DNA of 63,324 bases, counting the filler, from Basidiobolus ranarum (taxonomy: Eukaryota), in NCBI GenBank assembly GCA_040143965.1. It is 35 parts of 35 records of this genome, joined end to end, with 100 filler letters (N's around TTAATTAATTAA, not from the genome) between each part and the next. Parts side by side here need not be neighbours in the genome. Positions count along the whole stretch, not along the records: positions 16,366 to 18,080 come from JASJQH010004491.1; 34 more parts are not named here. The stretch is one strand, 5' to 3'. Under the pieces are notes generated by a model. It saw only the letters and a program-made list of their open reading frames with translations. It ran no database searches and was not told the DNA's origin. Below, piece after piece: positions 1-63,324 of the stretch (position 1 is the stretch's first letter; every line of letters starts with the position of its first letter). The position numbers and the translations under genes were made by a program.

Positions 1-1089
1 AAAACCTCCAAGTTTGCTGATGGCAGGAGTATCACCAATACATACAATGATATTAGCTTTAATAAAATATGCACCCACCTGAACGCCATTAGAAAATCAT
101 TCAAATTCTGTAATCAAAGGCTCCAAGAAGCTATCTATAAGCACTGGGGATTTAGGTCCATATATGATGCATAGTATCAAATATTATGACTCATATACCA
201 TTTAGCAGGAAGAAGATTTAAGTTAATTAAAACTATTGGCCAGCAAGCCTTTCCAATGGTATATTAGTTTAGCCAGAAACCATCCAGAGCTAATGCAAAT
301 GCACAATCATACATGTTCTCATAGAAACCTTGACTTTTCTGATTCTGGTAGTGATATCCATCAAGTGTGTTGATATTACCATCAGCTTTACAGTGAGTAC
401 TTGGGTATTGGATCAATGATCTATATTTGGGTGATTTCATCAAAACTTTAAGATGGGGAATCAACAGTAAGTAGGCCAAATATTAATGATATTTACCTGA
501 TTCAGTGATTGCCAATTGTGTGCAAACAGTGCATGATTTCAGGTTTTTCAGATCACTGGTGGAAGCCAAACAATCATTTGGACATGAAGGTAGTTTAATT
601 ACTGAAGGATTATAAGTCATAAAATTGACAAGTGTTTTCCACTTGCACCAGGTCTGTAGCAAGCAAGAATTGCTAATCAACTGTGGTAAAAGTGTAAGAA
701 AACCAATAAACACCTGGTTGCCAAGATTGGATTGAACTCTCAACTCCTCAATGCTCAAAGCTGCTTTCTTTACTATAAGTGTGGTTCACTAAAGTTGCAT
801 TTCTATCTACATCATTTTGGTCATATAAATGTGGTAACTACAAGGTATCTTGACTTTTATCAGTGATACCAAAACTTTAAGGCAAACTACAGTCAGTGGA
901 CTCAGTGGGCAAACCTAAGGTTGATTTTGTGCCCTTATTACTGTTAATATTCACCAGGCTTTGTGCAGCTGATGGCTTTGTACAGTGACCATACTGGTGA
1001 TTATTTTTTCTATGAAGCCTCTGGCTTTCATAGCACAAGGATTTGTGACAATAATAGCAGGGCTTCTTTCAATGTTTGTGTTGCAGCAT
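1..1089 (-). pseudogene. CMC/CACTA (EnSpm, Tnp2-like) transposase, N-terminal half, decayed, with internal deletion near 780
   Basis: ATG at 1089 opens MLQHKH*KKPCYYCHKSLCYESQRLHRKNNH (C2H2-like). Downstream LALDGF, and by alignment with other copies WPIILINLNLPP..RYK and GDTPAISKLGGF, which are Tnp2-family motifs. Stops and frameshifts present. Confidence 0.85.
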
Positions 1090-1301
1090 GAAATAGATAT
1101 TGTGGAAATAAGAACACCTCCAATGTAGGGGTGGTATTTTAGATATAGCCCATCAATATCATCAGCTGATTCTGAGATGGTGTCACAGATGAGTCATCAG
1201 GGGAATTAGAAGATATTTCCGGTAATGGATGACAGTTTTTGTTTATTATAAGCTGTTTCTAAGCAATTTCATTACACCAAGTTTACCATCTGAAAATTTC
1301 A

Positions 1302-1720
1302 ATGCCATTCACAAAGCATTTAAAATCTAAATCAAAATTGGCTTCCAAGCCAAAGCCTGCTGGCACAAAAGGGAAAAAACTAGCAAGAACAGAGGACTTA
1401 ATTGATGAGCAGTCTAGCAATCTACTATCCACTTTGGAAGGCATTAACATGCCAGAAACTAACTCAAGTAATGATGAAGCATTAATCAATTTACCAGATG
1501 TGTTCCTTTCCAGCAATAGTACAAGTAAAAAGATTGTAATCCCCAATTACATAGTAAATCAATAGTTGAGCAAAGTTCAACCAAAACACTGTCAAGACCA
1601 TCAACTTCCAAAATGGCTACTTTGCCCACTATTGAACAACCCTCTGTAGAAAATTTGGATAGAATTATTACAATAAGGGAATCACAGGCAGAACACCATA
1701 ATGATTTGTATGCAATCATA
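1302..1720 (+). pseudogene. ORF2 (accessory protein) of the CMC element, N-terminus
   Basis: MPFTKHLKSKSKLASKPKPAG...; homologous to 2688-3176(-); frameshift near 1550. Confidence 0.7.
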
Positions 1721-1820
1721 NNNNNNNNNNNNNNNNNNNNNNNNNNNNNNNNNNNNNNNNNNNNTTAATTAATTAANNNNNNNNNNNNNNNNNNNNNNNN
1801 NNNNNNNNNNNNNNNNNNNN
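1721..1820. other. Artificial contig linker N44-TTAATTAATTAA-N44 (first of 34, recurring every ~1.8 kb up to 61521-61620)
   Basis: Identical 100-nt spacer each time; intervening segments decrease in length from 1720 to 1704 bp. Confidence 0.99.
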
Positions 1821-3176
1821 GTGGCTTTTTGCTTGCCTTTAACTTTGAGGCTAATTTCAACACTTTGAAAAGTACCAGTTGAGGTTGGAGAGCCATGAGT
1901 TTTATTTGCTGGTGTTTTGGCTTGTTGAGAGGTACCAGGTGTTGGATAAACCTCTGAATTTAGCACTCTTCCAACTGGTGTACCCAGTTCCATGGTGAAA
2001 TTAAGTTTTTTTACCAGTACATCTGACTCTGGAAATGCAGATCTTTGCAATGGTGTGAAGAATTTGGTAAGTAGGACAGTAGAGCCTAAGCTCACTGGCT
2101 CCTTTGCTTTTCCCTTGCATTCACTAACTTCCTGCTCCTTGAGTACTTTGTTAGCTGCTTTTCTTTCTTTTCCAAGTCAATAATTGCGTACATTTTTGAG
2201 ATGTTTCAAGAATAGGCCTATACTAGCCAAATTGCCATTTCCTTGCAAAAAACCAGGATAAGCCACATAAAATAAGTCAAGAACATTCAGAGTTACACCT
2301 GGTTTTTGGTTTTTCCACAATTACTCAAATCCAGGTGATTTTGGGCAAGATTCCACACAATTTCCAAAATGTTAAACCACTCATCATCAGAGCAAGTGAT
2401 GGCAGCTCTGACATTTAGAGTCTTTTGGTTTGCAGTTTTCCTATGAGATTTCTATTTTCATGTGCCCAAGCAATTTTGGGTCATTGTGTAGGCTTAATGG
2501 TCCAACACATATTCTCCTCTGCTAGATTGTCATGGTGATATTCATATGTATGGTGTGGATTTGATTGAAATCCTGTATGAGAATGGATGGAGGGAGCAGC
2601 ATGTTGCTGTAGCTCAAATACAGCATTCCAAAGGTCTTGTATCATTCTTTTGTGAATCTCTAACTGTTGACTAGTTGCTTCTGAATGCTATATAAATTGC
2701 AATATTGTGGTGTTATTGCTTGTCATGGCCTGTATAGCAACTTTGTAGCTTTCACTTATGATTGCATACATATCATTACAATGTTCTGCCTGCAATTCCC
2801 TTGTTGTAATAATTCTATCCAAATTTTCTATGGAGAGTTGTTCAATAGTGGGCAAAGTAGCCATTTTGGAATTTGATGGTCTTGATGGTGTTTTGGTAGA
2901 ACTTTGCTCAACTATTGATTTACTATGTAATTGTGGGATTACAATCTCTTCACTTGCACTATTGCTAGAAAGGAACACATCTGGTAAAATGATTAATGCT
3001 TCATCCTTACTTGAGTCAGATTCCGGCATGTTAATGCCTTCCAAAGTGGATAATGGATTGCTAGACTGCTCATCAATCAAGTACTCTGTTCTTGCTGGTT
3101 TGTTTCCTTTTGTGCCAGCAGGCTTTGGCTTGAAAGCCAATTTTGATTTAGATTTTGAATGCTTTTTGAATGGCAT
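1821..3176 (-). pseudogene. CMC element ORF2, longest copy in the window
   Basis: Runs from MPFKKHSKSK through the LDLFYVAYPGFLQ region to EVYPTPGTSQQAKTP; overlaps other ORF2 copies. Confidence 0.75.
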
Positions 3177-3242
3177 TGAAATTTGCAAAAGGAATACTTG
3201 GTGCAATGAAATTGGCTAGAAACAGCTTATAATAAACCAAAA

Positions 3243-3540
3243 TTGCAACACAAACATTTAAAGAAGCCCTGCTTTTATTATCACAAATTCTTGTGCTATG
3301 AAAGCCAGAGACTTCATAGAAAAAATAATCACAAGCATAGTCACTGTACAAAGCCACCAGCTACACAAAGCCTGGTGTACAACAACAGTAATAAGTGCAC
3401 TGAATTGACTTTAGCTTTGCCCATTGAGTCCACTGACTGTAGTTTGCCTCAAAGTTTTGGATCAGCTGATGATATTGATGGGCTATACCTAAAATACCAC
3501 CCTTACGTGGGAGGTGTTCTTTTTTCTACAATATCCTTCT
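3243..3540 (+). mobile_element. CMC transposase N-terminal fragment followed by a displaced piece of the intergenic spacer
   Basis: QHKHLKKPCFYYHKFLCYESQRLHRKNNH matches the reverse complement of ~870-1086; 3460-3540 matches the reverse complement of ~1090-1170. Confidence 0.7.
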
Positions 3541-3640
3541 NNNNNNNNNNNNNNNNNNNNNNNNNNNNNNNNNNNNNNNNNNNNTTAATTAATTAANNNN
3601 NNNNNNNNNNNNNNNNNNNNNNNNNNNNNNNNNNNNNNNN

Positions 3641-3738
3641 GGTAAATAACATCTTTCCAAATAGTGCCCAATCATGCCAATTTGTATTGGCACACTTTTT
3701 AGCTGGCCTGATCTGGCTCAATAAAATGGAACAAGTCT
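3641..3738 (+). mobile_element. MITE family 2, right end
   Basis: Ends ATGGAACAAGTCT followed by ATT; homologous to 54030-54131 and to the reverse complement of 50434-50530. Confidence 0.7.
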
Positions 3739-3767
3739 ATTGTCTCAGGGCTCCTGTATCACTAGCA

Positions 3768-4798
3768 TGATAAAAGGATTGACGGGATTTGGAAGGGTAT
3801 TGGACAATATTTGGAGTTTCAAATTAAACACTTATATTTTGGTGAATTGGAAATGTCCTATTCATAGTTTACTAGGAAATAGGACTATTCAATATGCTTA
3901 GATCATAACAAACATGCCCATTAAGCATAGATGTAAACTTGGGAACATTTGGAGAAGCTTTGAGAAAATAGTGAAAATTGGTAAAAGTGATCTAATTGAT
4001 ATTTCTATTGATTAGAGCAATAAACACATGTTTTTGAATGGCAGAATTGGGTGCTATATAATCAAAATGTATATAAGCTAACTACCAGATAATAAACTAC
4101 TATTTACCAAATCTCAACATTCCCATTCAACTAATTAGTTTGTACTTCTCTCAAACCAAACTTATATCTTATTAATTCAAGTAGTGCTTTAACTAAAGGT
4201 TTGGTTAAGATCTCAGCAATAATTTCTTCAGTAAGGCAATGGAAAAGTTCAATTATATTATTCTCTATTGCTTCTCTAACAAACTGATGCCTAACATCTA
4301 TATGTTTTGCTCTAGCATGAGATGGAGGGTTTTAGCCAAGGAAATACAATGTTAATTATCTTCAGTGACAATAATAGCACATTTTTTCATGTCTCTTAAG
4401 TCAGTAAATAGCTTCCTTAACCACATAGCTTCTTATGTAGTAGCTGATGCAGCTGTATACTCTGCTTCTGTAGTGGATATTGCTATGATTAGTTTCTTCA
4501 GCCTATTTCAAGTTATGGCTCCATTACCATAGAGAAAGTGTACCCAGTTGCTAATCTTTTCTCATCAAGGTTTCTTCCCCAGTCTGCATCACTGTAGCCA
4601 TCAAAAGTTTGTGCTTCAGGAGTGCTGGAGTATTCCAGAACTAGATCTACTTTTCCTCTCAAATTCCTGATTATCTGCTTTACCGCAGTATTGTGCTCAG
4701 ATCTTGAATTTTTGAGATATTTGCTGATAGTTCCCACTGCCACAGCAATAACTGGACATGTTTTAAAAATTGATCTATTAAACTACCCACCATAGATT
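3768..4798 (-). mobile_element. Copia family B: RT end/RNase H, PPT and 3' LTR (LTR-B 3768-4119)
   Basis: GYSDADWG, STTEAEY and KHIDVRH motifs; PPT TTGAATGGGAA; LTR TGTTGAGA...TTTTATCA. Confidence 0.9.
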
Positions 4799-5359
4799 TG
4801 ATAAAAGTGTTTAGTGGAATCAGAAGGTTTTGAAAAGGATTTGGATTTGTAAATTGATCACTAAAGTTTTATTGAATGTAGTATGGCCTTTTTATATTTT
4901 ACTATGTATTAGGACAATTGGATCTGTAAATTGGTCACTAAAGTTTTATTGAATTTAGTATGTCCTTTTTATATTTTACTATGTGTTAGGACAATTGGAT
5001 GGGCTTAGATTATAACAAACATGCCTGTTAAGCATGGGTGAAAATTTGGTGTGCTTTGGAGAAGAATTCAGAGAATAGTATGATTTGGTATTAGTGATCT
5101 AATAGATATTTCTATTAATTGATATTGCTATCAACAAGAGGAAAAACACATGTTTTTGAATAACAAAATTGAGTACTAAATAAACAGAATATGAATAAAC
5201 TGACTATTAATTAATGAATTGTTATTTTCCTAATTTCATCATTCCCACTCAACTTTTGTATTTCACTTAAACCTTCCTTATATATTAATAGTTCAAATTG
5301 TGTTTTAGCTAAAGGTTTAGTTGAGATGTCAGCAATAAATTTTCAGTAAGGCAATAGAC
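4799..5359 (-). mobile_element. Second copia-B 3' end (LTR 4799-5241, with 77-bp internal tandem duplication) nested in the first
   Basis: LTR-B homology; PPT TTGAGTGGGAA; RNase H C-terminus. Confidence 0.85.
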
Positions 5360-5459
5360 NNNNNNNNNNNNNNNNNNNNNNNNNNNNNNNNNNNNNNNNN
5401 NNNTTAATTAATTAANNNNNNNNNNNNNNNNNNNNNNNNNNNNNNNNNNNNNNNNNNNN

Positions 5460-7178
5460 CTCCCAGAATATATAGCAAGTGCCTATTATCTCTAAGCATT
5501 GAGAAAGATGCCTCAGGGAATGTATTGAATACTGGCATAGATTCTGTCTATCTTCTTTAAACCTGTAATAAAGTTTTTCATATCCAATTACAAAATCTTT
5601 GCACAGTCACTGTATCTGCCTGAGATCTGCCAATGTGAGTTGAAGTCCTAAGAAATTATTAACAATATCCACAAATAACTCCTGATGTTGCCAATACTTA
5701 TCAGGCAGAAATCTTTTCAAGATTCCACTTGAATATATATAAATCCAGTACTTCCAGTCTTTGCATTTGAATAAATGCCTAGATGAGTGGATATTGATGG
5801 GAGTCCTGGTAAAATATGCTGGTATCTTGACATTTTCAAGCATTTTTGCAATCGATTCAAACTTGGATCCTATCTCAAATGGCTCTTTCATATTGAATTT
5901 TCCTCTATATAGCTGAGTAAGTAGTAATGGAATGTTGTTGAATAGTAAGTGCAGAGTGCCTAAAGAGAAGCTCTGGCTCCAGCTGATCCCCTTTAGCAAT
6001 ATAATAATTGGCTTATGGCTAAGACCAAGTTTGATGTTTGACTGACTCTTGGGTGAATTGATATCAGTGATCCTGTTGAAATCTTCACAGGATTTTGAAG
6101 GCAAAATCATGGAGTTTAGTTTGGTATTTGGATAGTAGTAATGCATATGCTTGATAGAGTAAACTTCTTTAATTTGAAAAAATCTACAGCAAGATAGTGC
6201 ATTGTGCCCATGAAAGCCTCCAAGTTTACTGATGGCAGGAGTATCACCAATAGATACAATGATGTTATCTTTAATAAAATATTCACCCATCTGAACCCCA
6301 TTAGATAACCATTGAAATTCCACAATCAATGGCTCCAAGATGCTATCTACAAGCATGGGTGATTTAGGTCCAGATAAGATGGATAGTATCAAAATATTAT
6401 GACTCTTATACCATTCAGAAGGAGAAAGATTTAAGTTAATTTAAATTATTGGCCAGCAAGCCTTTCCAATATTATATTTGTTTAGCAAGAAACCATCCAG
6501 AGCCAATGCAAATGCATGATCATACATGTTCTTAAAGAAACCTTGACCTTTCAGATTCTGGTAGTGATATCCATCAAGTATATTGGTAATACCATCAACT
6601 TTATGGAGAGTACTTTGATATTGGATCAATGATCTATTTATGGGTGATTTCATCAAAACTTTAAGATGGGGAATCAATGGTATGTAAGCCAAATATCAAC
6701 AATATTTACCTGATCCATGATTGCAATTGTGTGCAAACAGCACATGACTTCAGGTTTTTCAGATCACCAGTGAAAGCCAAACAACCATTTGGCCATGAAG
6801 GTAGTTTAATTACTGAAGGATTGTAAGTCATACAATTGACAAGTGTTTTCCACTTGTACCAGGTCTGTGACAGGCAACAGTTGCCAATTAACTGTGGTAA
6901 AAGTGTAAGAAACCCAATAAACACCTGGTTGCTAAGATTGGATTGAACTCTCCACTCCTCAATAATCAAAGCTGCTTCTTTTACAGCAAATGTTATGAGT
7001 GGAAAAATGTTTGCCAATAACAAAGAGTCCATAACAAAACCATTGTCTACTTCTTCAACTTCTGATATACTACCATTGGTACTGGAATAACTAAGGTCAA
7101 CATCTAGCAGTAAGTCCACAAAGTTGTCTGGACTTATTGTTTAAACCAAAGTGCATTTTGACCTACAACATTCTGGAC
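5460..7178 (-). pseudogene. CMC/CACTA transposase, central region
   Basis: LALDGF, CWPII, SGPKSP..DSILEPLIVEF, IGDTPAISKLGGFHGHNALSCCRF, FKCKDWKYW. Confidence 0.9.
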
Positions 7179-7278
7179 NNNNNNNNNNNNNNNNNNNNNN
7201 NNNNNNNNNNNNNNNNNNNNNNTTAATTAATTAANNNNNNNNNNNNNNNNNNNNNNNNNNNNNNNNNNNNNNNNNNNN

Positions 7279-8105
7279 AGCTTTATGGCCAAGGAGTCTT
7301 TTCAAGGAACTAAGATATGATCCAGTAAATCCTACCCCAATATATCAAGATAATATTAGTTGTATTAAGATCACCAAAAATCTGGAGCATCACTTAAGGA
7401 TGAAACATATTGATGTAAGACATTGTTTTATATGAAAGAAAGTTGAAGACCAAGAAGTTAACTTTATTTATTGTAATACTGAATATGTCCCAACTTTGCT
7501 ATGGCAATGGGAACTGTAAGCTAATATCTCAAAAATCTAGGATTTAAACACAAAACTGCAGTAAACCAAATATTCAGGTTTTCAGAGGACCTGTGGATCT
7601 AGTTCTGGAATGCTCTGGCACTCCTAATGCACAAAGTTTTGAAGGCTACAGTGATGCAGACTGTGGAAGAAACCTTGTTGATAGAGGATCAGCTATTGAG
7701 AACACTTTTCTCTATTGTAATGGAGCCATAACTTGGAATAGTATGAAGCAACCAACTCTAGCACTTTCCACTAAAGAAGCAGAGTATATGGCTGCATGTG
7801 GTACTACACATGATGGTATGTGGTTAAGGGCATTTTTTACTGACTTTGGATATATGCAAAAACATTCTATTACTGTATTTGAAGCCAACCAAAGTTGTAT
7901 TTCATCAGCTAAGAACCATACATTTTATTCTAGAACAAAGCATATAGGTAGTAGGCATCATTTTGTTAGAGAAGCATTAGAGAATAATATAATTGAACTT
8001 GTCTATTGCTCTACTGAAGAAACAGTTGCTCACATCTTAACTAAACTTTTAGCTAAAACACAATTTAAATTATTAAGGTATAAGTTAGGTTTAAGAGAAA
8101 TATGA
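7279..8105 (+). mobile_element. Two joined copia RNase H fragments (7279-~7490 and copia-B ~7490-8105)
   Basis: IYQDN...KHIDVRH; GYSDAD, ALSTKEAEYMA, RTKHIGSRHHFVRE. Confidence 0.9.
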
Positions 8106-8125
8106 AATAATGATTTGAGTGGCAA

Positions 8126-8477
8126 TGTTGAAATTAGGCTCATAGCTACTCATTTTTTAATAGTTAGTTTATTCATGTTCTGATTGTTTTGCACCCAATT
8201 CTGCCATTCAAGGACATATGTTGAATGCACCAATTGATAGAGATATCAATTAGATCACTTTTACTAATTTTCACTATTTTCTCAAAACTACTCCTAATCA
8301 TCTCAAATTTTCACCAATGCTTAACAGGCATGTTTGTTATGATATAAGCATGTCTAATAGTTCTACTTCATATTAAACTAAAAATAGCACATATTCAATT
8401 CAATAAAACTTAAGTGTCTAATTCACAAATCCAACTCTGGTCCAAAACACTTCCAAGTCCCCTAAACACATTTATCT
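8126..8477 (+). repeat. LTR-B shared between an upstream pol end and a downstream gag
   Basis: PPT-like TTGAGTGGCAA before; TGTTGAAA...TTTATCT; PBS AGTTATGAGCTC at 8478-8489. Confidence 0.85.
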
Positions 8478-8508
8478 AGTTATGAGCTCTTGGCTAGCTT
8501 TTACAGAA

Positions 8509-8997
8509 ATGTCTACCAGTACTATTACCAATGTTTTTGCATCCACAGAGAAGTTTGATGGCAAAGAGTTTCATATTTGGAAGTTCAAGATGCAAATGAT
8601 GCTAGAAGACAAGTACCTTTGATGATTTGTTACAGGAGAAGACATAGAGCCTAAGGGACCACCAGATACTATCCTTGCCTTTCAGAAGAAGCAGAGGAAA
8701 GCACTTTCTACACTTTGTCCACATCTCAGAGGCTCACTAATGAGGCACATACAATTGGCCAAAAACATACAAAATGCTTGAAAAACACTTGAGGCACTCT
8801 TTGAGACTAAAAGTCTGGCTAATAGGCTATATCTTGGGTGAAGTTTTTTCTCAATTCAGATGAATTTTGGCAATTCTATACTTAATCATATAAATTGGAT
8901 AAAAACTTTGGCAGATTGGCTCTCATCCATTGGAGCACCTCTAAATGAAGATGACTTAGTCACAACACTACTTGGGAGCCTTCCAGACAGTTTAGGC
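8509..8997 (+). pseudogene. Copia-B gag N-terminus (UBN2-like)
   Basis: EKFDGKEFHIWKFKMQMMLE...LLGSLPDS. Confidence 0.85.
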
Positions 8998-9097
8998 NNN
9001 NNNNNNNNNNNNNNNNNNNNNNNNNNNNNNNNNNNNNNNNNTTAATTAATTAANNNNNNNNNNNNNNNNNNNNNNNNNNNNNNNNNNNNNNNNNNNN

Positions 9098-9550
9098 CTA
9101 CAATGAGAGCGAATAACGTTCTCGGAACAAAATCGACATTTGCATAATAATAAATTAGCCGAATCTGATATAAATCAGGGCTCAGTTACTTGCAGTCAAC
9201 GAATGACTATTTCATTTGATGTTACCATAGAATTGTTTAAACAGTCTACACGCTTGTGTTCCAGAAGAGATCTACTGATGTATGTCATATCAGGTGAGGA
9301 GGCATTTTTCAAATTGCAATTCATTATCCACCAAGTTGGAAATCATTAACACCGTATGTTTACTCTCTCGTGAGGTTGCTACTCCTTGACAAGTATTCAA
9401 GTACCTCAAACTGTTGCAAAGATGGATATCGTTGGAGAATGCCTTTTACCTATTCTTTGAAATCCAATTAAGATTTGCCCAACTAACAGGTACACTATTT
9501 CACAAAGGCTTTACCATGAAAACTTGGATTCGGAATTGATGTTGTCTCAT
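9098..9550 (-). CDS. Possible 5' part of a spliced host gene, unknown product
   Basis: CpG-retaining unique sequence with plausible ~60-nt GT-AG introns and short open exons (MRQHQFRIQVFM/VKGILQRYPSLQQFE; IRLIYYYANVDF). No recognisable domain. Confidence 0.3.
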
Positions 9551-10705
9551 TTATTAGCTTGGTATTGATATTAATGAGCATTATTCGCTACTAATGGTTG
9601 ATTGTCGGATGCATTTCTTTAGTCACTAATTGGAGTACTTGGTTGTTGCATTGAATGTAGTAGCAGTTAATCCTAGGAAAGGAATTCTTCGGGAAAATAT
9701 TCTTCCAGTGAAAACTACTAATATGTTGCTTGACAATCTCATTTTAATAGCTCCTGAGCTATGATTGGTTAAAGTGAACGCATGTTTGTTGAGCGTAAGG
9801 AGTACTCCAAGAACGCTATTACTCCTCCTGCTCTCTTTTCTTATAGATAAAATGCTTCTAATACAAATAGAATCCGTAACAAACCAGACACCCCCCTTAT
9901 TTGTAATGATGGCACCTACTGTACACAATTGCACATCACACTCTATTATGGCATATGCAATATATGATAAAAGATTCAACCAATACCAAGTGAAATTCAA
10001 ACTGTAAGGCTATTTTCCATGATGGGAATGGTTTACTATTAGTCAAATAATTAGGATTTAACTATAGGATAACTATGACATGAGCAGATGAACACGGCAT
10101 TAAATTATTCAAAGTACACTGGTTAACTCTGTTAAGCATTGATCTAGAGTAAAGATTCCTCAATACCATCTTCATCATTAAGCAAGTTTGCTGACTATTT
10201 TACAGGTTACCTCATTGAATAAGCCCTTGTTTACATCTGACAACCAGAAATCAATGTCCAGAAGTACCATATAGCCCATGACTGATTTATCTTTTTTGTA
10301 ACCAAAGAGTAATCAAAAATCATTCATTGCATAAAGCTTCTTTACATCTACTATCCAGCTTAACCAAAGTCTAGATGGTGGTTTCTGATTGTGTTAAGTT
10401 GAATCTCTCACTCATTGCAATCCTCTATTTGCACACACCATCAAGTAGTCACTTCAGCTGATATTTTTATGACCACAACCATAGTTATATTAACATAAAA
10501 TTCAAATCAGAAATCCAAACTGACATAACAAAATCTTTTCCTTAAAAAATAGTAAATGTTTCCAACTGCCGGAGTCCATGCATTTGAGGTACTGATATTC
10601 ATTGTTCTGGTTCAAAGCAAAGCAATGGTAATCCTAAGTTATTCCCACCAGTATTTATTACTAATACATCAATGATCAATGAGAGTGGTATGATATACTT
10701 TAGCA

Positions 10706-10815
10706 TGTTAAAGTATTTGGGAGCCTGTTGGAAGTGGTTTGGAGAATTAGAGGAATTGGTGGTTTTCACTTATTGATTTATTGAGTAGAAAGTTGACATT
10801 TATAGTTTTGTCAAG
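10706..10815 (-). repeat. LTR-A 3' end
   Basis: Reverse complement of ...CCAACAGGCTCCCAAATACTTTAACA. Confidence 0.85.
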
Positions 10816-10915
10816 NNNNNNNNNNNNNNNNNNNNNNNNNNNNNNNNNNNNNNNNNNNNTTAATTAATTAANNNNNNNNNNNNNNNNNNNNNNNNNNNNN
10901 NNNNNNNNNNNNNNN

Positions 10916-11747
10916 TTAATTTTACCATGGAACCGGGTACACCAGTTGGAAGAGTGCTAAATTTGGAAGTTTATCCAACACCTGGCACCTCTCAACAAGC
11001 CAAAACACCAGCAAATAAAACTCACTGCTCTCCAACCTCAACTAGCCTTTTCAAAGTGTTGCAATTAGCCCCAAAGGTAAAGGCAAGAAAAAGCCGCACA
11101 AACACTACAAAGCACCTTCAGTAGTGTCACACTACAAGGATGTACAAAAATAGTCAAAGTGCTTGAGGAGTATTTTCAAAAGTATGAAGGGAAAAATGCA
11201 GTGCAAGTATGCAGAAAGTGGCTTCAGAAGAAGAACATTCAACTTGACATTCAGTCTGGTGTTGACCGTGCAGATATCTGGGAAGAACTTAATACAGAGT
11301 GGCACAATATTGCAGGGTATCCGCCAGATAGCTGGAAGAATGTTGATTCAGCAACGTTAATACAATGGTGGGCTTTGATGGAGATATTGATACAAGCTCA
11401 TGTTGGGTATGAGCTAAACCTTGGGTATGAAGAACTCTATAAAATATTCAGTAGAATATATCAAAGAGACTAGGAATTTTGAAGGTGACAAATTAGCATT
11501 CAAGTGGTAATTGTGTAAAATTTGAGTTACGTTTTTTGCACATGTGTTGATCCATAGTTCTTTGAGATTGTAGCCATTCATGTGCAACTATTATGCAAGA
11601 TTTTGAAATTACACTCCTGAAACTGAAAAATTGATTAAAATCAAATATAACTTGACAATTTTATGACAGTAAGTAAACAGACAGTCCCAAATGGATTAAA
11701 ATTGTGATGGTTTTCCTACAATAACAATTCTCAAATTTTCATTAGGG
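10916..11747 (+). mobile_element. CMC element ORF2 C-terminus and terminus A
   Basis: ORF 11159-11473 ending YQRD*; terminus ...AAATTTTCATTAGGG at 11747. Confidence 0.85.
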
Positions 11748-12280
11748 CACTACTCTCCAAATACAAAAATAAACTCCATGATTTTACCATCCAGAACCCA
11801 GTCAGATTTCAAAATGAGCACTGATATCAATTCACAAAATAGTCAGTATAACATCCAACTTGGTATTAGTCATAAGGCCAAGATTATATTGCAAAAGGGA
11901 ATCAGCTGGAGCCAGAGGTTCCCATTAGGCACTATGAACTCACTATTCAACAACACTCTAATACTACTTATTCAGCTTTAGAGTGGAAAATTCAATATGA
12001 ATGAGCCATTCAAGATAGGATCAAAGTTTTAATTAAATGTGAAAATGCTAGAAAACATCATGAGACCATCATATTTTACCAGGATTCCCATTAATATCCA
12101 CTCATCTACGCATCTATTCAAATGCAAAGACTGGAAGTAGTGGATTTGTATATATTCAAGTGGAATTTTGAAAATATTTCTGCCAGATAAGTATTGGCAA
12201 CTTTGGGAGTTGTTTGTGGACATTGTTAATATATTTTACAGCATCAACTCACATTGGCAGATCTCAGGCAGATACAGTGG
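11748..12280 (+). pseudogene. CMC transposase fragment (target of the nested copy)
   Basis: GISWSQRFPLGTM, FKCKDWK motifs. Confidence 0.85.
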
Positions 12281-12633
12281 TGTAATGAGGTAGCATTGCT
12301 ATACACTGGCAGGTTGACTTATTTCCACTCCAAGCTCATATGATTACTATTGCACAATTTCTATTTTATTAACCATATTTGACTTACCCATATTTTCTAG
12401 CCAATCAAGTTATACCATCAGTATAATCTCCTATTATTTCAGATTTATCAGTATTAACCCACATTAGCCCTATTATATCCTGGAAAATTTTACAATCTTC
12501 AGGAATATTTGATGATTGATTGAGTTTTGACCAATCAAAACTTGATTTTGCTGGAACATTCATGACTTTCAGAATTTTTCTACAATCTTCCAGAACATTC
12601 CATGGATTGCTAATCTTATTATTTATGATGATA
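12281..12633 (+). repeat. LTR-E (gypsy-associated) 5' part
   Basis: TGTAATGAGGTAGCATTGC; homologous to the sequence from 28153. Confidence 0.8.
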
Positions 12634-12733
12634 NNNNNNNNNNNNNNNNNNNNNNNNNNNNNNNNNNNNNNNNNNNNTTAATTAATTAANNNNNNNNNNN
12701 NNNNNNNNNNNNNNNNNNNNNNNNNNNNNNNNN

Positions 12734-14449
12734 GTTTTTGCCTTTGTAGACCCATTTGCAACCTATTGGCTTTCTCCCCAATGGAAGAGGACTTAAAACC
12801 CACATGTTATTGTCCTTAAGTGAAGAAAACTGACCTGACATTGCTTTTTCCCATAATTTTGAATATGGACACTCCAAAGCTTGATCTAGAGTCTGTGGCT
12901 TGTCACAGAATGCTGCATGAAAATATACATCAACATTGGCAGTGTTCCACCAGTTTCCTGGCTTATTTCTCATTCTGGATGATCTTCTGGGTCCTGAATC
13001 ATCCTTCAACATAGTTGGGACTGAAATTTTGGTTGAATAGAGCTCAGATACAGCTGGAATCTTGTCAGACACTTCCTGAATAGTGCTAATAGTTTTTCTG
13101 GATCAACAACTGTGATTAGAGGTGAAAAACTTGCTTTTTCATCAAAAATCACATCTCTGAACTTAATTAACTTCTGATTTTTGGTATGAAACAATCTGTA
13201 GGCTTTGGATCCATCACAGTAACCACAAAATATGCATTATGTGATTTTGGGTTTCAATTTTTAGCCTTTTTGAGCTGGAATTAGGCAATATGCTGTGCAA
13301 CCAAAGATCCTGAGAGGATCCACACTAGGTTTTGATCCATATAGAGCTTCAAATGGAGTAGAATTTTGTAGCAATCATGTTGGACATCTTTTGTAGATAT
13401 AGACTGCAGTGTAGACAGATTCAGCCCAATATTGGTAATCTAACTTTTGATCTTGTAACATTGATCTTGCCATCTCCACTATGGTCCTATTAGCACGTTC
13501 TGCAACTCCATTTTGCTGTTAAGTATAATGTACAGTAGTTTGTGCTCTATTCCATGTTTAGAGCAAAAACTAGTTAATTCTATAAAGCAGTATTCTCCAT
13601 CATCATCACTCCTGAGTATCCTTATTTTTTGTGCTGATTCTTTCTCTACCATTGATTTGTAGTGCTTGAATATAGCTAAGGCTTCAGATATTGAAATGAG
13701 AATGAATACCCAAGTATATCTTGTTTTGTCATCAATAAAGGTCATAAAGTATCTTTTCCCATCCAGTGAGATGTTTTTCATGGGCCCACATAGGTCAGAA
13801 TGAATTGGGGTAAAATTCTGAGTGGATTTGATCTCTCCAGAGCTTGAAAAGGGCTGTCTGTGATGTTTTCCATATATGCAACCTTCTCACAGATCCAGTT
13901 TAGTGATATTTCCAATTTGCAAGCCTGAAACAAGCTGATTTTGGACCATTTGGGTCAGTTTTTGTTCCCCAATATGGCCTAATCTTCTATGCCACGTTTC
14001 ACAACTCATTTGACTAGTTTTGGCCAGGTTTTCATGCTCAGAATGCTATTTGTTGATTTCCAGCTTCTATAAGTTTTCAGTTTTGATCCCAGTAGCTAAT
14101 TTGGTATTATTCTGATCTGTGATAGTGCATCCAGCATTACTGAACATGAAATTCTACCCTTGCATTGTTGCTTGGCTTACTAAGTGTAGATTCTTGGCTA
14201 TATTTGGTACATAGGGTACATCATCTAATTTTGCAGATGGTGTAGCTGAATTTCGGTCTAAATTGAGTACAACTGTGCCCTTACCAACTGCTGCTTGTGC
14301 AAAGTCATCACCTAAGTAGACTTTCCTTGTTTGGATTGGTTTTGAGCTGGAAAACCAATCTTTCCTGTTTGACATATGTTGTGAATCTCCTGAATCAAAG
14401 TACCACATTTCTGAGTCTTCTTCAGTGGTTACTGATAGGGCAGACACAA
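12734..14449 (-). pseudogene. Copia pol: protease, GAG-pre-integrase, integrase and start of RT
   Basis: WYFDSG, WHRRLGH, HSDLCGP, YFMTFIDDKTRYTWV, LRSDDDGEY, PLGRKPIGCKWVYK in copia domain order. Confidence 0.95.
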
Positions 14450-14894
14450 NNNNNNNNNNNNNNNNNNNNNNNNNNNNNNNNNNNNNNNNNNNNTTAATTA
14501 ATTAANNNNNNNNNNNNNNNNNNNNNNNNNNNNNNNNNNNNNNNNNNNNCAAGATGTATATGTTGCTGATGAAGCTTTGAAATTTTGGGTAGTGAGAACT
14601 GCTTCCTGGATAAATACTCCGGAATATCCTAGAGTTAGTTTAGGGGTATGCAGAATAGTAGATGCTAGGACTTAGATGAAGCTCTATAACTTATTCATAT
14701 CCTGAGGAAACCAACTTATACTTATAGTACAACTTGAGTCTATTGAATTGAAGATTTGTACTTATGTTACCAGAGTTGAAGACTTTAGCATAATATACTA
14801 ACAACAGTATCATATTAATTTATTTATGTAAACATACAGAGCATCTAATGACAGCCTTTATATTCCAGCAAAATCAGCAATATTATAAAGCATA

Positions 14895-15076
14895 GGAGTT
14901 GTGCCATAGTGCCAGAATTTATAGGACCTTTGCTCAATATATCGGAGTAATTCTGAATGAAATAGAGCAGGCTAGAGGGTGTTGGATTGTGCAAAATTGT
15001 GCAGCATAAATTTTAGAATAAGTTGTCTGACATGTTATACACAGTAAAATCTGGCACTATCATAGGGAACAAGTCC
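14895..15076 (+). mobile_element. MITE family 1 (182 bp)
   Basis: GGAGTTGTGCC...GGAACAAGTCC ends; same length as and homologous to 34035-34216; flanks ATA/ATT. Confidence 0.75.
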
Positions 15077-15916
15077 ATTCCATTCCTCACAGGGCAAATT
15101 TCATTTGATCTTGGAATAAGTAAGGGTATCTATGATCTTATTTTATAACTATTCTAATTGTCTTTATTGTGAATATAAGAAAAACATATACAAGTAAAAA
15201 AAGCAATAGATAGGGAATATGGCTAGTGTTTCCAACTTTTCATGCACCCACTGATTTTCTTACTTGCAACTTATTGATTAACCCTTAGCCACATTTTGAT
15301 TGAACTGTACCCTTTTGGCCAGGCCTTTCCAAACATTAGCTGGCATGCTAATATTATGACTCAACCCAGCTAGGAGAACTCTAATACAGTTTTAGCCTCC
15401 TGGACAGGTTGCCAAACCCCAGGAGTCAAAGTAGAATCGATCTCACTAGCCATCCCTATCATTATATGAAGATATCAATAATATATAGAGTCAAATTTTG
15501 ATCTTTGGTCAACTTATGGCTCCATAACTATAAATTAAGATTAACAATTTTGAAATATTTATTATCAACATGATAATCGATTTTATTGATGATTAATTTA
15601 TTAAATCTTGATCCAATAGTCATTTCCTTGCCAATCACAATTTTGTTACTACTTGTCTTGTATCATCCATTAGACTATTAGTCACATCCATCAAATATGT
15701 TAGATTTTATTACTTGGGCCACACTTGTTACCATCTAGGCTTCTGATCTAAAAGTGGGGCCTAATGGTTAGACAGCTTGTGTGCACTATGTGTTCTTTGG
15801 CATAGAAACACTTTCAGTTCAGGAGGCACCTAAAGAAGGTAGGGACTGCTCTGGTGATTTAATGAAGATGTGGCGTAGTGTTATGGATTAAAGCCATTTT
15901 GGTAAGTGTGCACTTA

Positions 15917-16265
15917 CCCTAACAAAAATAAAATTGATTTGATCCGGATTGGATCCACCCTCCGAAATAGCAAAACTGTCAGAGAACCATCACAATATTG
16001 CTGGCTTGCATTCTGCCAGGGATTTTGATGGTGTGATGGCGGTTTCTTGATGGTATCTTGACGGTATTCATACATGTTAAAATATTGATCCTCAAATTTG
16101 GCATGCGTTATTCAATCACCAGCAATTTTTGCAAAAATATAATTTTTGAATGGCAAATTACTGGGTTTACTGCTGTAGGAATTCAAATTAATATGTATGC
16201 CTTTATTTAGATATTTTAGGCTTTGTATTCCAGCCATAATGAGAATCAAAAAATACAAGAATCTT
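15917..16265 (-). mobile_element. CMC element terminus B (transposase 3' side)
   Basis: Begins CCCTAACAAAAATAAAATTGATTTG; reverse complement of 47520-47862. Confidence 0.85.
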
Positions 16266-16365
16266 NNNNNNNNNNNNNNNNNNNNNNNNNNNNNNNNNNN
16301 NNNNNNNNNTTAATTAATTAANNNNNNNNNNNNNNNNNNNNNNNNNNNNNNNNNNNNNNNNNNNN

Positions 16366-16642
16366 AAATTATTTAGGGAGAAATATTGGTCTGGCCAGGA
16401 TTTGAACCTGGGACCTCCTTCACTCTAGCAAGGTGCTCTAACCACTGAGCTACCAGTCCTTGTATGCTATGCCTATGTAGCTAGGGAACCTTAACCTAGT
16501 CTGTCAATATGTGGTACTTTGGCATTTCAGCTATACAAGCAACTGATTGGCCTTAGACTTTGTGTTCAGATGCAGTCACCATATCCTATATTTTCCTCTT
16601 TGGGAATTACTGCTTGTACCACAAGTCACCAGACTTTCAACA
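16366..16642 (-). mobile_element. Short LTR-like element carrying a tRNA-like cassette (copy 1; 5' end present, 3' end clipped by the contig edge)
   Basis: Starts TGTTGAAAG at 16642, exactly where CMC homology begins (16643); shares ~115 bp with 56204-56323. Confidence 0.75.
16387..16459 (-). tRNA. tRNA-like sequence (pseudo-tRNA; nominal anticodon AGA but short variable arm)
   Basis: GGACTGGTAGCTCAGTGGTTAGAGC...GGTTCAAATCCTGGCCAGACCA, 73 nt. A box TAGCTCAGTGG and B box GGTTCAAATCC intact; mismatches A3:A70 and G31:G39. Confidence 0.85.
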
Positions 16643-17579
16643 AATATGTCATATTTGAAATTCCAAATTTCTTTGATATAAGCTCTTAAATATATTTATA
16701 GAGTTCTTCATACCCCAGGTACAGCTCATATACAACAAAAGTTGGTATCAATATCTCCAGCAAAGTCCACCATTGTGTAAATGTTGCAGAATCAACATTT
16801 ATCCAGCTAACTGGTGGATACCCTGTGATATTGTGCTACTCTGTATTAAGTTCTTCACAGATATCTGCATGGTCAACACCAGACTGAATGTTAAGTTTAA
16901 TGTTCTTCTTCTGTAGCCACTTTCTACTTACTTTCACTACATCTTTCCCTTCTTACTTTTGAAAATACTTTTAAAATTATTACACTACTTTTATTCACCC
17001 CTATAGTGCAATACTGCTCAGGGTGCTTTGTTGTTTTTGGGTAGCTTGTTGCTTGCCTTTAAGTTTGGGACTACTTTCAACACTTTGAAATGTACCAGTT
17101 GAGATTGGAGAGCCATGTATTTATTTGCTGTGGTTGTAAACTGTCAAGAGGTGCAAGGTGATAGAGAAATTTCTACCTTTGGTACTTGTTGAGTGAGAGT
17201 ACTTGGTTGATATGGTAAAATGCCTGCCAAAGTGGTTATTCTATTCTTAGACTGTTCATCAATCAAGTCCTCTGTTGTTGTTGGTTTTTTTCTTTGCTGC
17301 CAGCAGACATCTGCTTGGAAGCCTATTTTGGCTTAGATTCTGAATATACTTGTGATGGCATTCCAATATTTGAATGTCATACTTGATGAATTGAAATAAC
17401 TGATAAACAACTCATCATAAGCTAAAATTGCTACCATTTCCAGGAATATCTTGTCAGTCCCCTGATGACCCATCTGTGATACCATCACAGGATCAGCAGA
17501 AAATATTGACAGGATATAGCTAAAATACCACCCTTACATAGCAGTTGTTCTTTTTTCTACAATATCCCTTGCATACTAC
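16643..17579 (-). mobile_element. Older, internally deleted CMC ORF2 copy plus spacer
   Basis: Diverged homology to the ORF2 C-terminus and N-terminus, joined near 17230. Confidence 0.75.
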
Positions 17580-18080
17580 TATAGTGGAGTAGCTTAGCTA
17601 CCCACTGGCTGGTCAACTCAATTCCATTACTAGCTCATATCATTACTTTTCCCAAACTTCTATTGTATTATCCATATTTGACTTACATAGACTTTCTAGC
17701 CAATCATTACTTGCCATTAGGACTATCTTCAATTGTTAGAGATTCATCAGTATTAACTCATATTAGCTCTGTTATATTCTCAAAGTTTCTTCAATCTTCC
17801 AGAACATTCCAAGGATTACAAATCTTGTGATTTAGGAGGATATTGTATCCCCAGACTCCAACTAATAAGGTTCTCTAGGTTTTTCTGGCAAATCTCATTA
17901 GTAAATATTTTTACATTTGGAAAAGTCTGATCCATACTTTTCAAAAAAAAATAATCCTGGTTTTTGGCTTATAATTACTACTTGTGATGTCCTACCTCAA
18001 CAGAGACTGCTGTTGCCTCTTCCTCACCAGCTTCCAATATCCCAAACACTCTTGCTGGAAGGACCTTAAGCAGAATCATG
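17580..18080 (+). repeat. LTR-E-related LTR
   Basis: TATAGTGGAGTAGC...CCCACTGGC; homologous to 28153-28680. Confidence 0.75.
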
Positions 18081-18229
18081 NNNNNNNNNNNNNNNNNNNN
18101 NNNNNNNNNNNNNNNNNNNNNNNNTTAATTAATTAANNNNNNNNNNNNNNNNNNNNNNNNNNNNNNNNNNNNNNNNNNNNTTCACAAAGTACTCACGTTC
18201 TATAATAACTTGATTGTATTCTGCTTTAG

Positions 18230-19895
18230 GGTGAAGAGGGCTGGTTTACCAAGAAATGTCGCAAAGTCAATCACACTTCATCTCCTTACACTTCGCTTGT
18301 ACCTACCTTTATTCCTGCTTTTCTTAAATCCCCTGATGGTTTGTTATTCACATTAGTTCTATGATTCTCTCATTATCTTGCTAACCTTTGGGCTGAATAG
18401 ATCCGATCGTATACATCACTATGGATGAAACCAAAAAGACTCTGTATGCTTTGACTAAACGGTCCAACATAGAGGTATTTGATCACGGCCATTAATGCTC
18501 ACCTTTCACTCTCTAATCTCAAACACTTGTTTGTCAGATCATCTTTCTAGGACAGGATGGAGATCAATTCGAGAGAGTAGCTAAAGTTACCAATATCTGC
18601 CAATATGCTTCTCAATTATGCTCCACTTCCCCATTGCTGGATTATAGAACCTTCCAAATAGTTTCCTTACATCCCATCTATCCTTCAGAGTCAAAGTTGA
18701 TTAATCTTGTTGCCATCACCTCTACTGGTAAGTATACTGACTGCAATCCTAATGCTGACTTGGACTTGTTCATTGACAATATATGTTCTACCGTATCTAG
18801 GATGTCGACTTTACTTTACTCATCATAAGCGCGATTTCCGTGGAGTTGGCGCTGTTTTACGCCACGATATCAAGGCACCTACTGGCCTGGAACTTCTACA
18901 CGTAAGACTTCCTCCCAGTTTGGAGACTACTCCCAAAACTATAGGCGAATTCAACCGAAGCCTTGGGGCTTCCAACATCCATGTTACCTCTTATTCTAGT
19001 GGTGTTCTTTTAGCTGCCAATTCAGTTAGTGATGAGATGGACTCACTCATGGGTATGGCACCCGATTCCGGAAAAATCAGTCAAGCAGGAATTCAAAATC
19101 AGCGTGGTCCCTTGGTCGAGTTCCATGGTTCCAATACCATCGAAGGCAAGACTTGGGCTATTACTGAAATAGATAATCCATTCGAACAAGTTGGAAATGA
19201 TGATGAACGAGTCCTTAATGAGTTAGCTACGCAGCTAGCTTATCCACCAAGACGTTTCCTTGTCTTAACCAATTCTGGTATCAATATGTTTGTTAAGCAG
19301 CGCCCTATCGACATCTTAAATCAGCTTTTGACTAGCCCTTCTACACAAGAAACCGATATATTGTCTTTCATTGAAAACTATGGCAGAGCACAAGTTTGTG
19401 CTATGTGTTTGGCTATTATTTGTGGACACCCCTCAGTAAACAGCTCTGGTTTAGATAGCCTGATGAGTTCTCAGATTGGCAAGAATCAGAGTAGCATTTC
19501 GAGCGCACAGAAAGTTTTCTTTGAATATGGTGGAAAGCCAATTCTAGTTGATTATCAATCAAACATTATTTCCAGCAATGATGTAGGCAGACCCTTGTTC
19601 ACCCCCGAGCCTATATACAGTGGCCGTCACGATGGCTTGGCTCTATTTTTGGCTCGCCTAGTCAATCCCATCTGGAAAAAGCCTTTCATCATCAAAGTCG
19701 GGAATGAGTATGATACTGCAGTCTCTATTTCAGTATTGTCCTCGATTCAGCAGAACCTTGCTTCTCTTAGAGAATTCTTAGAAGCAAATCCCCATTTCAC
19801 CTCCAGACCAGATTCATCACAGTTCATGTTTTCAGATCTACAGACTGGACGTAGAGAGGCTGAAGCATGGCAAATGGAGCAACAGTCTTTATACA
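18230..19895 (+). CDS. NUP170: Nucleoporin Nup170/Nup157/Nup155, internal fragment; exons 18230-18338, 18401-18474, 18538-18727, 18801->19895
   Basis: EGWFTKKCRKVNH, LVAITSTGCRLYF, LHVRLPP, NELATQ...PPRRFLVLTNSG, RPIDIL, YGRAQVCAMCL, YSGRHDGLALFLARLVNPIW. Three GT-AG introns of 62-73 nt preserve the frame. Confidence 0.93.
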
Positions 19896-19995
19896 NNNNN
19901 NNNNNNNNNNNNNNNNNNNNNNNNNNNNNNNNNNNNNNNTTAATTAATTAANNNNNNNNNNNNNNNNNNNNNNNNNNNNNNNNNNNNNNNNNNNN

Positions 19996-20638
19996 CTATG
20001 CAATTGGTGGTTATATCAGATATCAAGAAAGCCGATACACCTCGTTAGAGCTTGAAAACCAAAGATTGAGGGACGAGCTAGAAATCATACAGTATGAAGT
20101 GGCTTCTACACGGGAAGAGATGGAGATGTCAAAAGTAGATCAGTCATATAATGTTCCGGAGGCATTTAATGAACAGTATCCGCCGTTATCTCATCCTTCT
20201 TTCTATCAAATTGAATCATATATACAGCAGCTGGAAGAGCAAATAATCCCTACACAGGACCATATATTAATGGACAATGAAAAAATTCGAGACGAGCTGG
20301 GCACACTTAGTGGCAGTCTAGCTTCTTTGGAGCTGAAGCAGAACTACAGCTTCATGACTGAAAGCTTGAAAACAAAAGAGGAGATACAAAGCCTTCGGAG
20401 TATGTATCAAAGCTTGGCGCGGCAATTGCAATTCTTATTAGCCGAGAAAAGCAACAGAATCACCAACCCTAGAGCAGGGTTTTCCACTCGAACTAGGCCT
20501 AATCCTGGATCTAGTACCAGTAATGGAGAAGGGCATTCTCGAGCATTTAAAGGTTCTCCTGTTTTTGGTTAACATACTTTAGTTGATATATACTGACCAG
20601 TTTTTGTTTTAGACATGGCAGAGAAAACCAAACTTTGA
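19996..20638 (+). CDS. C-terminal part of a coiled-coil host protein; probable intron 20553-20612 giving the end ...FKDMAEKTKL*
   Basis: Open E/L/Q-rich heptad-like frame; CpG retained; TACTGAC branch site and TTTTAG acceptor. Confidence 0.65.
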
Positions 20639-21120
20639 TGTGAAATCTGCGTAGTAACCTCAACTCTCACTTATACTTTGCATGAATGATTCCGTTCATG
20701 ATTTATACTCACTTGATGTATGAATTCTGAGTGGTTCAACTCTAAACTATGGACATAACCGCATTCCCTCATTCTCTACCATTGTAATCTTATCCAAGTA
20801 AATTTATGACAAACCATTGATATTGTCTTGTGAGCTACATGCTAATATCTGCCTCAGTTGAATGTAATGATGTTTGATTATGCACTTTGCCCATCACTTA
20901 AGTAAATACTATCTCATCATATCTTTATCATAATGTATTTCCTTAACATCTGCTACACCTATATCCACCCATTGGTATGAAGCCTACAAATAAAATTACA
21001 TCAAGTCAACTTGCGTTTGATTTAGATGAGGTTGATTTAGCAAACTGTTGGACAATTCACTTACATCCCAAATACGTATTTCAATTTGGAACTTGAGCAT
21101 ACTTGGCGAAATATCATTGG

Positions 21121-21709
21121 TGTTGGATCTGGACATAATGGGCTAGATTTTGTATATTAGAGGCAACTTATTGAAATATGAGACTACTAAATACCAAGCT
21201 ATATATGACTATATAGGTGTTTAGGCTATATTTATTTCAACAATAAGATATTGCCTACTATTCTCAATTGGAACTTACTTAGAAGTTCTCAGATATATAG
21301 ATTTTTCAAACTTGTGCTAGAAGACCCAATCTTTGCACACCTGCTCCTGGGACCTTCCTTAACATATTCTACATGTGTGCAAAGCCTGGAAAGGAAAGTG
21401 TTAAAGTATCTTGGGGCCTTACTGGAAGTGATTAGAGAACTAGAGACATTGGTGGTTTTTGCTTACTGATTCATTGGGTTGAAAGTTGCAAGTTGATGTT
21501 TACAGCCTTGTCAAGATGTAAGCAAACAAACATGTATGATGTGTTAAAGACTGTCCCATCACCAACTAATGTGTAGATTGTGTTAAGGAAGGTTCCAGGT
21601 GTTGAAATTAGCATTGCCTAAACACCTATATAGTCATATATAGCTTAGTACTTAGTTATCTTATAATTCACTAAGATATTATCAATTATTCTCAATTGGA
21701 ATTTACTTA
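21121..21709. repeat. LTR pile-up: LTR-G start, then four LTR-A pieces in alternating orientation
   Basis: TGTTGGATC at 21121; ...TTTCAACA at 21242; TGTTAAAG near 21398; TGTTGAAATTAGC at 21600. Confidence 0.8.
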
Positions 21710-21908
21710 NNNNNNNNNNNNNNNNNNNNNNNNNNNNNNNNNNNNNNNNNNNNTTAATTAATTAANNNNNNNNNNNNNNNNNNNNNNNNNNNNNNNNNNN
21801 NNNNNNNNNTCTTGAATTTCCATTCATGGAAATCTTCCCCATTGAATGTTTGAATATTAGTAATCTCCTTTTGGGAAGAAGACTCTAATGCACTTGCTAC
21901 TACCATGA

Positions 21909-22222
21909 TGGAGGATCTTGACATAATGGGGGTAGACTTGGAGTATTAGAAGCAACTTATGATAGTGTGTTTTATTTACTTTATTCTTAAGAGTATATGG
22001 TGACTTATATAGTAGAAAAGTAAATCAATTGTTTGAGATATTCAGGAGTTTGTGTAATAAGATATGATAGATAAGTGGGGGTAATAAAACATACTTATTA
22101 TATGGATATAGTGATATTCCCATTTAGAATATAGGAGCTATAGATACATTGCTTTCTGTTTCTGATATATCTATCATAACTAAAGTTAACTATGATGTTG
22201 AATAAAGATTAATTATCCAACA
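21909..22222 (+). repeat. Probable solo LTR (family G)
   Basis: Start homologous to 21121; ends TATCCAACA, the inverted repeat of TGTTGGAT. Confidence 0.55.
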
Positions 22223-22602
22223 CTTTCATATCACTAAATCAACAAGTGATAACCACTTATTTCTCTAATTCTCTAAGCCACTTCCAACAGGATCCCAAAT
22301 ACTATAACAGTTTATGAGCACCAAGCTTGCACTCTCTGTAATGGCTAATTGTCAACTTTCAGGAACTTCTCCCTTTTCTTAAAAATTGAATAAAACCAAT
22401 TATCAAGTTTAGAAAGTTAAAATGAAGATACTACTGCTAGAAAGAGAACTTGGGGACACTCTTGTTGGGGATCAAAACAATGAAAAGCTAGCTGAAACCA
22501 AAGTTACATCTCAGGTTAAACAAGAAAAAGGTGCCTGTTGTTAAAGAATTTGGGAGCCTGTTGGAAGTAGTTTTGTGAATTAGAGAAATTGGTGACTAAC
22601 AC
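22223..22602 (+). mobile_element. Copia-A LTR end, PBS (22310-22321) and gag start, interrupted by an inverted LTR-A end (~22538-22602)
   Basis: ...ACTATAACA GTTTATGAGCAC; gag homology to 23007 onward. Confidence 0.8.
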
Positions 22603-23523
22603 TGTTGAAATTAGCATTGCCTAAATTCCTTTATAGTAATATATAGCTTAGTCTTGGTTATTGTATATATAACTTAGTACTTAGCTATCTTATGATTCAC
22701 CAAGATATTATCCATTATTCCCAATTAGTAATGACTTAGAATATTTGTACCAACTTTGAAGTTCTCAGGTATATAGGTTTTTCAAACTTATGCTAGAAGC
22801 CCCAAGCTGTGCACACATGTTCCTGGGACCTTTTGTAACACCCTCTACCTGTTAGTTTGCTCACATCTTGATAAAACTATAAATGTCAGCTTTCTACACA
22901 ATAAATAAATAAGTGAAAACCACCAACTCCTCTAATTCTCTAAACCACTTCCAACAGGCTCCCAAGTACTTTAACACTAATGAGCCCTAAGCTTGAACTA
23001 TGTGTAATGTCTACTTCTCAAATCTATGGAACTTTTCCTTCTTCTGAAAAATTGGATGGAACCAATTATCAAGTTTGGAAAATTAAAATGAAAATGCTGC
23101 TGTAAGAAAAAGGACTTTGGGACACTGTTTTAGGAGAAGAAAACAATGCAAAACTATCTGAAACCAAAGTTTTACTCCAGGTTAAAAAAAGAACAAGTGT
23201 CTTTGACACAATTTGTCTTAATGTAAAGACAAATTGCTAATTCAATGTTCAAGAGCTAAAACTGCCAAGAAGGTATGGAAAGCCTTGAAAGATACCTACC
23301 AAACAAGTTCTGCTGCCAACAAGGTGTTTCTAAGAAGACAATTCTTTAACTTAAAGATGAAGCCAGGTGAAGACATTAAATCACTAATTAATAGAGTCAC
23401 AATTTTAGTGGATGAAAAGGAATGCATTGTAGTACCTGCCACTGATCAAGATATCATAGTTACAGTCCTGAATAGCCTGCCATACAAGTTTCAGAGCCTA
23501 GTAATGGCTCTAGAATCAAGAAC
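22603..23523 (+). mobile_element. Copia-A 5' LTR (22603-22976), PBS and gag
   Basis: TGTTGAAATTAGC...TACTTTAACA; CTAATGAGCCC; EKLDGTNYQVWKIKM; LNSLPYKFQSLVMALESR. Confidence 0.9.
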
Positions 23524-23623
23524 NNNNNNNNNNNNNNNNNNNNNNNNNNNNNNNNNNNNNNNNNNNNTTAATTAATTAANNNNNNNNNNNNNNNNNNNNN
23601 NNNNNNNNNNNNNNNNNNNNNNN

Positions 23624-24003
23624 GGGCTTTGATGGATATATTGACACAAACTTGTGTTGGGTATGAGCTAAACCTTGGTTATGAAGAACTCTATAAAAAT
23701 ATTCAAGAGAAAATATCAAAGAGACTAGGGATTTTGAAGGTGACAAATTAGCATTCAAGTGGTAATTGTGTAAGATTTGAGTTATGTTTTTTGCACACGT
23801 GTGGATCCATAGTTCTCTGAGATTTTAGCCAACCATTTGCTACTATCTTGCAAGATCTTGAAATTTCTCTCCTGAAACTGAAAAAATTGATTGAAATCAA
23901 ATCTAACTTGACAATTTTATGAGGGTAAGTAAATGGTCAATCCTAAATGGATTAAAATTGTGATGGTTTTCCTACAATAACAATCCTCAAATTTCTGTTA
24001 GGG
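23624..24003 (+). mobile_element. CMC element terminus A
   Basis: Ends AAATTTCTGTTAGGG. Confidence 0.9.
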
Positions 24004-24029
24004 TGTTTGAGAGAGATTGTTAAACTCTT

Positions 24030-24645
24030 ACAGAGTTTGAAGCAACCACATTAGTCAATCACAAACCTCAAGGTAGATGGTATGTTACAAAATGTTCTGC
24101 CATGCTACAGAAGTATATGGCTAGTTGAAAAGGCAATGCTTCTACCTTAATTAAAGAAGCAATAACTGCCAACCATAAATCTCAAGGTAGATCATTTGCT
24201 CCTACACATTGTGCCATGTTATCATGGCCAGTAGGATGAGACAAAGCTTCTACTGTGGTGAAAAGGCAATAACTACCAAACACAAACCTCAAGGCAGATG
24301 ACTTTCCCCATCATGACCTGCCATGTGCCTGCAGCCACAACAAGTTGAGGGAGATGAATCCTCTGCTAAAGTAGATGTGACAATAACTGCAAAGATCAGA
24401 CCTCAAGCTAGACAACTTGCTCCAACATGTATTGCAATGCAAGAGTAGCCACAACCAGTCAAAAGAGATGCTTATTCTACTTTGGTTGAAGAAGCAATAG
24501 CTGTCAAACATGAGCCACAAGGGAGACAACTCTTTCCAAAATGTTTCATCATATTACAATGGCCATGGCCAGCCAAAATAGATGAAACCTCTACCGGGGC
24601 TAAACAATGAATAACCATTGAGCACAAACTGCAAGAGAGAAGTTC
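24030..24645 (+). repeat. Degenerate 114-bp tandem repeat, ~5.5 units (38-codon repeat, pseudogenised)
   Basis: Core CTCAAGG-like motif at 24067, 24181, 24288, 24402, 24516, 24630 (spacing 114, 107, 114, 114, 114). Confidence 0.8.
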
Positions 24646-25121
24646 TGGGTTGATGCCTAGAACTGTACTGTTTATGTTTTAGAGTGTAAACAGCTAAGAT
24701 AACTACATGATCATAAGGGTGTTGTGATGTGGCCAAAGGGTGCAATACCATGGTTGAATAACTCTGCAATGTACTGCAATACAGGCCAGACTTGTGCCCC
24801 TTTGGCCTTTATAAAATAGGAATGAAGCCTCTAAAAATGCTTAAGGAATGGTAAACTACAATGTAATGTCCGGCTTTCTGTTAAGTGATATGCTAACATC
24901 TGACAAAAGAATATACTAGCTTCAATGTCCTTGGCAAATGATCAGATTGAAAGAGCATATCCAACCAAGAACAACTGTAATATTGGCTGGCAGGGCCTTG
25001 CATGAGGATGCACTAGTAGTTATTTATTGAAGGATATGAAAAAGTTCCTCTTTATGAAGACAAAGTTAGGGATGAATATATACAATATCAGTAAATATAA
25101 CAATTACCTGTCAGCACTATC

Positions 25122-25337
25122 CCCTAACAGAAATTTGAGGATTATTATTGTAGGAGAACCATCACAAGTTTAATCCATTTGGGATTGACTGTTTATTTAC
25201 CATCATAAAATTGTCAAGTTAGATTGGATTTTAATCAATTTTTTCAGTTTCAGGAGTGAAATTTCAAGATCTTGCAAAATAGTTGCAAATGATTGGCTAA
25301 AATCTCAGACAACTATGGATCAACACATGTGTGAGAA
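25122..25337 (-). mobile_element. CMC element terminus A (opposite orientation)
   Basis: Begins CCCTAACAGAAATTTGAGG. Confidence 0.9.
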
Positions 25338-25437
25338 NNNNNNNNNNNNNNNNNNNNNNNNNNNNNNNNNNNNNNNNNNNNTTAATTAATTAANNNNNNN
25401 NNNNNNNNNNNNNNNNNNNNNNNNNNNNNNNNNNNNN

Positions 25438-25748
25438 AGCTCTCAGGAACACCGAAAGAAATCTATCAGTCCAATTCAAGATGCTGAATTAGGTGAACTT
25501 ATATATTTTTTGGGCCTGCAGATCCATACAGATATATTGAGCAAATCTGTTTCTCTGAATCAGTCTAAGTACATCTCAGAAATTCTCAGATATTACACAA
25601 TGGAGAAGTGTAAGCTAGTAGCAGCTCCCATAGATCCAGGTTTAAACTAGTCAAAAATCCCTTCAAAAATGATAAAAATTGGCCAAATATGGCTCAAAAT
25701 ATAGCATTTGAAAGCCCTGAATTCCCTTATAAGTCTATGGTAGGTAGT
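25438..25748 (+). pseudogene. Copia RT fragment
   Basis: FLGLQI...SLNQSKYISEIL...PYKSMVGS. Confidence 0.8.
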
Positions 25749-27040
25749 TCAGGAGTGAAACTTCAAGATCTTACCAAATAGTTGCACATAATTAGCTACA
25801 ATCCCAGCAAACTATGGATCAATGCATGTGGGAAAAACTTAACTCAAATTTTACACATACACAACTTGAATGCTAATTTGTCACCTTCAAAATTCCTAGT
25901 TTTGTTGATATGTTCTCCTGAATATTTTTATAGAGTTCTTCATACCCAAGGTTTAGTGCATATCCAACATGAGTTTGTATCAATATCTTCATTAAAGTTC
26001 ACCATTGTATCAACATTGCTGAATCAACTTTCTTCCAACTATCTGGCAGATACCCTGCAACATTGTGCCACTATGTATTAAGTTCTTCCCAGATATCTGC
26101 ACTTTCAACACCAGACAGAATGTCAAGTTGAATGTTTTTCTTCTGAAGCCACTTTCTGCATACTTGCACTGCATTTTTCCCTTCATACTTTTGAAAATAC
26201 ATCTCAAGCACTTTGACTATTTTTATATGTCCTTGTAGAGTGACACTACTGAGGGTGCTTTGTGGTGTTTGTGTGGCTTTTTGCTTGCCTTTAAGTTTGG
26301 GGCTAATTTCAACACTTTGAAAAGTACCAGTTGAGGATTGAGAGCTCTTAGTCTTATTTGCTAGTGTTTTGTCTTGTTGAGAAATGCCAAGTGTTGGATA
26401 AACTTCTAAATTTAGCACTCTTCCAACTGGTGTACCTTGATCCATGGTGAAAAATAAGCTTTCTTGCCAGTATATCTGACTTTGGAAATGCAGATGTTTG
26501 TAATGGTGTGAAAAATTTGGTAAGTGGGACAGTAGAGCCTAAACTCATTGTCTCCTTTACTTTTCCCTTGGTTTACTAACTACCTGCTCCTTGAGTACTA
26601 TTTTAGCTACTTTACTTTCTTTTCAAGTTGATAATGTGTACATATTTGTAATGTTTCGTCAATAGGTCTATAATAGCCTAATTGCCACTTACTTGCAAAA
26701 ACCCAGGATAAGCCACACAAAATAAGTCAAGAACCTTCAGAGTAAAGCCTGGTTGTTGGTTTTTCCTCAATTGGCTCAAATCCAGGTGATTTTGGGCAAG
26801 ATTCTGCAGAGTTTCCTAAATGTTAAATCACTCATCATCACAGCAAGTGATGGCAGCTCTGACATTCAAAGCCTTTTGGTTTGCCAGTTTTCCTATGAGA
26901 TTTCTACTTTCATCTGCCCAAGCAATTTTGAGTCATTGTGTAGGCTCAATGATCCAACATATATTCTGCTTGGCTAGATTGTCATGGTGACATTCATATG
27001 TATAGTGTGGGATTTTTTGAAATCCTCTATCAGTATAGAA
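25749..27040 (-). pseudogene. CMC ORF2, central and C-terminal part
   Basis: Homology to the other ORF2 copies. Confidence 0.8.
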
Positions 27041-27150
27041 TGTCACAATAAGGAACTGGACAAGGACTGGGAACAACAACAAGAGGCTAGAAGGCAGGAG
27101 AGTACTTGGGTGTAGACCACAAGACAAGACAAGACAAGACTGGACAAGGA
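27041..27150 (-). repeat. LTR-D 3' end
   Basis: Reverse complement of ...TTCCTTATTGTGACA. Confidence 0.8.
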
Positions 27151-27250
27151 NNNNNNNNNNNNNNNNNNNNNNNNNNNNNNNNNNNNNNNNNNNNTTAATT
27201 AATTAANNNNNNNNNNNNNNNNNNNNNNNNNNNNNNNNNNNNNNNNNNNN

Positions 27251-27450
27251 ACATCAGTCTTGACAAATGCAAACATTTTGGGCCACCAATAATCCCTGGA
27301 TGCCAACATGTATGATTTGGCAACACCAAAGTGTCCTGCCAGTGGTGAGTCATGTCTTTCCTGCATGATTTTGAGTCTAGAAGTGTGGTCTGGAATGTAA
27401 AGGCACTTCTTATAAAACAAGAGTTCATTGATAATAGAGAAATGGTGGTA
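27251..27450 (-). pseudogene. Ty3/gypsy integrase zinc-binding (H2C2) fragment
   Basis: LYIP...HDSPLAGHFGVAKS...RDYWWPKM. Confidence 0.85.
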
Positions 27451-27452
27451 CA

Positions 27453-28925
27453 ATGTCACAACTGAGCCAAGACCTCTGCTTGAAGTATTGCATTTGTATT
27501 GCACACACCACAGCTTATCATCCACAGGCAAATGGGATGATTGAGAGAGGGCATGGACCCTTAGTGAACTCAATAGTCAAGTCTTGCCAAGGCAAATCAC
27601 AATTTTGGCAACAAAAGCTGCATTTAGCACTATAGGCTGACAGGATTACTACAAAGAGAACAACTGGAATGTCACCATACAGACTTATATATGGACAAGA
27701 ATGCATCCTTCCCATTGAAACTGATGCTACAACTTAGAACACTTTGATCTGGAAGACTGATATGACCACCAAAGAACTTCTCATCAACATGAAAGCCCAA
27801 ATTGATAGACACCTTGTTGATGTAGAAAAGGCTGCTGAAGAACTGAAGAAAGCCATAAATGCTAACAAGGACTAATTTGACAAAACCCATCCCCTCCAAC
27901 CAAAGCCTCTACAAGTTGATGACCTTGTCCTGGAATATGATTCCACTCTTGACAAACAATGGAGCAGGAAGTTTGACAACCAATGGAGAGGCTGTTGTAG
28001 GTAATGGAAGCTGTTACACTGCAGAACCAGATGGAACAGAACTCAGACTACCAGTTGCAGGGAACCAACTAAAGTTATTCAAGACCAGAGGAAACAACTC
28101 AACCTGCTGAGTTTGGTTTTTCACATGAGTTCAAAATTCAGAGAGGGGTGGATATAGTGGGGCAGCATTGCTACCCACTGGCTAGTTGACTGATTTCTAC
28201 TCCAAGCTCATATCATTACTAATGCAAAATTTCTACTTTATTATCCATATTTGACTAACCCATATTTACTAGCCAATCATATCACACCATTAGTATTATC
28301 CCCTATTATTTCAGATTTATCACTATTAACCCACATTAGCCCTATTATTTTCTGGAAAATCTACAATCATCCAGAACATTCCACAAGATTCTTGGAATAC
28401 TTGATGATTGAGTGAGTTTTGACCAAACAAAACTTGATTTTGCCAGAACATTCCATAACTTTGTGGATTATTCTACAACCCTCCAAAACATTCCATGGAT
28501 TACTAATCTTATGATTTATGATTATATCATAATCCCAGATCCCCACCAATAGAATTCTCAGGAACTTTTGGGAGATTCTCATTTGTAAGCATTTCTACCT
28601 TCAGAAAAGTATAAATAGGAGCCATATCTTTTCAAATAAAAATCATCCTGGTTTTCAACTAACAATTACTACTTGTGATCACCTCTTATTTTCATCACCA
28701 CTTATGAGACCTTTGAAGAGGAAGCTCAAGAGAGACTACTAGAGGCAGTTACAGGCTACTGTTTGACTAGAAAGGACTTGACCAGCTCAAAGGAAGTACC
28801 AACAGGTAGGTGTTATATTTCTGATACTTTGTATTTTTTTCCCTTGCTTTGTATGCATAGGCAAGGAACTTTTCACATCCTTGGATAAATCACTACTAGT
28901 GCATCCTTGTTCAAGACCCTGCTGG
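27453..28925 (+). mobile_element. Ty3/gypsy integrase core and C-terminus, PPT and 3' LTR-E (from 28153), interrupted by LTR-C near 28926
   Basis: TTAYHPQANGMIERGH, TGMSPYRLIYGQECILPIE, GNQLKLF; PPT AGAGAGGGGTGGA. Confidence 0.88.
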
Positions 28926-29063
28926 TGTTGAAGTTTATTGTCTTTATCATATTTGTTATCTCTNNNNNNNNNNNNNNNNNNNNNNNNNNNNNNNNNNNNN
29001 NNNNNNNTTAATTAATTAANNNNNNNNNNNNNNNNNNNNNNNNNNNNNNNNNNNNNNNNNNNN

Positions 29064-30269
29064 ATAATGTCGATTCCCCATCTTAAAGTTTTGATGAAAT
29101 CACCCAAATATAGATCATTGCTCCAATACCAAAGTACTCACCATAAAGCTGCTGATATTAACAATACACTTGATGGATCTCACTACCAGATTCTGGAAAG
29201 TCATGGTTTCTTTGAGAACACATATGATCATGCATTTACATTGGCTCTGGATGGTTTTTCACTAAATAACTATACCATTGGAAAGGCTAGTTGGCCAATA
29301 ATTTTAATCAACTTAAATCTTCCTCCTGCTGAACGGTATAAGAGTCCTAAAATTTTGATACTATCCATCATATCTGGACCTAAATCACCAGTGCTTATAG
29401 ATAGCTTCTTGGAACCCTGGATTGTGGAATTTGAATAGTTGTAGATGTTCATATGCACAATGCACTATCCTGCTGTAGATTTTGTCAAATCAATGGAGTC
29501 GACTCAATCAGGCATATGCATTACTACTATTCAAATATAACACTGTACTCCATGATTTCACCATCAAGAGCCCAGCCAGATTTCAACATGCTTACTGATA
29601 TCAATTCACCAAATTGTCAGACCAGCATCAAACTTGGGATTAGTCATAAACCTAAGATTATGTTGCTCAAGGGGATCAGCTGGAGCCAGAGCTTCCCATT
29701 AGGCACTATGCACTTACTATTCAACAACATTCTGATACTACTTATGCAGCCATATAGTGAAAAATTCAATATGACTGAGCCATTTGGGATAGGATCAAAT
29801 TTTGTATTGATTGGGAAAATGCTTGAAAACATCAAGATACCATTGTATCTTGCCAGGACTCCCATTGATATCTACTCATCTAGGCATTGATTGCAATGAA
29901 AAGACTTCAAGTATTTGATTTGTTAAATCAAAGTGGAATCTTGAAAAGATTTCTGCCTGATAAGTAATGACAACTTTGGGAGTTATTTGTGGATATTTTG
30001 AATGCATTCTTATGGCATCAACTCACATTGGCAGATCTCAGGCAAATACAACAACTGTGCCAAGATTTTGCAATTGGATATAAAAACTTTATTAAAGGTT
30101 TAAAGAAGATAGACTGAATCTAAGGTGGTATTCAATACATTCCCTGCTGCATCTTTCACAATACTTTGAGATTGTAGGCCCTTGTACTACATTCTGGGAG
30201 TTTGCAATAAAGTGCACCTGTAGTGAAATGATGCTCCATGTGAAATTGTCATTATTAACATATGCTACT
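29064..30269 (+). pseudogene. CMC/CACTA transposase central region
   Basis: LALDGFS...WPIILINLNLPPAERYK...SGPKSP..DSFLEP. Confidence 0.9.
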
Positions 30270-30775
30270 CCCTAATAAAAAAATCGATTTGATCTGGCTT
30301 GAATTGACCCTCTGAAAGAGCAAAACTGTCAGAGAACCATCATAATATTGGTGGCTTGCATTCTGCCAGGGATTTTGATGGTGTGATGGCAGTTCCTTGC
30401 CAGTTTTTTGACACCATTTGTACATATTAAATATTGATCCTCAAATTGGGCATGCACTATTCAATATCCTGCAATCTTTGCAAAAATCTAATTTTTGATC
30501 CAAGTGTTTAGGGGATTTGGAAGTGTTTTGGACAAGATTTGGATTTGAGAATTAAACTCTTAAGTCTTAATGAATTGAATATGTCCTATTTCTAGTTTAC
30601 TATGAAATAGGACTATTGGACACGCTTACATCATAGCAAACTTGCCTGTTAAGCATGGGTGAAAATTTGAGGTGATTTGGAGAAGTTTTGAGAAAATAGT
30701 GAAAATTGGCAAAAGTGATCTAATTGATATTTCTGTCGATTAGAGCAATAAACACATGGTTTTGAATGACAGAAT
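30270..30775 (-). mobile_element. Nested CMC terminus B (30270-30495) interrupted by LTR-B (30496-30775)
   Basis: CCCTAATAAAAAAATCGATTTG; reverse complement of the LTR-B end. Confidence 0.8.
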
Positions 30776-30875
30776 NNNNNNNNNNNNNNNNNNNNNNNNN
30801 NNNNNNNNNNNNNNNNNNNTTAATTAATTAANNNNNNNNNNNNNNNNNNNNNNNNNNNNNNNNNNNNNNNNNNNN

Positions 30876-31748
30876 CTCTGTTGAGCTTCCTCTTCAAAGG
30901 TCTTGTAAGCAGTGGTGAAAATATAGGGTAATCACAAGTAGTAATTGTTAGTTGAAAACCAGGATGATTTTTATTTGAAAAGATATGGCTCCTATTTATA
31001 CTTTTCTGAAGGTAGATATGATTACTATTGAGAATTTCTGGAAAGTTCCAGAGAATTCTATTGGTGAGGATCTGGGGTTATGATATCATCATAAATCATT
31101 AGAGTAGTAATCCATAAAATGTTCCGGAAGGTTGTAAAATAATCCAGAAAGTCATGGAATGTTCCAGAAAAATCAAGTTTTGATTGGTCAAAACTCAATC
31201 AATCATCAAATATTCCAAAAATCTTGTGGAATGTTTGGAAGATTGTAGAATCTTCCCGAAAATAATAGGGCCAATATGGGTTAATACTGATTAATCTGAT
31301 GTAAGAGGGGATAATACTAATAGTGTGATATGATTGGTTAGGCATGGAAGTCGTGTTCTTTGGAACATTCCATGAAACCTAACCAATCATTTCATCCCAC
31401 ACATAGTGTATTTCCACCAAGACCTTCCATGCATGGTCACCTCATCATCCTTACATGATCCCTTTTGTATTGGTCCTTGCAGTCCCTAACACCCCAACTC
31501 TCAAACTTGCCACAGTATATTCCCTATTTAGTATATTATGTTTCACCTTGCAATATCTATATAAGCCCCCTGTATTCCTTGATCTGACCTCAGTCTGATC
31601 AACAGCAGTTATCAATAAAGATTCTTGCCAAAGTATCTTCCTTGTCTAGTCTTGTCTTGTCTTGTGTTGTGGTCTACACCCAAGTACTCTCCTGCCTTCT
31701 AGCCTCTTGTCATTGTTGCCAGTTCTTGTCCAGTTCCTTATTGTGACA
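30876..31748. repeat. LTR-E (minus, to ~31342) joined to 5'-truncated LTR-D (plus, to 31748)
   Basis: Homology to 28270-28740 and 60387-60792. Confidence 0.8.
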
Positions 31749-31757
31749 GCTAGGACC

Positions 31758-32586
31758 TATTGGGAAAATATGGGCTGTTTGAAGGAACTTTAGAAAAGTG
31801 GAGTTGAGTATAGCTTTGTGAGATATTTATTTATTGTCCAGAACTAAAGCAATTATATATTTTCATAGAAATACAGAAAACTAATGCTGGGTTGTGTTCA
31901 GAACATCTGTGGAAGTAAAATGAGCTATCTTTGGGGCAATTTGGATGAGTTTAAATTTCCAATATGGAATTGCTAATTCTCACATTATTCATATTTATAT
32001 ATAATATATGTTCCAATTTTCAGCTAAGTGGTATTTGACTAAGAAATGTTAACTAACTTATATGTGATATATGGAATAGTTAGGTGTATAAAGATAGAGA
32101 TAACAAGTATGATAAAGACAATAAACGTCAACACTCCCACTCAACTAAATATTCATATATCTTAATCCTAACTTAAATCTTAATTCTTCAAATTTTGGCT
32201 TGGGTAATGGTTTAGTAAGGATGTCAGCAATCATGTCCTCAATTGGACAGTACTCCAGTTAGATGTGCTTATTCTCAATAGCTTCCCTAACAAAGTGAAG
32301 TTGAATTTCAAGGTGCTTACTTCTAGCATGAACTTTGGGATTTTTAGCTAAAGAAATAAAACTTTGATTATCCTTGAAAATTATGGTGGGTGAGCTTTGA
32401 ATAATGCCCAAGTCCTTGAACAGTTTCCTTAACCATATAGCCTCCTTTGCTGTATGTGATGCTGCCATGTATTCTGCTTCAGTTGTTGAAAGTGCTATGG
32501 TGGGTTGTTTCTTGCTATTCCAAGATATGGCTGCTTCACTATAGAGAAAGGTATATCCAGTGATAGATCTTCAGTCATCAATATCA
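31758..32586 (-). mobile_element. Copia-C RNase H, PPT and 3' LTR-C (31758-32133)
   Basis: STTEAEYMAA...RSKHLEIQLHFVRE; PPT TTGAGTGGGAG; TGTTGAC...CCCAATA. Confidence 0.9.
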
Positions 32587-32686
32587 NNNNNNNNNNNNNN
32601 NNNNNNNNNNNNNNNNNNNNNNNNNNNNNNTTAATTAATTAANNNNNNNNNNNNNNNNNNNNNNNNNNNNNNNNNNNNNNNNNNNN

Positions 32687-33325
32687 GGAAAGCTACAAGA
32701 CAGACTTCTTGGTGAGATAGATGGAGATACGCAGTATTATTGCTTTAGCCATGGGGTAATCTATTCAAGCAATGACATATCTACTTGTGGCAGGACACTT
32801 GTTTACTGCAAGTTGGGGATATATTGGCTGAATTCTTTATTGAAATTGGCCAAAATCCAAGAGCTTATTCTCATTCTGAACGGTAACAAGAGTCAGCTAT
32901 TTGCCAAGTGTCAGTGCTATTCAAAATTTCAGATGTTTAGCAATTTTTCCACCGTTAGTTTGCTGGTAAAGCATATTGATGTTGTTGAGTTATGTCTAAT
33001 CAGTCAAATATGTGCATATGTAGAGACTAAACACAACAAGATTCTTGTATTTTTTGATTCTCATTATGGCTGGAATACAAAGCCTAAAATATCTAAATAA
33101 AGGCATGCATATTAATTTGAATTCCTACAGCAGTAAACCCAGTAATTTGCAATTCAAAAATTATATTTTTGCAAAAATTGCTGGATATTGAATAACGCAT
33201 GCCAAATTTGAGGATCAATATTTAAACATGTATGAATACTGCTAAGATACTGTCAAGAAACCACTGTCACACCATCAAAATCCCTGGCAGAATGCAAGCC
33301 AACAATATTGTGATGGTTCTCTGAC
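32687..33325 (+). mobile_element. CMC transposase C-terminus and subterminal B region
   Basis: Homologous to 47166-47800. Confidence 0.8.
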
Positions 33326-34397
33326 TTAATTATCTCACAAAGCTATTCACAACTCCACCTTTCTAAAGTTCCTCCAAACAGCCCATATTTTCCCATTAAG
33401 TTATGAGCCCCATGTTCTAACCTTTATAGCATGACAGAAATCACTGCTACCACTTTTATTAACCCAAGTGTTGAAAAGCTTGATTGAGAACATTACAATT
33501 TCTGGAAGTTCAAGATGCAAATCATGCTGGAAGACAGGGTGTATTGGGATGTAGTCACTGGAGATAAAAAGGAACCTTTGGACCCTTCTTTATTGTAAGC
33601 TTACAAGAAGAGAGACAAGAAGGCCTTCAAAGTCATTAGTCAAAGTTTTAAGGATTCACAACTTGTGAATATTCAATATGCAAAGGGGGGCATCTCTGGG
33701 GACATGTATTTGACACTGAAAAACATGCTATATGTGCCTGGCATAGCAAAAAATTTGTTATCAGTGAGTAAAGCTATATTTGACAGATAAATCTTTAATT
33801 TTGATCAAAATGGCTATACAATCAGGGATCAAGAAGGGAGTTATGTAGCTTCTGGTGCTAAGCAAAATACATAACTTGTGTAAACTTAATTTTATTAGGC
33901 CAATATATCAGCAAGTGAATACTGCCACAGCTGAAGAGATAGACTGGAAAATCTGGCCTAGAAGATTGGCTCATCCAGGAGCTGCAAATGTGAGAAATTT
34001 AATCAAAAACAAGATGGTTTTGGGACTAAATTATGGACTTGTTCCATTGTGCCTAGATTTATTGGACCTTGGATCAACATATTACAGTATATGTGATTAA
34101 AATTGATCATGACAGGGGGTGCTGGATAGTGCCAAGTTGTGCCACATGAATTTTAGAATACTTTATCCAATATGATATATACAGTACAATCTGGCACTAT
34201 CACAGAAAAAAAGTCCTTTGTAATTCCACTGGATCTGGAGCAATGTGAAGGTTGCCTGTATGGTAAGTAACACAGATAGCTGTTTTTGGGCTCTGGAATG
34301 AGCAAAATTGATCAAAAATTGGGCCTGATACACTCAGATCTGTGTGGCTCAATGCAGACAAAATCCTTAGGTGGAAAAAGGTATTTTATGACCTTTA
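33326..34397 (+). mobile_element. Copia-C LTR end, PBS (33399-33410), and gag fused by deletion to protease/integrase
   Basis: AGTTATGAGCCC; YNFWKFKMQIMLED; LYVPGIAKNLLSVS; HSDLCG. Confidence 0.88.
34035..34216 (+). mobile_element. MITE family 1 (182 bp) inserted in copia pre-integrase
   Basis: GGACTTGTTCC...AAAAGTCC; the empty site is visible in the copia copy at ~60820-60850(-). Confidence 0.8.
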
Positions 34398-34497
34398 NNN
34401 NNNNNNNNNNNNNNNNNNNNNNNNNNNNNNNNNNNNNNNNNTTAATTAATTAANNNNNNNNNNNNNNNNNNNNNNNNNNNNNNNNNNNNNNNNNNNN

Positions 34498-35445
34498 CTG
34501 ACCAAAAGACTCTGACTGTCCAAGCTGCCATCACTTGCTCTGATAATGAGTGGTTCAACATTTTGGAAGCTGTGTGGAATCTTGCCCAAAATCACCTTGA
34601 TTAGAGCCAATCATGGAAAAACCAAAAATCAGGCATTACTTTTAAGAGTGCTGAATTTGGAAGTTTATCCAACGCCTGGCACCTCTCAACAAGCCAAAAC
34701 GCCAGCAAATAAAACTCATGGCTCTGCAACCTCAACTGCTACTTTTGAAAGTGTTGAAACTAACCCCAAACTTAAAGGCAAGCCAAATGCCACACAAACG
34801 CCGCAAAGCGCCTGCAGTAGTGTCACATCACAAGGGTGTATAAAAATAGTCAAAGTGCTGGAGAAGTATTTACAAAAGAATAAAGGGAAAAATGCAGTGC
34901 AAGTATGCAAAAAGTAACTTCAGAAAGATGAACAATGAACTTGATATACAGTCTGGTGTTGACCATGCAGATATCTGGGATGAACTTAAGACAGAGTGGC
35001 ATAATATGGCAGGGTGTTTGCCAGATAGTTCAAATAATGTTGATTCTGCAACTTTAATACAATGGTGTGCTTTAATGGAGATATGGATATAAACTACTGT
35101 TGGATATGTGCTAAACTTTGGGTATGAAGAACTCTATAAAAATATTCAGGAGAATTCAGCAAAGAAACTAGGGATGTTGAAGATGACAAATTAGCATTGA
35201 AGTGGTAAATGTGTTAATTTGAGTTATGTTTTTTGCACATGTGTTGATCCATAGTTCTTTGAGATTGTAGCCAAGCATGTGCAACTATTCTGCAAGATCC
35301 TAAAATTTCACTCTTGAGACTGAAAAAATTGCTTAAAATCAAATCTAACTTGACAAATTTACAACAGTTGGTGAATGGTGAATCCAAAATGTATTAGAAT
35401 TGTGATGGTTTTGCTTCAATAACAATCCTCAAATTTCTGTTAGGG
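34498..35445 (+). mobile_element. CMC ORF2 (internal deletion) and terminus A
   Basis: Ends AAATTTCTGTTAGGG. Confidence 0.85.
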
Positions 35446-36208
35446 ATTGTGATAGTTTTCTGATTTTAACCATGCTGAAATACCTGTTGGAGATAGTAAT
35501 CAAAGCAATTTCTGATTCAAATTGATTTCCTTGTTTGGCATAAAGGTATACAACTTCTACTATTGCATTAAGCACTTCAGTTGACTGATCTAAAGCTGAA
35601 GGGGCATCAGGAATGCTATCTTCTTTACTGTTATGGTTTGAATCAATTGGAATGCAAAGTTGAGGAAAAAATTGATTTTTGTCAATATTTAAGGACCTTT
35701 TGGATGAGAATATTTTCTTTTCATGGAATGAAACATCCCTGGACTTGATTACCTTTGAAACTTTGGTAACATAGATTCTGTAGGCATTAGTTTAAGTACA
35801 ATAACTCAGAAGTATACTTTCCTTACTTTTTGGATCAAATTTATACTAATTTTTGTAATAATTTGGACATAAGCAATGCATGCAAAGATTCTCAAATGAT
35901 TTACATCATATCAAACTCCAAACCAAATGAGTTACACAGACTTCTTTAAAGCTCCCATTCTTCAGATACATAGTTGTATCAACAAATTCCAACCAAAAAT
36001 TATCTGATAAGTCTTGTGCATTTATCATAGATCTGGCCATATCTAGTATAGTCCTGGTAGCTCTTTTGGGAACTTCTTTTGTTGAGATGAATTGCAGGCA
36101 GTAGCTTCTTGCTTAATTTCTAAACATTGCAAAAGTGATCAACCAGTGTAGCAATATGTTCTCCACAGCTATTAGTGTATATTTCTTGATTTTAGTTCCA
36201 GCTTCAGT
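35446..36208 (-). pseudogene. Copia integrase C-terminal part, heavily decayed
   Basis: RTILDMARSM, KVIKSRDVSFHE. Confidence 0.8.
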
Positions 36209-36308
36209 NNNNNNNNNNNNNNNNNNNNNNNNNNNNNNNNNNNNNNNNNNNNTTAATTAATTAANNNNNNNNNNNNNNNNNNNNNNNNNNNNNNNNNNNN
36301 NNNNNNNN

Positions 36309-37352
36309 CAGTTAGATAGTGAATCACCAATTATACAAGACCATAAAAATATTGTACTTGAGCTACAGCAACATGCTGCTCCCTCCATCCATTCTCATAT
36401 GGGATTTCAATCAATTTCACACCATACATATGAACAACTCCATGACAATATAGCAGAGCAGAATATGTGTTGGACCATTAAGCCTACACAGCTAACCATA
36501 ATTACTTGGGCACATGAAATTAGAAATCTCATAGAAAAACCAGCCTATCAAAAGACTCTGAATGTCCAAGCTGCCATCACTTGCTCTGATGATGAGTGGT
36601 TTAACGTTTTAGAACCTGTATGGAATCTTGCCCAAAATCATCTGGCTTTGAGCAATAGTAGAAAAACCAAAAACCTGGTGTGACTCTGAAGGTTCTGGAC
36701 TTATTTCATGTGGTTTATCCTGGGCTTTTGCAAGCAAATGGCAATTGGGCTAATGTAGGCCTATTCATGAAACATCTCATATATGTACCTAAGTATTGAC
36801 TTCAAAAAGAAAGAAATGCAGCTAAAGAAATACTCAAGGAGCAGGAAGTTAGTAAACCCAAGGGAAAAGCAAAGGAGCCAGGGAGTTTAGGCCCTACTGT
36901 GCCACTTACCAAATTCTTCACACCATTACAAAGATCTGCACTTCCAGAGTCAGATATACTGGCAAAAAAGCTTAATTTCACCTTGGAACTAAGATAAACA
37001 CAATGAGATTCTAGTATTTTTTGATTCTCATTGTGGATGGAATACAAAGCCTGAAATATCTGAATAAAGGCCTTCATATTTATTTGAATTTCTACAGCAG
37101 TATACCCAGTAATTTGCTATTCAAATATTAGATTTTTACAACAATTGCTGGATATTGAATAATGCATGCCAAATTTCAGGATCAATAATATAACCTGTCT
37201 GAATACCATCAAAATGCCATCAAGAAACTGATGTCATAACAACAAAATCCCTGGCAGAATGCAAGCCACCAATATTGTGATGCATATCTGATGGTTTTGC
37301 TATTTAGGGGGTGGATCTGATCTGGATCAAATCAATTTTACTCTTGTTTGGG
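36309..37352 (+). mobile_element. Rearranged CMC: ORF2 middle joined (~36985) to terminus B
   Basis: ORF2 homology, then B-end sequence finishing CTCTTGTTTGGG. Confidence 0.75.
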
Positions 37353-38018
37353 TATTTTAGTGGATGAAATGGAGTGCATTGGAGTACTTACCAATGCTCA
37401 AGATGTCATAGTTACAATCCTGAGTAGCCTGTCACACAAGTTTCAGAGCCTAGTAATGGCTCTAGAATCAAGAACTGAAAATTTGATCTTCAAGTTCATA
37501 TTTAGCATATATCTGTATGAAGATTTATGCCAATCAGGATCCAACCAAAAGAAAGAAGAAAATGCTTTAATAGGCATTGGGAAACCTTCCTATAAAGGTC
37601 TAAAGCACTCTGAGAAGAAAAGTAACACATTCTGTGATTATTGTAAAAGAACTGGCCATTCAATCAAAGAATACTGTAAGAGAATTACAAAAGAGAAAAA
37701 AGTAGTAAATCTGGACATGTGTTTACAACAGAAGATTACTTGTTCATATCTGCTCTATCTGTGACTACCAATAAGGATTCTGAGATGTGGTATATTGATT
37801 CTAGAGCTTGCCAACATTTCACAAATGAAAATACTTGGTTTGTGGAATCTTAATAATTCCCAATTATAAAGGTGTTTGTGGGAGATGACTGCACATTGGA
37901 TGCTATTGGAATGCAAACAATTCAAGTCAGTTTAACTGTAGCATCTGAAGAGAAATATATACTTCTAAGGATGTACTACATGTTCAAGACATTGCCAAGA
38001 ATTACTACTTTTTTCTCT
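37353..38018 (+). pseudogene. Copia-A gag C-terminus, zinc knuckle and protease
   Basis: CDYCKRTGH; WYIDS. Confidence 0.9.
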
Positions 38019-38118
38019 NNNNNNNNNNNNNNNNNNNNNNNNNNNNNNNNNNNNNNNNNNNNTTAATTAATTAANNNNNNNNNNNNNNNNNNNNNNNNNN
38101 NNNNNNNNNNNNNNNNNN

Positions 38119-39828
38119 GAAAATGCAAAAAAAGTTTGCAGACTCCAGAAAACACTCTATGGCTTGAAACAATCTCCAAGAGCTTGTAATAGCAAGATAG
38201 ATGCTTTTTTAGAAACACTCAAATTCCAAAAGAGTAATATTGACTATAGTATTTATTTCAGGCCAGATCAGACAAACCCAGTTTTATTAGCCTCATATGT
38301 AGATGACCTTATTATAGCAACCAATGACTTGAAGACTTTGGAGAAAACCAAATCCAACTAATCTGCCAAATTCAAAATGACTGATCTTGGTGAACTGACA
38401 CACTATCTTGGAATCCAAATTAAGATAGATAGAACACCAAAACAATAACTTTAAACCTCTCTAAGTATATCCTAGATATACTAAAGAAGTTTAAAATGGA
38501 AGAATGTAATCGAGTATCTACCCCAATTAAGACAAATCTTAACTTTTCCAAAAATGGCTTAAATCAGATGTTTTTGGATTCAAATGAAAGCCAGGAATTT
38601 CCTTATCAATCCATGGTTGTTAGTTTGATGTATATCATGGTTGGACCACCTGCAGATATTGCATATTCTGTAGAAGTTATGTGCCCATATCTTCAAAAAT
38701 TATGGATCTGATCAAATCAAAGCAGTTATGTGGATTTTCAGATATATGAAAGGTACTGTGGATCGATGCTTAAAATACAAATAATTTGGATCAAACTTTG
38801 ATCAGATGGGATATTCAGATGCAAATTGAGGAAGAGATATTAAAGACAGGGGATCTACAACAGGATACTTATTTCTTTGCTGTAACAGAGCTATTTCTTG
38901 GAATTCAAAGAAACAACCTACTGTAGCACTTTCAACAATAGAATCTGAATACATATCTGCCTGTGAAGCAACAAAAGAAGCAATATGGTCAAAAAACTGT
39001 TAACAGATTTGGGTTATTCACAAAACTCACCAACTACAATATTTCAAGATAATCAAAGTTGTATCAAATTACCTAAAAAATCCCATGTTTCATTATAGAA
39101 GCAAATATATAGATATCAAGCATCACCTCATTAGAGAGACTATAGAGAATAAGTTTATTGACTTAACTTATTGTTCTACAGAAGGTATGTTTGCTGATAT
39201 GTTGATCAAGCATTAGCTAGACAGAAATTTGAGAAATTTAGCCTCAATTTGGTTTAGTTTATATGACTACTTTGTTGAGAGAGAGTGTTAAAATTAGCTT
39301 TGCCCAAACATTTATATAGTCATATATAACTTAGTACTTAGTTATCTTATAATTCAGTAAGTTATTATCTACTATTCTCAATTGAAATTTACTTAGATAT
39401 TTTTACCAACTTAGAAGTTCTCAGATATACAGATTTTTGCAAACTTGTGCTAGAAGTGTAGAAGTTTATAGTCTTTATCATATTTGCTATCTCTATTTTT
39501 ATATACCTGACTATTTCATATGTCACATATAAGTTAGTTAACATTACTTAGTCAAATATCACTTAGCTGAAAATCGGAACATATATTATATATATATGTG
39601 AATAATGTGAGAATTAGCAATTCCATATTGGAAATTTCAAACTCGTCCAAATTACCCCAAAAATAGCTCATTTTACTCCCACAGATGTTCTGAACACAAC
39701 CCCAGTGTTAGTTTTCTGTATTTCCACCAAAAAGTATAAATGCTTTATTTCTGGACAATAAACAATTATCTCACAAAGCTATTCACAACTCCACTTTTCT
39801 AAAGTTCCTCCAAACAGCCCATATTTTC
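38119..39828 (+). mobile_element. Copia-A RT-RNase H and 3' LTR-A (from 39286), interrupted by LTR-C (39457-39828)
   Basis: LYGLKQSPR, YVDDL, KKQPTVALS; PPT TTGAGAGAGAG. Confidence 0.92.
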
Positions 39829-39928
39829 NNNNNNNNNNNNNNNNNNNNNNNNNNNNNNNNNNNNNNNNNNNNTTAATTAATTAANNNNNNNNNNNNNNNN
39901 NNNNNNNNNNNNNNNNNNNNNNNNNNNN

Positions 39929-41193
39929 AAATCCAGCTTATCTGTCAAATTCAAAATGACTGATCTTGGAATCCAAATCAAATTAGATAGAACTACCAGA
40001 AAAATAACTCTAAATCAGTCTAAGTATATCCTAGATATACTAAAGATGCTTAAAAAGGAAGAATGTAATCCAGTATTTACCCCAATGGAGACAAATCTTA
40101 ACTTGACCAAAAATGGCTCAAATTAGATGTTTTTGGATTCAAATGAAAGCCAGAAATTTCCTTATCAATCAATGGTTGGTAGTTTGATGTCTATCACGGT
40201 TGGAGCACAGTTAGATATTGCATATTCTGTGGGAGTTATGTGCCAATATCTTCAAAATTATGGATCTGATCAAATCATAGCAGTTAAGTGGACTTTCAGA
40301 TATTTGAAAGGTACTGTTGATCTATGCTTAAAATACATATATTCTGGATCAAACTTTGATCTGATGGGATCTTCAGATTCAAATTGGGGAAGATATATTG
40401 AAGACAGGAGATCTAAAACAGGATACTTATTTCTTTGCTGTAATGGAGCTATCTCTTGGAATTCAAAGAAAAAACCAACCATAGCACTTTCAACAACAGA
40501 AGCTGAATATATGGCTGCCTGTGAAGCAACAAAAGAAGCAATATGGTCAAGAAAACTGTTAATAGATTTGGGTTATTCTCAAAATTCACCAACTACAATA
40601 TTTCAAGATAATCAAAGTTGCATCAAATTAGCTAAAAATCCCACGTTTCATAATAGATGCAAGCATATAGATATAAAGCTTCACTTCATCAGAGAGACTA
40701 TAGAGAATAAGTTTATTGACTTAACTTATTGTTCTACAGAAGATATCATTGCTGATATATCAAACAAACCAATAGCTAGACAGAAATTTGAGAAATTTTG
40801 ACCTTTATTAGGATTAGCTTATATGACTATTTAGTTAAGGGAGAGTGTTGAAAATAGCATTGCCTAAACACCTATATAGTCGTATATAGCTTAGTACTTA
40901 GTTATCCTTTAATTCACTAAGATATCATCAATTATTCTCAATCAGAATTTACTTGAAATATTTTTACCAACTTAGAAGTTCTCAGATATATAGATTTTTC
41001 AAACTTGTGCTTGAAGCCCCAAACATTGCACACATGTTCCTGGGATGTTTCTTAACACATTCTACTTGTTGGTTTGTTTACAATATGACAAAACTATAAA
41101 TGTCAACTTTCTACTCAATAAATCAATAAGTGCAAACTACCAATTCCTCTAATTCTCCAAACTACTTCCATCAGGCTCCAAAATACTTTAACA
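39929..41193 (+). mobile_element. Copia-A RT end-RNase H and complete 3' LTR-A (40846-41193)
   Basis: ORF 40127-40801 with STTEAEYMA, FQDNQS, KHIDIK; PPT AAGGGAGAG. Confidence 0.93.
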
Positions 41194-41638
41194 CTTACTT
41201 CTGGTATGAAACTTGAGATTTTTGGGAAAGAAATACAGCTTTGATTGTCCTTGAAAATTATGGTGGGTGAACTGTGCAAAATGCCCAAGTCTTTCAACAG
41301 CTTCCTTAACCACATAGCCTCCTTTATGGTATGTGATGCTGGCATGTACTCTGCTTCAGTTGTTGAAAGTGCTGCAGTGGGTTATTTCTTGCTATTAAGT
41401 GACAGATCTTGTGTCCTCAATATCACATCCCCAATCTGCATCACTTAACCTAATTGGATATTTATTCTTGTAACAATATGTGTATCTTTATCCCAGATCA
41501 ATTGTCCCCTTCAAATATCTGAAAATCTGCTTAACTGCTGCATAATGCTCAGATCCTGGGTTTTGCACATGTTGGCTGACTACTCCCACTGCAAAAGTGA
41601 TATCTGGCCAGGTTCCAGTCATAGCATAGATCAAACTA
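41194..41638 (-). pseudogene. Copia-C RT/RNase H fragment
   Basis: STTEAEYM; homology to 32330-32520. Confidence 0.85.
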
Positions 41639-41739
41639 NNNNNNNNNNNNNNNNNNNNNNNNNNNNNNNNNNNNNNNNNNNNTTAATTAATTAANNNNNN
41701 NNNNNNNNNNNNNNNNNNNNNNNNNNNNNNNNNNNNNNC

Positions 41740-41844
41740 AAGGAAGACAAAATGGAAGGTATCGAGAACGCACCTGAAGCATTCCTCCGTATTCTTCGAG
41801 GTGAAAACTTTGGTAAGCAAGTTGTGAAGCTTGCTGATCTTTAA
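41740..41844 (+). CDS. C-terminus of NADP-dependent 2-alkenal/prostaglandin reductase-like MDR oxidoreductase
   Basis: KEDKMEGIENAPEAFLRILRGENFGKQVVKLADL*. Confidence 0.9.
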   Translation, partial: KEDKMEGIENAPEAFLRILRGENFGKQVVKLADL

Positions 41845-43048
41845 ATCAAATAATGAGATCAAAATGTAAATCAATCACACTCCAGCATAGACAATCAATG
41901 TCATAATAAACAATGAACCCAAGTCCACAAATTCAGGAAATTAAGTAATACATCTTTGAGTGGTTAATTTCGACTATATGTATATCATACAGCCAACATT
42001 CACTGCTATATCTGCCGAGACACCCTTTAGAGCTGGTTTCTTGGCTACCAATAGAAACACATATACTTTCATAAAACCTGTTTAACAGTCAGTTTCTGTG
42101 AGGGTGGATTTCAATATCGAAATAATATGAACTGACTACGCTGATTCCGAAAATAAATGTAAAGGACTGTACTATATCCTTGCCATAACTGAGGTAGTAT
42201 TTGCATTCTTTACATACCAGGATAACCTTCTGAGTAACCGGAAAATCCATATGTGATGCTTCTTTAAACTAAGTACAAGTTGACTGGGACTAAGTTATGT
42301 GAGAGTTATTCTCTAACGGCATTGATGGGTACTTGCAGAATGTTGGTGGTAAGATGCAACTTACTACACTGAAGCATTATAATGACATTTCTCAATCCCC
42401 GTGTTTTGATCTTACAGTACAACTATTGCTCGGATCCTGATCCGGTGTGCAACATTGCCTTGGCATTGAGTAAAGTGATCAGATTCTAAGGGCTCATTGT
42501 TAGTGTTCTCGATGCCGAATTTACCAAGAATATTCCCAACTGAGTGAAAGAAGGAACTATGGTATACAAACAGAATAGAAAAGAAGACGCTCTGGAGGAT
42601 TTTAAGCAAGTAGTGATATCCATATATACAGGTCCCAATTTAATATAGAGTCTTTGTAATAAATATATTATTCAAGAATCCATCACTTCGAGTAATTTGT
42701 ATAGATTTTATTCACCATGCAAAATGGTTTACGTAGTCACAGAAGACATCCGTATCACCCTAGGTTAATTTTTACTTAGTCGTCATGTGGGGTGCTTATT
42801 ATTTTTAGAAATCTCTTTTAGTATTTTAATGTTCGATTTTCGGAATGCATCCGAGGAGCCATTTTACCGACTGTTCACGAATATTCGAGATAAGTTAGTG
42901 AAATTTTTTCGATGATGTAACAAACCGGATTGGCTATAGAATCTACACACCTAGTCATCAGTTGAATGAGATACAGTGCTAAATTCGGTAGTTACTTTCC
43001 AACATTTGCTGACTAACAATTTGGAAGCTTCAAGTTAAAATCAGGACC

Positions 43049-43056
43049 TATAAAAA
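43049..43056 (+). promoter_or_regulatory. TATA box
   Basis: TATAAAAA ~60 nt upstream of ATG 43110. Confidence 0.55.
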
Positions 43057-43109
43057 GCAAAGCCATCCTTGATTATGATCATAACATTATCTCATTGATA
43101 TTTCTTAGC

Positions 43110-43448
43110 ATGACTTCCAACAACACTCAAGTAATCTTCAAACAAGTCCCTGAGGGCATGCCTGTTGTAGGCAAAGACATCGAGTTGGTCACCAAAGAAT
43201 TCGATGTCAATTCTGTCTCTCTCAATGACAATGATGTTCTCCTTCGCAACTTGTACATGTCAGTTGACCCATATATGCGCGGTAGAATGCGTCCTGCCGG
43301 AACCAAGTCTTACGCTCCTGCTTTCACCCTAGGTGAGGTTATGCAAGCCGGTGGTGTCAGTGAAGTGATCAAATCCAAGAACCCTGAATACAAGGAAGGT
43401 GATATTGTCACTGGTATGATTGGTTGGGAGAACTACACTGTCATTTCC
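43110..43448 (+). CDS. N-terminus of a second NADP-dependent alkenal/prostaglandin reductase-like oxidoreductase
   Basis: VLLRNLYMSVDPYMRGRM...GVSEVIKSKNPEYKEGDIV...GWENYT. Confidence 0.92.
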
Positions 43449-44025
43449 NNNNNNNNNNNNNNNNNNNNNNNNNNNNNNNNNNNNNNNNNNNNTTAATTAA
43501 TTAANNNNNNNNNNNNNNNNNNNNNNNNNNNNNNNNNNNNNNNNNNNNAAGATTTGTACTGCAGCTAAATGACTGCAGAAATCCACTGATTAAGAAGTGG
43601 CTAGCCACTCAATCTTCAAATGCACTATCATGCCAGAAATTGACACAAGATGATCCTGTTGTCTCTGAGTTAGCTTTACAGCTGCATGAAACAAAACAGC
43701 CTAAAATTGTTGCTTCAGACTTCCAGCTAGACCTTTGGAAGCAATACCCTGCCTCTAAGACATCTTTCTTGATTCCCATTATTCCAGGTTTTTGTCCTAT
43801 TTTCCATCTAATTTGTACTGAGTACCTTCCTTTCTGCTTACCACCCCTGCCCCTTAACACTATATTTACATCCTCTGAACTTGATTACATTGGTCATCAA
43901 GTTAAGTATGGATATGATCCAGTATTGTCACAATATCTTAAAAGATTAATGTCTTGATTGTCACTTTGTTTAGATTAGTATTTAAGCTAAATAAAGTCAA
44001 CACCATATGGTGCTTTTCATCCTCC

Positions 44026-44856
<831 letters not shown>

Positions 44857-45357
44857 TAAGCCTAGCTGACCATACGTTTGGCTTGCTTTGTTTGGAATTG
44901 AAAACGAATTATATAGCAGCATTTTACACTCGCTTTGATATTTATTGTACTAAATAGTAAGATTAAAAGATTAAGGTATTATTGTGCACCTTGAATCTTC
45001 AGTTATTATCGGAGGTTTAAGCAACCCGAATATGTGTTTGGTACTATTGGAGGTGTAAGTCTTTTAGGGCTTCATCGTACAGTCTCAAAACCATTAGTAA
45101 TAGTCATTACTGCTTCTACAAACAAATTCAAGAAGTACTTGGTATTATTAAACCGCTGTCCAGCTTGCGTTTATTGAGGGTATATAAGAGCAATAAACTA
45201 ATGAATTTAGAATGAATGAAATTTTATAACCATTATAAAACGCTTAGTACTAACGCTNNNNNNNNNNNNNNNNNNNNNNNNNNNNNNNNNNNNNNNNNNN
45301 NTTAATTAATTAANNNNNNNNNNNNNNNNNNNNNNNNNNNNNNNNNNNNNNNNNNNN

Positions 45358-47065
45358 AAATATCAATTAGATCACTTTTACCAATTTTCACTATTTTCTC
45401 AAAACTTCTCCAAATCACCTCAAATTTTCACCCATGCTTAACAGGCATGTTTATTATGATCTAAGCACATCCAATAGTCCTATTTCATAGTAAACTATAA
45501 ATAGAACATATTCAATTCAATAAAAACTTAAGTGTCTAATTCACAATTCCAAATCTTGTCCAAAACACTTCCAAATCCCCTAAACACTTTTATCACAAAC
45601 AAGTTCTGCTACCAACAAAATGTTTCTAAGAAGACAATACTTTAACTTAAAGATGAAGCCAGGAGAATACATCAAATCAATAATTAATAGAGTTACTCCT
45701 TTAGTAGATTATATGGAATGCATTGGAGTACCTACCACTGATCAAGGTATCATAGTTACAGTCCTGAACAGCCTGCCACACAAGTTTCATAGCCAAGTAA
45801 TGGCTCCAGAATCAAGAACCAAAATTTGATGTTATTTATGTATTTGGTAGATTTCTGGATGAAGATTTATGAAATTCAGAATCCAACCAAAAGAATGAAG
45901 AGAATGCTGTATTGTGTTATAGGAAACCTTTCTATAAGGTCAAAAGCACTTAAAGAAGAAGAGTAACATCTACTGTGATAACTGTAAAGGATTTGGCCAT
46001 TCAAGCAAAGATTGCTCAAAGAATTGATAAGGAAGAAAGCCGTAGTGAATCTGGAAATGTGGTGACAACAGAACACTATTTAAGCACTTTTGCAAAGTTC
46101 AGCAATTAAACAAGAAACTACTGCCCCCTATTCACCTCAACAAAACCAAACTGCCAAAAGATCTAATGGTACTGTAATAGAAATGGTAACATCTATGATA
46201 AATGCACAAGCCTTTTGCTCCTGTAAGCAAGTTTAATTCAATCAGACTAATCTTAACAATTTCAGCTAAATATCAGTTTATTATAAATCTCATGGATGTT
46301 AAAACTGCTTTTTTCAACAATGAGCTTGCTGAGGAGATCTATATGGACCAGCCAGATGGATTTGTGGACCAAGAAAACCCTAAGACAGTTTGCAGACACT
46401 GGAAAACACTCCATGGCCTAAAACAATCTCCAAGAACTTGAAACAGCAAAATAGCCACTTTTTTGGAAATACTCAAATTCCAAAAGAGTTATGCTGACTA
46501 TAGCATCTATTCTGGCCCAGATAAGACAAACCCAGTTTTGTTAGCCTTATATATAGATTGCCCTATGATAGCAACAAATGACTTAAAGACTTTGGAGAAA
46601 ACTAATTCCGGCTTATCTGCTGAATTCAAAATGACTGATCTTGGTGAATTGACATACTATCTTGGAATCAAAATTCATATCAATCAAACTACCAAAGCAC
46701 TAACTTTAAACCAGTCTAAGTCTGTTCTAGAAATACAAAAGAAGTTTAAAATGGAAGAATGTAATGAAGCATCTACCCTAGTGGAGACAAATCTTAACTT
46801 CACCACAAGTGGGTCAAATCAGATGTTGTTGCATTCCAATGAAAGCGCAAATTTTCCTTGTCAATCTATGGTTAGTAGTTTGATGTATATCATGGTTGGA
46901 ACATGGCCAGGTATTGCGTATTCTTGGGGAGTTTTGTGCCATTATTGTTGATACAAGTGTTTAGGGGATTTGGAAGTGTTTTGGACAAGATTTGGATTTG
47001 TGAATTAGACACTTAAGTTTTATTGAATTGAATATGTCCTATTTATAGTTTACTATGAAATAGGA
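45358..47065 (+). mobile_element. LTR-B end (to 45595), deleted copia-A gag-RT, and inverted LTR-B (from ~46949)
   Basis: MDVKTAF, EEIYMDQPDGF, GLKQSPR; LTR-B homology at both ends. Confidence 0.85.
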
Positions 47066-47165
47066 NNNNNNNNNNNNNNNNNNNNNNNNNNNNNNNNNNN
47101 NNNNNNNNNTTAATTAATTAANNNNNNNNNNNNNNNNNNNNNNNNNNNNNNNNNNNNNNNNNNNN

Positions 47166-47862
47166 GGAAAGCTACAAGACAGACTTCTTGGTGAGATAGA
47201 TGGAGATACGCAGTATTATTGCTTTAGCCATGGGGTAATCTATTCAAGCAATGACATATCTACTTGTGGCAGGACATTTGTTGACTGCAAGTGGGGGATA
47301 CATTGTCTGAATTCTTTACACAAATTTGCCAAAATCCAAGAGCTTATTCTCATTGTGAACAGTAACAAGAGTCATCTATTGGCCAGGTGTCAGTGCTATT
47401 CAAAATTTCAAATGTTGAGCAATTTTTTTACCATAGTTTGCTGGTGAAACATACTGATGTTGTTGAGTTATGTCCGATCAGTCAAGTATGCACATATGTA
47501 GAGACTATACACAAAGAGATTCTTGTATTTTTTGATTTTCATTATGGCTGGAGTACAAAGCTTAAAACATCTGAACAAAGACATGCATATTATTTCAAAT
47601 TCCTACAGCTGTATACCCCATAATTTGCCAATTGAAGATTATATTTTGCAAAAATTGCTGGAAACTAATAGTGCATGCCAAATATAGGGATCATTATATT
47701 AACATGTATGAATGCCATCAGAATACTGTCAAGAAACTGCCTTCACACCATGAGAATTCCTGGCAGAATGCAAGCCACCAATATTTCGATGGTTCTCTGA
47801 TAGTTTTGCCATTTAGAAGGTTGGATCCAATCTTGATGAAATCAATTTTATTTTTGTTAGGG
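47166..47862 (+). mobile_element. CMC transposase C-terminus and terminus B
   Basis: Ends ATTTTTGTTAGGG. Confidence 0.85.
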
Positions 47863-48873
47863 TATATGAATGAGTCCCAAAGTTTGGCCTATGCCAGCCC
47901 AGCACAAGTACAAGGGCCCCATATTGTAAAAGAGATCCTGAATGACCCTTTAACAATATTCTGGAGATCTGCAATGGCTGATGGGTACTAGGCTTTGATT
48001 GATAGTTAATCTTGGACTATAACCAGTTTTGCTGAATATGGAAAATCAATTAGCTGCCAATGGGTGTTTGAGGCTATACAAAGCTTTGATGGCAAAATAG
48101 AAAGGTACTAGCCTAGACTAGTAGCCAAAGGCTATTCCCATACACTAGGAATAGTTTATACAGAAATGTTTGCTTCTGTAGCAAAGTTTGATTCATTCAG
48201 ATTGATTTTGGCAGTTTCCACTAAGCTTCTACTTAATATACATCAAAAGGATGTTAAGGCTGCTTTTTTGAGTGCTGAGCCTGCTGAAAGGCCCTATACT
48301 AACCAGCTAGATGTGTTTGTTGATCTAGAAAACCCCAAAACAGCTTACAGACTCCCAATAACACTCTGAAGCTTAAAACATTATCAATGATCTTGGAATA
48401 GCAAAATTGATGCTTTTTTGGAAAAACTGAAAATCAAAAAGAATAATACTGACTATGGTATCTACTTCAGGCTAGATAATGATGAAGTTCTTTGTCTTCA
48501 TCATAGTTATCACCATTATCTTCATACACATGACTATTTCATATATTAAACTCAAGCTAGTTAACTTATTTGTTCATAAAACACATAGCTGAGAATTGCA
48601 ACATATATGGTATATATATGTGAGTTATCTGAGAGTAAGCAGTTTTAAACTTGTACTTTCAAGCTTGTCCATATTGCCCCAAGGACAGCTCATTTTACTT
48701 TGACAGATGTTCTGAACACATCTCCTATTGCGAAAATATGGGCTGTTTGGAGGAACTTTTGAAAAGTGGAGTTGTGAATAGCTTTGTGAGATAATTGTTT
48801 ATTGTCCAGAAATAAAGCATTTATACTTTTTGGTGGAAATATAGTAAACTAACACTGGGGTTATGTTCAGAAC
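47863..48873 (+). mobile_element. Copia RT N-terminal fragment followed by two LTR-C pieces in opposite orientation (~48480-48720 plus, ~48726-48873 minus)
   Basis: RLVAKGYS, QKDVKAAFL; LTR-C homology. Confidence 0.8.
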
Positions 48874-48973
48874 NNNNNNNNNNNNNNNNNNNNNNNNNNN
48901 NNNNNNNNNNNNNNNNNTTAATTAATTAANNNNNNNNNNNNNNNNNNNNNNNNNNNNNNNNNNNNNNNNNNNN

Positions 48974-50433
48974 TCTTGAACTTGCCACAGTATATTCCCT
49001 ATTAAGTATATTATGTTTCACCTTGCAATATCTATATAAGCCCCATGTATTCCTTGATCAGACCTCAGTCTGATCAATGCCAGTAATCAATAAAGATTCT
49101 TGCCAAAGTATCTTCCTTCTCCAGTCTTGTTTTGTCTTGTGGTCTACATCCAAGTACTCTCATGCCTTCTAGCCTCTTGTTGTTGTTTCCAGTCCTTGTC
49201 CAGTTCCTTATTGTGACAGAAATTGTTGAAATTAGCATTGCCTGGATACTTGTATAGTCATATATAGCTTAGTACTTGGTTATCTTATATTTTACTAAGA
49301 TATTGCTCATTATTTTCAATCAGAGGTTAGAATATTGACACTGACTTAAAAGTTCTGAGATATATAGATTTTTCAAACTTGTGCTAGAAGCCCCAAATGT
49401 TGCACACATATTCCTGAGTCCTTCCTTAACACATTGCAAACATTAGTTTGTCTTCATATTGACAAAAGTATAAATGTCAACTTTCTACATAATAAATCAA
49501 TGAGTGCAAACCACCAACTTCTCTACTTCTCCAAACCACTTCCAACAGGCTCCCAATTACTTTAACAGGAAGCAAACCCCAAGCTTGCCCTCTCTGCAAT
49601 GTCTGCTTCTAAAATTTCTGAAACTTTTCCCTCCTCTTGAAAATTGGTTGGAACTAACTATTGAGTTTGGAAAATTAAAATGAATATGCTGCAAGAAAAA
49701 GGACTTTGGGACACTGTTGTAGGTGAAGAAAACAATGTAAAACTATCTGAAACTAAAGCTTTGCTTGAGGTTACAGAAAACAAATTTCCTCTTACACAAT
49801 TTGCCTCAATGTTAAAGAAACATTGCAAGTTTAATGTTCATGAGCAAAAACTGCCAAGAAGTGTTGGAAACACTTGGAAGATACCGACCAAACATGTTCT
49901 GCTGCCAACAAGATGTCTTTAAGAAGGCAATTCTTCAACTCAAAGATGAAGCCAGGAACAGACAGCAAATCACTAATAATAGAGTCACTTTGTTTGCGGA
50001 TGAAATGGAATGCATTGGAGTGCCTACTACATATCAAGATAACATAGTTACAGTCCAGAATAGCCTGCAACAAGATATCTAGAATAAAGAACTGAAAATT
50101 TGACATTAAATTATGAATGTGACAGACTTCTGGATGAAGATTTATGCAAATTAGGATCAAACCAGAAGGGTAAGTAGGTTCTTGGATAGGCAACAGAAAT
50201 CTTCCAATAAAAGTTAAAAGTATTCTAAGAAGAATAGCAACACATTCTGTGTGTACTGCAAAAGAACTAGCCATTTAGCAAAGATTGCTTAAAAAGAATT
50301 GCAAAAGAAGAAAAATGCACTAAATTTGGAAATGTGGTTACAGCAAAAGATAACTGGTTCATATCTGCTCTATCTATGACTATCAACAAGGATTACCAGA
50401 TTAGGTATATTGATTCTGCAACCTCTGAACATT
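48974..50433 (+). mobile_element. LTR-D end (49218), copia-A 5' LTR (49224-49567), gag to protease
   Basis: TTGTGACA; TGTTGAAATTAGC...TTTAACA; CVYCK; YIDSATSEH. Confidence 0.88.
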
Positions 50434-50681
50434 AGACTTGTTCCATTTTATTGAGCCAGATCAGGCCAGCTAAAAAGTGTGCCAGCACAAATAGGCATGA
50501 TTGGGCACTATCTGGCAAGCTGTTATTTACCATTTTGGAAACAGTTTATTTTACTTATGTGGTATATTTGAGAAAGGTACTTTTAGACATTATTGCACAT
50601 TCAAAAGATAATGAAAGCTTTATTCATAGTGTCTTAAGTCTAGAGCTCTCAATGGATATCTTTGAGTATGGATGTATTGAG
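50434..50681 (-). mobile_element. MITE family 2 inserted in copia protease
   Basis: Begins AGACTTGTTCCAT after ATT; reverse complement of 53885-54131. Confidence 0.75.
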
Positions 50682-50781
50682 NNNNNNNNNNNNNNNNNNN
50701 NNNNNNNNNNNNNNNNNNNNNNNNNTTAATTAATTAANNNNNNNNNNNNNNNNNNNNNNNNNNNNNNNNNNNNNNNNNNNN

Positions 50782-52380
50782 ACCAACTTAGAAGTTCTCA
50801 GATATATAGATTTTTCAAACTTGTGCTAGAAGCCCCAAACTTTGCACACATGTTCCTGGGACCTTCCTTAACATATTCTACATGTTAGTTTGGTTACATC
50901 TTGACAAAACTATGAATGTCAACTTTCTACTCAATAAATCAATAAATGAAAACCACCAATTACATATAGTATATTTCCACCAAGACATTAAATGGAAGAT
51001 CACCTGATCATCTTTACATCATCCTCCTTTGTATTGGTCCTTGTAGTCCTGATCACCTCAACACTTGAACTTGCAACAGTAGATTCCCTATTCAGTATAT
51101 TGTGTTTTACCCTGCATTATCTATATAAGCTCTCTGTTTTCCTTGATCAGACCTATTTTTACTTCATGATCCACATGCAACTTATCCATATTTTGTAGCC
51201 AATTGTTGCATGCTATTAGTACTATCCTCTATTTTTTGACATTTATCAGTATTATCCCACATTTGCCCTGTTATTTTCTGCAAATTTCTATAATATTGTA
51301 AAACATTGCACAAGATTCCTGAGATATTTGATGATTGATTAAAATTTGACCAAGCAAAAATTGGTTCTGTAGAAATTATCATGGCCTGAACATCCATACA
51401 GTCAGGTATAGCTTAGTATTTAGTGATCCAATATTTCACTCAGATATTTACCATTATTCTCAATTGGAATTTACTTAGAATATTTTTACAAACTTAAAAG
51501 TTCTCAGATATATTGATTTTTCAAGCTTATACTAGAAGCCACAAACTTTGCACACATATTCCTGGGACCTTCCTTAACATATTCTACATGTTAGTTTGCT
51601 TACATCTTGACAAGCTCTAAATGCCAACTTTCTACTCAATAAGTAAATAGGTAAAAAGCCACCAATTTGTCTAATTCTACAAACCACTTCCAACAGGTTC
51701 CAAAATACTTTTACAGGGTATGTGCCCCAAGCTGGCACTCCCTCTAATATCTACTTCACAAATTTATGGAACTTTTCCCTCATCCAAAAAAATTACATTC
51801 AACCAGTTATCAAGTTTGGAAAACTAAAGTGAAAATCCTGCTGCAAGAACAAGGACTTTGCAACACTGTTATAGGCAAAGCAAATAATGCAAAGCCATCT
51901 AAACCCAAAGCTTTACTCAAGGTTAATAAAGAATAAAGTGCCTTCAACAATATTTGTTTTAATGTTAAAGACAAATTGAAAACTCAAAATTCCAGAGCTA
52001 AAACTGCCAAGAAGTTATGAAAGCCTTAGAAAATACCTACCAAGCATCTTCTGCTGCTAACCAGATGTTTCCAAGAAGAAAATTCTTTAACTTAAAGATG
52101 AAGCCAGGAGAAGACATCAAATCACTGAGTAACAAAGCCACTATTTTAGTAGATGAAACGGAATTCATTGGAATACCAACTACTGATCAAGATAGCATAG
52201 CCACAGTCCTGAATAGCCTGCCACACAAGCTTCAAAGTCTAGTAATGGCTCTAGAATCTAGAACTGAAAATTTGACCTTATATCATGTATTGCCCACACT
52301 TCTGAATGAAGATTTATGCAAATTGGGATCCAACCAAAAAAATGCAGAAAATGCTTTAATAGGGTACGGGAATCCTTCCT
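50782..52380 (+). mobile_element. Mosaic of LTR-A/D/E pieces, then copia-A LTR end (51715), PBS and gag
   Basis: GGGTATGTGCCC; ORF 52017-52430 gag motifs. Confidence 0.8.
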
Positions 52381-52589
52381 CTTTTTTACCGGATGTGTAC
52401 TTACTTTACTATGAAGATTTTCTCTTTTGATAGCTTGAAACTCTTTGGATTCGTGTGTACTTAGAATTGTAACTTATGCGCAGGCAAATNNNNNNNNNNN
52501 NNNNNNNNNNNNNNNNNNNNNNNNNNNNNNNNNTTAATTAATTAANNNNNNNNNNNNNNNNNNNNNNNNNNNNNNNNNNNNNNNNNNNN

Positions 52590-53583
52590 AGTGGGAACTC
52601 TCAGCCAATATCTCAAGAGTCCAGTATCAGAGCACAAAACTGCCGTAAAACAAATAGTAAGATATTTGGGAGGAGATGAAGATCTAGTTCTGAAATACTC
52701 TGCCACTCCTGATGCACAAAACTTTGAATGCTACAGTGATGCAGACCAGGGAAAAACCTTGAAGACAGAAGTTCAACAACTGGGTACACTTTTCTCAGTG
52801 GTACTGCAGCCATAACTTGGAATAGTAAGAAGCAACCAACTGTAGCAATGTCCACAATAGAAGCAGAGTGTGTGGCTGCCTCTGCTACTACACAAGAAGC
52901 TACGTGGTCAAGGAAGCTATTAACTGACTTAGGATACATGCAAAAATGTGCTATTGTTGTGTTAGAAGTATAACAAAGTTGAATTTCCTTAGCTAAAAAC
53001 CACACATTACATGTTAGAACAAAACGTATTTATATTAGGCATCATTTTGTTAGAAAAGCAAAAGAGAATAACATAAGTGAACTTCTCTATTACCCTACCA
53101 TAGAAATGATTACTGCCATCTTAACCAAATCTTTAGCTAAAGCACAATAAGATATATCAAGATACAAGTTAGTATACAAGATATAGAAGATAGTCAGGTG
53201 GGTGGAAATGCAATAAGTTAAGTTTAAGAGAAATACAAAATAATAAGTTGAGTGGAAATGTTGAAATCAGATAAATAGCAACTCATTATTTAGGATTTAG
53301 TTTATTCATATTCTGATTATTTAGCACTCAATTCTGCTATTAAAAAATGTGTTTGTTGCCCCAAATAACAGAAATATCAATTAGATCACTTTTAACAATT
53401 TTCACTATTTTCTCAAAACCTCTCCAAATCCCCTTAATTTTCACCCGTGCTTAACAGGCATGTTTTCAAAGATCTAAGCACATCCAATAGTTCTATTTCA
53501 TATCCAACTATAAAATTCAGTGTCGGATTTACAAAACCAAATCTTGTCTAAAACACTTCCAAATCCCCAAAACAATTTTATCA
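52590..53583 (+). mobile_element. Copia-B RNase H, PPT and 3' LTR-B (53259-53583)
   Basis: YSDAD, KKQPTVAMSTIEAE; TTGAGTGGAAA; TGTTGAAA...TTTTATCA. Confidence 0.9.
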
Positions 53584-53876
53584 CATCCAGGGAGATACTC
53601 TGACAAAAGGCTTTGGGTTGAAAGACCTGAACAATCTGTAAGATATAGAAAGACTATGGTGGATTTGGCCTAAGTTGGGGAAGAATGCAGGAGGCTAAGA
53701 TGTGTCACAGCTAACAAAAGGCCCAGAGGAGGATACTCACAGAGAGGCAAAGGCCTGATAATGACATTTTTTCCTATTTTCAAGCAATAGTAGAACATAA
53801 CTTTGGTTTCTTGAAGAGTATAAAGAAATATCATCTTGAAGGCCTCAATCAAAGTGAGGCAAAGTAGTCAAAATCT

Positions 53877-54131
53877 GGACTAATTTGCAACACATTCATG
53901 CTCAAAAATATCCATTGAGAGCTCTAGACTTGTGACACTATGAATAAAGCTTTTATCATCCTACAAATGTACAATAATGTCTAAAAGCACTTTTCCTAAA
54001 CATCCATCAAAGTACAACTACTGTTTCTGAAATGGTAAATAACATTGTGCTGTGTGGTGCCCAATCATGCCAATATGTGCTGGCACACTTTTTAGCTGGC
54101 CTGATCTGGCTCAATAAGATATAACAACTCC
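53877..54131 (+). mobile_element. MITE family 2, probably full length (~255 bp)
   Basis: GGACTAATT...AACAACTCC followed by ATT; homology to the two other copies. Confidence 0.65.
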
Positions 54132-54396
54132 ATTGCAGGATACTTCTGATACTGCCCACCTTGCTTACAGCTGTAGTTATAGCATGCCTAGTATCAGTAA
54201 TTGCATATGTGGGACTTCCAGCAACACAGAGTTACAGCATATATTTATGACTAAATATCCTCAGGGGTTTTGATTGCATATCTCCAACAAGTTTCANNNN
54301 NNNNNNNNNNNNNNNNNNNNNNNNNNNNNNNNNNNNNNNNTTAATTAATTAANNNNNNNNNNNNNNNNNNNNNNNNNNNNNNNNNNNNNNNNNNNN

Positions 54397-56103
54397 TATA
54401 GGCCTATTCATGAAACATCTCAAAAATGTACGCAATTAACAACTTGGAAAAGAAAGAAAAGCAGCTAAAGAAGTACTCAAGGAGCAGGAAGTTGGTAAAC
54501 CCAAGGGAAAAGCATAGAAGCCAGTGAGTTAAGATTTTACTGTCCCACTTACCAAATAATTCACACCATTACAAAGATCTGAATATCCAGAGTCAGATAT
54601 ACTGGCAAAAAAGCTTAATTTCAGCATGGAACCAGGTACATCAATTGGAAGAGTGCTGAGTTTGGATGTTCATCTAGTACCTAGCATCTCTCAACAAGCC
54701 AAAACACCAGCAAAAAAACCCACAGCACTCCAACCTCTACTGGTACATTTCAATGAGTTGAAATTAGCCCCAAACTTAAGGGCAAGCAAAGAGCCACACA
54801 AACACCACAAAGCACCATCAGTAGTGTCACACTACAAGGATGTATAAAGATAGTAAAATTGCTTGAGGCATGTTTTCAAAATTATGAAGGGAAAAATGCA
54901 GTGCAAGTATGCAGAAAGTGCCTTCAGAAGAAGAACATTTAACTTGACATTTGGTCCAGTGTTGACCATGCAGATATCTGGGAAGGACTTAATACAGAGT
55001 GGCACAATATTGCAGGGTATTGACTAGATAGCTGGAGAAATGTTTATTCAGCAATATTAATTCAATGGTAGGCTTTGATGGAGATATTGATATAAACTTG
55101 TGTTGGATATAAGTTAAACCTGGGATATAAAGAACTTTATAAAAATATTCAGGTGAATATATCAAAGAATTTAGGGATTTCAAAGTTAACAAATTAGTGT
55201 TCAAGTGGTAATTATGTAAAATTTGAGTTTTGTTTCTTGCATATGTGTTGATTCATAGTTCTTTGAGATTGTAGCCCATCATGAGCATTTATTTTGCAAG
55301 ATCTCTTTTTCGATTTGATACTATCCATGATATCTGGACGTAAATCACCAGTGCTTATAGATAGCTTCTTGGAGCCTTTGATTGTGGAATTTGAATGGTT
55401 ATCTAATGGGGTTCATATGTGTGAATATTTTATTAAAGCTAATAACATTGTATGTATTGGTGACACTCCTGCCATCAGTAAGTTGGAGACCTTTGTGGGC
55501 ACAATGCACTATCTTGTTATAGATTTTGTCAAATTCATGGAGTTTATTCTAACAGGCATACCCATTACTACTATCCAAATACAACACTAAACTTCATGAT
55601 TTTACCATCAAGAGCCTAGTCAGATTTGAATATGATCACTGATATCAATTCACCAAATAGTCAGTCAAACATCAAACTTGGAATTAACCATAAGCCTAAG
55701 ATTATATTGCTCAAGGGGATTGGATGGAACCAGAGATTCCCATTAGGCATTATGTGCTTACTAATCAGCAACATCTCAATACTACTTCCTCAGATATATA
55801 GTAGTAAAATCAATGTGAACAAGCCATCTGGGATACAATCAGAGTTTGAAGTGATTGGGAAAATGCTTGAAAATGCCAAGATACTATTGTATGTTACCAC
55901 AACTCACAGCAATATCCACTCATCTAAACATTTGTGCAAATGCAATGACTGGAAGTATTGGATTTGTATATATTCCAGTGGAATTTTGAAAAGATTTCTG
56001 CTTGATAAGTATTAAGAACATTGGGAGTTGTTTGTGTATATTGCTAATATATTTTTACAGCATCAACTCACATTGGCAAATCTCAGGCAGACACAGCAAT
56101 TGA
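54397..56103 (+). mobile_element. CMC ORF2 C-terminal half (to ~55303) joined to a transposase fragment
   Basis: ORF2 homology; DSFLEPLIVEFEWLSNG, IGDTPAISKL. Confidence 0.85.
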
Positions 56104-56203
56104 NNNNNNNNNNNNNNNNNNNNNNNNNNNNNNNNNNNNNNNNNNNNTTAATTAATTAANNNNNNNNNNNNNNNNNNNNNNNNNNNNNNNNNNNNNNNNN
56201 NNN

Positions 56204-56323
56204 CAATATAGGCATAGCATACAAGGACTGGTAGCTCAGTGGTTAGAGCACCTTGCTAGAGTGAAGGAGGCCCCAGGTTCAAATCCTGGCCAGACCAATA
56301 TTTCTCCCTAAATAGTTTCAATA
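56204..56323 (+). mobile_element. tRNA-carrying LTR-like element, copy 2 (3' end)
   Basis: Ends TTTCAATA; copia RNase H resumes at 56324 (GATATACC, cf. the uninterrupted copy at 32520-32570 minus). Confidence 0.75.
56225..56297 (+). tRNA. tRNA-like sequence (pseudo-tRNA), copy 2
   Basis: 72/73 identical to 16387-16459; A and B boxes intact. Confidence 0.85.
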
Positions 56324-57124
56324 GATATACCTTTCTCCATAGTGAAGCAGCCATATCTTGGAATAGCAAGAAACAACCCACCATAGCACTTTCAACAACT
56401 GAAGCAGAATACATGGTGGCATCACACACAAGAAAGGAAGCTATGTGGTTAAGGAAGCTATTCCAAGACTTGGGCATTATTCAAAGTTCACCTACCATAA
56501 TTTTCAAGGATATTCAAAGTTACATTTCTTTAGCTAAAAATCCCAAATTTCACACTAGAAGTAAGCACATTAATATTCAACATCACTTTGTTAGGGAAGC
56601 TATTGAGAATAAGCACATCCAACTGGAGTACTGTCCAACTGAGGACATGATTGCTGACATCCTTACTGAACCATTACCAAAGCCAAAATATGAAGAATTA
56701 AGACTTAAGTTAGGATTATGATATATGAATATTTAGTTGAGTGGGAGTGTTAAAGTTTATTGTCATTATCATATTTGTTATCTATACCTTTATACACCTA
56801 ACTATTTCATATGTCACATATAAGTTAGTTAACATTAATTAGTCAAATATCACTTAGCTGAAAATTGGAACATATGTTATATATATATGTGAATATTGTG
56901 AGATTTAGCAATTCCATATTGGAAATTTCAAACTTGCCCAAATTGCCCCATAGATAGCTCATTTTACTCCCACTGATGTTCTGAACACAACCCCCCTGTT
57001 AGTTTTCTGTATTTTGATCAAAATGTAAAATTGCTTTATTTCTGGACAATAAATAATTATCTGACAAAGCTATTCACAACTCCACTTTTCTAAAGTTCCC
57101 CCAAATGGCCCATATTTTCCAATA
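56324..57124 (+). mobile_element. Copia-C RNase H, PPT and 3' LTR-C (56748-57124)
   Basis: RSKHINIQHHFVRE, MIADILT; TTGAGTGGGAG; ends TTCCAATA. Confidence 0.92.
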
Positions 57125-57909
57125 GAAAACCCTAAAAAAGTTTGCAGACTCTGGAAAACACTATATGGCCTAAAACAATCTCCAAGAGCTTGGAATAGCA
57201 AGAAAGACACTTTTTTGAAAACACTCAAATTCCAAAAGAGTAATGCTGACTATAGGATCTACTTTAGGCCAGATAAGACAGGCATAGTTTATTAGCCTTA
57301 CATGTAAAAGATCTTATCAAAGCAACCAATGACTTGCAGACTTTGGAGAAAACCAAATCCAACTCATCTGCCAAATTAAAAATATCTGATCTTGGTGTAC
57401 TGATGTACTATCTTGCAATCCAAATTAAGATAGATAGAACTACCAAAAAAATAACTTTAAACCAGTCTAAGTACATCCTAGATATACTAAAGAAGTTTCA
57501 AGTGGAAGAAAGTAATCTAGTTTCTACACCAATGGAGACAAATATTAACTTGACCAAAAATGGCTTAACTGAGACTTTTTTAGATTGAAATGAAAGCCAA
57601 AAATTTCCTTATCAATTTATTGTTAGTAGTCTGATGTCTATCATGCTTAGAACTGTTGAAATTAGCATTGCCTAAACACCTATATAGTGATATATAACTT
57701 AGTACTTAGTAATCTCATAACTCCCTAAGATATTATCAATTATTCTCAATCATAATTTACTTAGAATATTTTTACCAACTTAGAAGTTCTCAGATATATA
57801 GATTTTTCAAACTTGTGATAGGAGCCCCACACTTTGCACACATGTTCCTGGGACCTTCCTTAACACATTCTACATGTTAGTTTGCTTACATCTTGACAAA
57901 ACTATAAAA
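57125..57909 (+). mobile_element. Copia-A RT fragment interrupted by LTR-A (from 57654)
   Basis: LYGLKQSPRAWN; TGTTGAAATTAGCATTG. Confidence 0.88.
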
Positions 57910-58009
57910 NNNNNNNNNNNNNNNNNNNNNNNNNNNNNNNNNNNNNNNNNNNNTTAATTAATTAANNNNNNNNNNNNNNNNNNNNNNNNNNNNNNNNNNN
58001 NNNNNNNNN

Positions 58010-59715
58010 AAAACTGATAGAAGATAGCTACCTTTATTACATATATATGAGCAAGTATTGTATTTACTAAACTGTGAATTTTATGTATACTAAACAGCTT
58101 TATTGATCTTGTTAATACAATGCTGGTAGCGAGTGATCAGATAATGATGTTAATTTGATAGGCCTTAGTATGTCACTATAGCAGTGTTCCAAGTTTGATT
58201 CATATATGTAGAAGTTTATCAATTCTCAATAAAATCTCTATCAGTGTGCAGGTTTGGGGCGATGGTGGACTCAAGTGAATTGTCTCCTGTTGTAATGCAT
58301 TTGACGGGTATTGCGGTGAGGCAATATTTAGATTGCTGCTTGGAGGCTAATTTGTGAATAAAATTTAATTAGAGGAAGTGCCCTGGTATTGCGACGCTTC
58401 TAGAAACCAATTCTTCGATAATGATTTCTAGTCGAGGCAAATTGAATACCATACAGATAAGATAGCTGATCGGCTGATTTCCACATTCTTGTTTTTATAT
58501 ACTTGAGAATTATAGAGTAATCTATACACTCTTACACATCCAAAACAGCCCCACCAAGTGTAACGAATCACTCAACTACTTTATAGGCCACATCTGTTTT
58601 TGCAGGATTCTGCAAATGTTCAGTGAGGAAAAGCCTGAAGACTAAGAAATCTCGGGTTGTAGAAACTGTAACAGTAGCCATATATACTTCATTAATCGCA
58701 GATATTTCTTGAACCTCCACAAAGTCTCGTTCTTTCATATACATCATGCTAGTAAAGCAGTCATGGCTATTATGATTCATCATATGGTATATGTAGCATG
58801 AAACAAAACAATTTATATATGGGCTTACTTTGTGGTTTACAGTTATTTTAACCTACTCACCTATGCTACAACGAGTAAGACTTTTCGAAGCCAAATCATC
58901 ACCAACAGGAACTGCCATGTTGCTCTATAGTCTCCCAGTTTCTGTTAACTATAAGATGCGCTTTGCTACACTCTTAAGAGTATATTGGGATATGAATAGT
59001 GTATTTGAAGTTCGTTCTTGTTAGTCAATTCATTAATTTAACTTGAAGCATTTACCGATCAAGGTTTAGTTTCTTCGTATTTCTTCTGGTGAAAATTGTA
59101 ACCAAGCTACTCTTCTAGGTACCAAATGCCTCTAGTACAACTTTACCATTGTTTAACAAGTTACTTTAATCAAGGTTTATAAAGAATAGTTAGAGATACT
59201 TGAATAGAATTTAGATATTAATATATGATACTGGCCGCATTATTGAATTTACTTGATCTCTGGTGAGGAGATTTCAACCTACGGAAAAGCTGTGGAGTGC
59301 TCTATTTCTTTCACTTTTAGGTGTTTATTAGTTTCCTTATTTAGTAACGGAAATAATTACTGTTTTTGATACTGATTGCTCTATTCCTGGCTAAACTAGT
59401 TTTCTTCCATTGGCTAATGGGGCCCAGAATTATGAGAAATGACCACAATGATTAAGTTTGTGTAACCAGGAGGTAAGAAATAGGAGCAGCAAAGGGCAGA
59501 TCTTTCGATGATGAAGATAAAGTAAAGGAATATGCATGCGCATTCCTTATAATAAATGGAAAAGAGTTTGGAAATAAAGCTTGTAGTTCTGAATGATCTC
59601 TGTCGGTCTATCTCCGAGAAATATGAGTGACATACCAAAATTGAAGCGATTAGAAATCAAGGAGAACAAGATACATGCAAAAACTCAAACACTTTATTCA
59701 CCAATTTAAAGCGTA
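58010..59715. other. Non-repetitive, CpG-retaining sequence; no gene recognised
   Basis: No match by eye to the repeat families in this window; only short ORFs. Confidence 0.4.
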
Positions 59716-59815
59716 NNNNNNNNNNNNNNNNNNNNNNNNNNNNNNNNNNNNNNNNNNNNTTAATTAATTAANNNNNNNNNNNNNNNNNNNNNNNNNNNNN
59801 NNNNNNNNNNNNNNN

Positions 59816-61520
59816 CTAAGTGATATTTGACTAAATAATGTTGACTAACTTATATGTGATATATGAAATAGTTAGGTGTATAAAGATAGAGATAACAAAT
59901 ATGATAAAGACAATAAACTTCAACAGTTTTACCCCATGTGTTGAGCAGAAGTTAGAAAAGAGTTGTGAGGTATTTTCCCCTCCATTATAAGTAATGATAA
60001 TCTTAATCTTTAGACCTATTTCAGTCTCCACCATTGCTTTGAATTTCTTGAAGGTATCAAAGGCTTCAACCTTACTGGCCAGAAAGTACACCCAAGTATA
60101 CTTTGTCTTATCATCAATAAAGGTCATAAAATCCCTTTTTCCACCTAAGAATTTTTCTGCCTTGGGTCACACAGATCTGAGTGTTTCAGACCCAATTTTT
60201 AATCAATTTTGCTCATTCCAGAGCCCACAAATGGCTGTCTGTGTTGCCTACCATATTGTCAAGATTCTGATCTTGGCATACTGATCCACTGCAAATAGAA
60301 CTCTTCTATTATTAGATTATGACATCATATCTGCTGTACCATCCCTTCTCAGCAATCTTGTGCTGGTTCATCAAGATTACCTTATATGGAAGTCATGTTC
60401 CTTGGAACATTCCATGAAACCTAACCAAGCATGTCATCCCACAGATAGTGTATTTCCACCAAGACCTTCCACGGAAGGCCACCTGATCATCCTTACATCA
60501 TACTTACATCATCCATCTTTGTATTGGTCCTTGTAGTCCCCAACACCCCAACTCTTGAACTTGCCACAGTATATTCCCTATTTGGTGTATTATGTTTCAC
60601 CTTGCTATATCTATGTAAGCCCCATGTATTCCTTGAGCAGACCTCAGTCTGATCAATGCCAGTTATCAATCAATATTCTTGCCAAAGTATCTTCCTTGTC
60701 CAGTCTTGTCTTGTGGTCTACACCCAAGTACTCCCCTGCCTTCTAGCCTCTTGTCATTGTTCTCAGATCTTGTGCAGTTCCTTATTGTGACACATATAGG
60801 TATCCTTCACATAGTTCCAGATCTGGTGGAATTACAAAATTTAGTCTCAAAACCATCTTGTTTCCGATTACATTTCACATATTTTCAGCCCCTAGTTGTC
60901 CCAATCTCCTATGCCAGATTTTCACATCTATCTCTTCAGCTGTGGCAGCATTAACTTGTTCATATATTGGCCAAATATAACAAAGTTTACAGTTATTTTG
61001 CTTAGCTCCAGAAGCCATGTAATTCCCTTTCTGATCCCTGATTGTACAACCATTGTGATCAAAATTAACACTATATCCCTCAGATGTAGCTTTACTCACT
61101 GATAACAAATATTTTGCTATCCCAGGCACATATAGCATGTTTTTCAGTGTCAAATGCATGTCCTCAGAGATGCTCCCAAGATCCACTTCAATTTCTCCCA
61201 CTCCTAGAGCTTCTAGTGGCTGGTCATCTCCTATATAAACCTTCTTATTTATGTCAGTTTTGAGTGTCTCAAACCTGTTTTTTTGATAAGAGAAATGTTG
61301 AGAGGCTCCAGAATCAATATACAACAACCTACAGTGTTGTTTAGAGGTCACTCATGGGGCAGAAATGAATGAAACTTCCTCTTTGGTTGAAACCTAATTT
61401 GCTTGTTCTGACTTCTCATTTTTGTTGTAATTTCTTCATTGGCAATCATTCAACTGGTTTCTTGGTTTGTTACAACCATAGCATAGACCTGGTTTCCTTC
61501 TTTTGTAACCTTTGTACTGG
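59816..61520 (-). mobile_element. Copia-C gag end, protease and integrase, interrupted by LTR-C (59816-59925) and a solo LTR-D
   Basis: YIDSGASQH, WHRRLG, MTFIDDKTKYTWVYF. Confidence 0.92.
60257..60792 (+). repeat. Complete solo LTR-D (536 bp) with 5-bp TSD
   Basis: CATAT-TGTCA...TGACA-CATAT; removing it restores the integrase CEG.LYG sequence. Confidence 0.92.
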
Positions 61521-61620
61521 NNNNNNNNNNNNNNNNNNNNNNNNNNNNNNNNNNNNNNNNNNNNTTAATTAATTAANNNNNNNNNNNNNNNNNNNNNNNN
61601 NNNNNNNNNNNNNNNNNNNN

Positions 61621-63324
61621 CAGTACTTCTTTAGCTACTTTTCTTTCTTTTCCAAGTTGATAATTTTGTACATTTATGAGATGTTTAGTGAATAGGTCTA
61701 TACTAGCCCAATTGCCATTTGCTTGCAAAAACCTAGGATAAGCCACATAAAACAAGTCAAGAACCTTCAGAGTAAAGCCTAGACCAGACAACTTTGAGGA
61801 CATGCTACTATATACTGACCATGATTATTCCAGTACTGATGGCAGCATGTCATATTATCAAGAAGAAGACAATGGTTTTGTTGCAGACTCTTTGTTATTG
61901 GCAGGCATCAGTCCACTTGTAATACTTGCAGTAAAGAAAGCAGCTTTGATTATTGAGGAGTGGAGAGTTCAATCTGATATTAGTAATCAGTTGTTTACTG
62001 GTGTTTTTCAACTTTACCTCAGTTGATTGGCAACCATTGGTTACCACAGATCTTGTACAAGTGGAAAACACTTATCAATTGTATGTTTTGTAACCCTTCA
62101 GTAATTGAACTAAATTCATGTCCATTTGTTGTTGGGCTTTCACTGGTAATTGGAAAAACCTGAAGTCATGTGCTGTTTGCACATAACTGGCATTCACTGA
62201 ATCAGGTAAATATTGTTCATACTTGGCATATATACCATTGATTACTTGTCTTCAAGTTTTAATAAAATCACCCAAATATAGATAGTTGATCTTGTACTAA
62301 AGTACTCATCTCAAAGCTGATGGTGTTACCAACATACATGATGGCTGCCAGAGTCTGAAAAGGCAGCATTTCTTTGAGAAAGCATTTGATCATGCATTTG
62401 CTCTGGATGGTTTTTCACTAAACAAATATACCATTGGAAAGGCTTGCTGGCCATGTGACTCTAATTAAATTAAATCTTCTTTCTTCTGAATAGTATAAGA
62501 GTCATAATATTCTTGAAATATCCATCATATCTGGGCCTTAATACCAGTACTTAAAGATAACTTCTTGGAGCTTCTGATTGTGCAATTTGAATGGTTATCT
62601 AATGAGGTTCAGCTGGGTGACTATTTTTTTAAAGCTAATATCATTGTATATATTGGTGACACTTCTGCCATTAGTAAAATTGGAGGTTTTTGTGGGCTTC
62701 ATGTACTATCTTGCTATAGATTCTCTCAGATCAATGCAATTGACTCTACCAGGCATATGCATCACCACTATTTAAACCCCAACAAAAATAAAACTGATTT
62801 GATCCAAATTGGATCCACCCCTCTGGATTGCAAAGCTGTAAGAGTACTGTCATAATATTGGTGCCCTAACAGAAATTTGAGGACTGTTATTGTAGCAAAA
62901 CCATGACAATTTTTATCCATTTTGGATTGACCATGTACTTACCATCAAAAAATTGTCAAGTCAGATTTGATTTTAATCAATTTTTTCAGTTTAAGAAGTG
63001 AAATATCAAGATCTCAAAAAATAGTTGCACATGATTGGCTACCATCTCAGAGAACTATGGATCAACACATGTGCAAAAAACATAACTCAAATTTTACACA
63101 TTTACCACTTGAATGCTAATTCATCACCTTTAAAATCCCTAGTTTCTTTGATATATTATCCTGAATATTTTTATAGACTTCTTCACACCCAAGGTTTAGC
63201 TCATACCCAACACAAGTTAGTATCAATAGCTCCATCAAAGCCCGCCATTGTATTAACATTGCTGAATCAACATTCTTCCAGCTATCTAGCAGATACCCCG
63301 CAATATTGTGCCACTCTGTATTAA
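61621..63324. mobile_element. Triple-nested CMC: ORF2(-) fused to transposase(+), interrupted by terminus B at 62777, itself interrupted by terminus A at 62864
   Basis: CCCCAACAAAAAT at 62777; CCCTAACAGAAAT at 62864. Confidence 0.85.

Follow-up and report, generated by a model that had tools for sequence, protein, structure and literature searches.

An LTR-like repeat with a tRNA-derived module in Basidiobolus ranarum, probably of the Helenus (TRIMp3) kind

Two partial copies of a ~282-bp repeat were found in the studied DNA of Basidiobolus ranarum, and the repeat likely is an LTR carrying a tRNA-like module. On balance, we favor the reading that a single LTR family of the Ty1/copia type, with a degenerate tRNA-derived Pol III module in the layout of Helenus (TRIMp3), has inserted twice, each time independently. 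We infer that the unit is an LTR from its copia-type termini taken together with the insertion boundaries, and it is best read as a solo LTR or as a part of a small element. It seems an even choice whether the element is a non-autonomous TRIM, and its transcription by Pol III, to which the promoter boxes point, is proposed tentatively.

The window, i.e., the whole stretch of DNA analyzed here (63,324 nt, GC content 35.5%), consists of 35 size-sorted contigs (from 1720 down to 1704 bp) joined by 34 identical linkers, situated between positions 1721 and 61620; the order of neighboring contigs is meaningless, and features abutting the N runs are artefacts of assembly or packaging. Nearly all contigs of the window are transposon-derived. 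A fragment of a Nup155-type nucleoporin (18701-19894, plus strand) shows 98% identity, over 51% of the length, to one protein of Basidiobolus ranarum, 71% to a second B. ranarum protein, 62% to a protein of B. meristosporus, and 40% to the next relative, from Umbelopsis; the 98% and 71% matches suggest that diverged duplicate copies may exist in that genome. A fragment of a 2,3-dihydroxybenzoate-decarboxylase-like amidohydrolase (43942-44583, plus strand) has top identities of 73-77%, and its named relatives are all fungal among the 120 matches listed. The relatives of these two fragments thus place the host among early-diverging fungi, as a Basidiobolus-like organism.

Extent and boundaries of the two copies

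Both copies of the repeat are truncated (Table 1). Copy 1 stops at 16366, where contig c10 (16366-18080) ends, ~5 nt short of the predicted LTR end, and copy 2 is cut inside the LTR, where contig c32 (56204-57909) begins. Their homology (16476-16366 vs. 56208-56318) spans 111 nt with 98.2% identity (BLAST) and runs to the last base of c10; the two differences among the 111 shared positions are at 56271/16413, in the variable loop, and at 56315/16369, downstream of the tRNA-like part. Of the four bases that open c32 (56204-56207), two are the same as in copy 1. The 166 nt upstream of the shared stretch are present in copy 1 alone, and the upstream part of copy 2 may be different. As the copies are cut by contig ends and have only 111 nt in common, the ~282-bp unit is composite, copy 1 contributing 277 nt and copy 2 the other 5 nt, and a whole copy is absent from the window. 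The identity of 98.2% suggests that the family may have been active recently.

Table 1. Positions of the two copies, their tRNA-like parts, flanks, and neighboring features in the window.
Feature	Position	Strand	Details	Basis
Copy 1 of the LTR-like unit	16366..16642	-	5' 277 nt of the unit; starts TGTTGAAAG at 16642	BLAST, break-point alignment
tRNA-like sequence, copy 1	16387..16459	-	73 nt, Ser(aga); A box 16452-16442, B box 16408-16398	ARAGORN, Rfam
Flank of copy 1	16643..17165	.	interrupted copy of a repeat family, weak Tnp2/CMC-like	repeat search (I5, I13, I25), BLAST
Artificial linker	16266..16365	.	100 nt, N44-TTAATTAATTAA-N44; separates contigs c9 and c10; not biological	
Copy 2 of the LTR-like unit	56208..56323	+	3' 116 nt of the unit; ends ...GTTTCAATA at 56323	c18 comparison
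tRNA-like sequence, copy 2	56225..56297	+	73 nt, Ser(aga); A box 56232-56242, B box 56276-56286	ARAGORN, Rfam
Flank of copy 2	56324..56721	+	C-terminal (RNase H-type) copia pol ORF, split between ...RSIT and GYTF...	ORF, c18 paralogue
3' LTR of the interrupted copia	56748..57124	+	starts TGTTAAAG after purine tract GAGTGGGAG, ends ...TTTTCCAATA	LTR comparison
Artificial linker	56104..56203	.	100 nt; separates contigs c31 and c32	

A preliminary description of this DNA had reported a 73-nt cloverleaf-like sequence occurring twice with 72/73 identity, with flanks common to both copies, inside a unit of ~282 bp. The repeated sequence and its identity are reproduced by ARAGORN, Rfam, and the alignment. 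The common flanks are present too, but they are short, with 17 nt on the upstream side and 21 nt on the downstream side of the tRNA-like sequence; the contig ends had been overlooked by the earlier reader. The outer boundaries of the unit are genuine, but the unit itself had been stitched from two partial copies, each cut by a contig join.

The family is known from these two copies, both within the window. When both copies were compared with the 35 contigs by sensitive BLAST, no third copy emerged, and the 5' 166 nt have no similarity elsewhere in the window. Exact-pattern scans of metagenome, viral, and prokaryote contigs for the tRNA-like parts and the trailer gave zero matches; these collections probably lack DNA of this fungus, so the scans are uninformative on the copy number. 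A 64-aa antisense ORF (16495-16689) overlaps the 5' part of the element, and a protein search with it produced no candidate.

The 5' break of copy 1, at 16642/16643, is unambiguous according to sensitive BLAST and the break-point alignment, in agreement with the boundary at 16642 given earlier. Six other copies of the flanking repeat (in contigs c31, c7, c15, c14, c20, and c35) all run uninterrupted through the site, and past ...GACAAATT all six continue into a mutually similar stretch of the AGCATTCAAGTGG type (AGTGTTCAAGTGG in c31), at the point where contig c10 switches to TGTTGAAAGTCTGG, the element start being TGTTGAAAG. This flank had been assigned to CMC transposons, of which the repeat family is real but the transposase match is sub-threshold: a relative of the flanking repeat in contig c4 matches Transposase_21 (tnp2) with E=1e-5 and 25.3 bits, below the Pfam cut-off of 28.6, and its tie to c10 runs via c31 (repeat search).

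For the 3' break of copy 2, claimed to be at 56323 and to abut copia RNase H, one informative paralogue is available (n=1), the copia of contig c18, which is 97% identical over 99 nt and is uninterrupted, with upstream coding sequence unrelated to the element (...GAAGATCTA); the remaining copia matches begin 8-31 nt further in and are uninformative on this break. The boundary with copia thus stands, with the exact end ambiguous within 56318-56324. Since the c18 alignment has two mismatches in its first 7 nt and one in the other 92, the element end at 56323 (...TTTCAATA) is favored, with the flank resuming at GATATACC; the T matching position 56318 is also present in copy 1.

Both outer boundaries, therefore, are true insertion boundaries, and as the flanks belong to different transposon families, two separate insertion events are seen. 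Each copy shows one flank only, and from these single flanks one would predict ATATT as the TSD of copy 1 and GATAT as that of copy 2; the 3' flank of copy 1 is then expected to read ATATT followed by repeat sequence of the AGCATTCAAG type, and the 5' flank of copy 2 is expected to end in ...ATCACTGGATAT.

Transposons in contig c32 are nested: the 3' LTR of the interrupted copia (56748-57124) abuts the RT region of another, neighboring copia, in which the RVT_2 domain is found (57065-57588, plus strand). In contig c22, the order is RT, copia C-terminal region, purine tract, and LTR.

Termini of the unit and the resident copia LTRs

The termini of the unit, 5' TGTTGAAAG and 3' TTTCAATA, are the same as those of the resident copia LTR families (TGTTGAA...CAATA), as had been noted in the preliminary description. 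Five copia LTRs start right after a purine tract (GAGTGGGAG, GAGTGGCAA, GGGAGAG, and similar), at positions 8126, 39286, 40846, 53259, and 56748, and their starts read TGTTGAAA or TGTTAAA(A/G); additional solo or 5' copia LTR copies begin with TGTTGAA(A/G). At the 3' side, one copia LTR family ends in ...ACTTTAACA (TTTAACA), shown by six out of seven copies, and a second one in ...TTTTATC(A), shown by seven copies. The LTR family of the interrupted copia ends in ...TTTTCCCAATA, with CAATA in three and CATTA in one of the four informative copies, the fifth copy being cut by a contig end. The terminus of the unit is TA, not the canonical CA, and one resident copia family likewise has TA. The termini form an imperfect inverted repeat (9/12).

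Per-position frequencies in the window are 3.2e-4 for TGTTGAA and 2.8e-3 for CAATA, and therefore, allowing for the slack of seven positions at the 3' side, the probability that both boundaries, which were defined independently, match by chance is ~6e-6. Beyond the termini, BLAST of the unit against the resident copia LTRs reveals zero similarity, and the resident LTRs are ~325-377 bp long vs. 282 bp for the unit.

PBS-like sites of the TTATGAGC type (TTATGAGC[CAT]C) are situated 0-3 nt past copia LTR ends at 8480, 22312, 22978, and 33401 (+). The motif T[TA]ATGAGC has six matches in the window, four of them directly past LTR ends and none beside the tRNA-bearing LTR, where c10 stops ~5 nt before the predicted LTR end. 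[quoted passage not shown] The earlier suggestion that the unit is mobilized by copia or gypsy elements is, from the termini, narrowed to copia.

Contig c5 (8126-8500, plus strand) has a PBS-like site behind an LTR that comes after the C-terminus of copia pol and a purine tract and hence is a 3' LTR; this arrangement suggests two tandem copia elements with one common LTR, or a recombinant.

The tRNA-like module

The tRNA-like genes predicted by ARAGORN in the window number two, and both belong to the repeat. Each scores 58.6 bits with the Rfam tRNA model (RF00005) vs. the gathering score of 29; apart from tRNA, no Rfam family reaches the threshold in the window, and there is no match to 5S. 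The module occupies positions 184-256 of the 282-nt unit and starts 99 nt before the LTR 3' end. The A and B boxes, described earlier as intact, are both found; within the unit, TAGCTCAGTGG (A box) occupies positions 191-201, and GGTTCAAATCC (B box), positions 235-245.

Serine tRNAs (class II) bear a long extra, or variable, arm. The variable region of the 73-nt tRNA-like sequence has 5 nt, and since the call is Ser(aga) without the long extra arm, the sequence probably is no working tRNA. Other features of a functional tRNA-Ser are lacking as well: two stem pairs, 3-70 and 31-39, are non-canonical in the Rfam alignment, and a T-run terminator is absent from the unit. The minimum-energy fold of the RNA is cloverleaf-like, with an energy that shuffling of the sequence matches (z = -0.40 and -0.03). 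A loop of the tRNA-like sequence, CTAGAGT, contains CTA, AGA, and AGT. Judged by these features, the module is probably a relic in which the Pol III promoter signature has stayed intact.

The sense strand of the 282-nt unit has no T runs of at least four, and therefore a Pol III transcript would not terminate within the LTR. Upstream of the tRNA-like part, a CCAAT-like motif GGCCAATCAG occupies unit positions 91-100 (16543-16552, minus strand; 84-93 nt upstream of the tRNA-like start), and a TATA-like motif TGTATAGC, positions 106-113 (16530-16537, minus strand; 71-78 nt upstream). These motifs could form a Pol II promoter, and ordinary transcription by Pol II may take place instead.

Alternative explanations, relation to Helenus, and significance

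The latter possibility bears on a less likely but serious alternative, in which the unit is the LTR of an ordinary autonomous, Pol II-transcribed copia that has acquired a tRNA-derived passenger in R/U5, for instance via an old insertion of a SINE or tRNA pseudogene. It would account for the termini, identical to those of autonomous copia LTRs, for the CCAAT-like (91-100) and TATA-like (106-113) motifs, and for the length of 282 bp, close to the resident ~325-377 bp; besides, the window holds no sign of a short internal region. However, autonomous elements with tRNA-like LTRs are not described by Kojima (2024; PMC10886601), according to whom Pol II is obligatory for the autonomous partners, and no LTR sequence in common with TRIMp3 is expected of them. 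Also, no copia internal region in the window is joined to the tRNA-bearing LTR, a weak argument given two truncated copies. We consider still less probable the possibility that the two loci are unrelated composites, with a ~115-bp tRNA-derived retroposon or pseudogene residing in an unrelated LTR or other sequence in copy 1 and beside a copia fragment in copy 2; the 282-bp unit would in that case be an artefact produced by joining the two partial copies. Only 111 nt are common, and the change from two matches out of four at the start of c32 to 109 out of 111 in the subsequent positions hints that homology may extend no more than 17 nt ahead of the tRNA-like part. Against this, a copia-type terminus is present at both boundaries, CAATA at the 3' boundary of copy 2 and TGTTGAA at the 5' boundary of copy 1; behind the tRNA-like part, the 21 nt up to the contig end of copy 1 are all common; an A-rich or simple-repeat tail is absent; and the 17 common upstream nucleotides do not fit a retroposon transcript starting at tRNA +1.

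The high Rfam score (58.6 bits) and near identity of the copies are what one would expect of a genuine tRNA gene locus that has been segmentally duplicated, but both outer boundaries interrupt transposons where paralogues are continuous, the Ser(aga) sequence lacks the long variable arm and has two non-canonical stem pairs, the unit contains no T run, and the only two tRNA-like matches of the window are the repeat itself, making this explanation very improbable. We would give as little credence to a MITE with terminal inverted repeats TGTTGAAA/TATTGAAA and a tRNA-like passenger: the imperfect inverted repeat (9/12) and the size of ~280 bp fit, but the same termini are found on bona fide copia LTRs adjoining purine tracts and PBS-like sites, and the sole DNA-transposon family near the copies is the weak Tnp2-like repeat of the copy 1 flank. 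A tRNA-derived SINE was considered as well and rejected. The tRNA-like start is at unit position 184 out of 282, with 183 nt ahead of it in copy 1, and there is no A run of at least five anywhere, with a single A run of four at position 49 and the 3' end ...GTTTCAATA; the layout had already been called non-SINE in the preliminary description, and the internal placement of the tRNA-like part and the absence of an A-rich tail on the sense strand bear this out. Similarly to SINE2, the unit is an interspersed repeat with a tRNA-derived A/B-box module; unlike SINE2, its module is not at the 5' end, it has no A-rich or simple-repeat tail, and its termini are those of copia LTRs.

The favored reading, an LTR family of the Helenus (TRIMp3) layout, can be compared with a published description; the name Helenus, given earlier for a tRNA-bearing LTR family, is indeed that of an existing one (Kojima, 2024; PMC10886601). 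According to this description, Helenus elements, known from rust fungi and animals, have in their LTRs a tRNA-derived sequence with the A and B boxes (TRGCY...YGG and GGTTC, respectively); direct LTRs, with mentioned lengths of 120-323 bp, surround a short non-coding interior, the whole element being 311-1263 bp long, with a PBS immediately after the 5' LTR and a polypurine tract immediately before the 3' LTR (Kojima, 2024; PMC10886601). [quoted passage not shown] The origin proposed there is the insertion of a SINE into an ancestral LTR, most tRNA-like parts of Helenus LTRs are reported as probably non-working tRNAs, and Pol III transcription of Helenus is described as proposed and unvalidated; in rust fungi, many of the "genes" predicted as tRNA-Thr-AGT, Ser-AGA, and Sup-CTA are in fact copies of Helenus (Kojima, 2024; PMC10886601).

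The comparison is with this published description and covers, on our side, two partial single-LTR copies. The closest known families are fungal ones such as LTR-1_PTrit and Helenus-n of Pucciniales. As in Helenus, the unit, an LTR by the above reasoning, bears the A and B boxes in a sequence derived from a tRNA; at 282 bp, it lies between the published lengths of 120 and 323 bp; the call is Ser-AGA, and the loop CTAGAGT spans CTA, AGA, and AGT; and PBS-like sites putatively of the tRNA-iMet type directly follow resident copia LTRs. The difference is in the host, the early-diverging Basidiobolus being outside the published list of fungal hosts (Kojima, 2024; PMC10886601). In other TRIMs, Cassandra and Ajax, a Pol III promoter module of a small RNA is also embedded in the LTR, but there it derives from 5S rRNA, whereas the module described here is of the tRNA type, Rfam giving tRNA matches only. 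The resident Ty1/copia LTRs (56748-57124 and the family of 40846) share with the unit the 5' TGTTGAA, the 3' end (...CAATA, ...AACA, or ...ATCA), and a similar length, but they contain no tRNA-like sequence, and the similarity is confined to the termini. A literature search of partial coverage retrieved no second paper on tRNA-bearing LTR elements and no paper on Basidiobolus; one 2026 paper only cites Helenus.

Under the Helenus-type reading, the repeat would be a short non-autonomous LTR element, or its copies would be solo LTRs left behind. The tRNA-like part would have the role of a promoter and would not function as a tRNA, with RNA initiated by RNA polymerase III at this internal promoter of the 5' LTR; it is plausible that the tRNA-like +1, 99 nt from the LTR end, is the start of R and that Pol III would make the genomic RNA. 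The resident copia elements would then reverse-transcribe and integrate the element in trans, their integrase recognizing the common termini TGTTGAA...CAATA. An element of this type would have a PBS of the TTATGAGCCC type 0-3 nt past the 5' LTR and a purine tract before the 3' LTR. It is possible, if somewhat doubtful, that the repeat represents an independently born and recently active Helenus-type (TRIMp3) lineage in Basidiobolus, mobilized by copia via a PBS for the tRNA-iMet anticodon loop.

LTRs of this kind inflate predictions of tRNA genes, as both "tRNA-Ser" calls in the window are the repeat, and they break short-read assemblies, as both copies are situated at contig ends. The element probably is of a known kind (Helenus/TRIMp3) in a fungal lineage where it apparently has not been reported, and the fungus, being culturable, would offer a system for testing whether an LTR element can be driven by Pol III. 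If true, this would be the first LTR element with a tRNA promoter outside Dikarya among fungi. If confirmed, it would extend the range of tRNA-bearing LTR elements from rusts and a few mushrooms to early-diverging fungi, and would support repeated origin of this design wherever copia elements meet tRNA-derived repeats.
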